A DNA stretch of 61,284 bases, filler included, from Sphacelaria rigidula (taxonomy: Eukaryota), in the NCBI GenBank assembly GCA_964200075.2. It is 8 parts of 8 records of this genome, joined end to end, with 100 filler letters (N's around TTAATTAATTAA, not from the genome) between each part and the next. Parts side by side here need not be neighbours in the genome. Positions count along the whole stretch, not along the records: positions 15,349 to 22,921 come from CAXNAA020014281.1; 7 more parts are not named here. One strand, written 5' to 3'. The stretch's first letter is position 1, and the number at the start of each line of letters is the position of its first letter. A program made the translations under genes and the position numbers. Below the pieces are notes generated by a model. The model saw only the letters and a program-made list of their open reading frames with translations. It had not been told where the DNA came from and ran no database searches. This document shows, piece after piece, positions 1 to 61,284 of the stretch.

Positions 1-322
1 CCGTTGATCTCAAATAGAGCTTGTCGTTAAGGACAATTGAAGGTATTAGCACTGATGGTGTGCGGTTGTGTTTCAAAAAAAAAAAAAAACGTTTGACGTT
101 CCCAACGAACACTGCTTTTTCTAGTTCCCTCAGAACGCTGAGAACCCTGGGCGCACATGTCTACGCATCTTGCTACGATATCGATATGCAGTAATGTTTT
201 TACAACCCACACGACGCTGCACCGCACGGCCATGTACTTCATGCTCCCACCGTGCCACGATTCACTCGGTCAACAACATCGCTAACTCTCCGAGTATCTT
301 GTGCCTGTACCTGACTCGGTAG

Positions 323-3300
323 GTGGTGGTCGACGCTTGCCAACTACGCTCAGATCCAAGGAATATCGTCGAGTACGCGAGCCAAGGGTTTGTGACACTC
401 ATCACGGGCTCTAAATTTTACTGCGGTCCTCCTTTCAGCGGTGCGGTGCTCTTCCCGCCCGCGGCTTTAGCGGAGTTAGAGACGGGAATCAAGGACCTAC
501 CCTCGGGTCTCGACGACTACTTCACGAGGCATGAGGTGACCGTGACTCTCCACTTGCACACGGGCTGACCTCTCTTTTTCCCTGACGCACATCTCGTTCG
601 ACAGTTGACATGGACAAACAAGGAATACTGTGTGTGTTGATGTTTACGAGTTGGGCGTTCTAAGCTGAATATGGACGACAGCATACGACAGAAGTGTAGA
701 ACAGTCGTGTGCAGGAACATCCTGTTGCATCTGGCCTTACCTCGAGGCAAGCGAATGCTGCGGTGGCGCTTGGTGCCCTTATGGTTTAGGTGTGCTTTCG
801 TAGTCATATTGATTACCGACCTTCCACATGGTAGGACATGCTGAGCTTCTCTCCGGGCTGTGGTGTATGATACTTCTTACTCTCCGTCCTGGACTCGTCA
901 CCCGTGTCTGGGTGTAAATGTCGTATTCCATCATTCGTCCAGGTGGATGCCAGGCATTCTGCGTTGCACTCACATCTAGCCGAGTGGGAGAACCGAGGCC
1001 TCCTACTGCGATGGGCAAGTGCATTGACTAACATGGAAGCCATGAAGAGCATTCCCAAGGACGAGATGGAGACGTTTTTGCGCGGGTAAAGAGAGTCGCC
1101 ATAGTTTGGACTTGATCGTCGGTCTAAGGCAAACCCTCTGAGACTAGAGTGAGGCCACATGCCTTGCTTTTGACCAAGGACGGACCACAAGCTACAAGCA
1201 CGCCTGGTCCACAGCAGTAAACCCAATTGTTGTGAAGCTAGTCTCGCTTGCTGTCGGGCCCACTTATCTGGATGCGGCCAACTCTTAGAGTTATCTGTAG
1301 GTTTGGTGGGTATCTCCATCCACCGCTACGGTATCCTCGGAAATGACATTGTGGATGACGTCGTCGAGATGTCTTGCTTAACGAGACGCTACGAGACTGT
1401 TGATCGACACGATCTTTTCACGATTTGGATCTGCCTGCCTACTATGCTTGCACCCCGTTGATCGCCGCGACAGCCATGACGGGATCATTCCGTCGCGGCG
1501 TGTGAAGTTCTCTAGTCCGCTTTGCCCTACAGTAGATAGCATTGCAATTGCCGCTCTCGTTCCGAACGTTTTTGCCCACTTGGCGTACCCTGGACACCCT
1601 GACGCATTTAGGAGTCAGGTAACAACGACGAATGTTCATGCCAAGAAGTGCAGTACACTCCACAATCGTCCATTTCTTGATCATAGAGAACTAACTGGTT
1701 CAACCTCGGCGGGGTGTTGAACTTCATCGAATAGTAACACCTCTACCCGTGCTACCGTTATTTCGCCCTTACTTCTGCATTTTTTATTTTTCGTCTGCCC
1801 TGCCGCTTCACCTTGTTTTTATCCATACGCGTTTACGTTAAACAAATGCATAGCCCGCATGAACACATAAAACGGCTGATGGAATCGGCATCGCCGCAAA
1901 CACTGTCCTTCCAACTTCGAAGACTATGCTGCCCTCCTGACGGTATTGTTGACCGTTGATCGAATGTATCCTATTATCTTAGGTGGACTAAAGACGTGCG
2001 CGAAACCGTCCAAAGCAAATGGCCATACCTCAGCCTACTGCCCGATCAGGGAGGGGTGCCCCCTTGCAGAGTTTTGGGCGGAGCAAATACGGTAGTTGGG
2101 CTAGTCGTGCACGTGCCAGCTTCCTCTGCAGGGCCGGACGGGAACCCCGAGGGTGCGCTTGGTTTCGATGTAAGAACCTTCTTCTGAGAGCCTCCTTCTA
2201 AGAACGTCCTTCTACGATTCACCTCGTACAATTCACCTCGTACGATTCACCGACGACCAGGAGCGCAGAAGCGTCGCGATTGTGCTGTTTGAAACATACT
2301 TTCCCGACCACTCACTCACTCACTCACTGTTGATTAGGTATGATGATGATTGAAAGTGCGGGTACAAGCCACCGGTGTTGTATCATATCGTCCATCCGGT
2401 TTGGAAGAGTTGTTGACTCGTTGCCGATTTCGTGTATCCAAGCACTCGTCGGTCCACCGTTGATCGATCCTGTCGAAACGTCTGTTTATTATTTGCGTAT
2501 CCACGGTGGCACGGTGGTGTAGGCCCTGCAGCTAGCTACCACGGGCTCCTGCGATTTTATTATGTTCTTCTTCGAAACTCTGTTCAAAGCTTTACTGTGA
2601 TGCTGAGCGTCTTGTTCGCTGTTGCTCCCTGGCGTTGTGTAATGTTGTGTCATGCGCGACGGCAGGACCTCCGCCTGTTCCACCGCTTGCTGTCGGAAAA
2701 CATCAGCAAGCTCCTGCCTCAAGGTGCATCGCTTTTTTGGGCTACTGATTGCTATCATTTCAGCTGTTTCGGTCTGCAAGATGTGCATAATTTTGATCAA
2801 TTCCGTGTGGACGTGTATACGCGCGGGAGAAATCACTTGACTTTTATTATCGGAGCAGCCCTTGACGTAAACTTGATTGCGATTGTAATCCAAAAACGAG
2901 CATCCTTTTTTGTTCATCACGAATATATATATATATATATTTCTGTCTTTTTTCTTGTTTACATCTTTGTCTACGATGTCGTTCTGTTCGACTTTTTTCT
3001 GTTCCTTTTTTATTTGAGCGAGTGTTTTAGTTTTGTTTTGTCTTGGGTACGTCGGTCATGCGACCACGGCTCGACCCATTGGTGGTCAGTTAAAGCGCGA
3101 CCATCAATCAATCAAATCAAGTAAACTGTTGTCGGATATCGGGGGGGGGGGAAGTACTCATGATCATGCATGTGTACGCTGCGTCTACATACCGAAAAAC
3201 ACGATTTGTCCGGAAGTCATTCAACAGGGGAAAATGAGGCTCTCTATTGTAGTCATTTTCGCCCATTACTACGTACTTACGACAGGAGTTTTGATGTTTC

Positions 3301-3514
3301 CCTTCCAGACGTGGCCGGGGACTACCGTTCGTTAGCACGTCACCGGGTATTGTTAGGCCAGCCGGTGAAGCTAGGCGGCGCCAGCTACGGGATCATCCGT
3401 ATCGCCCTGGGCGCCGACATGGTGATTGACACTCTGTGCCAGGGGAGCCCTCCCAGGACCGGACCGATGGATGCCGCTGCGGGAAGGAGCGCGTTGAGTC
3501 GGTTGCTAGCTCAG
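323..3514 (+). CDS. Partial spliced gene, PLP-dependent-transferase-like protein of unknown function. Exons 323-535, 943-1085, 1983-2169, 2666-2723, 3309-3514. The 5' end is missing and the 3' end is unresolved.
   Basis: All five exons have AG/GT boundaries with matching phases (0,2,0,1,0) and give one open frame. The motifs VVDACQLR and LITGSKFYCGPPFSGA resemble the D-x-x-Q and S-x-x-K..GP PLP-binding motifs of fold-type-I (class V-like) enzymes. Confidence 0.8.
2975..3120 (+). mobile_element. Probable LINE/retroposon 3' end with (TCAA)n tail, lying in an intron
   Basis: Similar to 14785-14938 (cgttctgt.cgacttttt...gcgagtgttt...gggtacgtc...gaccacggct...gtcagt.aaag.gcgac...) and ends in tcaatcaaatcaa. 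Confidence 0.5.
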
Positions 3515-6500
3515 GTACTGCGTACAGTTGTCGAAACGAGTTGACAACATCCTCGCCATGCAATAAGTACATGGCAGAGGGAGACTTGCCAACTATTCTA
3601 GAAGCTCCTCGATCTGGCTTTCACATAGTGCAGCTGTACGGGTGACCTACGGTACGTGATGGTTAGTTATCATTGGCTGCGCCTAACTAAACGCTCGTGT
3701 GCGTCTTGTGGTTTTAATGTTCTGCGGTATTCACCGCAGTTGGCTGTGGTTAGAGCAGTTTTTTTTCGCCTAAAAGTTGTCCATCCTTGCGCACGGACAT
3801 ACTATTTTGCAAGCAAAAACGCGATTTTTCCTGAGAATGATGCAGTTATGAAATCACGGCTATAGAAGCCATGGTGTTTTGGTCCACGCAGCGATAGGTA
3901 GATCAACCCGTAGGCAATTGCTGCAGGTGGCGGCCGTTGTAACAGCGCAGCTTATGCTACAATCACGTCGCTCCGCGAAGCGCGGCTTAGTTCCAAAACT
4001 GGTTCCGTCGATCGAATTGCCCTACGCTGTCGATCGTTGTGACAGGACCGGCTAGCCGTAGACAAGTGCTACTTAGTGGCTCGACACTGGCATTCTCTGA
4101 AGGAGGCAGCCACGAGCACGGCTCAGTAGGTACGGTACGTATGAGATGCCGAAGGCGGTGCGCGCTTCGTCGGAGACAGTCATTGGACGCTTCGGTACTG
4201 CCCAATAGTCTCTCGTGCGAAAATATGCATGCGCTCACAAGAAGGAAGAGAAGAGCTGACGTCGTCGCAGGCACCATCGTCTAGTTGGAGTAAATAGGAG
4301 ATACACCAACCAACCCACATCTCCAAAACATGTAGTCACCTAGAGTCCATTTGATGTGAACAAGCCACGCAACCTTTTTTGTCCAGGCAATCCCACTTGA
4401 GCGTTTTCAGGGTTGTGTTGTTGGTTGTTTTGTGACTACTAATAGCGGCTTTCGCCCTCGTCCACTCCCCATCCTTGTACACTATTATACATCATACTCT
4501 GACCTGCCACCACTGACCGAATCAGGTCAAAGTCTTGAAGGGAGCGATTTTTGTTTTACACCATATTCCTTTTCCAATATGCCTTTCCAGACGCTGCGCG
4601 AGTCAAGGACCTGACCTCAGCGGATGCGACGGGCGAATTGATGCATGAGATGAGTGAAGACGAGCTACGCGCGTTAACAACGATGATTAATGCCCGTCAG
4701 GGCGAGCTCCAGGAGGAGCTTGCAGTCTATTAGACATGGACTTGTCAGAAAATATTGACACTTATGAATACAAGGTGGCTCCACGGCAGTCGACGCCTCT
4801 CGGATAGTAGGTGTTTGGCCGTGAGCCTCTCTGATGAAGAGGCATCCATTAGATATCCATATTGCATTACCGCAGTCTAAGATTGGTCGAGCAAAATATG
4901 GGGTGTGTGTGAGGTGTACGCTGCGTCATTGTGGTATCGCGTGATGCATCGAAAAGAAACAGCCTTTGTGCACCCTTTGCTTCAAAGTCAGGCACGTGTC
5001 ATCTGGCGCCCCTCCTCCCCCCTCCCCCATGTAGACATCATTGCAGTGCCTTCTTGCCGAGACTGTTCTTCACATCGAAGCGATGAGCTTGTGTGAGACA
5101 GTGATATCAGCAAGCGCAGTCTTTGGAAAACGACAGTACCAAGTCCAGAGTAGGCATGGTCGCTACCCAGGAATTTGAAGCACTTCTTCTGCATACTTTG
5201 TTAGCAGATCTGATAGATTATTTTCTTACCTCGCCCAGATTAGCTCGGGGGGAAGCTGCTTCTCTTCTGTTTTCTTCACGCCTTTATTATTTGTTATTTT
5301 GTCTTATTGTGGCTGTCGTCTTTAGAGCCTCAGAAGATACAATGAGAGCTCTCTTTTGTAAGAGACAGCTGGTCGGTACTGGAAAGACGAGCCTATGTCT
5401 GTGACCACGGATCCGAGAGATCGGGCTAATGTACCGAAAATATTAATTAAATAATGTTAACTTGGGACGGGGACGCCGGTTAGGATAGATACGACTCCGG
5501 CTTCTTCTGCGACGGGTAGCGTATGGCTATAGAGAACTTGGGAATATCAAGTAGATAGAAGACCCGCGTAACGCTAAAAAAATCTATTCCTCTTGCCCGC
5601 TTTGAGGGAGGCAAATGCGAGCGCTACGGATATGCCGAGTGTCGATTAGCGCTGCACCCCCGTAGCTTGAGAACGCTTTGGTTTCATGCACACAGAAGGC
5701 AATGGGTGCGAATCAATACGCTCCCATCACATCTTCTCTTCTCGTTGGTTTCTTCTCATTTCTTTTGCTGTGCGCGAGATCATAACGGAACGAGTGGAAG
5801 CCACGCCATGACTTGCAAGTGCGAAACGCGGCGTGCGTGTTCATCTCGCGCCGATTCCCAGTGTCTAGGTGGGTAGCCCAGGCGATCAGCCGATCATTAG
5901 GGCTATGTGCTGAGACAGACCAGTACATATCGGTCGACACCAATATCTTGAAATGTAGTCATTTGAATCAGCGTTGACGTCAATGGACCAATATGTCTCC
6001 ACGCCTTCTGGCGTGTTGTTCGCCGAAACTATGAGTACGAGGCTCACTTTCCTCTGAATTCCATTTACTGTTCACGGGGTCGCACATCTCTCAGTTCCGG
6101 CACCATTACACCCCTCGCCCCCCCCTCCCCTATACTTGGCCCTTTGCGAATATCTGCAAATCAACCTGAACCATCATGAACGCAGTATGTACCGAGCAGT
6201 TGGTGCATCAGCTGGGGGGGATTTGCTTTGACTGCACGTAGTAGAGAACCTCTGAAGCAAGCTGACTAAAAATATAAAAATATAAATATATGGAGCGATG
6301 GTAAGAAGGATATGTCTTGCATGCTGGAATACGAGAGCAAGATGCAGACGATCACCGTCGATCGAGCTTACGTTGAAAGAGTCCACACCCTGGACAATAT
6401 AACAACATGTTTCCATTATATGCTATCATAGTCTGTCATGTTGGAATATGGCGATGCATTCCCGGTGTAGTATGAGTTAGTGCCTTGGAACTGCACACGG

Positions 6501-6730
6501 ATTGCCCACTCAATATATATATATATGTACATGTATCATTTCACATTTTTCACCACTTTTGCCGACTTTTCTCTGGCGACAAGGCATTTTCCCCCGTGCT
6601 TTCTTTTGCAGCGCACAAAGAAGGCTCGAAGGTACATTGCCGTTCAAGTTTGGATGTCATCTGATACCTGTAGCGCGTGTTCTGGCCACCGTAAGGTCGC
6701 TCAAACTGGCTCTTTTTCGTTGGGTGTCGA

Positions 6731-6827
6731 TCCCGAACCACAAAAGCCTTTTTAAGATCATGGAAAACTTGAAACAGGGACCCGAACCACAAAAGCCTGT
6801 CGAAGATCATGGGGAACTTCAAACAGT
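6731..6827. repeat. ~49-bp tandem duplication (2 copies)
   Basis: cccgaaccacaaaagcct....aagatcatgg..aactt.aaacag starts at 6732 and again at 6781. Confidence 0.8.
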
Positions 6828-7574
6828 TTTACTTTTTTTGGCGGGGTATTTTCTGCCCGTGTTTCTCTTTGTCGCGTTTTCGTTCATTTGGGAGCACGAA
6901 CACACCGGTTATGCCGTCAATGTCACGAGAACATGAGAGCAAAGCAGTTGACAGCAATTGAACCTTGCCTTGGTTTTAGTCAGCAGCAAACACAAGACCG
7001 TGCAATGGGCCGTTGGCGAGTTGAACAAGGCACAGCAGCACGGCAGCACAGGAATGTTTTGCCGCAAAAAACAATCACCCTGTAAAGGCCCGGTGATGTG
7101 GAAGCCACAGTAATGTTCAAAGGACATGCCAAGAATTTTCCACGCATTCCATTTTTTCGGGAAATATTTCCCGCTGCCATGTCTTTGTGGCACGAGAGCT
7201 ACTTCGCACTCTGGCACCTCGGAAATACCAAACACGTGCTACGCCGGCGGTTCCGCCGTCGGCCTCCGTCCGAATTCCCATAGAGCTATTTCCGAAGCAC
7301 ATCCGATGACACATGCGATGTTTTGTACAGCCACAATCTCTACCACTGTACTGTAGATTGAGGTATGATAAAACAGCGGATCCTGGAAAATGGGGTCCAT
7401 CTCAAAAATGAGGTTGAAATGGCATTTTTTTTTTGCAGAGATGGTGCGAAACACGACCGAGCGAGCGAAGCCATCTTCCCCCCCAAATGTCCGCAGCTGT
7501 CAGGCAGCTGTGGCTAGGTGCACGTAACGAATGCGGTGTACACACGTGTCGATGACGATATCATCAGAGAGAGA

Positions 7575-7674
7575 NNNNNNNNNNNNNNNNNNNNNNNNNN
7601 NNNNNNNNNNNNNNNNNNTTAATTAATTAANNNNNNNNNNNNNNNNNNNNNNNNNNNNNNNNNNNNNNNNNNNN
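7575..7674. other. Artificial contig spacer (44N-TTAATTAATTAA-44N)
   Basis: Identical 100-bp spacer carrying a six-frame stop linker. Confidence 0.98.
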
Positions 7675-8911
7675 TCTAGGGCGCGGTGGGGGTGGAGGGG
7701 GGGTGAGCAGGAGAGGGGGGGGGGGGGGGGGGGAGGGGGGGGGGGGGGGGGGAATGATGTAATGATGTGCATACTGGTACTTACCTACTGTAAAAGAATG
7801 AAGGAATTTTTCCAAGTAGCGTACATCTACTTAAAATACGACCCGAATCCACCATGTCACAACTGCTTCGATGAACATCCTTCTATCGTACGAGTCAGGA
7901 GGTCGAGGACCACAGGACATGGGGCACAGTTATCATCATTGCTTGGCGGTCCTCCTCGCAAGCAAAGAGGAACTACTGTCGGCTATCATTGTAGCGTCGG
8001 ACCTATACCAGCATACGAGAAGGTCAGCCGACGATATATTTCTGGAAAGTGGAGTGGTCTCTCACTCAAAGGCTTAATTAAAGAGTCGGATGACTGTCGG
8101 AATTCTAGCGGAAAACCCCAACGGAGAACACCGTCATTCGGGCTGCTTCTATTGATGCGAAAATATGTATCTCCTGGAAAGATGTCGCCAAGGGTTATAA
8201 TGGCGATCCTTCCACGTCGAAATGATTTGGTCAACGACATCGGCGGGAATTTCGGCACAATTTCATGTTTCCCGGCGCACGCAGTTTGGCATTGAGGCTG
8301 AGTGGGGATCTTCCGCGCAAATCCCCGTCCAAATTGCCACTTGCGCGAAAACGTGCCAGGTCAATCGAGGTTATATTAAATGTGACGGTTTTTCGGAGAA
8401 AATTTTGCAAGCCTGGCCATGAAATTTGTTGCGGCTACCAGGAAACACGAAGAGAGGGTGCTCTGGAACCGTCTCAAAGTGTCTTGCAAGTCATTCGGAG
8501 GCTTTCGAGTCCTCCTGGCGTTCTTTCACACAGACACGCGCGCGCATACACACAAATTAGCCTCCTTTTTGGGCGTGCAGCAATGTAGAAGGACCAAAGC
8601 AGTTTTCTAGAAGATTTTTTCGGGACCACGAGAAGCGGCCCGAAGGCAATAAAAAAGTGTACCGTTCTAGATATCCCAAATATTCATTCTAAACATCCCT
8701 CTTCTCGTGAACGGTGCAAATCCCCCCCACACGTCATGGAGTGCTACGCTGCTGTATTTAGTAACGCTATCAACGGAGACAACAAGGGACAACGTCAACC
8801 AAATGTTCGTGGATGATTCGTCGGTCATCTCTTCTCCCGATATGCATGGAGATTCCATGTACCCTGGACACAAGAATATCCCGTTGTCGAAAATATGCTG
8901 CGTACAGTATA

Positions 8912-9308
8912 CACACGCGGCCATTCGGCTCCTGTTTGATAATCCTCCATCATGATTTTCACCCTCTGTAGGAAAAATAGCCCTCCGGACTACTCCGGAG
9001 GATGAAATACCATCTAGTGGTGGTGCAAGTGTCGTCCAGAGATTTGGTGTGCAAACTCGAGAGGTAAATTTACACCCTGGAGAGTATTGTTTCCCCAAGT
9101 TTCGAAATTCACCAGAGGCACCCTCAGTAAAATTATGTGCTTGAGGGAATCGTGTGCCCTCTGACGGCTTCGTCTTTTGTCCCCCCCAGAGGCATTATGG
9201 ACCACCAGAAGAAGATGGTATTTCATCCAAAAGGAGGACCATTTGTCCCTCCCGAGGATGAAAATCACGACAGAGGATTTTCATACAGGAGCTGAATGAC
9301 CGCATGTG
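8912..9308. mobile_element. CAC-ended MITE (CMC/EnSpm-like, non-autonomous)
   Basis: Left TIR cacacgcggccattcggctcctgtttgataatcctc; right TIR (reverse complement) cacatgcggtcattcagctcctgtatgaaaatcctc. 2-bp TSD TA. Internal cctc/gagg motifs. Confidence 0.8.
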
Positions 9309-11816
9309 TAGCATCTAGCTTCTACCTTGATTTTGCGATATACTGGTGGGGAGTAGTCGATACTGTACGCGGTACACTTTTCGAAAACGTAATCCTTTCG
9401 TGTGGTCGAGGGTATGTCAGATTCATCATGTGGAGCTGGCTGCGGTCCAACTTCTGCTTGAATCATTTCGTGCCGATACCGCTCGAAATTTCGGAAATTT
9501 CATCTCCCGAATTCAAATTTCATCCCCCCACCCCCTGCCCCGTCCCTCTGTCGTTCTTTCCTCGGTCGAGGACAAGAACTCGAACGACACGTATATATAC
9601 CTCAACCAAGAGCATCAGACATCATCACCCCACCATCTGAATAATAATGGACCGGCTTGAGATAAAAGACGGCGCAGATCCGTGTAACAAAAATGGGGGG
9701 GGGGGCAATTAACCCCACACAACACCAGTATTGATTCAACTTCTACTAATGGGAAGTGCTCTGCGACAACCGCCCAGAGGGCATGTACGTGCACCAAATT
9801 ACCAATAATGTCGATCGGCGCCGTCGCATTTGATGAAAAAAGTGAGGATGTCTTCGTTCATGTCCTACTCTAAATCGAAACAGCGCGGTCGAACATAAAC
9901 CTCGCCAAGAAACCAATACGCATACGCGGAACATCTGCAACCGGCAACAGCAGGGTCAAATTCTCAAACGTCGTCCTTGAGCTCTTCGTTTCATTGTCAT
10001 ATATTGTATGCCCTAAAACAAGGACTCCATCTCTCAATATTTCCTTCATCTGGGCAGTAGCCAGCCGGAATCATCTATCGCTACAACAGCCAACAATCTG
10101 TACACCATCGAAAAAATGATGGTCGTGCAAGTGAAACACAGAATATATAGTAGTACAGAGTGTGCATGGCCGTGCAGTACACGTAATCACTCACCCACGC
10201 CAACAACTCCACACGGTCCCAAAAAACAGCCATTGAGGGTGTTATGATTCTTTGGAACGAAGTTGAGCCACGTCGAGATGTGGAACTGAGCAGGTTCACA
10301 TTTCACCGTTTCCCGTTATATGTAAGCTACATACCGTACATTAACTCCTAGAAACCCTACTTCTTCTGGAACTTAGACTCCCTTCTGTAAGATCGTTACG
10401 CAGGGGGAGGATGAGGGGTGGGTAATTGGGGGGGAGGGGGCTGTTTAGGTGGGACAGCGGATGCTTCTCTTCCAAGACAAACTTGAACCAGAACGCAGGG
10501 AGTAGGGAGAGCGACACACTTCAACACGTTACTACTTCAAATAGCGGATAAACCATGAACACCATGCACAACCCGACTCTGAAAAAATGACGAAGGGAGA
10601 TCAAGATCGGAGGGAAAAGAGGACGATGGGGCTGCATTGCATTACGGTGCTGTACTGCACCATCGTAGTTTCCGATAGTATTGATATGGTGCCATGACGT
10701 GTCGGACGTGCCGCTGTGTCCGAGATGGCTCCGAAAATTGTGGTATCGGTGTCTATCATGGTGTCTACAGTGCTGTCTGGCAGAGGGTGCTAGGTCGTGC
10801 CTAATGAGTGCTTCCCAAGACAAATACTGAAGTACCTACTAACAGGTATACACAGACAACAGTAGTCCAGTATCATCAACAGTTTCTGTAGAAATACTCC
10901 GCCATGAACCCGCATGAACCAGAACAAAGTTGCATGGCGAGTGCGCGCCAGAGAACATGCTGTCGTTGATGGTCGTAACGACTCAGGAAAACGGGTGAAA
11001 CGGTTCAGCCACCTCCCCCTTCGCAAGCGCCGAATCCTTTATTCACTACATGCAAACGATGTCGCGGGCAGCGGTGTGGAGGTTACACATTTATCCAAAC
11101 ACTCTGTGTTGTACGAGTACGGCCGAGAAACAGCATTTCGAAGATACCCGTACTAAATGACTGCGGGATAAAATGCGCACACACAGCATTCATGCAGGGG
11201 TTGGCACCTACCCAGAGTCAGTGACCTCAAAGACGGCGTAGGAATCTCAGGGGAAGAGTTCTCGAAACAGAAGTGTTGAGCTGTGTCCGTCTGCACTGTT
11301 GCACTGTGTTCGTGTCGGTAGAGGGCTGAGATGAAGTAGCAAAGTGTGTGTGCGCTGTATGAAGCGTAACTATTACAGATCTCAAACTCTTAGTTTTATA
11401 GATTTTATTTGTCATTTCTCAACACAGCGTGTTGTGTCGCGTGCCCTCGGCTTGCCCTGTGTCGCAATGCTGAATGGTGGTGTATGAAAAACTAAAAGCA
11501 GCAATTGGCAAGTCTTCAGCTCTGATACGTTATCGTGCTCATGTGGCATGCACATAACTTGAAAAAGAATATACTCGGGGATAATTCGCGTCGAAACAGC
11601 GATGGACATGGTCATCATAATTTTTCTTTCATGACAACCAAATACTGCAGAGAGAGGGAGATACTTTTAGACTTGATAGTAGAAGACAAATGATGCAAAT
11701 ACCGCATTGTCATCGGAACAACGGGTACTAGCAGACAAACAAAGGCGAGAAAACAGTACACACTCTGTGGCACTTAAGATCCTCAGCTGGCACGTCAGCA
11801 GTGGGATACGGAGACA

Positions 11817-12026
11817 ATGTCGAGCAGCAGGCTTAGGACGAGAATACTGGGCGTCGTGGTGGGTGCGGCCACCGTGAAACCGAGCTTATCTTTTACACTG
11901 ATCAGGAATGTCCGTGTATCTGTGGGCGTCGGCCGCATGTCGACTGCTGCTGCTTCCAGCACCAGAATGTCGGCTGGCGCGGCGACTGTTGACGCCCAAC
12001 AGTACGCAGACTTCATCAGGGAGAAG
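11817..12026 (+). CDS. Probable first exon of an organelle-targeted protein; product unknown
   Basis: ATG at 11817, 70 codons, GT donor at 12027. A hydrophobic stretch, SLSF, then a Ser/Thr/Arg/Ala-rich segment (RMSTAAASSTRMSAGAAT) resembles a stramenopile bipartite presequence. Downstream exons were not identified. Confidence 0.55.
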
Positions 12027-13051
12027 GTGTGCACGTTGTACGTGGGGCGTGTACGCTTTGTATACTTACCGAAGATATTTTGATGCGAGGCTTGTGTTTT
12101 CCCTGCCGTGAACTTTGTCCTCGCTGTTGTTTTGCCTTTCATGTTGATCAATGTTGCTCATATTCAAACCTGCATGCGTAACGTGAAACAGCTGCACCTC
12201 GTAGCATTTCGCCTGATTTAGTGTTACGCTCGTTACCACCCCCAAATACCAACGCGTCGAGGAGTTAACGAAGTCTTTGGGGGATGGAGTCGAAAAGATA
12301 GAAGCGCAGTGCCACATATCACCTCTATAGCTACCTCCCTCCAGAACCCCGGCTCGATTCTATGAGTCGTACCACACAAACGTGCGATGGATACTTTTCT
12401 ACAGGTGGCACAGATATTGCACCCAACCGAACCTTGGAAATTTATTTTCCGTCCTGTCATCCGACGCGTGATCGCACAGTCATATTTCCTGCACCAGAGT
12501 AGTGATGATCTGCGCGCGTGATTGTCAGGGTATCTAGTATCTTCGGACGGCAGATCTGGGGGCTTACGCGACGGTCAAATCAAAAACATACTGTGAATAT
12601 TTATAGTGTAGAGTATATCCCAGTACGACTGATTTTGTCTCACGTTCTTCATCACTCTCTCAAAAAAGTTATGGTGGAGACAGCAAACTTTATGAAGCAT
12701 GTAATCGTAGTCATAATGGCGCGAAAAAATTATAACCTCCATAGCTACACCCGCCAGGTCCTCCGCGGCACAATTCTACCCACTACAGCGCACAAACTGT
12801 CGGTAGTCATGTATTGCTATTTCCCAGAAGCTGGCACAGCACTTACAATTACTAATTGATTTTGTACAAACACGATCTGGTCGTTGTCCATTCTTGACAT
12901 CCGAACCGCCTATGATGACTCGTCCCTAACTCGTAAGTCTCTGTCTGATGACCACGGCTGGATACCTCGGGAGTCAGCTATTGTGGGACAAATTGACCAG
13001 TCATTGCCGTGTATGTTGTGTGTGTCGTGTGTGTTGACATCCCATCTGAAC

Positions 13052-13367
13052 AGGCGCATCAGCCGGGGTCACACACGAGGAAGGTCAACACATGATTTTT
13101 TTTTGTCTTCTCTTCATTCGTTTGTCTTAACACTCCACCTTCCTTCTGCGGTGCTTGCCTTATTTATTTCATGGCGACAAGGTTTCAGCAGTCTCTTTCC
13201 CCTCATCGACCATGAACTCGATCTTTGTGTGCCCACGACATAGTCACTCTCCACTGTTTGGCATGATGTAAAAAATAATCCTAGATCGTGTGACTTCACC
13301 CAGATTCGAACCAATGTCCCAACCGTCAGAGTTTTCGAGGATTCCAACTGAGCCACAGGGGCGACCG
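13052..13367 (-). mobile_element. tRNA-derived SINE
   Basis: The minus strand begins cggtcgcccctgtggctcagttgg (A box) followed by ggttcgaatc (B box). The body matches copies at 25473 and 40878. Confidence 0.8.
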
Positions 13368-14784
13368 TGTGCGACACGACGGTCCATTTTTGTCGTGCAG
13401 AGTGTTGTCATTTTATGTCCGTCTGACGGATGACCTGTACCGACTATGCAAGTCGGGTCTTGAATATAAATCTGTCCGCTCCGCCGTAATGCTCTTTTGC
13501 CGCCGCACCCGATGGCCCGATGGTACTATTCTATACAACTGATCAGAAGAAACACGGGTTCAATTCTCACCGGACGCGTCTGTTATTATTATCATTATGT
13601 TCGTCACATTAGCTCGATCTCTCGAACCCGTGGTCACAGCGTGCAAGGAGCATACGACCCGTACCCATACCTCAGACAGCCCGCAGAGGAAGGCGAGAAA
13701 CAAAATATCTGCACAAAAAAAGGGCACCTACACTACGAAAGAACCGTGTAAGACCGGTTGAACTACAGGAGATCTACTGGCATCTAAAAAGTCCCCGCGT
13801 GTGGCCTCTCCGACTACCTCGCTTGGGACGTACTGGTGTATACACAGACAGTGAGAAAGCCGGTAATCGAAAGTCTCGCATAGAACAGAGACAATTCCCA
13901 AAATAGATCTTCTGTCTAGAGTTCTGTTCTAGTTTAGCTTTTATTCTCAGAAAGTGTTTATGATTTCCAGTCGTCGAAAACGTGAGAGCATGAGTGACGC
14001 CGAGAGTCTGTTTCGCTGAGTTTGTCAGGTGTATCCAAGATGGTCTACCTCCATAGCCGCACCGAACGACGCCCAAAATGTCAGTTTCATGGATCGCACA
14101 ACTCCGGGACACGATTTTGTTCTATAGTCCAATTTGAAAAATCAGGGTTAAATCCGCCCGAGTAGGGATCGGGTTTCATCTCTATGTCCCAAGTAATGTC
14201 TGTCGCGTCATTTTATTTGCGGCATGAATATTATCCAGTAGTCTCTTTGCAATGGATTCCTCTTGACCCCTAGTTCATGTGTATATATATATAACTTTGA
14301 TATCCCATTAGACTTCATAGCGCAGGAGAATTCGGTAAGAAAATTGATGCCCTCCGTAGAGGAGGGGCAGTGGTGAGGACCAGAGTCTCTCCTGCTAAAT
14401 TTCTCTCTGTCAAACCGTTTGATTGCGAGGATAGATAATCTGGGCCATGTTCTAATTGTTTCAAGCAATATTGTTACGCATCGATTCAGCACATGACCAA
14501 CTGTGGCGGTCAGAGGGTTGAATGGATAAGAAAAACGCGAACGTTTTCTCACGGGTAATTTGGTGGAGACGGCGAAATTCGAGGCGCTTATCGCGGTGTA
14601 AATCCTCCTTTCCGGGGTTGTGTTCCATACGGACAGTGTATATACCCGAAAGTGGGCGATTTTTGGTTGGTTTGCTAAACCATACCGGAATGTGTATCGA
14701 ACGTTTCGGTATGGTTCGGAAGGGCATTTGCCGATAAAATGCCTGTGTTTTGCTTCTTTTTTTTTTTCAACGTCTTAGTCTACT

Positions 14785-14938
14785 CTACCGTTCTGTACGA
14801 CTTTTTTTGTTGTTCCTTCTACCTCTTCAGCGAGTGTTTCTGTTTTGTTTTTTGGGGTACGTCTATTATGTGACCACGGCTGGATCATGACCCCTGGGGG
14901 TCAGTCAAAGTGCGACGATCAATGATCAAATCAATCAA
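14785..14938 (+). mobile_element. Probable LINE/retroposon 3' end with TCAA tail
   Basis: Second copy of the 2975-3120 sequence. Confidence 0.5.
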
Positions 14939-15120
14939 TAATGGCCTCTATCGTACTTTTGTCAACACCGTACCCGAATATCAGCCGATATACCCCGTAG
15001 GTATGGACTGGAATATGGCCATTTGACATCCGACACGACGGGAGGGGGGAAGGAGGGGCAGGGACAGCGACAACATTCAGAAATGGCAACCCATCAATAC
15101 TACGGAATCCCCCCCCCCCC

Positions 15121-15248
15121 GTTCCCGGATGATTTTGTGAGAATTTCAGGGACACCAGAAGGACTACAGACACAAATAGACAAGGCGCTAGAATACACTA
15201 GGCAATGGAGGGTGACAACGAATGTCAACAAATGCGCGGTACTCGTCT
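15121..15248 (+). pseudogene. Non-LTR (LINE) reverse transcriptase fragment, cut by the contig end
   Basis: FPDDFVRISGTPEGLQTQIDKALEYTRQWRVTTNVNKCAVL contains a FADD-type motif followed by LQ...W...N..K. Confidence 0.75.
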
Positions 15249-15348
15249 NNNNNNNNNNNNNNNNNNNNNNNNNNNNNNNNNNNNNNNNNNNNTTAATTAA
15301 TTAANNNNNNNNNNNNNNNNNNNNNNNNNNNNNNNNNNNNNNNNNNNN
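15249..15348. other. Artificial contig spacer
   Basis: 44N-TTAATTAATTAA-44N. Confidence 0.98.
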
Positions 15349-15649
15349 TTCGCGCTTGGTGATTGAGCGCGAGCCTGATCCGGCGAAAACCCGGCGTGCT
15401 GCGTCCCGGCTTTGTTGGGATGCGAGGTCAATGGTCATGTGATATGGCACGCATTCTCATGAGTACACCCCTACAAAGCCGGTACGGAGGACGCCGGGTT
15501 TCCGTCGGACCAGGCTACAGGGGGGCGGGGGTGTTCTCATGATCATCCATGCCATAGTCATAGGACCATTGACCTCGCATCCCTACAAAGCCGGGGCGGA
15601 GCACGGGGTTTTCGCTGGACCAGGCTCGCACTCAATCACCAAGCGCGAA
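15349..15649. repeat. Imperfect inverted repeat with ~120-bp arms (15349-15471 and 15528-15649)
   Basis: The reverse complement of the left arm aligns to the right arm (ggggtgt.ctcatga...gaccattgacctcgcatccc.acaaagccggg...ctcaatcaccaagcgcgaa). Confidence 0.8.
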
Positions 15650-16271
15650 GCGCCGGGGTGTGTTCGGCGAGTCGCATGAAGGGTGATCCTGCTAGGATTG
15701 TTCGGCCCGAAGCGTACTAATTGTTGTCTTACATTTGGATGAGAGACTACAACGAGTTGCTTCATTCTCGGGTATCGCCATTTCCAGGGACATCCATGGC
15801 TTATACACTGCTGAGTGTCTCACCATCAGGGGGATGGGGGGGATAATGTTTGCGGCCGGCGTGTTTCTGCCTCTACAGTCAGAACCCCAGAACCTGCCTG
15901 GAAGTCATAACCAATCGAACAGCACATTTGCACAGAGCCAACAGTCCAGCCAATGCATTTCACATTCACCCAGCCAGACGAATGCTGCGATAGGGGGGTG
16001 TGTGTGTTCTGGATCACGTGTTCCACGAACGAGCCACTTCGCAGTCATCCTACGACAGGGAATCGGGTGTTTTGGCCCTGTTCTTGCGCGAAGAAGATAC
16101 TATTAACCATCGCTGCAAGCATCGAACTTCGTTCGCATGCCCTTGTTACCAACAACACACGCTTTCACAGGGATTGACATACCTTTCACCCACCTACAAG
16201 GATGACCAGCCTTCGAGGTCGTATTATTACACACTCATCAACCAAGGTGATGTACTTTTCTCGGTACCACC

Positions 16272-16700
16272 TGTTATGGCGGATATCAGTCCCTTGTGTA
16301 TAAGGCATTCTCGATGTGTATGATGTGGACGATAGGTCGTAGTCCAGCTGTACGTTAGTCGGGTTATATTCCAGTCGGGTTTTGCAGTACGGTATCACCC
16401 CCCGGCCGGTCAATTGTTTTTTGCTGCCTAGCAAGCTCAATAAGAAAGCTATCAGCCACCACCTGGAGACATCTCGCTTGCAAACAAGTCAAGAGCACTC
16501 TTCTGCACGTGAAAGTGAGTCCCTGCTTGGCCTTACGATGCAGTGCTGGTCGGGCTCGAAGGTCTGTTAGTCACGAGTTCGAGGGTCGCTCGTCTTTACT
16601 GCGATCGTTCATTGCGGCCAGCCGCTGACCTCGTGTCACCCCTGGCCTGGTATGATCCTTGAGAGTGACACCAGTATCGCCTCGTGGCTAGACCACTACA
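16272..16700 (+). repeat. 5' LTR (429 bp, TGT...ACA)
   Basis: Starts tgttatggcgg and ends ccactaca directly before the TGG of the PBS. The first 300 bp match 22622-22921 with about 10 substitutions. Confidence 0.9.
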
Positions 16701-16775
16701 TGGTGACCAATCCGAGAATCGAACTAGGGTTTCCACAGCCACAATGTGGTGTACTGACCACTATACTAATTAGTC
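16701..16775 (-). tRNA. Full-length tRNA-His(GUG) sequence with encoded CCA, at the PBS position of the Gypsy element
   Basis: Reverse complement: GACTAAT TA GTAT AGTGGTCA GTAC A CCACA TTGTGGC TGTGG AAAC CCTAG TTCGATT CTCGG ATTGGTC A CCA. This folds as a cloverleaf with anticodon GTG, one T-stem mismatch and intact A and B boxes. Confidence 0.92.
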
Positions 16776-16789
16776 AGGAGCGTTGTGGC

Positions 16790-19700
16790 GCAGCTTGCGC
16801 AAGGCCAACATCTTGGACGATACGCCAAACCCTGAGGCGGCAGGTGCTCTCTGTGCAGCTAAATCATCCCAGGGTAAAGTTCCCCCAATGCACATAGTCG
16901 GTTCCGTAACTGTGCCCTTGCTTTTAACCTCCAACTCTCGGGTCCGTAATGTAACAGTACAAGTAGTGGAGGGCCTGCCGTACGGCTTCATTTTAGGCGC
17001 AGATTATTTCCGGTACAATAATAGTATTATAGATTTCGATCCAGGAAAAAGGGTTCCGCCCCTCGAGAGCGGCGCCGTGGGTCCCGTTCCTGAGGAGCGA
17101 AAATCTTACCTACCACATTAAAGATATATTAGTAGCTGTGAACACCACGACGGAAACCACCGCCTCCCTAGCTGCGCCCGCTTATCCGTCCACTCACAAC
17201 TACCCCAGCTACCCTGACATGGCTTGGAAAGACGACAGCACCCTAGAATGGAAGCCAAGCTTGGTCGGACAAACGATCATGCTCAGCGGCTTCGTCAGCG
17301 CCGCGGTAGAAACAGCCGCGATCGGTCCTCAACCACAGGATACGCAGCTTGTGCTTGTACTCCCACCGGCAAAGTTCGATCTGGATAAGGGGGCAGAGGG
17401 CGCGAAGGGGGTATCGTGGTGGCAGCCGGGGTCGCCGGTGTACTGCAAACTTGTAAATAGAAGTAAGGAGCAGGTAGCGGTGAAGCCTGCTGGCACTGTC
17501 GCGCGTATGATCGCACGAACGTACGTGACCCCGCCAGGTTTCACTCACTGTTTGACCTACATCCATCTACGACAGACCCGCCCGTGGACCCCCCACCCCG
17601 CGCCTCACGTCCAGACAGTAGCTGCTCGGCACAACCAAATCAACGTGACGGACGCCAACATGGGCCAGCTTGGAGCAGCGGAAAAGAGAGAGCTGGTAGA
17701 CACGCTGCTGAGCTTTATCGAAGCTGGATTGTTCCCCACAGACCCCAAGTGGGTTCCCGCTTGTATCAACGGTGAGCTCGAACTCCCCCTCGCTAACGAG
17801 TCATGTGCGCCATTCCCATCTAAGCAACGCCGATTTCCCCCGGAGGAACGTCACATGATCCGCGAAGAGATACACAAGCTTCTTGATCGCGGGATCAGTC
17901 GACCGTCAACCTCCCCATGGGCAGCCCAATGCCTATGCGTGAAAAAAAAGACGGCACGTTGCGCTTGTGCATTGATTGGCGTGAACCGAATAAACTCTTA
18001 GTGTCGGACAGCGGGGGTCTCGGGGATACGCAATCCATTTTCGACGACCTCAAAGGTAAGCGTTACTTTATCCACCTCGACCTGGCCTACGGTTTCCACC
18101 AAATCGAGATCGCTGAGAACTACCGCTTCAAAACGGCGTTCCGAGATGCAGATGGCCTCTTATACAAGTTTACTGGAGCAGGCTTTGGTCTAACAGTTCT
18201 CCCCGCCGCGTTCACCCGTCGGGTAAAAGGTATACGGTAGGACAGTTGGATGGGGTGTTCACCTGGTTTGATGATATCCTTATCGCGACCACATCCTGGG
18301 ACGAGTATCTAGCTCTAGTCGTGACTGCCTTACAGCCCTTGTTGGTCGCGGCATTCTCGGTGAACTTCGCCAGGTGCATTTTTGCAGCGTCGTCGCAAGA
18401 GTTTCTGGGCATGCTGGTAGATAGCAGTGGCGTTCAACCCGCGCCATCCAAGCTCGCCGCCATCGCCGAAATGCCCAGACCATCCACCGTCGAGCAACTA
18501 CGTATTTTCCTCGGCCTCATAGGGTACTTGCGCCAGCTTGTTGAGAAGTACAGCCTAGAAGCCGCCTCACTAACCGACCTGCTTCGTAACAAAGATTTCG
18601 CATCCAAGCGAGCACGAAAGTTGTCCATACCGTGGAATACCGAGCAGGAGGAGGCGTTCCAAACCCTCAAAGCAGCGTTGTCCTCGCCGAAGGTACTAGC
18701 CCTCCCCGATCTCAACACGCCCCCCCCGATCTCAACAACGCGTTTATGCTGCAGACAGACGCAAGCGAGGTGGGTGCTGGGGCGGTGCTGCTGCAGTCTG
18801 TGGGGTGCGAAACACGCATCGTATCATTTGGCAGCCATCGATTCTCTCGCAACGACTCGTGCAGAGCACTCACAGCACGAGAGTGCATGGCTGTCTTGTG
18901 GACTGTCCAGAACTATAGACCATACCTTGCTGGAAGAAGGTTCACGTTGATCACTGAATGTTAGGCACTCACATGGTTGTTCCGTAGCCGCGATCTCTGC
19001 CCCAAGTTGCACAGGTGGTCCCTGCGACTAATGGAGTATGACATCGACCTCCAGTGGCGGTAGGGGTTCCAACATGTGCTGCCAGATGCATTGTCCCGAC
19101 TCCCACACGCGAGTGATCCACAGCCCGACATTGGTGACTCCTTTCCGGACGATTTCACGTCGGGCTTGCCGACAGAATTTGTAGGCCCACAGGGACCACA
19201 ACTCGCGGGACAACGACTGTTGGAACTACAACCAGAAGGAGCGGGTACGTCAGTGAGCGCAGACACAAGTATGCACTCATCGTCGAACTCCAACAACCCA
19301 CCGGACATCGCAACCCTGAGGTTACTCCCTTTCTCAGGAAGCAAGCGCAGTCATCACCGATAACCAACCTGTGCGCCGTTCAACTCGTACTCGCAGACCG
19401 TCAGTACGCCTGCAACCCCCCGATGCTGCGTATACAACACCCCTGCCCTTCACTCCTCAAGTGGTCCCCCCGAATCCGCCCGCAGAGCCAACGCCGATTG
19501 AAATACCGCTACAGGTGCCGACATTGATCGTTCCGCCGACAACTGGTGACGGGGTAGGAGTGGGTGAAGTGCTCCTAGACGGGGGGAGAGATGCCAACGG
19601 GGTAAGCGGACCCGGACCTGACGGACACAACGGCGATCGATCGTGCACTACGGATACTCACCAACGTGAGCAATCTCCGGCACCATCAACAAGGGGATTC

Positions 19701-21467
19701 CTTCCTCAAACAGGTGCAGTCAAATCTTGCAGGCAGCGAAACACCAGAGACGGTGAGTGAGAGACGATCAGACTACAAATCAGACGAGCAAGGTATGCTG
19801 TGGTACCGAGCAGCCGACGATAATGAGCTGCTAGCTGTCCCGAAAACGGTGGTAGCTGACCTGTTGGCACTCGTGCATGCACTCCACGGACATGTCGGAG
19901 TAGGCGCCACCCTTGCTCTGATGCACGATCGCTTCCACTGGTCTACCATGACACGTGACACCAGACAGTACATGTTATGTGCAGCTGTAGACGACGCAAG
20001 GCAAGCCGCTGTCAAATGGCGAGGAGACCGGGGCGCACTCTACACCCATGGGCCGAGTTGGAAATCGACCCACTTACCATTGATGTGATGTCGCACTCGC
20101 GCAACAAGTATATTCTGCTGGTACTTGAACGCGCCTCCCGATTCCCGTTCGGGTTTCCTCTGCCATCAAAGGAAGCGGACAAGATCGCACGCATCCTAGC
20201 AGAGTTATGCCTAACGTTTGGTGCTATCCCACAAATGGTCCGCTGCGACAGGGGCAAAGAGTTTGGGGCCGATGTCGTCACGCATCTGTGCAGGCGGTTG
20301 AAGGCGGACATCACCTTCGGGCCGTCAGACCACCCACGCGGTCAGGAAGCGGTCGAGCGACTTGGGGGGTGGCTGTTAAACATGCTATCGGAACTGTGTA
20401 GGCTGTGGCCCCAGAGGCGGGATGAATATGTCTCACCCGCCCTCTGGATCAAGCGCACATTGCCCGACACATCGGTCCCCTGTAACATGTCCTCTTTTGA
20501 GCTGTTATTCGGCCGCAAACCGCGCACATCGCTGGACTCGCTCGTGCCCCTCTCACAAGAAGCAGGACCGAGCAAGGGACTAGATGCCTTCGTTGAAGAG
20601 CGCAAACAGAACCTGCGCGAGGTAAGGATGCCGATGGACAAAAGGCAGGGGGCAAAAGCAGCGTTGCGGGAGAAGGGCAATGCAGCCATCTCGAGACCAT
20701 CAGCAGGCGTGTCGGTCACGGAAGGGAATCTGGTAATGGTGAGGGAGAGTGAAAGCTCCACGTATCGAGATGGCAGGGGCTGGAAGCTGCAGCACGACAG
20801 ATATGCGGGACCTTGGACGGTGAAAAAGGTACTGATGGTCGGACACAGTCTCGAGGTAGTGATGCAAGGACGAAAACTACGTACTCGCACAGCAGCCCCG
20901 CCTGATGTCAAACCGTACCATGTACGGCCGCCGTACTTGAGACACTTCATTACCGACGAGTTCGCCCAGTTTGCATGGGGATCGGACTTCAAGATATCGT
21001 CTTCGCCTAACTCCACACCCCGCCTCCTTACCCTAGTGAACCGCCGCGAGTGCAAATCAGGGAAAGGAAGTGCAGGTTGGGAGTACCGAGGAAGGACTCA
21101 GGAGGCGGCGACGTCAGAGTGGCTTCCGGAGAGCAAAGTCCTGGAAAGCTTCACACCTCTGCAACTGGATGGGTTTGACGCACTCTGGTGCCTTCACCAC
21201 CCGGCCAAGACACCAAGTAAGTACGCCGTCTCGCCCAAAAACCCGCTATGCCCCCTGTCACGCAGTAATGCCCTGAACTTGTTCCCCATAGGTCTCATGT
21301 TCCGGAAGAATTTCGGTGGGGTCAAGCAGAAGGGACAAGTGTTCGACTACGGCAAGCATTTCTGGAGAGTGCGATACGACGACGGGGACTAGGACGAGCT
21401 GTCACGGAGAGAACTCCAACGGCTAGCGCAGTCGAGCGAGACGGCAACACCGCCAGTCACGAGCTAG
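16790..21467 (+). pseudogene. pol: Gypsy pol pseudogene: partial protease, RT, RNase H, integrase with C-terminal extensions; multiple frameshifts and stops
   Basis: PR C-terminus FILGADYF. RT: PSTSPWAA, KKDGTLRLCIDWR, LDLAYGFHQI, WFDDILI. RH: LQTDASEVGAGAVLLQ, RECMAVLW, PDALSR. IN: HALHGH...FHW, VRCDRGKEF, AVERLGG, YAGPW. Confidence 0.93.
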
Positions 21468-22604
21468 GAAGTGGCGTAATTGGAAAACAAACAAACAAAA
21501 GAGAATTGCACTAGGCGTGATAAAGCATGGTACCTTGAGAATGTGCAGTCTACATCCTTTTGTTTCCCGTTTTCGTTCTGTTCCGTCATATATATAGTTT
21601 GAGGAAGGAGGTACGAATCGTTGCTTGATTTTTTTTCTTCTTCCTTTCTTCGCCCCCGTTCCCCCTTTTTTAATACTTCGTACATAGATATATGCTTCTG
21701 GCGGATGGATCTCGTTGAATTAGCCGGGGGGTTTTCGTCTCCCCCGGGTTCCATAGCCTCTTTTGCTTGTTTTTTCTAGCCCCTTCTTGTCCTATTGCGC
21801 CTACGCGGCTCCTCCGTTTCGTCATAGCTTGGTTTTTCGTCCTGATTGGAGGTGAAGTTGCGTTGCCCTTTTCCACGCTGTGTACTATGGCTTTATATAT
21901 ATATATATGTATATATTTCTCTCTGTGGTCAGTCCTAGTTCCGTCTCATGCTTTTTTTTTTGTCTCCGTGAATGCGGATCCGACTTCAAGGTGCCTCCCT
22001 CTTTTCGAGTAGAAACAAGTCATGTCGTAGAGGTAGCATTGTACAAGAAATGTGGGCACCGAGTACCTGCCTGGACACTGTTCCATGACAGAACTCTTGA
22101 TCCAAGATGTAAGAACCCCCGCTGTCCACTAGATCAGCGGTTGCTGGTCGATGGGAGAAGAGCCTACGCACTCCCATCAGCCAGCAAACGTATTCTTGTT
22201 TTTAGTGGGTCAGTTTTTTGCGAGTCCCACACTACCCAGGATTGGTGTTATCAATCACGGGTGTCTAAGCGCCGTTACCACCTGAAAACAGTTTCAACGA
22301 TTCTCAGTGGTTTATGTTCCCGGTGTTACTTGGATTCCGGGACGACATAGCACACGCGAAAGCACTCGCCATGATTCGTAGGGGCGTTATTAGAGATTTT
22401 CCCCCCAAACGATGAGGCTTTTCCCCTGAATACCAGGTTTGGCCCATCGTTTGGTTTCATGACAAGTTTCTCCCGTGGTCGTCACTAGCCCTGGAATTCC
22501 TCGGTTTTCTCGTCGATATAAGGCAGATGGTTTGTATTTGAGTGGATTTTCCCCAGTATGAAATGAGCCGTGACGCTCCCTACCTTGCATTCAGCAGCGC
22601 GCAC

Positions 22605-22621
22605 AAAGGAAGAGAGGGGGA
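22605..22621 (+). promoter_or_regulatory. Polypurine tract
   Basis: aaaggaagagaggggga immediately before the 3' LTR. Confidence 0.85.
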
Positions 22622-22921
22622 TATTATCGCGGATATCAGTCCCACATGTATAAGGCATTCTCGATGTGTATGATGTGGACGATAGGTCGTATTCCAGCTG
22701 TACGTTAGTCGGGTTATATTCCAGTCGGGTTTTGCAGTACGGTATCACCCCCCGGCGGGTCAGTTGTTTTTTACTGCCTAGCAAGCTCAATAACAAAGCT
22801 ATCAGCCACCACCTGGAGACATCTCGCTTGCAAACAAGTCAAGAGCACTCTTCTGCACGTGAAAGTGAGTCCCTGCTTGGCCTTACGATGCAGTGCTGGT
22901 CGGGCTCGAAGGTCTGTTAGT
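22622..22921 (+). repeat. 3' LTR (truncated)
   Basis: Direct repeat of 16272-16571. Confidence 0.92.
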
Positions 22922-23021
22922 NNNNNNNNNNNNNNNNNNNNNNNNNNNNNNNNNNNNNNNNNNNNTTAATTAATTAANNNNNNNNNNNNNNNNNNNNNNN
23001 NNNNNNNNNNNNNNNNNNNNN
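22922..23021. other. Artificial contig spacer
   Basis: 44N-TTAATTAATTAA-44N. Confidence 0.98.
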
Positions 23022-25125
23022 CTTGCCTCAACCCTATTCTCAATCGTATCGAAGATTCTCAATCTCACGAAAACATTGTTTTCTGTGGTTCTCCATGCTA
23101 GGTTGAAAATCACAGTTGAGAAAAATTACCTGGAAACCCGAGATGAGTTCCAATATCGATGTCCATCTCTCCTCGAAACTCGCCTAAAATACGGAAAAAA
23201 AGGGAGGGGGGGGGGGAAGAGAAGTGATACATATGGCATAGAAGCTCTTTTTTCTCTTCCATTGTGCACGACCGGTTCTTCATACGGATTTTCAAAGGAC
23301 CACACTCGCAAACACCGAGACGCAATATCCAGATGTAGTGTGCTTAGTGCCTCTGCTCGTTATATATTGATTTTAGTATCGAACGGTACGTGCGCCATAT
23401 CTCGAGATGGATAACGAATCACGTGAGGGTGCGGGCATCTCTCGTCTGCCCGTGCTCCAGGAAATGTCCACACCAAAAATCGTCATTTGTTGAATGTGTC
23501 GTTCGAGGTTTCATATGGACTGTAGTATGGACGCTATCTCCGTACATGCTGGTTCACGGTGATCACCCCAAATTGTGTCAAAAGGAAATGCCTTCCGCAA
23601 TACGCACCCAACAGTCGCATATACGGTATCATGCTGACCGCAATGAGGAGACGAAGAGGGTGACATAGCGGGGGTTGTGTTCAAGGCCATAGCGGTGGCG
23701 CTATGGAAGAAAATGTGTCTCAGCCAATCAGCACCCTTCAAACTATTCCGAGATCGAAATTACGGATACCAAGCCCAATTTTCACCCAATCTCTACATGC
23801 TTCAAGTCGTAGTAACCGTCATCGACACGGAAATCTAAGGAGAGAATCAAATTGTTAAAATGTCTACTACGGGGGTCGATTTATACCCGAAACCGTGATG
23901 TTTCGGTGATGTCGGGTGTTGGCGTCGTCTAATTTCCACTTATGATACGCACGAAAGACCCAGGTAGCCTCGTGATGGTGTCCCCTATATCTGTCGTAGA
24001 AAAGCTCAGATCGCCCTCAAACTCGGCAGTTCCGTAGGTATTGATGCTCAAGACGGAAAAATTGTATTCTGGACAATATATCATGGTTTCTCCGTTCTCT
24101 AGCGGCTTCTGGAGGTCCCAGCATGAAGACCCCCCAAAGGCGGTACAGAACGCCTTAAAGAAAAACAAGTGAAATGATGCGTCCCGGGATAGTCCAAGAA
24201 ACACATGTACAAACTTTGGTGGAGAAACTCGAAAACATCGTACAGTTTTTCTTGCCTTGACGTCAAATTCACCCCAAAAGACGTTTCCATACTAAATCCA
24301 AGTAGTTAGGAGTTACACGTTTCAAGCGCACGTCCTCCACAAACGCGCAAACTTTCCACACCCTGGACACCACAATGTGTTTCCAATATATAGTGGTCGA
24401 TCATATTGGAATTTTGCGATATATTGCCGGTGTGATATATATTTATACCCTTAGACTGCACATGTATTGCGCGCCACTCACCGGATGAAATGAGGAGATT
24501 CCACTTGCTCAGATGTTTGCAAACGTAGCGCAATTGCTCCTCGTCACTTCTGGCGGTCCCTCGTTGGCTGCAACTACTGCGCTGGCGGCTGTAGTGAGTC
24601 GCACCCATCGGCCAAACTGTTGTCCATGCCCCGTCTACATTGTCATGTTCTAACTACAAAATCGGGCGTACACTATGTAATGGATGATGACGAAAAACGA
24701 CACAAGTCACACCCTATGGTGGATATGTCATACCCTTTTAGGCTTTAGTTCTGTATGCGCGTTTTTACTTAAAGTTAAGCTCCTCATAATTTTTTTATAA
24801 GCTTTCAACCACTTTTTAAGCCCCCACTTCAAGCTTTTTCAGAGCAAGTTAGGCGCGCGTTATGCGCCTAATTCCCGTCCTTGTTGTGATGTTGTGGCAG
24901 TATCCCCTCTCGAGGCGCGCCTTCTAGCATGGAGACAGGACGACGAGTTGGACGTTCGAAGTTTTGACGCTTATTTATTATTCAAAAATGAAGCTTTTCT
25001 TCAGTCATTGTCTTTGAAGGCCACAAACTGCACACGTACACTCTAACCCACGTACGAAAACAACAAATACATGTCACTACACTTATGATGTACATGATGA
25101 TACAGCAGTAGACACTGTAGCCCCT

Positions 25126-25460
25126 CACACGCGGCCATTTGGTCACCTCCAAACTTCCTCCGGGTGGGTACACTTTTCGAGCCTCCAGAAAAAATAAACG
25201 CCTCCGGAGGGGTGCGTGGCCCTCCAGAGGAGATTTTTTGGTTTCCTCCAGAGGGATTTAACGCCTCCAGGGGCTTGTTTTTGCCTCTGGAGGGTCGCGC
25301 ATATCCCCAAATTCCCCCGGACGGGTATGCGCGGCCCTCAGGGTCGGTAGAGTTTTATCTCCTCTAGAGGGATGGAAGGCCTCCGGAGGCTTCTTTTCCC
25401 CCTGGAGGGCCGGGCATCCCTCCGGAGGCATTTTGGGGTGTAGCCAAATGGCCGCGGGTG
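25126..25460. mobile_element. CAC-ended MITE rich in CCTCCRGAGG palindromic motifs
   Basis: Left TIR cacacgcggccatttgg; right TIR (reverse complement) cacccgcggccatttgg. 2-bp TSD CT. Same terminus as 8912-9308. Confidence 0.8.
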
Positions 25461-25472
25461 CTGGACACAAAG

Positions 25473-25775
25473 CCGGTCTCCCCGGTGGCTCAGTTGGTAA
25501 CCTTGACACCTTCTGACGGTTGGGGCGTGGGTTCCTATCCCGGAGGGATCTTGGATTTTTCTCACACCATGCCCACAGTGGAGAGCGACTATGCCGTGGG
25601 TACACAAAGTTTGACTTAACCGTCGACGACGGAAAGGGACCGCTGTACCCCTCTCGCGAAAAAGATGAAGGCAAGCACCGCAGAAGGAAGGTGGAGTACC
25701 AAAACAAACAAACAAAAAAGACTGTGCAGGCCTTCCTCCTGTGTGACCCCGGCTGGTGCGCCCACATATACCGAA
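25473..25775 (+). mobile_element. tRNA-derived SINE
   Basis: A box ggtggctcagttggt and a degenerate B box gggttcctatccc. The body (cagtggagagcgactatg...gcaagcaccgcagaaggaaggtggagt...tgtgaccccggctg) is shared with other copies. Confidence 0.8.
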
Positions 25776-26486
25776 AGGCGCAGACCGGCGTCCGGAATAG
25801 ATGCCCATCATCCTACAATGGGGGGGGGGGGGGGTATTTGGTTGCACGAAAAACGAGGCTCATAAATGTGTCAGACATCCTTCCACACATGCGTGGCGCT
25901 TGTATTCGATTCCAAACGGTGTCGGGCAGTACGGATGAGCGTTATTGATCTACAACAAGTTCTTCGAACAACCGTTGCTGGGTTCAACGACGATCTGGCT
26001 CGAAATTTCGAGCAACAAATGGCCCGAAATACCCCCCCCCTTATCGTAAGCTGACTCTGGGACGACAACACAGGGCATGTCCGTAGGATCACCTGGGGTA
26101 GTCAATAAAATATACCTTGTCAGGATAAGGTACAACAGTCTAGTGATATACTTGTTTGAGTACCGGGTACTACGCGGGATGACTTTATATTGTGATGATA
26201 GTGACTAGACATACGTGAGTGGTGCTTGTCGCATCTTGGTACCTTGGCCCCCACTGGGTCCACTCCTCTTCCTTCCCTCTTCATCAACAAAACTGTATAT
26301 ACATTTCTTCCTCATCTTGATCGGTAGTCAGCCGTGTCCATTGATCGACTATCGCAGTCGTGTCCATTGATCGACTATCTGAGTCGAGTCTGCACCCCAT
26401 CCTCTCACGGGGTCACGAAGCTACAAACACTCTAGAGCCCCCCTTTACCCAACTTGGGGGCTTTGTGGCCAAGGGACCGATGGCGG

Positions 26487-26960
26487 ACTGGAGCACCGCG
26501 GAAAGACACTCGGCTGTCGTGGGAGACACATATCGTCTCCAACGGAAATGCGGGAGGTCAAGGAAAATGTAGCCAGTTTGCAAGACTCGATGGCGGATAT
26601 CACCGAGCAGCTGGCGGAGCTGAAGACGATGATGGTGTCCCAGTTAGTGTGCGGGATATCGTCCACTGGCCTCGCAGCGGCAGCGGACGGGGAGGGGGAG
26701 GCAGGCGACGGGAAGCACACCGTCGCCGGTGCCGGAACAGGGAGGGTCCGGTCACCACGCGGTGTAGGGATTGTATCAGGCCCTCTCCGAGGATCCACGG
26801 GCGATGGATCCGCCCAAGTAAGTATGAACGAGGAGTCCCCGGCTTACCACCCTCATCTAGGCGTGGAGCGTTGTTTCCGTGTTGATGAAAGATTCGATGA
26901 GAAGTTTGACGGTAGGGGGAAAAATTGGCCGTTGTTCCGTGATGATGATTCCCTGACACA
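26487..26960 (+). pseudogene. Probable 5' part of a Copia-type gag (frameshifted), possibly preceded by an LTR ending near 26453
   Basis: A coiled-coil N-terminus (VASLQDSMADITEQLAELKTMM) followed by KFDGRGKNWPLF, similar to the KFDG.N.W motif of Copia gag N-termini. Confidence 0.45.
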
Positions 26961-27043
26961 AGTTAGTGCGGCAGGTTTCATAAGCGCCTCACGTGACAGA
27001 CGGAAAATATATCCTCCGCCTCCGTCATCACAGGTTGCAGGGA

Positions 27044-28063
27044 TCATCCGACTGTTCCGGACGAATTGCTGTATGCAGTCGTCGCCGCGGCAGGCGGCGG
27101 GATGAACGACCCGGGAATGCTTACATTGGCGATGTTAACGCTTCCATTCGTTGCTGCTTTCTTTAGTTGTACCTTCAACTCGGCGTCGCTGTGTGTTGTT
27201 GTTCTATGATACGAGCACCATTTTAATGCTTCATTCCCTCCGTTCATCTTGCCTGCCTTTCGACGCCTCTGTGTCGGGTTACTCGGCCGTGTCAGACTTC
27301 GCTTGTTGTTCGAGCATTCACGTTGATAGTGCCCAAACCCCTTGCAAAGGTGACACTGTATACCAGATGTCGTAGCCTGCATGGCCGCTCCAGGTCCGGC
27401 CACGGTTGGTGCAGTTGACGTACCAAAACTCCGATCATTGTACGCGTTGCACATTGCGGTGCGAATGTTGTCGAGGCCGAAGTCGCGCTCGGTGTAGCAT
27501 TTCGTGCGCACGAAGTCATACTCGGGGGTTATCGCCTTGAGGATAATGTCCTCGTAGCGATCGTCGTGCATTTTATCCCCGAGACCCTCCAGACGCAGTC
27601 GAATTTCGTCCATGTCTTGGAAGAAATTTTCGGGGTCCTCGCCCGGTTTCATCGTGCGGCTAACCAGCTGAGCGTGAACTGCCCGCCTAGCCGCTTTGGT
27701 GTTGCAGTCGAACTTCTCAACCAAGGCCTTCCACGCACCTCGCCCATCGCCGACCCGCGGGTCATCGAGATCTTCATCCTCTGTGTACAAAACCCGCCGG
27801 ATCGTCGCAGCTGCAGGCCCGGTCGTTGAAAGGAACAACAGTGAAGAAAGGTCGCTGTTCTTTCGGTCCCATGCGCGCCCTGCTGGTTCATCAGTAGGCC
27901 TTCGTTGACCGTTGAGAACGGCGAACATCGGCTTATCAACGATATAGATAGCTACTCGCAGCTGATCATTCCATGCGATGAAGGTGTTCCTATCGTTCGA
28001 AAATCTCGGTACCCGTTTGAATACGGCCGTTATGCGGTCGGAACTGGTGGCGGTGTAACTCAT
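27044..28063 (-). CDS. gag: Ty1/Copia gag (UBN2-like core + CCHC zinc knuckle)
   Basis: Open ~340 codons containing DGRGAWKALVEKF, MKPGEDPENFF, LKAITPEYD, the knuckle CHLCKGFGHYQREC and WCSYHRTTTHS. Confidence 0.85.
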   Translation of the reverse strand: MSYTATSSDRITAVFKRVPRFSNDRNTFIAWNDQLRVAIYIVDKPMFAVLNGQRRPTDEPAGRAWDRKNSDLSSLLFLSTTGPAAATIRRVLYTEDEDLDDPRVGDGRGAWKALVEKFDCNTKAARRAVHAQLVSRTMKPGEDPENFFQDMDEIRLRLEGLGDKMHDDRYEDIILKAITPEYDFVRTKCYTERDFGLDNIRTAMCNAYNDRSFGTSTAPTVAGPGAAMQATTSGIQCHLCKGFGHYQRECSNNKRSLTRPSNPTQRRRKAGKMNGGNEALKWCSYHRTTTHSDAELKVQLKKAATNGSVNIANVSIPGSFIPPPAAATTAYSNSSGTVG

Positions 28064-28085
28064 CGTACAGAGAGAAAATGAACCG

Positions 28086-28480
28086 CGCAACGCTAAGCGC
28101 TTCGGGGCTTATCAATGCTCGACGCGCAAGTGCGATTTCCCAGACTGTGCCGCCTTCCTGCGGGCACAGGTTTTCACTGTAGCTTGTACAGACTGCAGCT
28201 GGTGCAGGTTTCGTCCGCAGGGATGATGACGTACGCAACGCTGTACGCTTCGGGGCTTATCAATGCTCGACGCGCAAGTGCGGTTTCCCAGACTGTGCCG
28301 CCTTCCTGCACGTACAGGTTTTCACTGTAGCTTGTACAGACTGCAGCTGGTGCAGGTTTCGTTCGCAGGGATGATGACGTACGCAACGCTGTACGCTTCG
28401 AGGCTTATCAATACTCGACGCGCGAGTGCGATTTCCCAGACTGTGCCGCCTTCCTGCGCGCACAGGTTTTCACTGTAGCT
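28086..28480. repeat. 148-bp tandem repeat, ~2.7 near-identical copies
   Basis: The unit cgcaacgct...gcttatcaatgctcgacgcgcaagtgcg...caggttttcactgtagct...gggatgatgacgta recurs with period 148. Confidence 0.95.
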
Positions 28481-28483
28481 CGA

Positions 28484-30193
28484 TGCCAGAGATTCCGGAG
28501 GGGGGAGAAAGTGGTCATAGTGCCGAACACTTTTCAAGAGGCAATGCGACTGCCAGAGGCGAAGCAGTGGAAGGCAGCATCAGACAAAGAAATAGAAAGC
28601 CTTCGTTCCAATAATGTCTTCACGCTTGTACTCTTCACGGCGATTCCTGCAGGGGTGAAAGCCATCGGATCCCGGTGGGTGTATAAGGTGAAAGCCGACA
28701 ACACATACAAGGGAAGACTGGTCGTCCAAGGATGGGGACAAGTACCGGGCATCGACTGCGGCGGCACCTTCGCTCCCGTCTGTAGGCTACAGAGCACCGT
28801 ATGGTGCTCGCAGCGGCCGCGGAGATGGACTAGGAAATCTGGCAGCTGGACGTGCAGACGGCATTTCTAAACGCGCCCGTTGAAGAGGAAGTTTACGTCA
28901 AGATGGCCCCGGGCTATGAGGAGAACGATCCCGTGACAAGAGTTCCTCTCGTGATGAATCTCCATAAGTCATTATATGGCCTTCGCCAGTCGCCACTATA
29001 TTGGTGGAGCACCATGGACAATTTTCTGGGGGAGATCGGTTTTACCTCTCTCGCTTCAGATCCCTGCGTAAACGCCTTTACTGACAACGACGACAACGAC
29101 AACATCAGGGCCGGCAACTCCCGGGGCGACACCGTCAGCACCGCTGTCAGAAGGAGGAAGGTTGTCGCACTTCTCACCCTCTACGTGGACGATGTGCTCC
29201 TTGTTGGAGGGGACGTGGCAGTACTGCAGATGCTCAAGAAAAAGCTCATGGTTCGTTTCAAAATGACGGACATGGGAGACGTGTCACTTGTACTCGGAAT
29301 GAGAGTCACCCGAGACCACAAGAATGGGACGCTCACTCTCAGCCAGGAGAACTACACCAAATCGATCCTGGAGAAGTACGGCATGGGGGACTGCAATCCG
29401 CTGAGCACACCAGGAACGCGAGCAGAGCTGTCATTGAACCAACCAGAAGGGCAACCTCTGGATCCGGCGGCAACACAGCGATACCAGGCGATCACCGGCT
29501 CGTTAATGTATGTATTTAGCACAAGTGACCCGGTATGATATCCAGTTTGCTGTCAACCAGCTTGCGAGAGCGATGTCAACACCATCAAAAGCACACATGG
29601 GTGCTGCGAAACATATTTTACGTTACCTTGCGGGGAGTGCTAGTTTCGATATCACGTACAGGAAGGGAGGATTTCAGCTCATCGCGTTTTCGGAGGCCAA
29701 CTGGGGGAACAACCCGGATAACGGGAAATCGATGTCCTCGTATATCGCGATGCTCTCGAACGCTCCGGTGAGTTTCAAAGTCGGAATACAGGGTCTAACT
29801 GCTCAGTCGACAATGGAAGCTGAGCTTGTGGCGGCAGCGCTGGCAATGAAGGAGGCTGTGTTCTGTTCCAACGTGATGATGGAGCTGGGATTCGGCGAGG
29901 TATTTCACAGTGTTCCCGTTCACATAGACAACACCTCAATACTTCACGTTGCCGGTAACAGCACCTACAGTGGACGGACCAACCATGTGGCATTGCGCTA
30001 CTTCTTCATTCGCAAACTCATCAAGAAGCGAAGGGTCACCCTTCATCACGTAGACACCAAGAACAACATCGCCGACATTGGGACGAAATACTTGGGCAAA
30101 CATCGTCACCTGCATCTGCTGCACGTAACCAAGACCTTTAGGACTTCAAATAAAGAGGCGGACGAGAGAGCTGGTCTGATGCGTACTTTCTAG
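28484..30193 (+). pseudogene. pol: Ty1/Copia RT-RNase H pseudogene; protease and integrase absent
   Basis: PNTFQEAM, WVYKVK, YKGRLVVQGWGQVPGID, KSLYGLRQSP, LYVDDVLL, MTDMG, AQSTMEAE, HIDN, NIADIGTK. Frameshifts near 28800 and 29510. Confidence 0.93.
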
Positions 30194-30370
30194 CGTGTGG
30201 TTGGATCACGACTGTGTTTTGAATAAACGAGAACGTAGAAAGTGTTGAGTTGAAAATCCAAGTGTACATTGTAAGGAATGTGCAGAAATGGAAGCATACG
30301 TTTCCATAGGTAGGCCTAGAAATATTCATCCGTCCGGATTTCTTTATCTCTCCTGGCTGCTACTTCCATT

Positions 30371-30594
30371 GAGGGGGAGTGTCAAGAATTTCATGTTGCA
30401 TAACAAAAGTGAGTCAATGTTCAGTAGCATCAAGCTGAAATACGGAGGCTTGTTCACTGAGCAACAGGCGAGACATTATGCGGGGTAATAGGAAACGGTT
30501 GGAGTTGTTGTACAGTCTTCGAGAATCCTGTGGTGTGAAGGGTGTTCTGGAAAGATATGATTGGCTAGTAGTCGCAAGTCAGTCAAGAACTCGC
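30371..30594 (+). repeat. PPT (30371-30379) and start of a Copia 3' LTR (from 30380), truncated
   Basis: gagggggag followed by tgtcaag, downstream of RNase H. No partner LTR in this contig. Confidence 0.7.
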
Positions 30595-30694
30595 NNNNNN
30601 NNNNNNNNNNNNNNNNNNNNNNNNNNNNNNNNNNNNNNTTAATTAATTAANNNNNNNNNNNNNNNNNNNNNNNNNNNNNNNNNNNNNNNNNNNN
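30595..30694. other. Artificial contig spacer
   Basis: 44N-TTAATTAATTAA-44N. Confidence 0.98.
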
Positions 30695-30731
<37 letters not shown>

Positions 30732-30753
30732 CATCATCATAATAATAATAATA
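30695..30753. repeat. (TAA)n/(TCA)n microsatellite
   Basis: Read directly from the sequence. Confidence 0.95.
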
Positions 30754-33700
30754 GTCATAATTACCGCTCATTAGCCCCATCTCTCGAACTCGTGGTCACA
30801 GACGTGGGCTCGTCTTGCTACTACCGTCCTTCCCATTCCTACGAGAGATTGAGATTTATTCCCCATCGGATCTTCTGAGACTCATGAAACAAAACAAAAA
30901 AACTGAAACTGATACAGCAGTGAATTCACAGAATATCGCCGAATATCACGCCAAAAATTAAAAAAACAAATAAGAAGGAAAAAAGCAAGAAGGCTTTCGT
31001 GACATGCTACCTCAAAGGGAATCTCGTACCGCGATGAACCAGAAATCACAACTCGAGCTCCTGATTTTCACCCATAAACAGCTTGGGAGGGAGACAGAAC
31101 GGGTGGTTCGCAGCTTGTTGGGCTTGACGTGAAAGGAGATCGTCAACCCATCGATCGATGTCTAGTTGCTGCAAAATCTTGGTGTCCAAATCCCCCATTC
31201 ATTCGAAATTCGGCATCGTAAGGCCCATAATTATCGACGCTGTTTTTCAGAGACCTCCGAATTTGTATTAGACATGACGGACTCTGCGTTCGGGCTTCTC
31301 GAGCAACGAACCGCTTTGATTTTTTCTCCGAGCCGTTCATTTTCGGACAAGTCCGACTATTTATCGACTGTAAACCCAGCACTTCCAAAGCTGCCCTGTC
31401 TCTACATCGTGGCGCTCAGAATCTTTCGAGAGTTATCACTGTCCGACATTTCCGGAGATATCCGAAAAAGCAGCGTCGATAAAAATGGTCCTAACGGATG
31501 GTCTGCAACCACCGTCCGTTAAATTCAGCGCATGGTCTGCAACCACTGTCTGTAGTATTCGGCTGAGGGCTCATTTATTACCCTCCGTAATCACATTACG
31601 GGCATTACTGTTGTTACCGACAGCAGATAAATAACTGCTATGACACTCGCGGCTTACGGAAAACCCACAGCACGCATCACGGAAGGTGGCCGGCGGAGGG
31701 ATGGTAAGAGATTGGAGCATAGGAGAGCTTTGAAGCCTCCAGTAATAATGGGCAAGAACGGCGTATGTGTGTATGGGTCGCAAGTTCTGCAGGGGTTTCG
31801 TTTGCCTGTTGCTGGTGCACCCTGTCGGTCGCTATTTTTGCTCTTGTACAGCTGACACGTACGAGCTAACAGGTAACTCGAGGCGTATCGTTGCCCTTCA
31901 GTTGCTACCCGCTGCTGACAGTATTCCTAGTTTGGCGTGCTTCCTGACTCACGCTCGTTGATGCAACACGACCCAGACGAGCACGTTTGGAACATGACCT
32001 GGGAAATTGAGTGGGATTTCGATCTTCTGTACAGTACTGCACTGGCGGTACTGACTGTGATTTACGGAAGAGTTTTTCGTCGTCGGTGACGCCCGGCTGA
32101 AGATATGCAAGAATAGGTTCAGTGCCTACAGCCAGGGTGTTCTGCCTCCATCACTCACGGCGAACCTAGTGCGCGGATAAGGTGGCGTTTGCCTGCACCC
32201 AATCGTTGCTATATTTTTGCATAGGGGGGCCGTGACATGTGTGCTCAGCCCCGGCGGAAAGCTGTGATCGCTGTCACAGGCTACATAGCGTAGCGAAGTA
32301 TAACTTTCCGATGACAAAAAAATAATGCAATGTTGTTCCATCAGCCGGATCAGATGGACCATCTCCGTCGTTACTTCCATCTATGGAGTGCAAAACACGG
32401 GCAGAATAAAACGCACGTTGTTTCTGTCCCATGTCATCTTTGGTTGAAATACCATGACCAGCATGAGAAAATGCGACTAGACAGCGAAGTCGTCCACCTG
32501 TACGGGAACAAAGTGACCATTTCGCTGACCGTGATTGGCCAGAGTGGCCATTCTGCACCCCTCGGGCCTCGTTCCCGGCTTAGAATCCTCCGCGGGCAAA
32601 TTCCAAACAAACATGGTTGACTTGGTGAGCTTCCCGGCTGCTCTGTGAGCAGATACCCCCCCCCCCCCCAACCCCTGGAAACCCTCGGACGTCTCCACAC
32701 TGTCAGCCTGTGAAACTGTTCCGAGGAGACGCTCGGTCTCTGAGTCCTTCAGTCATGAATGATTATTTCGGAGGCCCAATGCCAACGCGTCCAAGATACC
32801 GTGCTCATCAAAATCATTTCGACTAGCACCATCAAATGACACTCTGGGCGCAACGATGTGGAGGATGTTAAAAAAATCGAATTTTGAAGCTGGCGACAAC
32901 GGACATCTTACCCACCGCACAACCAACTGCCAACAGAGCCTGTACAGGTTTTGCCTTGCCATGGGCAGCACTGATGCCACCACTGAAACACAAATTCTCG
33001 CACCGGTTATCGGCATAGCACCACTCACCGCAGAGAACCATATGCATCAACTGTAACGCACCTCAAGCACGTTATCTCCCAGTCCAAATTCGGCTTTAGC
33101 CCCGACATCGCCACCACTAGGCCCATCTTCCCCCACCATGTCCGCTTCAACCTCACGTGTAGTACACGGCATCGTGATTTGACCGTATCTTCTAGGATTC
33201 GCCATGACGTGTTGCGTTGTCCAGTGGGTTCGGGGAGAGCAGGGGAAACCTAAAGTCATCGAAGACACTCGCGACTGCCGTTGCGAAGAACACGCTTGAA
33301 GCGATGGAGTGGTGTCATCATGGACCCCCGCTTTGGCTGTCGCTATTGTGGGGTGTAGGTTCTGCCTGTTGCTGACAGCAGGCGATGACGATGAATAACA
33401 TGTGTAGGTTGTTGGCGTTGTCAACGATAATGACGCCGTTGAGCGAGAAAAAAGGAGCACCGGACGGAGCGCATCGAGAAACTTTACATTTAATGTAGCG
33501 GTCAAGATCAGATTCAGCAGCGGCACTCGCAACATGATCATGTTGCGTGTTTGTTGCGCGATCAGCCTCTGTATCTCCGCGCCTAACGATTTCCACATTA
33601 GGTTTATATGTTGTTTCTCTGACTCGCTGGGTGCACGAAGATCCCGTCCAGTGCGGCAAAATCTTGACGCACACACCAAAGGCAATGACACTTTAGATCG

Positions 33701-34637
33701 GTCGGCGGGATTTTCTGACTACCACCAAGCTGAACAACTTGGCATAAGCGTCGCATGATTTTGTAAAATAATAAGCTGCAAATGATTATTTGTGCATCGA
33801 TGACAGTCCGATCACGGGTGTGTGCAAGTACCGAGATTGGCAAAAAGCTGAGGAAGTTTGAGCATCACCCGTCACCGGCAAATCCATCTTCAGGTAGGTG
33901 CCTTTTCCTGTGCTCTTGTGTTTTGCTCCTTCTGTGTGAAGCTGTACTGACGATATGGCTGCAGCGTTTACGTCTCAACGCTTCCCTCCTTCTGGCTGTG
34001 CGGATCGCGACTATCCTCTACAGGTTTGCGCCGGTTGCAGATCAAGAGCACCCAAAGGCGTCAATTTCTCGAGATGCTCAAGGTGCAGGTACGCAGCAAG
34101 CCGACAAGGGACGATCAGGCTGGACTGACATTTTCATGTGCGGGCACGGCAGCGCAATTGCAGCTCATGCGTGTGACACACTTAAGCAGGGTTCACTTAT
34201 CCAAGCGAGGATAGACAACCCTCCATGCCCGTCACAGTCAGACAAGCAGAAGTCCAAGCTCTCACAATACCGATAATCTTTTTAGGCTACGTTGGGTGTC
34301 TTAGCGTTGTCTTCCGCGTGTTCTTATCGGAGATGGGAGATTGTTAACCCTTACAATCGTCTCTGAACAGTTTCACGGGCTGAGAGTCCAGGGACATCCG
34401 GGGTTTCCAGGGGGTGGGGGCGTGGTTGTTGAAAGGGGGTTTGGGGCCTGTTCGTCGGTGACAAGCTCTCTCAGTCAACCGTGTGTGTTTGGAAGTTTCC
34501 CACGGAAAAATCTGAGCGAAGGACCAGGCCGGAGTCGAACGGAGTGATCAGTTTGACAGCTGCGATTGGCCAGAATAGTCACTTGCTCCCCTACGGATGG
34601 ACTACGAATGGGCTACCTCGAAGGCTAGCCATATTTC

Positions 34638-36809
34638 TAGGGCTGTGAACTGAACCAGCTTGTACTGGCGATTAAACTGAAACTGGGATTTGACTGGAAC
34701 TGGTGATGAATCCAGTTCATCTAGTTTAATTCAAGTTTGCCCTTACCGGCTTTGTTTATACCGATTTTAGTATAGTGATTTTGTAACAACGATGCTTATA
34801 TCATCACAACAAAATGACGGCAAAAATGGGGCCTGCACCTGACAGCAGTACAAGTACAGACAGTACTCGTGGTAAGAACTGGGCTAGCCTAGAAGTGGAT
34901 TTGGAGTCTGCAGACCCATTCGCAATTCGAATACTTAGAGTTGGACCCTAAATTTTCAGTTGTAAAGTTTGGTATGGACAATCATTAGGGCATAATGGAA
35001 AAAATATATGGATGAACCCATTTTTTTTTCATGATGATTCAACGGTATTTTACTGAAACCTCAAAACTGAATATTGTAGAGTTGTGAACTGGCTGCCAGT
35101 TTAACTCACCAGTTACAGTTAACTGGTACAAGTGGTTAACTGATCGGTTTTGTGACCAGTTGAACCAGTTGTTTAACCCGACGTATGTGTCATACTCCAA
35201 AGTGTTCTGTTTACACATGTGTCATACTCGAGTCAATATTTTTGAAGCATTGTCGTACTACAATGACCGTGGGGACGCTGTTACATATGAGGCGAGTACA
35301 TGACCGAATGGTGTACACACCAAGACGTGAGCATGAATATCCCAGACAATATATTCTCAAGTTAAAAAACAACGGAGATTGGGCACGGGAAGTTGTTGAT
35401 TGAGCGGATTTGAAATGCGAAGCAAGACTGCGTTTCGTAGCGTTGTTGTGTACGCTTTGCTTTTTTTCTGTCGACATCAAGCGTTGAGCGTTCAGTGGTG
35501 GCTGGTCAATGTGATACCGAAGCATGAGGAAGAGCCGAGATTTCTGTTGATTTTTCCTGGCTGATGAAGTCACACTCAATGACGTCACCAGGTTGTCGTG
35601 CTACTAGTAGTTCCTGGCGCTTGGGTGGTACACGCGGAGCTCTATGTATGCTGCACTGCTGTCTCACCGCTTCCTTTTTTCTATCCATGTCGCAAAGTTC
35701 AGTAATATTTCCTTTTCCCTCATACATATTGTTTTGTGCACCGATTACGTGCTCGAATTGCTGGCGCTAGGCGACTAGAATATACCGCGATTTCGAAGAG
35801 ATGTGAAGCCAAATGGCGTAATTTTCTTGCCTCCGGCGGCGCCTCCAGCGGAGCCCCGTTACCAGCTGGGGGGAAGTATTTACGCGACTCCACCGCGTTG
35901 CCTTGCCAGGCAACGCTGGCGGAGTCGCGGGGCGGCTTCGCCGCCAGTTATCCACTTTTAACTGATAACTGTAACTGGTTGTAATTTTTGCAACCAGTCA
36001 ACTGGTTCGCCCAACCAGTTCGCAACTCTAGATTATTGCGTCCGGCTCATGAAAAAGAACTTTGGGTCCTTGCATTGGTTTATTTTTTTTGCCTTATTAA
36101 TTGTCCATATAAAAAATTAGGGGTCAACTTTAAGTATTCAATTGCGAATGGGTCGTCTAAAATCCGGATAGGTAAACATTCGGAACAGTATTTTGCAGGC
36201 CACTTCCCGGCCCACGTTTGGTGTTTGTGTATTGAAATTTCGTGTGGGATCTCGCTAGGGAACAATGAACCGAAAAAGTGGGTCATGTTTCGTATTTATT
36301 TTGTCTTTTTCACTGGTTTAGGGCGCTTTAGTATAGTAACGACCACTTTTCTACGAAAACGCTCGAACCTCTCCCAACATAGAAGAATGAAGGCCCATTT
36401 TATTTTTTAGCGTACTTTATCCGTTCGTGCTTCCAGCCTTGGCTTGTTTGCGTCCTCGTCTCCTCGCGAAGAGACCGCTACTGCATAACACAGATACATG
36501 ATTTTCGAATCGCTTACCGCTTTGAATGGGACTTGAATGTCATCTAAGACTTTAAGCTCCTCACTACGAGGGGTCACATTTTCTACAATTTTCAGCATTT
36601 TTGACGGGAAAACAAGCCATATAATGCATTTTTTCTCGCCTCCGCTGGCGCTCCCGCGGGGCCCCCTCACCACCGGGGGGGGAGGGGGCGTTTGCGGCTC
36701 GTGGCTTCGCCGCTCGCCGCCGATGTTTTTCAAGTTAATCGGCGGTGTACTGCCCGCTGGCGCGGCGAGTTTAAACTGAACTGGCCAGAGCAGCCAGTTC
36801 ACAGCAGTA
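34638..36809. mobile_element. Non-autonomous hAT-like element (outer of a nested pair)
   Basis: TIRs tagggctgtgaactg and (reverse complement) tactgctgtgaactg. 8-bp TSD catatttc/cgtatttc (7/8 match). AACTGG subterminal motifs. Confidence 0.7.
35077..36030. mobile_element. Non-autonomous hAT-like element nested in a related element
   Basis: TIRs tagagttgtgaactgg and (reverse complement) tagagttgcgaactgg. 8-bp TSD gaatattg/gattattg (7/8 match). Confidence 0.8.
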
Positions 36810-37489
36810 CGTATTTCCCATCGGGGTCATGGCCATTCAGCCATAAAAAACATGGGCAGAAAGAAGGTGTTTTTTTTCTGCTCGCGGTCTTCACACTGTT
36901 TGTAGTTTTGCCGTGGAACTCTTTTTCACCAAAGGCATGTAGCAAAGGCCGGCCATTTGTTTTTCTTTGCTTTCCATCTTTTTTTTGCCCTTGTTTCTTT
37001 TCTTTCCCTTTTAGATCTTTTCTTCCGTTTCGTTTTCCCCCTTGTATTTTGCAAACAACGAGGAAAAATACAAGATGCCTGCTCACGGTTCGCTTTTTCA
37101 CAAGGTTCTCGGGAAAAAAATACAAGACGAGGGAAATTTTACGAGATGAGCCCTCCTGGCTTGTGTTTTTTTTTTAAATACAAGGCGAGATCGACGCCTA
37201 TTTTTCTTTCGTATTTTTCATTCGCAAAGCAGCGAGACTATAATGGCAACGCCCGCCAGCCCTGAAGATGTTCGTGACCTTCGTCACCTGCGGGGCTCTC
37301 CTGACAGCAATGTCGAACATCCCCAGCGCCGTCTACACACTAGACCAAACTTTGCTTCGCCATCCTGGCGCACGCTAGATGTTAGCGGTTGCTGATCTAT
37401 TGGCATCGACCGTGCTCTCGAAAACCTGTTGTCTGTGCTGTCTCATGCAGTGAGTTGTAGGTGTCAGCTTGCACACAACAGTAGTACGC

Positions 37490-37930
37490 ACGACTGTAGT
37501 AAAAATGATGCGTACAGCGTGAGATTCAACGTGCAAAACAGACAACACTAGGTAGTACTGTACTGTCTGCACTGCAACATTGAACAGTAGGATACACAGG
37601 CCATGCTGCACCCAACGGCTGCCGGAAGTGATCTGGACAACGTGCAGTGCAGACAGTACAAGGCTTGTACTGCCGCATTCGACAGTGCAGGATCAATTCT
37701 TCGTTTGCCAGTAGTGTACAACGGCTGCAATAAATATGATGTGAACAACGTGCAGTTCAGACAGAGCTAAGCAGTACGGTACTGTCTGTACTGCCGCAGT
37801 CGGCGGAATACATGCGGACATGCCAAGTTGAAGACGGTAATATACAATGGCTGCACAGAAATTGATGTGGAGGAGTGCGGTACAGACGGTACTAGACAGT
37901 ACTACTGTCTGTACTGCCGCATACGAGATA
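37490..37930. repeat. Degenerate minisatellite, ~105-125-bp unit, ~4 copies
   Basis: Recurrent aacggctgc...tgat.tg.acaacgtgcag..cagac...gtactgtctgtactgccgca. Confidence 0.65.
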
Positions 37931-38267
37931 CGGCCGTATAGGATGGAGATGTCAGTTTGCACACAGTACGAGCTGGGCCAGCCGCGATCGGGGGAGGTCT
38001 ATGTTTCACGCCTTCTTACACCAACACAGGAAGCGTGGCATGACGAAGTCTTTAGGCCTTTGTACCTCGCCTTGAGGTGCACACCGTATTGAAATCCGCT
38101 GACCGTACTTTTGGTACCTTCCCGCTCTTTTGGTACCCCACCCATGAGGTAGTGTATAAGCCGTGGCTCTCTCTGGAAGTGACGATACCAGAAAAAATAA
38201 AGAAACTCACTGTAGGCCGTCATCCAAATGCAAGATAATCAGTAGGCTTCGGGCCAAACAATCTTAG

Positions 38268-38367
38268 NNNNNNNNNNNNNNNNNNNNNNNNNNNNNNNNN
38301 NNNNNNNNNNNTTAATTAATTAANNNNNNNNNNNNNNNNNNNNNNNNNNNNNNNNNNNNNNNNNNNN
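38268..38367. other. Artificial contig spacer
   Basis: 44N-TTAATTAATTAA-44N. Confidence 0.98.
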
Positions 38368-39954
38368 CCGTCCCGACATTGTAGGGATGCGAGGTCAATG
38401 GTCTTATGACTATGGCATGCATGATCATGAGTACACCCACCATTGCCGATACAACAGATGCGTGTCTTATGATGGGTGGGTCCACTGAAAGACATGATGG
38501 GGGCTTTGGTGCCATGTGGCTTCAGCGAAAGTGGGCCGACGACTTTGTGTCGTCTTGGCGCAGTATACTTTCCCATTCGGGAGCGTGAGTCGGTTAATCT
38601 TGATCTTGGTGTGAAAACTGAAATCCGGATCTTTCATGGGGGCTGTGCTACTAGCGTCCCAGAACGCGTTCTTGTCTAAATCGGTGCCTGGCGCGCCGAT
38701 TCGAGGTCTGGCAACGCACCCTTCGCCTACGAAACACGTTGCACCCGCCTTGCCCGATGGTTCTCGATATACCTTCGTTGGGGTCAGTGTTATAATTTGT
38801 TCTCTCCGCTGCTGCGAGGTCGCGAGGACGATTCTTGCTTCTGGGGGCTCGGTCGAAGGTTCAAATTCTGCAACATTCCACATATCTGATGTATCAACCA
38901 TCTGCACTATCACGAGTCATTCATGGGTGTCATCTATTCCGAGGCCGTTACACAGGGGTGAGGTTTTCACGTTTCGTCGAGACCGGCGAATTTTGGGGGT
39001 GCGTGTTTGCGATCACAGCCCAATCTGTTCCTGATAATTGTCATCGCCACGGCCTTCGATTGGGATGCGACTTTTTGCATCATCTGCGCCAAGACGACAG
39101 CTCCGATTATACGGGTTGAATGTTTTATTTCATCAGGATGCGAATTCTATAACGAATTCAGTGAAGAAAAAAAAAAGTTTTTTTTGCGATTTTCTCGATC
39201 ACCGTAACGTCTTAGATAAAACGAACCGATAGAATTGTAGCTAGGACAAATACACGCCGGGGAGTAGCCGAGCCACGCCGTGATTTGTCCTCCGGAACGA
39301 GAAAACTTCAGAAGCGTGGAATGGAAACCCTACTCAAATCACAAATACTTTGAGGGATTTTGCAGCGTGCATAGTCAGAGGATGAACGTCATCTCCGCTC
39401 TGTTCGTGCTTTTGGTCGGTGACACTTTTGGGCTCATTTTGGGGGGTCAGGCGCACCCATAACTGTGTATAGATTAGTAAGAGCTGCACCCGACTTGCCC
39501 TAGGGTTCTTAGTATGCTCTCGTCGGGGTGGGGGTGAGGGTTAGGGTTAGATAGTACAGTAAAGTATACAGCTAACAGTATGCTGCATAGCGTTGGGCGA
39601 GTGCTGAATGTGTAGGATATGTTCGCACACGGTACCATAGGGTGATGCGACAAACTTGGGGAAGGTGCGTAATGTTGGATAGTACGGTTAGACAACAGTC
39701 CGCAGTCAAAACAGCACCACAGACAGGAGGGCAATTGCTGTCTTCAATACCCGCTCGATGGGTTCAGCGGTGACCGTCTCCGTGCTACATTAATGCTGCT
39801 GCTGTTGCCGCTGGCCCGTGGTCACCCGCCTGTGCGCGTGCGTGTGTGTGTGACCTGTGCCGCCGTTGTGTGTGTACACACACACCCTATCCAAAATGAA
39901 GCGGACCGGCAAAGGCAGTACGTCACACATGCATATATACTCTTGAACAGTCTC

Positions 39955-40113
39955 AAATCAAGACAACTGCGGACAACCACATCTGTATTGGAAACATGTA
40001 TATACAATATTAAATCAAGACGATTGCAGACCAACTTCTCTGTATTGGAAACATGAGAATGCAGTATCATAATCAAGACAGGTGCAGGCTAACCCCTCTG
40101 AATTAGGAACAAT
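39955..40113. repeat. ~57-bp tandem repeat, 3 diverged copies
   Basis: aatcaagac...tgc.g...tctgtattggaaacatg is repeated. Confidence 0.75.
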
Positions 40114-40385
40114 GCTGTGAGGAAGTGTTTGCATGTTGTTGGCAGCCCACAAGCGCGTGCCATACGTCCAAACATGAGAGATTTCCCTTGTTGTGTATTG
40201 CAGAAGACGCAATAGTCGACACTGTACTGTTGTACGCCGTACATTTTTTTACACCATACACTTCTTGACGTTGTAATACATCGTCCACGGTGTGGGCTTT
40301 TGTCACACCATATGCCCATCAGTGAACAGCGACGGTGTCACACAAAATTCGACTTCATGGTCAACGAGGGTAAGGGACCGCTGAA

Positions 40386-40687
40386 GAAACAATTTTCTCG
40401 TGAGATTGAGAGTAGAATATACGATTTAGAGTGAGAATTGGTCAATTAGTGAATGAATAATCCCAGTTCCGAAATACCCCTCCACGAGGCCCGATATGCT
40501 TTCTGTAGTAGCTTGCTACTGAAGCTCTTGATATCCCTGAGTAGGATATCGATGTGTGCTGTGAGCATACGCCAGTGATACAGGCAAAGAAAAGCACACA
40601 CGGAATGAAAAAATGGTTAAGATATTCCGGATAATAAAACCCACTCTTAATCAGCGCGCCACTCTCCCTCTAACGAAAACATCGTTT
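40386..40687. mobile_element. ~300-bp MITE inserted into a SINE copy (SINE halves ~40304-40385 and ~40688-40790)
   Basis: Similar to 41581-41872. The flanks rejoin into the SINE body (gggaccgctgaa|ccct), with a (T)GAA duplication. Confidence 0.65.
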
Positions 40688-40877
40688 GAACCCTTCTCAC
40701 GAATAAAAGTGAAGACAAGCACCGCAGAAGGAAGGCGGAGTTCACATGAACAAAATAAAAACTCTGGCCTCCCTCCTGCGTGAAAGCCTTTTGCCTCCCC
40801 AGTAGTAGTGCTCTCCCAGTAGCAGTACGTGTCTCTTTGCCTTCAAAGTAGTTACGAAAAAAACAACACCCAGTGGT

Positions 40878-41100
40878 CGGTCGCCCCTGTGGCTTAATTC
40901 GTAACCTCTAAACCTTCTGACGGTTGGGTCGGTGATTCGAACCTCGATGAAGTCACACGATCTGGATATTTTCTCACACCATGCTCAACAGTGGAGAGCG
41001 ACTATGTCGTGGGCATCTGAAGTTCGACTGCATGGTCGACGAGGGAAAGGGACTGCTGAATCCCTCTCGCGATCGTAAAAAAGGGTAAACACCGCAAACA
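40878..41100 (+). mobile_element. tRNA-derived SINE, 3'-truncated
   Basis: cggtcgcccctgtggctt...accttctgacggttggg...attcgaacc...gaagtcacacgatct matches the copy at 13052-13367. Confidence 0.8.
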
Positions 41101-41580
41101 ATGTTTCACGGTTAGAACAAATCACAATTTATACGAGTTGACTCCCCATCAAATGAGAGGATTGAACCATATGCCGACTGTTGGTCCCGCATCAATCCGA
41201 CGGTGGATACCATATGCAGTGTAGTCACCTCAACCGCATTACAGATGGGAGAAACGTATGCCTGATTCAAGGCCCATGAAATGAGAGGATTCAATCATAT
41301 GCCGACTCTTTGTCTTCGCACGAATCACACACGTTGTACATGCTATTCACACCTCATGAAATTGAGAGTGGGATTTTGTACAACCGATAAATTTCCACAT
41401 TTTGCCCAGGGAGCGAACATGTGCCCATGATTTACCCCGTATGGACGCAAGGTAGGAAACAGGTATCTTTTACGGTGTAATGCACCAGTCACGACATCGA
41501 AACCTGTATAAATTACAAATGATGTACAAATGTCATGATTTTATTCGTTGAAGTGATGAATATAAGTCATCTTAACAGTG

Positions 41581-41872
41581 CAATGTTTTCGTGAGATTGA
41601 GAGTAGAGGATACGATTGAGAGTGAGAAGCGGTCAATTTATGAATGGATCGTCCCGGGTCCGGAATGGCCCTCCACAAGGCCCGATATGCTTTCTGTAGT
41701 AGCTCGCCACTGGAGCCCTTAACATCACTAGTGGGATATCGACGTGTAGCTGTAAGAACACGCCAGTGTTACAAGCAAAGAAAAGAACACAGAATAAAAA
41801 AATGGTCAAGTTGAAGCAAATGACAGAATCCGCTCTCAATAAACGCTCTCCTCTCAATGTCACGAAACATTG
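41581..41872. mobile_element. MITE with CAATGTTTTCGTGAGATTGAGAG termini
   Basis: Left caatgttttcgtgagattgagag, right ctctcaatgtcacgaaacattg. A further terminus of this family lies at 23022-23080. Confidence 0.7.
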
Positions 41873-42874
41873 TTCGCAGAAGGAAGGCGGAGTAAACCAA
41901 ATAAAAATATTAAAACTCTTGTGTTGGCCTTCATCTTGCGTGACCCCGGCTGATGCGCCCACATATATATCGAAATAAGGTGTAGACTGCCGGCGTCCAT
42001 GATAGATGGGATGACAATACATACACAAACTATATCCAAACGCGACACCATTGCTCATCGACTGACTGACACCGTACGAACCGATGCCCACCGCAAAAGG
42101 AAGGTTGAGTACTAAAAACAAAAACAAAAACTCCGGTGTTGGCGTCCTCCTGTGTGGCCCGAGCTGGCGCGTCCACATATACCCCTTCTCTAAGGTAAAC
42201 TGGCGTTCACCGTCAGTGCAAACAGGGGATGGTATTGCAAGTGAGTCATGTTTCTGTTGGAAGGTTCAACTCCTACAAGCAGCTCTGCGAAAAATCCCTC
42301 ATCTGCAGATAGATATCAGCATAGATATACAAAACACTGGGCCCCCACCATCCCCGCTTACCTGCACCAGGTGCATACAGGGCACACTTCTGTACTCATC
42401 ACGAAATAGGAAATATACTGGATCTGCATACCTGCACATAAGTATTCGTATAAAAATCTAGGGTCCTCGACGATGCGAGCAATTCGAGTTATTAAGGGTT
42501 GTCTCAAACTCGAGGTTTGCGGTGTGTTCCACACTAACTTAGAGTCAAATATACCGGGAACCCCGAGTTTGATAACTCTAGCACCCCCCCCCCCCCCCCC
42601 CCCGCCCTCCCCCCCCCCCCCGCCACCCCCCACACTCNNNNNNNNNNCGATGTTTGTGGTGTGTTCCAACCTAAACTAAAGCCAAATTTACCGGACACCC
42701 CGAGTTTAATAACTCTGATCCCCCCCCCCCCCCCCCCCCCCCCCTTCGGAAATTTACTTAGTACTGCAGGTTTTTAGGGAGGCTTGAAAACACTTGAAGG
42801 AAAAGGTTCAACCCCGGGGTGTGTCAGTGTTATGGAGGTGTCTGTAGCGTCTGAATAAGAAGGAGAGTCACAAT

Positions 42875-44059
42875 CAGCACTCTTTACGGTACACGTCACT
42901 CGTACGTTACACGTCACAAAAACCACGTCACAACGGTGTAACGTGACGAGACGTATGATTCACAGATACCGTAGGTAAGGTAGGTACCTGGTACCGGTAT
43001 TTGGGATGTCTCATACCCTATCGATACCGGTCCAATCCGGTATTTTGAAATTTCTTACCCACGACACCTACCGTACCAGGGTATTTCGAGATTTCAATAC
43101 CTACCGTGCCCGCCAAATCCGGTATTTTGAAATTTCATACCTACGACACCTACCGTACCAGGGTATTTCGAGATTTCAATACCTACCGTACCCGCCAAAT
43201 CCGGTATTTTCAAAACTCATACCTACGATACCTACCCATACCACGGTATGGGATACCCCGGTAAATACCGGGGGTACGCTCGGTACGGTACCTTACCTAC
43301 GGTGCCTGTGGTACGTTTCTTGAAGACGTCACAAATGTGACCTGATGTGACGTACCGGTAAAAAAATGTGACGTGACGTGACGTCCATTTTTTTAAACGT
43401 CACATGAGCGCATTTTGGAACGTTTGGTGTAACGTGTAACGTATTTTACATGCTACACATTATTTTATACGTTACACGTTTGTGACGTCTGAATAAACGT
43501 CACAAACGTCACACGCTTAACTTGTACCACAATGTGACGTGACGTACCGGGAAAAAATTGCGACGTGACGTAACGTATCATTTTTCAAGACGTCAAAATG
43601 TGACGTGACGTGACGTGACGTGACGTATTTTTTAAAACATCACATCGACGTATTTTGAACCGTTTCTTGTAACGTGTAGCGTATTTATTACGTTACACGT
43701 TTATGATGTCTGAATGAACGTCACAAACGTTTATTGTGACGTCTGAATGAACGTCACAAACGTCACCGTAAACCTCCCGTACTAAGCTGCGCTACATGAA
43801 ACGTCACAATGTCGTACGTAGCGTCCATTTGCCCTCAACACGGTCGAAGTGTAATGTTTCTTTTCACGTCACACATCACAAACGTAACGTATATTGTACG
43901 TTACACATTACAATAAACGTGTCAAAATACGTTAATGTGATGTGACGTTACGCATACTATTTTACGACGTCACAAGTATGACGTGACGCAACGTGACGTA
44001 AAAGTTTCAGGACGTCACATTTGTGAGGTAACGTGTAACATGTGAGGTGAAGAGTCCTG
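42875..44059. mobile_element. Non-autonomous hAT-like element packed with GTGACGT/GTAACGT motifs
   Basis: Termini cagcactctttac and (reverse complement) caggactcttcac. Perfect 8-bp TSD GTCACAAT at 42867-42874 and 44060-44067. Confidence 0.85.
42961..43310. mobile_element. Nested CAC-ended MITE with internal 82-bp tandem repeats
   Basis: TIRs cacagataccgtaggtaaggta and (reverse complement) cacaggcaccgtaggtaaggta. aatccggtattttgaaatt... recurs with period 82. Confidence 0.8.
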
Positions 44060-44260
44060 GTCACAATAATTCCTAGACATCGAACGTCGCCTCAGAGCCG
44101 TTTTACAGGCTGACAGTCCACGGACATCCGGAGTTTTCCACCAGGCAGAGACACAGCAGCATGCAGCAGGCTGTGTTCAGTGAGAGCGATGGCACGCTGA
44201 ATGTATCTTGCCGTGATATCCAGCGAAGACATACAGCGCACATACTGATTCCGCGCTTAG

Positions 44261-44854
44261 GTAACCACTACAAAAGAAGAAAGTAAGCGTGACCGTTAGG
44301 GATGCTGAACGGAAGGGGGGTGCTATCCACCGAAAAGTGTCTGGGCTGTTCGACGACACCTCACCGACCATATACCACTCTTGACGGAGGATCCTGAGAA
44401 ATGGGGTTCAACATTAAAATGCCGTTCAACTTCAGAAGAATGTTTTTTTTACCTGAAGTTATGAAATATAACTTTCAGATATGGACGACCTCACCCCCCC
44501 ACCGATCTCCCTGAAACTATTTCGGGGGGTTTCCAGTCTTCCGCTGCCGCGAAGGGTATGTGCGAAAACACATCTTTGCCTCGATTTCGGGGTGAAAAAG
44601 GGGACGCTTTTTAGCCCGATAATGATTGTTTTGCATATAGCTGTACCCTGTGGGGGAACAGAAGCAAGGAAACCTCCCAAAATAATTCCAGGGAGATCGG
44701 GGGAGGGGGCGGGGGGGGGGGGGGGGGGGGGGGGGGGCGGCCGTATTAATTGCGGTTTTTTTTTTTTCCCCTGGGGGAAGCACTTGTCTTAAATTTAATT
44801 ATTTTNNNNNNNNNNGGGGGGGGTGAGGGGAAAGGGGGGCGTGAAGGGCCGAGA

Positions 44855-44906
<52 letters not shown>

Positions 44907-45140
44907 CGTCGTCCATATGAATGTCGTTTGTCATTACTTCACGTCGGGAAAGCATTGCTCTGAAATTGAATATCATTTCAACGTTCAACCCAATTTCTCA
45001 GGATCCTTTGCGAAGAGTGGTCTACGGGCGGTGAGGTGTCGTCGAACAACGCTGACACTTTTCGGGGGCTAACCCCACCCACCCCCCTCCGTTTAGCATC
45101 CCTGATGGTCACGGTTACATTCTTCTTCCTTAGTGGTTAC
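44261..45140. repeat. Long imperfect inverted repeat (~240-bp arms: 44261-44500 and 44903-45140)
   Basis: gtaaccact...gtgacc...gggatgct...ttcgacgacacctcaccg...aggatcctgagaaat...atatggacgac is mirrored. Another family copy lies at ~53455-53605. Confidence 0.75.
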
Positions 45141-45680
45141 GTAGTTATCTGTTTAGCTCTCCCCTTCGACGTTTCTTCCCAGTTCCATATGTCTGAGCTT
45201 ATTTTCCATTTGCTTTGATTCAATTGAGGGCGGGAGGTTGTAACCTTTTTCAGGGCACGTCCCGCTCTCAGCAAAAAGATCGGAAATATACTTTTCTTGC
45301 GGCTGTAGAGCTTAAACAGCACTTAAAAAACGTGTTAAATCCCAGGATGTGTCAGCTGCGTGGAGGTGTATGTGGGGTCTGAATACGGAGAGAGTTTGAA
45401 TCAAGCGTATCCAAAGAAAAGAAGGAACACGGTCTACACTCGATAAACTGTCCTCGAATAGCCGGACACTTTTCGGAGTTTAGCATCCCTCCGACTAGCA
45501 CCTTATCTTGGGGTTGAAAGTCCTTATCTGCTAACACTCACGAATTATGGTTATCGTCAGGGTCGCTTCTTGCTCTCGGCCATTTTTGTTCAAAACCTCC
45601 ACGCGTGCGAGACCCGTGATGGGATTGACCCCTGCGGCACTGCTGCAACGCGCGTTACCCATGGCCTACCACTAGTTAGT

Positions 45681-45681
<1 letters not shown>

Positions 45682-45718
<37 letters not shown>

Positions 45719-45880
45719 TATCATCATTCTTACTACTATATATTGTCTTTTCCTTGCCCTGAAAATAAAATCATTCATCCATGAACCAAACATCCGACAA
45801 ACAATCCCAATCCCAACCAACCAATTACGTAATTAATTCCTATCCAACTATTTACAAATATCTTCAGATCCCCAATGTGA

Positions 45881-45940
<60 letters not shown>
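45682..45940. repeat. (ATC)n (45682-45727) and (TTA)n (45881-45940) microsatellites
   Basis: Read directly from the sequence. Confidence 0.95.
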
Positions 45941-46040
45941 NNNNNNNNNNNNNNNNNNNNNNNNNNNNNNNNNNNNNNNNNNNNTTAATTAATTAANNNN
46001 NNNNNNNNNNNNNNNNNNNNNNNNNNNNNNNNNNNNNNNN
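45941..46040. other. Artificial contig spacer
   Basis: 44N-TTAATTAATTAA-44N. Confidence 0.98.
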
Positions 46041-47355
46041 TCCGCGCAGCGGATTATTACGGTGCGGTTTGTCAATCCGCACCGCTCCGTGGCATTTGTA
46101 GGGGGCGGATATCCGCTCCGTGACAATCCGTGATTTCTCCCACTGGCGGATATCCGCTCCGCTCCGTACCATATTGAAAAAATCCTCTCCGCACCGTGAC
46201 ATTTTCGTTGGCGGATATCCGCTCCGCAGTAAACCGTGAATTTTCCGATGTACGGATATCCGCTCCGCTCCGCTCCGTAACAATTTGAAAAAAAACGCTC
46301 CGCGCTCCGTATAGATTCCAGCTGCTGCGCGGTTGCAACCGTGAAACACGGTTTTCTACGGTGCGGTTTTATCCACTCCGTAGGTAATCCGCGCGTCCCC
46401 CGTGGCATAACTTACGGATACCGCTAAGAAGACACGGATTTTCACGGACGAAATTGTTCTGAATGCCGGATAACTCAGAATTCAAAGTATGAAAATATCG
46501 TTCTGGATAATATGCAACTTGCCGATACGGTTCTGACAGTATTTACTCCGTACTCCATCCGTGCGTTCTCCGTAGCATATATATCTCAGATCAAACCGCT
46601 GAAAAGCCACGGATTTCCACAGGCGAAATTGTCCTGAATGCCGTATAACTTAGCATAATTCGAAGCGTAAAAGATATCGTATTCATGAGGAATGTATTCC
46701 ACGTTTTTTTGGGGGGTGGATAGCCTTAGTCCTGGGTCTAGCGCTGCTGCTGTTGCGCGTCTAGCACCCCGCCCCCCGTCACCCTGTCCTGTAGGGTGAC
46801 ATTCAAAATTCAAGCATGTATGTACTGCTCATCATGCCCGATTGATTTTGTTTTTGCCTCTAGGGATTCGACCTTACATGTGCGCTATTTAATCCGCCGT
46901 CCCCCCTGTCCAGTACCTGGAAAAGTCAAAGCAAAACAACTTCTTTCGTACTTTTTGGTATTAATCCGCGGATATCCATACATTTTTCGTGGATAACCGT
47001 ATCGGTTTCACCGATTACTGCGGCGGTGCACCGCGGGGAATTGCCGCGGTTTGTCCTTTTTGTTCCACAGAGGGGGGCAATCCGCTCCATGATGAAAAGA
47101 CCCATGCCACGGACATCCGCTCCGCTCCGCACCGTGACATTTTCGTTGGCGGATATCCGCTCCGCAATAATCCGTGACATTTTCATCGGCGGATATCCGC
47201 GCCGTCATAATCCGTAATTTTCCACACATACGGATATCCGCTCCGCTCGGTGGGGTTTCGGAAAAAAATCCGCAGCGCGGAGCGGATTGTCCTCCGTACA
47301 CATCCCTGAAAATATCCAGGGTAGCGTGGATTTGTGGGTACGTCATCCTACCCTG
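46041..47355. mobile_element. Probable non-autonomous DNA transposon with GCGGATATCCGC(TCCG) motif clusters (46041-46410 and 46965-47340); left end off-contig
   Basis: Many copies of the palindrome gcggatatccgc. The block ccgcaccgtgacattttcgttggcggatatccgctccgca occurs in both clusters. Possible CAG-type right end at 47355. Confidence 0.55.
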
Positions 47356-47472
47356 AGCACTTCCAATAGTACCGTTTCTCGAACAGTTCTCTGTTTAACC
47401 GGACCTTATTATCTTGCCTTCTCGTCTCCTGCCTCCTGTCCTCGGTCGATGATATGTTCGTGACTACGTCAG

Positions 47473-50400
47473 TACCTTCGGAGATATAGAGTTCTGTCCG
47501 CACTGTTTGCAGGCAAGGGGTAATGCCATTGTACAGGAACGGGCCATCGAGAAGACAGAAGCCACAGTCCTCGACCAGTGGGGCGGCGGGGAGTGGCCTG
47601 GCATGACCGCGTACGACAAGTGAGTTGGTGTAGGTCGGTGTTTTATATGCCGCGTGTTTCGCTGATATTCAGTGTAGCATGCACACGGAGTGTTGCTGCG
47701 CCTCGTGGGTTACCTGTGTCTTGATATCCGAGATATGTCAATCATCGTTGCGCACCAACATTGACCATATATTATAGGGGTATTTCGAGCGGCGTACCTA
47801 TTATAGGCGACAACCCACTTTCTCTGTTCCACCCTCTCCAATAAGCAGTCAAAAATAATAGAGAGTTTCGGAAAACGCTTTTTTGCCATTTCAGAGTGCA
47901 AATATCTCGGGATCGAAGTGCAGAATAAGAAGAAACATCTCCTCGGGAAAACGCAGAGGGGACACCACATTTGACGGAGGGGGAAATTATTCTTCGTTGT
48001 TACACTCTGATATTGAGAGATTTGCACTCTGACATGACCAAAAAGCGTTCTCCGAAACTCTCTAATATGAGTGCTTGGCACGGCAATGCCCCACTTCATG
48101 TGATGATAATCGGTCTCTGTTTCTTCTAGTTACATCCCAATATCTTCATGATTAGTTTGAAAAAGAGAGACTCAGTGGACATCAGACTTGAACATAGGTC
48201 TCTCTTCGCCACTGGCAGCCAAAACACGCTGAAGGAAGACATCCTGACGGCGGAGGAACGTGCCGAATAGAGATTTTCTTCCTGACGGTGCACAAAACGC
48301 CCGCCGACCGCTGTGGGGAGGGGGGGCGTACTCATTTGTTGCTTGCCTTAGTCGTTTGACCGGAGGGGGGGGGGGTGTACCTCGCCTTGACTGAGGGGCG
48401 AGATTGCCTTGAATCGTGATTATTCCCACTGTCACGCGCGTACAGACCCCAGCTAAACTTGCTTCGCATCAAAATGTGTACTCCGTATTTGACAAATTGG
48501 AATGGCACACAGTCGCCTTCTAGCTGCCAACGGTAACTTCCTCGAGCCGGATGCAATCGCTGTACGCCACGGAGTTTGTGGCGACCCCGGTCAGGTGCGC
48601 GGTATACCAAACGTTTCTCGCAGACACCCAGGACATGGACAACGGTCACGATATTTCTCGGATAATGTTGAACTGGGTGTAGTCAACAATATGTTCCGCT
48701 ACGGTCAGTCACTTGCCACGAGAAGCATCATATCGCAGCGGTAACCAAATGTTTTCGATTGTTGTCGAGACGCTCAAAGAGAGAGTCATTGCATGGCATT
48801 ACTCTTTTGCAAAGAAACCCTGGTGCCTTAACTCCCACACTATCATTGCTGGGATGTCTCGAGCCTGTTCAAAATGGTGAGGGTGGGGTAGAAGTTCCCC
48901 ACGTCATTCCCCGTTTTCCACCAGAAAACATGAGTACAACATCTGCCATAAAACAATGACACAGTTTCAGCCCACATGCTACATTCCACATCCCATAATA
49001 CAGCGTCATGGCAGCAGCGGACGCCAAACAATGAAATGGTGTGATCACCCCCAATTATAGCAACACCATCTGCCGTGCACTGCTTGGTGCAGTGCAGGGC
49101 GAAAGATTTATGTGGAGTATCGACGCTGTGTGCACACCATAGGGGCTTGAAGCTACGTCAAGACCTGATTTGACCTTTCACTAGTTGTTCACTTGACATG
49201 TATCCTCGGCATCCCATCTTCTTTATCTCAACCTCCTATTCGATGTTCCCTTTTTCGTGCAGGTAGAGGATGAGAACACCAATATTTATGGCCGGGCGAA
49301 CTCACACTACACCATTCACGGCTCGTACTCTGAGGGCCAGATCATCGAGATCAAGGTCGTCGTGGACACGTACCACTGGGTGAGGAAGCAAAAACCGGAA
49401 ATTGACGCCGTGGATAGGGTTATTATGAATCAAAATGATGCCGTGGACAGGGCTCTGTCGAAGAAAGATTTTGGGACACGGGCTTCAAAATCGAACAAAT
49501 AAGTTTTTGAGGTGGTGTTGATGAGGGGGGGGGACCCAGCCCGCTGTCCCTTAGTTTATAGCCGAGGCTTTGGTGGACTCGATCAGCTGCCGTGTACAGA
49601 GATCGTTGACATTGAGACCGATGAGATGGCGGACACGCCGCCTTTCCCAAGCTCAGCTACCATGATTACATTCACGGGATCATGTTCCGTGTCGTGTGCC
49701 TTGATTACCAAGCAGTAGTCCGGGCAAGTTTGGCGACGCGTGAGATAATGTTGCAACTTTGGCCACAGGCTGTCGCTACCATGCTCTCGTGTGCAAACAA
49801 GTGTGTGGGCGTGGTCGGCATCGGAGGTCATGGGAACAGAGCGAGCAAGGAGAGGAGCAAATATACGAGCCTCGCAAAGCCCACCAGACGTTTCGGCTTT
49901 TGACACTGTTCTTGCAAGGTTCTTAACCAATTTCTTCAACGATGTATTTAAGGAAGCAATCTTCTCCCGACAGACCCCTGCCGTGGAGAAGAGGAAACAC
50001 AGTTTTGGTAACGTCTGGACGATATATTGGTTGACTTTGTTGTCGCACATGAACATCAGCGTATATGCCACGAATCGAACGATTGTCGCACGGTAGACGA
50101 TGTGTACGTGCCGTATACCTAAAGGTGAAGAAACGGAGACACTCGATGAAGGAACCTATGGGACTACACATGGAGCTACCAACGCTGATTGTCCTATCCC
50201 CCGCTTTACAGTATCTTGGCACCGTTGGCATGTAACTCTGCATTGTCGTGCATCCATCTGGGGCATAGATGTTCACGGGGACATGGACGCTCATTTGCGA
50301 TATCCATATCCTAGACGGCCCGTGCTTGATGCATCAACCTGCTGTATTTAGTGGCGCAGCGCCAACACGACAGCAATGTCCGCTACTCCTCCTTCGCCCA

Positions 50401-51472
50401 CATGGTAACTGTCGATGTATCATTCTCAGTACTATAATATGTCGCGTCAAATTCGCGTATGCACTCGTCTCCCTGTCCGAACAGCTATGTCGAACACCCT
50501 AATATTATTGTAGAGTCCCTCCCCCCCCCCTTCCCCCCCACCTCCTCTACAGCCTGCTCAATTGGTGTTGAACGGGAGACTGAGGAACTCAGACACTGAA
50601 CAATGCATGTTCCCGACGATCCACCTTCCTGCACGCATGACTGAGCAGGGCCACATGGAGTTCTTCATCTGCGACGCCAGGGATCAATCTGCCGGGGCCG
50701 ATGGCGTCGTAAATCAGGAATGCTTTCATAATTACCCTCTCAGTCGCGCCAGCGATGACGGTGGTGCGAGTCCCCTTGATCCAGCCTACCCGGGTCGCTA
50801 CTACGTAGACCCTCCTTGCCGCGAGGATGAAACAGATCAGACTATGCCTGCAAACGCCGATCCGGGTCAGGTCGTCACGATGCGCTACCAGCTTCCCCAG
50901 GGCCTGACGTGCCCACGATGCATCTTGCAGATGGTGCACTGTGAGTTGAACTCGGTGTGAAGGTTACCTGAGGTCAACTTCCCCTTTTTGCCATTCCTTG
51001 TTTCCAACCTACTCTCGATTCGTCTCTGTGGTTCATCTTCTCCCTTGAGTCATCAATCACGCGGTGTACTCTGTGAATTTCGTTTTGGAGACGTGTATCG
51101 TGCGACCAGGGCTGGAGTTTGTAGCAGATCAGTCAAAGGGCAACAAAGAATCGACATATCAATCAATCAGGTTATTTTTGCAGTAGGATATTTCCAGCAG
51201 TTGGAGCTAAGCCTGCGTTTAAACACAGTAAGATCTGCACATCTCACATCCCCCGTCTCCCGCTTCCCTGCCCACACGATGCACCAATTTTTCCATTTCA
51301 GATACTTCGCACGTGTGCACATATCCGGGATATAGAGAATTCACCCCCTCCTCGTGGCCGTCCGGCTGTGCTAACAACAAAGAAGCGTGGTTTGACCTTG
51401 GGCCAGAGCTCTGCCAGGATGGATTATACCCTGAAGAATTCTGGAACTGTGCGGATATCTCCATCGTCGCCA
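47473..51472 (+). CDS. Partial spliced gene: lytic polysaccharide monooxygenase / chitin-binding type-4 domain protein (AA15/AA10-like). Exons ~47473-47619, 48513-48594, 49263-49379, 50649-50940, 51302-51472.
   Basis: AG/GT boundaries with consistent phases. Motifs FCPHCLQARG, HGVCGDP, YSEGQIIEIKV..TYHWGHMEFFIC, LPQGLTCPRCILQMVHY and PEEFWNCADISI. The exon with the N-terminal His is not in this contig. Confidence 0.88.
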
Positions 51473-53612
51473 GTAAGTGGTGCCTCGGAGGCAGACACAA
51501 ATACATGAGAGTCAACACGTGACACGAATAACCAGTTTTTCACGGTTCACTCGAAACCATGTGCTGCTGTCGAGTGAGCTTGACTCCAATCCAGGACACA
51601 CCTGAACCGCATGTCTCAAAATAGTGCACCATGCCTCGTGGAGAAGGGGCTTTTGTAGCCTGCTGTCCCGACTTGCGAGTCTTGTACGAGTACACACCGC
51701 AAATGGCCATATATATGCAACATCCCATCATCCATGTGGAGAAAAAAAGTTGGGCTGCGGAGACGTTTTCGCCTGTACTATTATGAGTCTTGAACCAAGA
51801 TGGAAGACGGCGGCACCGTGTATGTAATGAATGCCGAGTGTAATGCTTGAAATACGTATTTCCTTCGGCAGTCAATTTTCGGAGTATGCTGGAATTTTGG
51901 ACGAAAGATACTGACGAATCCGATGCAAGTCTTAGCATTAAATTTCTAGAAGAAGCAGCTCGAGTAGAGAAGTAGTCAACATGCGAATCTGTCATCTTGG
52001 TTTTCGTGCTGGGGTGTCAGCCATGCGCGTAACAAGAAGTTTCGTCCTCGCTTCTCTGCTGATGAAAATACTCTCAAGGTGGAGTGGGCACGTGATCTTT
52101 CGTTGACGATGATACAGACGGCAACACAGACAACGATGTCGCTTCCGGAGAACTGTTTCAAGAGCCGGTGAGGTGACCGTCGGCCCAATCGAGAGCATCC
52201 CGAGCCCTGTCGTGGCTGTCGAAGGTAGCGACTGAGGGGAAAACTATGGCTAATGAGGTGGTGACGGATATGCCGGTCCGGACTGCTGTGAAAATGATTT
52301 CGAGTGCGAGTACACGAATATGTGGTACTCGCGGTGCGTACCGTAGGGCACATGCAAGTGATGGAACGACTCTGATTTGTCGTCGAGCATTTCATTTGAC
52401 ATTGCTACTTGCTCAAAATGGTTGCCGCCACTTGCTTAAAATAATGGTTGTGGCAAACATTGATCGGTTGGCCAAGTCTAGATGAGATATCGGCTGTGCG
52501 TGATCGCTCAAGTCTACTTGCGTCCGAATAAATGGAATTTTCGAGTACTTGAAATGATTGAAAAAAGCAGGGCCCGGGAATACTTTTAACAGTGTTCTGG
52601 TTAGGTCTGCATTAGCGAAGTTGTCGGATTTTAGCCGTGTGAAAAGTATAACGAGCAAGTGAGTGTACATGGTGTGCGCACTATTCTACGCTGGTATGCA
52701 TATATATATGATACTGGTGCCGACTGTAGTTTGCCTGTAGAACGTTTACCCGCGTACAATCTTGGTTCGAGTGCGTGCGGTGGTGTGACTGAATGGAGGT
52801 GTAACAGTTGCGTATATATAGTCTATGTGTTCATATAGGTCCATGTTATATGTTGTGAATGTGTCGCATTAGTGTGTCATGTTTTATGCGCGGAAAAAGA
52901 GGTTGGGCGGGTTTTTTGCTATCGTTTTCCCGCGCAGTAGGGTCGTCGGTGACTGACTAGTCCTTCGCGAGCATCGCACAGGTTTTGATCAACCCTCGGT
53001 CAAATACGTACGATGCAAGCGATATGTAGAGATGTGGACTGCTGATCGTTGGTCCACGCCGTACTCTCATGATTTGTCGTGGCTATATATATGTATGTAA
53101 TAGACACACACACACACACAAATCCAGTTTCCCCTCTCTCATGCGCAGCGTCGGTCGGAGTATTTTCATGGCAAATATTTAATGCATCCAGCAACAATAT
53201 ATGCACTACACTGGGGGTTGCAAACAAGATGCACCCAAATAAGTAGCTACTGGGCTATTTCCACCGGTCTTCCGTTTTCACATTTCTGGCCTACTGCTGA
53301 TTTTCTTGGCATCCTGTCGCCGCCACCACCTACTCGTACATGTTTGTAAAGAATCCCATCGGCGTCGTGTGTGACCCTTTGAGCGCCACGGCTCTCCCCG
53401 GTAACATAGCCCTCGGCTGGCAGTCCCGTGGAAACGATTATTGGCCCAGGAATCGTGCTTTCGCACATACCGTTTGGGGGAACGGAAGGCTAGAAATCCC
53501 CCAAAATAGTTTTCGGGAGGTCGGGAGGGATGGGGTGGTCCATATGAAAGTTATTTGTCTTGAATTTAGGTCAGGGAAAGCACGGCTTTTGAGTTGAATC
53601 TCATTTTTTTTC

Positions 53613-53712
53613 NNNNNNNNNNNNNNNNNNNNNNNNNNNNNNNNNNNNNNNNNNNNTTAATTAATTAANNNNNNNNNNNNNNNNNNNNNNNNNNNNNNNN
53701 NNNNNNNNNNNN
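53613..53712. other. Artificial contig spacer
   Basis: 44N-TTAATTAATTAA-44N. Confidence 0.98.
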
Positions 53713-54434
53713 GTGTTCATCTATGGACAGCATTTCGTCTTGGTTTCCGCCAATCTCCTTCCACACTTTCTTGACTTCTTTGGAAGGGAGGGGGGGGGCT
53801 GTAGCTGCAGGGTTAATGCACTACTACAAAGCAAGGGATAGGTAACTGTCTACTTATTTTCTTGCCAGTTCTTGCCCACCACTTGCAACGGAGAACTTTC
53901 ACCTCTGTACACACTATTCCTTATGAGCACATACTCCATCATAACCTCACCAACCTCCCTCTCCCTCGTATATTTCACGACAATCTCCGGTGAAAATCAT
54001 GACAAACGCGAACATCGAACAGTAAACGCGTGTCCTGTATATTGGCGGTGTGTACCGCTCAGGCATCGAGTAAGCTAACGATTTTGGGTGACTGATGGAC
54101 ACAATATCATTTGCAACAACGGAAGGGGGGAGGGGGGGGTGTTGTTGTTCCCCCATGAATAAAAAATCAACGGGGCAGAAAAACTCTGCGTTGGGCATGA
54201 CGACTCATTTTGGCAGCCCAAAAAAAAACAGTTTCACAAGTGAAACACGCCCCACCCGCCGCCCTCAAACATTAGCATCAGTTGACGTCTTCAACGCACA
54301 GACAACATAATCACAAAACCACGTGCTGCGGCATGACTTCCGATTCACAGATTCCAACACACACGTTCTGATTGAGTGTCACCCCGGCCTCCCGACTCTA
54401 TGATAAAATGGCAAAAGGACCTGCCCTTCCTCAC

Positions 54435-55300
54435 CAGTAGAAGTGTTGGCTGTCCTTTCGCTTCATGCTCTTCAGCAGAGTCAGGGCATGGTTCCGGCAC
54501 TCTGTCATCTTTACATCGTCCAGCAACGCCTCCCGGACTAACCGCGCCCGCTTCTGCTCCACCGACGTGAGTGGGCACGGCCTCAGGTGCTGTGGCGAGG
54601 AAACAGAAGACGCACAACGAACGACACACCAAACAAATATGAGCGAGAGTACGCACGAACCAAGATGCAGCGGAAGACAGACAGACAGACAGGAGGGGGG
54701 GGGGCGTACTCATTTGTTGCTTGCCTTAGTCGTTTGACCATTGACCACGCATCCCTTTCGAGACGGAGCGGGGGGGGAAGGCGAGATCCCATCGAGCTTA
54801 ATCGTGCAAATGTCTTCAAGGCTAGAACTTGCCTGCCTGCCACCCATGCTTTTTTTTGTCACACTACACCACGACACCTCTATGAATACATAAAGGGGAA
54901 CTAATACGGTCCATTCAGTAGTTTGTGTCAGTGCGCGACGTCGATATTTCTACAGAATTAGCAATATTCTAGTTTTCTGGCACAAATTCTACCGTGACTT
55001 CCTTCCTCGTCCCCTCCTTTCCCCACGAGATGAGCTGTGATTCGAACCCCGCCTCGTTGCACTATTCTCGATGCAACTCTTATCCCATGCGCGCGGGGGG
55101 GGGGGGGGGCTTAATTAAAAGACAGGAAGGCTAAACCCACGCACGAGACGCAACGGATCGACAGCGGAAGAGGTGGCAAGCGGGAGATAGCGGGGGGACA
55201 GTGCGCAGGAGTCGATCTAGCGAAAGGAGCCCCAAAAGCATAAAATGCCCAGCATGCTTCATGCACGAAATCGCGGTAGTGATGTATACCCAAGAAGTGT

Positions 55301-55356
<56 letters not shown>

Positions 55357-58300
55357 GAGTGAAGAATAAACATACAAGAGTTTTCACATACTGTATCCAA
55401 GTCTCAAACGTCACTATAATCCGATCATGAAAGAATGCTTTGGAATCAACCGTGGGGATTTGGGTCAGTCTCCTGCATTTTTTCCGCCGTCTACTCTTGT
55501 GGAGTAGACATTTTACTGTATATATGCGGACCATTTTTTGTAATGAAAAAGAAATGAGGAAGCCGTTTTGTTCGCTGATGCACTGTTTCATTTTCCCCCC
55601 GGTTTCTACTATTTCTCTGCCTCGGGGAAACAAAACGCAACACGAAAATCGACAAATTTTACCTCGGCCTCTCGCTCCTCGTCAGTGGTCGGGATAGGAT
55701 CCGGCTGTGGCTCCTCTCCGGGCACACCTCCCCACATCCACAACGGGAGCAGCTCGAGGCACAGGGCACGGAACGTGGTTCTCAAGTGCTTGCAGATCAT
55801 GACCACATCACTCGCGAACCGATCGCCCGCCCATCGATCCTGGCTCCACCAGATAATACCGTTGGTAAACGTGCGCATAGCCTGTCTCGTGTGCGGGTGG
55901 GGAGGGGGGGGCACAGACGGACGGACGGACGGAGAAGAAACAAAAATGAGATATACAGTGGTGTGCCATAACCGTCGTGTGGTTTTCTCCGTCAAGTGCG
56001 TTGTCTCACAACAGTGCGCGGCCAAAAGCGCTGGTCACAAGTTCGATCTCTTACGCTATCAAGTTACGGCAGACTACCAACATACAAGTACAGACCGCCG
56101 CGAGCCCCGGTGATGTAAATTGAAATGGTAATGGTGCACCGACAGTCAGTTCGGGTTGTTGAGTCTGCTCTCGGCCATCGTAAGCAGGTCCGGGCGTTGC
56201 AAAAAATGAAAAAAATGGCAAGATTCCACTAGGCGCGAGAGTCATGACCCCATCAATCCTCGACCAAAATTGTCAGGCAGATACACCATTGGAGGGGGGG
56301 AGGGGGGGAGGGGCGTACTCATTTGTTGCTTCCCTTAGTTGTTTGACCGTTGACCACGCATCCTTTTCGAGACGGACCATTGGAGGGGGGTGGTGGCGGG
56401 GGGAAGCTTGATTTTCCCTGGACTCTACGGATTGGTCCCGAGGAGGAGAAGATGGAGTGACGGGTGGGAGGACGTTGAGAGTATGACGTTGAGAGAATGA
56501 GAAAAAGGATACGGTATTGTACAATGGTACAGCTATATCAGGTTAGCAACTCACGTCGCTTTGGTAGGACCACCGTACAGTGAGATACATCGCAGGTGAC
56601 GTTTGCTGCGGGCGTTTTGCAGCCGTTACTCTCGTCTCCAAAAAAGAAAATAAGAATAATTATCAAGTAGCATAGCAGAACACTGCTCCGCACAGCTGAT
56701 TCGGCCGCATCGTGCATCACGTCGTGACAAATCAGCCTCATCCAACACCAGGTGTACATGTTTGAAACCTCGACTTCTCCCTGATTAGCAAGGGTGGCCA
56801 CGCCCCCCAAAAAATGTACAGATGGAGATACCTCGTGGACATATTTCGCGAGGCATCTTCGCAAGTCCGGGGCCTTTCATCTTCATCCCGGGGGTAATTT
56901 TCTCTGTAACCCCCGGACTGGGAAAACAGGTATCCTTTACACAAGACCCTGTGTTCCTTGACGCCGAAGCGCAACGCTCATACTGTAAACACTTGTCCAC
57001 GCACACACACATACACACACCTCATCCGCGAAGTGCTGGGGGGACTTGAAATACTGCCCGCCGCTCAAGCTTTTCTCGACAAAATTCAGGTCCACCGGCG
57101 ATCCCACTAGGTCCAGGTACTTGGGCATCTCCTCCTCTCCCAAAGAGAACACCTCCGTCAGGTTCACGTTCAGCTCCGGGTACTTCGTCAAGAAGTCTCC
57201 GTTAACCAGCCTGTCCTTTGCCCTAAGCCTGGTCAGCACCAGCGTGGCCTCCTTCTTCCACTCCGCATGCTCGCCCCTTGTCGTTAACGGCCCCCATCCC
57301 TCGGGAGCAGCCGGCGGTTTCGCCGCGACTCTGCGAGCGACGTTGAGACTGGTACCCCTCCCAGGGACCGCCTCCCCGATGAATCCCTCTTCCTCGACCT
57401 CTGGAGCTTCGGCGGCGGCAGCGGCGGGGGTATCCGTATCATTGGCGCTGCTGCTGACGACCACGATCGGCCTGGTACTACCCGCCTTGTCTTGCTTCCC
57501 GCGTTTTCCCTTGCCCTTGGCTTTTGGAGGGCCCCGAGCCGACGGGCGCTGGGGTGTCTCTTTCGGCGTGGCGACTGGCTTGGGCTTGGGGGTCGGCGAG
57601 GGCTTTCCCTTCGGTTTCGGCTTCGCGGAAACGGGCGGTTTGGATGGAGTGGACGGAGCGACGGCGGCGGTCGCCGCTGTGGAGGGTGGTGCTTCCGCAG
57701 GCAGCGGCGCGGTAGGCGTGCTCGGCCGCGCGGAAGATTGAGAATTCGACGCCTGCCTCACTAGTGACATTTTGAACTTAAGAGTTAGGGGCTGCTTGTT
57801 GATGGGTTCGCCTACATCGCTGCCGCCGCCACCTCCCTTGCCGCCGGCCTTGGACGACTTGGTCTTGCCTTCGAGCATCGACGCCTTGGACTTTCCCCCA
57901 CCGGTCTTGATCTTCTTCTTGGGACCAGGTAAAATCACCTCCCCGGCTTCGGTATCTGCGTCTGGCAGCGATGCCGGCGACTCCACCATCGCCGACGCGG
58001 CTTCTTTCTCGTTGCCCCCCGCTGCCGACTTCCCCGACTTCGACGCCTTGGACTTTCCCTTAGATTTTCCCGTCAACGCTGGGGTCGACGCCGCCGACGG
58101 CGCAGCATCGGGCAGAGGGCGGAATGGGCTCGACGAACGGGCCTTTCCCGAGGGCTGCTGCCACACGACCGCATCCAGCGTCGGCCCTGCCCCGTCTCCT
58201 CCAATCGCAGAGGCGCCGCCGGCCATGCCAATCTTGCCTGCCTTTTTCGGCTGCTTGATCTTGGGTATCTTGGCCGGGCCCGCCTTCCCCGGAGGAGGAG

Positions 58301-61064
58301 TCGCGCTTCTCGATTTCGCGGCTTTTGGCGGCGGCGGGCCAGATAATGCATCGGCCTTCTTCGGGATGAAGGCTAGTTTGCTCGGTAACGGCTTGCCCGG
58401 CAACGGCTTGCCCGGTAATGGCTTGACCGGCAACGCCTTGGTCGGTGACGCCTTGGTCGGTGACGCCTTGGTCGGTGACGCCTTGGCCGGCGACGCCTTG
58501 GTCGGCGGCGGCGCCGGCGGTAGGCATGCGATCTTACGGGGCGGGGCCGGAGCCCGGGTCGGGGAATCGTCCTGCCCACGTTTTCGCCTCTTTGACGGCG
58601 GCTCAACTTTTTTCCTCCTTGTGTTCCACTTGGCGGCCTCATCCAACAATTTTTGCACCCCCGGAGTGCTCTCAAGAACATCGGCCGGCAGGCTCGGCGG
58701 AGTGTAGGTGAACCTCATGAGCGGCGATTCTTGCTGGGTCTGCCGAAGGCGAGCGAGATCCTTGCCCCGAGCAATCGGCCTGACGTGGATTACATTTGGC
58801 GCCGGATCAGCCTTACTAGGTGCGGGGGTGGACTGTGGCCCAGGTGGTCCCTTGAGCTTCAGCTTTGGTGTTTCCTCCGGCTCCCCTGTCGGCTTTTCCG
58901 TTGTCTTCTCCGTTGACTTCTCCTTCGACTTCTTCTTCGACTTCTCCTTCGACTTCTCCTTCGACTTCTCCTTCGACTTCTCCTTCGGTTTTTCCTTCGG
59001 CTTTTCCGACTTTTCCTCCAGTTTTTCTTTCGGCTTTTCCTTCAGCTTATCTTTTTTTGACTTGGGCTTTTCTGCCTTGGACTTTTCTGCCTTAGATTTC
59101 CCTGCCTTGGACTTTCCTGTCTTGGGCTTCTCTTGTTCTGCCTTTGGTTCCTCCGCCTCCGATTCCTCAGCATCTGGTTCCTCTGCATCGAATTCCTCCA
59201 CCTCTGGTGCATCTCTGCCCTGAGCGATGAGGGCGACAGTCTCTTTGGCGCGTTCAAATTTCGCCATAGCGGCGGCGGCTTGCCGTGCCTTCGCCTCCAT
59301 TTCTCGTTTGAGCTTCGCCGCTGCCTTCCTCGCCTTTTCCGCAGCATCATGCTTCTTCTTCATTGCGGCAGCATCATGCTTCTTCTTCATTGCGGCAGCT
59401 TCGTGCTTCTTCTTCATTGCGGCAGTCAACTTGACCTTGTTTTTTCCGTCTTTGCTTTTCCCGTCCTTCTTCGCTGCCTTTAGGCGATCCTTCCTCTTCT
59501 GCTCCTCTAGTTTCTGCGCGTCCGACGCCGCCTTCTCCTGTATCTTCTTCTGCGCTCTCTCCGCCGCCGCCTCCCTTTTCATCGCTAACGTCTCCAGGTG
59601 CAGCGCTTTCCTCTTTTCCTCCAACCTCTTCGTCTCGGCGGCCGTCTCTTCCTGCAACCTCTTCAACTTTTCGATTTCCAACTGCCGCTGCCTCGATTGT
59701 TCTTCCGCCTCCTTCTTGGCCATTTCCGCCCTCAACCTCTCAGCCATCTCCTCCTCGAGCCTCACGCGTTCTTCCTCTTGCCTGGCCCGCTCCGCCTCCA
59801 TCCTGGCATCTTCTCTTTCCTTCCTTACTCGCTCCAACTCCGCCTCTTGCATCCTCTTCGCCATTGCTGCTTTGGCCTCCCGCTCGGCTTTCTCCCTAGC
59901 TTCTCTCTTATCTCTCTCAGCCTTCGCGGCAGCAGCAGCGGCGGCGGCTGCAGCGGCCCTCTCCTTCTCAGCCTTCGCCCTAGCGGCGGCTGCGGCGGCC
60001 CTCTCCTTCTCCGCCTTCGCCCTAGCGGCGGCTGCGGCGGCCCTCTCCTTCTCAGCCTTCGCCCTGGCGGCGGCTTCTTTCTCCGCCTGCGCCTTGGCCT
60101 CCCTTTCGGCTTTCTCCCGAGCTTCCCTCTCGGCCTTTTCCCTCGCCTCCTTCTCAGCATTCGGCTTCTTGGGAATCCTGAACGAGTTGGGCTTCGCCTT
60201 CTTCCGCACCGGAGACGCTGGAGTGGTGGGCTCATCTGACGGCGGGGTCCTGGAGCGAGGCTTCTCGCCAGGAAATCCTGGGATACCGCCGGTCGCCGCC
60301 GCCCCATTCGGCTGGTGGTGCGGCGGCAGCGAAGGCGGCGGTGGGGTGGCGGACTGTTTGCGCTTGGACAGCGTCGCCGCGGCCGCCATTGCCTCCGCCT
60401 TGGCCTTGATTGTCGCGCTAGCTCTCGGCGTTTGCGTCTCGGTGGGCACACCAGTGGTGACTTTCGAGAACGCCGAGGCGGCGGGCGGTGCCGAAGACAG
60501 AGGGGTTGACGGAGCCAGTGGCGGTACCACTGCGGGTCTGGGAGGAAACGGCGAGGCGCTGACCTCCGCACGCAGACTGGCGTTGGACTCCGAGCGCAGA
60601 ACCGCCATTTGCGGCAGGAACTCCTCGAGGATGGCGTCCCTGTGCTCCTTCGCGATCGCGAGAAGGGCCTGGCACCGGTGACCCGAGGCGTGTGTGTGCG
60701 TATACGCGAACGGGTGAGCGTTGGGACGAGCAAGATTCTGTTGAATGAGAAAAATGAATAACGTCCCAAACAACAAGGCGGTGGACTAGACAAGGCCACT
60801 CGTGTCCCTAATAAATAGCTTGGCGCACCGAGTGACGGGAGACAAACGGGTACGAGTAAACGAATGCTCCAAATACTGTATACACAGGACCCTTGACTCA
60901 AGAGTATCAGAAGAGCGGAAAAAACACATTTGTACTTTACATCAAGTACCATCCCGCCGCGTCCCGGTGGTCCTAAAAGTACAACTGGCATCATCAGAGT
61001 GGAAACGATGTGGGTTCGACTCAACCGCCGGACGCGCCTTATTCGCGTCCTTTCTTCAACGCAT
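54435..61064 (-). CDS. Partial spliced gene: large K/E/A/P-rich protein with bromodomain-like domains. Exons 61064-60950, 60668-57021, 55881-55663, 54589-54435.
   Basis: AG/GT boundaries in phase. The 3648-nt exon ends in KYLDLVGSPVDLNFVEKSLSGGQYFKSPQHFADE, spliced to AMRTFTNGIIWW (bromodomain ZA loop and A/B helices). The next exon ends LLKSMKRKDSQHFYW, resembling the start of a second bromodomain. Confidence 0.82.
54700..54766 (+). repeat. Dispersed ~65-bp repeat following G-runs (also 48323-48362 and 56310-56376; related to 15528, 15471 and 38368-38438)
   Basis: ggggcgtactcatttgttgcttgccttagtcgtttgacc(attgaccacgcatcc) is near-identical in three places. Confidence 0.8.
55300..55356. repeat. 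(AAC)n microsatellite, intronic
   Basis: Read directly from the sequence. Confidence 0.95.
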
Positions 61065-61284
61065 CTGAATTGCGTTGTTGGAAGCGAAAGGACGTCACTA
61101 GTGAAAAGAGTCTGTTTGACAAAAGCCGATGCACGGGTAAGAGAGTGCTGGTCATGATCCAACTCGGGAAAGGCCAAAATGCAGGGCGTATACCGGGGGG
61201 GGGGGGGGGGGGGGTAGAATTCCTCCCCGCCCCCAAGGGGGGGAAGAGGAAGCGGGGGGTTGGCGGGTGGCGCCAAAAAAAAAA

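Follow-up and report, generated by a model that had tools for sequence, protein, structure and literature searches.

The window, as we call the whole stretch of DNA analysed here (61,284 bases), contains a decayed LTR retrotransposon in which the 5′ LTR is followed directly by the complement of a complete tRNA-His, and the tRNA in turn by what is left of a protease gene. Runs of N recur every 7,672-7,674 bases along the window, and each linker consists of 44 N, a 12-base spacer with stop codons in all frames, and a further 44 N. The window thus consists of unplaced assembly pieces of near-equal length, strung together in order of length, and is not contiguous genome, so that the neighbours on either side of a linker are unrelated. 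The features to which the text refers are the following.

7575-7674, 15249-15348, 22922-23021, 30595-30694, 38268-38367, 45941-46040 and 53613-53712: linkers between assembly pieces
15349-22921 (7,573 bases): assembly piece bearing the element, delimited by the spacing of the N runs and by the linker as seen in alignment
16272-16700, plus strand: 5′ LTR, 429 bp, TG at its start and CA at its end, a direct repeat with the 3′ LTR
16701-16775, minus strand: full tRNA-His(GUG) cloverleaf including CCA, antisense to the element (ARAGORN; Rfam RF00005)
16701-16718, plus strand: primer-binding site (PBS) proper, complement of tRNA-His positions 59-76 including CCA, its 18-nt limit being that of the textbook stop at A58
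16719-16775, plus strand: putative read-through insert, running from the complement of tRNA position 58 to that of position 1, with ambiguity in its final 3 nt
16773-16775, plus strand: GTC overlap at the junction, common to the complement of the tRNA 5′ end and to the interior of sister copies
16774-17121, plus strand: protease remnant ORF, 115 aa, lacking the catalytic DTG part, placed by alignment to relatives
17887-18240, plus strand: reverse transcriptase (RT) fragment (PF00078, E 4.7e-6, 26.9 bits, below the cut-off of 29.6), frame broken
18590-18964, plus strand: RNase H domain (PF17917, E 1.9e-17)
19606-21392, plus strand: integrase with H2C2 zinc-binding domain, catalytic core and C-terminal Tudor-like tail, in two overlapping frames
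22605-22621, plus strand: polypurine tract (PPT), a 17-nt purine run read immediately 5′ of the 3′ LTR
22622-22921, plus strand: 3′ LTR, incomplete, the assembly piece ending inside it

Neither a second copy of the element nor a further His PBS with up to three mismatches was found elsewhere in the 61,284-base window. The other pieces hold two tandem repeats, one of 148 nt in three copies (77-100%) at 28063-28506 and one of 82 nt in three copies (63-100%) at 43027-43272, and there are long G runs at about 7700-7750 and 44830-44900. In addition, an 85-nt stretch (25575-25659 and 40988-41072, 82%) is common to two assembly pieces and is probably another dispersed repeat.

Anatomy of the element

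The element has an LTR pair in direct orientation, a PBS behind the 5′ LTR and a PPT before the 3′ LTR, as is usual for Ty3/gypsy retrotransposons, and its pol domains follow one another on the plus strand in the Ty3/gypsy order of protease, RT, RNase H and integrase. The LTRs are 97% identical (16274-16571 against 22624-22921, nine differences in 298 nt), a divergence at which about 1.2 substitutions are expected per 75 nt since insertion. The element is decayed, with its pol coding sequence spread over several broken frames. In the integrase, the zinc-binding domain (PF17921, E 1.2e-8) and the catalytic core (PF00665, E 1.9e-8) were recognized by Pfam, as was, weakly, a C-terminal Tudor-like domain (PF21743, E 0.0095).

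Relatives of the element were reached by a search with the integrase ORF instead of the protease ORF, since the latter, when compared with the longer proteins of the protein collection, gave no match at E ≤ 0.001. The integrase search returned 19 related proteins, the best nine of which show 55-57% identity across 95% or more of the query; the best relatives are polyproteins of 1,521-1,647 aa. Three further matches bear a source name from an Ectocarpus strain, and it is on this basis alone that we call the element brown-alga-type.

The Tudor-like domain of this integrase family is of the PTM/DIR17 type and lies at 21299-21392 of the window (residues 447-477 of the ORF at 19959-21392). It is also precomputed for five of the nine best relatives (P0001, P0003, P0007, P0008 and P0009). 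It occupies the place that the chromodomain has in chromoviruses, and may be a targeting module. Between the end of the integrase and the PPT there is a region of about 1.2 kb (21400-22620), partly AT-rich and of low complexity, which has no Pfam match and would be unusually long as the 3′ untranslated region of a gypsy element.

The most informative part of the element is its 5′ end. Between the 5′ LTR and the protease remnant there is nothing but the 75 nt of the tRNA; neither a leader nor gag is present. What comes after the tRNA is the C-terminal part of the protease, a deletion that the first-pass annotation of this locus had overlooked. The ORF of this remnant begins within the tRNA, one codon short of its end. 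A Pfam search of its 115 residues gave no match, and its identity comes from two alignments, one with residues 83-180 of P0001, a polyprotein of 1,647 aa (E 5e-20, 42% identity), the other with residues 1-62 of the polyprotein P0002 (E 1e-19, 52%). Ahead of the point at which the alignment begins, the relatives have some 10 to 82 further residues, among them DTGA. In five of the seven aligned relatives the DTGA protease motif stands 9-10 residues upstream of the column in which the window ORF starts, and the remaining two, which are predicted proteins, start later, at a methionine. Because DTGA lies just upstream in the relatives, the interior of this copy must start immediately behind the protease active site. 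The copy is a deletion derivative of a Ty3/gypsy (Metaviridae) family, from which the gag upstream of pol is missing.

The tRNA-His copy behind the 5′ LTR

The 5′ LTR closes with ...ACA, the final A being base 16700, and the tRNA follows without any spacer, its complement opening with 18 nt that make up a normal PBS. ARAGORN found a single tRNA in the 61,284-base window, namely tRNA-His with anticodon GTG at 16701-16775 on the minus strand. The Rfam tRNA model RF00005 matched 16704-16775 on the same strand over model positions 1-71 of 71, scoring 56.6 bits where the gathering score is 29, with E values of 1.4e-9 when computed for the window and 7.1e-12 when computed for 301 bases. Bases 16701-16703 are TGG on the plus strand, i.e. 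the complement of CCA. The two programs and direct reading thus bear out the first-pass annotation, which had described a full tRNA-His with CCA directly after the 5′ LTR. The strings resembling the A box and the B box that it had reported on the minus strand are also both present on direct reading against the usual box consensus. The structure of the tRNA was judged by the covariance model and not by the minimum-free-energy fold, which for these 75 nt gives no cloverleaf, is not better than that of shuffled sequences (z -0.77), and is uninformative for a tRNA.

The RF00005 alignment contains exactly one non-standard pair, which is in the T stem. The earlier reading had drawn attention to two odd pairs between the PBS and the rest of the tRNA, and both are there; however, T4:G69 is an ordinary G-U wobble, as is a third pair in the D stem (T13:G22), so that T51:C63 in the T stem is the only true mismatch of the cloverleaf. 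This mismatch needs no special cause, given the substitutions expected per 75 nt from the LTR divergence. The suggestion that the PBS had been re-templated from a host isodecoder is therefore unnecessary. PBS and insert together make up one cloverleaf in which only this pair is non-standard, so that all 75 nt derive from one tRNA species.

Two further properties of the copy are less informative than they may seem. The CCA had been taken as a sign that the mature primer was copied, but every tRNA-type PBS starts with TGG, and the CCA is therefore no special evidence. At the other end, the trinucleotide GTC belongs both to the tRNA complement and to the interior of sister copies, and for this reason the copy can be traced with certainty no further than tRNA position 4. 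Mature eukaryotic tRNA-His carries G-1, and base 16776 of the window is not C; as a test for a mature tRNA-His template this carries no weight, given that the final 3 nt of the copy could equally belong to the interior.

Like a functional nuclear tRNA gene, the copy has a cloverleaf with internal boxes; in contrast to such a gene, it encodes CCA, and the nearest run of at least four T is 1.3 kb away. The absence of an oligo-T terminator from the minus strand within the LTR, noted at first pass, was confirmed and extends further, as the only plus-strand run of at least four A in 15349-16700 is that at 15386-15389. The embedded tRNA is most likely a passive fossil rather than a working gene.

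Other collections added nothing to the locus. In the viral contig collection two DNA patterns gave no matches, and neither did the integrase protein. Among metagenome contigs, an 18-mer of the 3′ part of the tRNA found 33 loci (35 matches), none with a tRNA-His or an LTR junction; all of them match the tRNA at no more than 25-38 of its 75 positions and are due to chance.

Sister copies in public sequencing runs

Four public runs (X1-X4) were searched as Logan contigs. They may include the sample behind the assembly of the window, and each contained 20-30% of the sampled words. Between 267 and 770 contigs per run matched at 85% likeness or more, and the family is therefore highly repeated.

On the right-hand side of the tRNA, sister copies are readily found. 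Three contigs of X3 match the window from 16773 rightward, and leftward of this point they carry a median of 255 nt of other sequence, in which they agree with one another (0.93). In X3, the match of record 21 (depth 1055) and that of record 22 (610 nt) begin at 16773, and that of X4 record 27 (depth 985) begins at 16778. The last 30 leftward letters of the sister contigs, translated by hand in the frame of the ORF, contain DTGA in register with the relatives. What lies beside 16773 in these contigs is protease coding sequence, and not a tRNA.

On the left-hand side, the match of X4 record 26 begins inside the LTR and ends at 16712, beyond which the two sequences diverge; this record suggests a sister copy that agrees with the window only as far as some point in the PBS. 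X1 record 1 is identical to the window across the join of 5′ flank and LTR (16200-16372), although X1 may be the source sample and the match is then not independent. In the comparison of sister copies by which the first-pass annotation had proposed to decide between a family feature and a single event, the high-depth contigs have no tRNA at 16773 and record 26 departs from the window at 16712, but among the contigs listed none bridges 16712-16773, and hence neither the passage from PBS into tRNA nor the junction of tRNA and interior is spanned.

The depth of the matching contigs is uneven over the tRNA. Over 16733-16773, the 5′ half of the tRNA, the depths add up to 6-14 times the value of the neighbouring bin to the right in X1, X2 and X4, and to about three times that value in X3; for X4 the figure is about eight times, corresponding to roughly a hundred single-copy equivalents. 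tRNA-His genes alone would not be expected to give this depth, and further tRNA-His-derived copies may exist. In X2 the depth in the bin 16774-16814 is 3.2, which for this run is about single-copy. One contig of X4, likewise at about the single-copy level, contains a tRNA-His-like sequence from which 16726-16740 are missing (16760 being joined to 16741), and may represent a second tRNA-His-derived copy elsewhere in the genome.

Over 16698-16732, very many contigs in all four runs match the His PBS behind unlike LTR ends. Contigs matching from 16698 onward behind unlike and heterogeneous sequence number 19 in X3 and six in X2. It seems that several abundant LTR families of this organism are primed by tRNA-His and have the His PBS in common.

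Origin of the copy and comparison with known systems

Because the plus strand of the element reads as the complement of the tRNA, the tRNA itself is read on the minus strand, in the very place that the RNA primer occupies on minus-strand DNA. Plus-strand strong-stop synthesis is the only standard step of reverse transcription in which the primer is copied, and it normally ends after 18 nt, at the methylated A58. In the present copy, as would be expected of a read-through product, the PBS continues without interruption into the same tRNA, and the insert ends at a deletion junction with an internal site of the element, some 10 codons past the protease DTG. Central to the mechanism is the deletion of the leader, gag and the start of the protease: a tRNA that stands in their place, joined to the interior through a 3-nt overlap, is the signature of read-through followed by downstream transfer. 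We consider it probable that a single aberrant strand-transfer event copied the whole tRNA-His primer into a Ty3/gypsy copy that was born defective and is now dead.

The anatomy of the copy, the protease sequence that sisters and relatives have in the place of the tRNA, and the 3-nt overlap are what the sequences show; the course of the event can be reconstructed as follows. Plus-strand strong-stop DNA would have run past the 18 3′-terminal nucleotides of the primer to the 5′ end of the tRNA, or to within 3 nt of it. The 3′ end of such a read-through product would have found no complement in the minus-strand copy of the PBS; it would instead have paired through the GTC overlap inside the protease coding region, and would then have been extended. 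The integrated product would have consisted of LTR, whole tRNA-His complement, second half of the protease, RT, RNase H, integrase, PPT and LTR, and the leader, gag and the protease active site would thereby have been lost. We infer that the steps occurred in this order, that the event took place once, and that the primer was under-modified at A58, and also at G37 if this position is methylated in the host; methylated G37 is a possible second modified site that the read-through had to pass. The alternative of a one-off read-through of the whole primer, which had been put forward at first pass beside that of a family feature, is thus strengthened by the continuity of tRNA and PBS, by the replacement of gag and the protease start, by the 3-nt overlap, and by the normal protease of sisters and relatives.

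Of the other explanations, the one that survives best, improbable as we judge it, is that the copy belongs to a propagating non-autonomous lineage, i.e. a gag-less, tRNA-bearing derivative mobilised in trans by autonomous relatives, whose 18-nt PBS is copied anew in each cycle. Such a lineage would account for the high depth at 16733-16773 in all four runs, and what is needed in cis (LTRs, PBS and PPT) is present. The two odd pairs noted earlier both join the 18-nt PBS to the part that would be inherited with the element, but one of them is a normal G-U pair. The high-depth contigs at 16773 carry protease sequence and no tRNA, and the near single-copy depth of X2 at 16774-16814 speaks weakly against a lineage. 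In addition, packaging signals usually reside in the leader or gag region, which is deleted here. Even less probable is the further possibility that the gag-less copy is a founder or member of such a lineage in which the embedded tRNA-His, whose internal Pol III boxes are intact, is transcribed and processed and acts on the replication of its own family, serving as a local source of primer or giving rise to 3′ tRNA fragments that compete for the His PBS common to very many LTR elements of this genome.

An event at the DNA level appears very unlikely. The PBS could have recombined with, or been repaired from, a genomic tRNA-His gene, or a tRNA retro-pseudogene could have inserted; in either case an unrelated deletion would have to be added. 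tRNA-derived retro-copies with CCA are known from eukaryote genomes, and X4 contains the other, truncated tRNA-His-like contig. However, this explanation requires two precise breakpoints at the exact ends of the mature tRNA, with no flank of the tRNA gene carried along, and leaves to coincidence that the CCA is in register with the end of the LTR and that the deletion begins exactly at the PBS.

An assembly artefact, i.e. a chimera of an LTR, a tRNA-His gene and the interior of an element, is to be given just as little credit. The piece on which the element lies is indeed short and unplaced and has a repeat at its end, and among the contigs listed none spans the tRNA. Nevertheless, a tRNA gene has no CCA and would have at most 15 nt in common with the PBS, and the overlap at the other junction is 3 nt; neither overlap would seed a join in assembly. 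The junction of flank and LTR at 16200-16372 was moreover matched without difference in X1 record 1, with the reservation already made that X1 may be the source sample.

The least credible explanation is a functional feature of the family, in which a stable antisense tRNA-His gene transcribed by Pol III supplies the element's own primer or a tRNA-fragment decoy: the cloverleaf is intact and has strings resembling the A and B boxes, but the sister contigs and five of seven related proteins have a canonical protease at the same point, with no tRNA beside 16773 in the contigs, the copy lacks gag and the protease active site and hence is not the autonomous form, the tRNA strand lacks an oligo-T terminator for 1.3 kb, the T stem contains a mismatch, and the element is decayed with its frames broken, so that the self-priming family proposed in the first-pass annotation finds no support here.

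If our reading is correct, the copy would be a natural record, fixed in the germ line, of an error of reverse transcription so far documented mainly in HIV-1 proviruses and retroviral vectors. It would imply that, in a brown-alga-type element, the Ty3/gypsy RT is able to copy practically the full length of the tRNA-His primer, past position 58 and also past G37 if this is methylated, and that the read-through product can still be completed and integrated by way of a transfer on a 3-nt overlap. For annotation, it follows that a tRNA call immediately behind an LTR can be a copy of the primer and not a gene. Elements of this kind would preserve the full sequence of the primer isodecoder as it was at the time of the event, and the number of primer copies in the whole genome would gauge how leaky the A58 stop is in the lineage.

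It is known from other elements that more of the tRNA than its 3′ end can matter, as it does here: in Ty1 and Ty3, short boxes provide extended contacts with the primer, and copia and Tca2 use half-tRNA primers. Those boxes or internal tRNA fragments are under selection and belong to functional elements, and we know of no case among them in which a contiguous full-length tRNA complement has replaced gag. Closer in mechanism are the large deletions that Pulsinelli and Temin reportedly described in 1991 for spleen necrosis virus vectors, where errors of strand transfer, with faulty plus-strand transfer, likewise gave deletions starting at the PBS; that was a single-cycle experimental vector system.

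The part of Fukuda et al. (2021, PMC8599865) available to us identifies m1A58 and m5Um54 as the stops for plus-strand strong-stop DNA, the loss of which gives a run-on, non-complementary product. As far as that part goes, it accounts for the usual 18-nt PBS and predicts read-through DNA that mismatches the minus strand and cannot integrate (PMC8599865); the algal copy would then be an integrated exception, rescued by downstream transfer. A different association of a tRNA with a large proviral deletion is outlined in the accessible portion of Gurgo and Franchini (2025, PMC12220202), namely retro-transcribed tRNA(Gly) beside deleted HIV proviruses. As described there, it resembles the present case in linking a reverse-transcribed tRNA to the deletion, but the tRNA in question is not the primer, is found at the 3′ end of the provirus and is accounted for by a self-priming model (PMC12220202).

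Among the results listed by a literature search, conducted mostly at title level, there was no full-length copy of a primer tRNA in an LTR retrotransposon outside the retroviruses. The nearest counterpart is the deferred second-strand transfer of HIV-1, for which the accessible portion of Hardy et al. (2025, PMC12657518) reports, in 44 defective proviruses (one provirus and 43 GenBank sequences), a PBS followed by 7-54 nt of tRNA(Lys3) and then by the deletion junction. Judged by that portion, the algal copy shares with the HIV-1 products an intact 5′ LTR and PBS, an uninterrupted complement of the primer tRNA, a downstream deletion junction and a defective product (PMC12657518). It differs from them in its host, an alga, in being a Ty3/gypsy retrotransposon primed by tRNA-His, and in the length of the insert past the PBS, which at 54-57 nt takes in the whole tRNA, compared with the 7-54 nt given for HIV-1. 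Furthermore, the algal copy is fixed in a germ-line genome, with an LTR divergence of 3%, unlike the proviruses as they are presented there (PMC12657518). The type of error is thus already known, and what appears to be new is its setting and extent: an algal retrotransposon, a tRNA-His primer copied in essentially its whole length, and long fixation.
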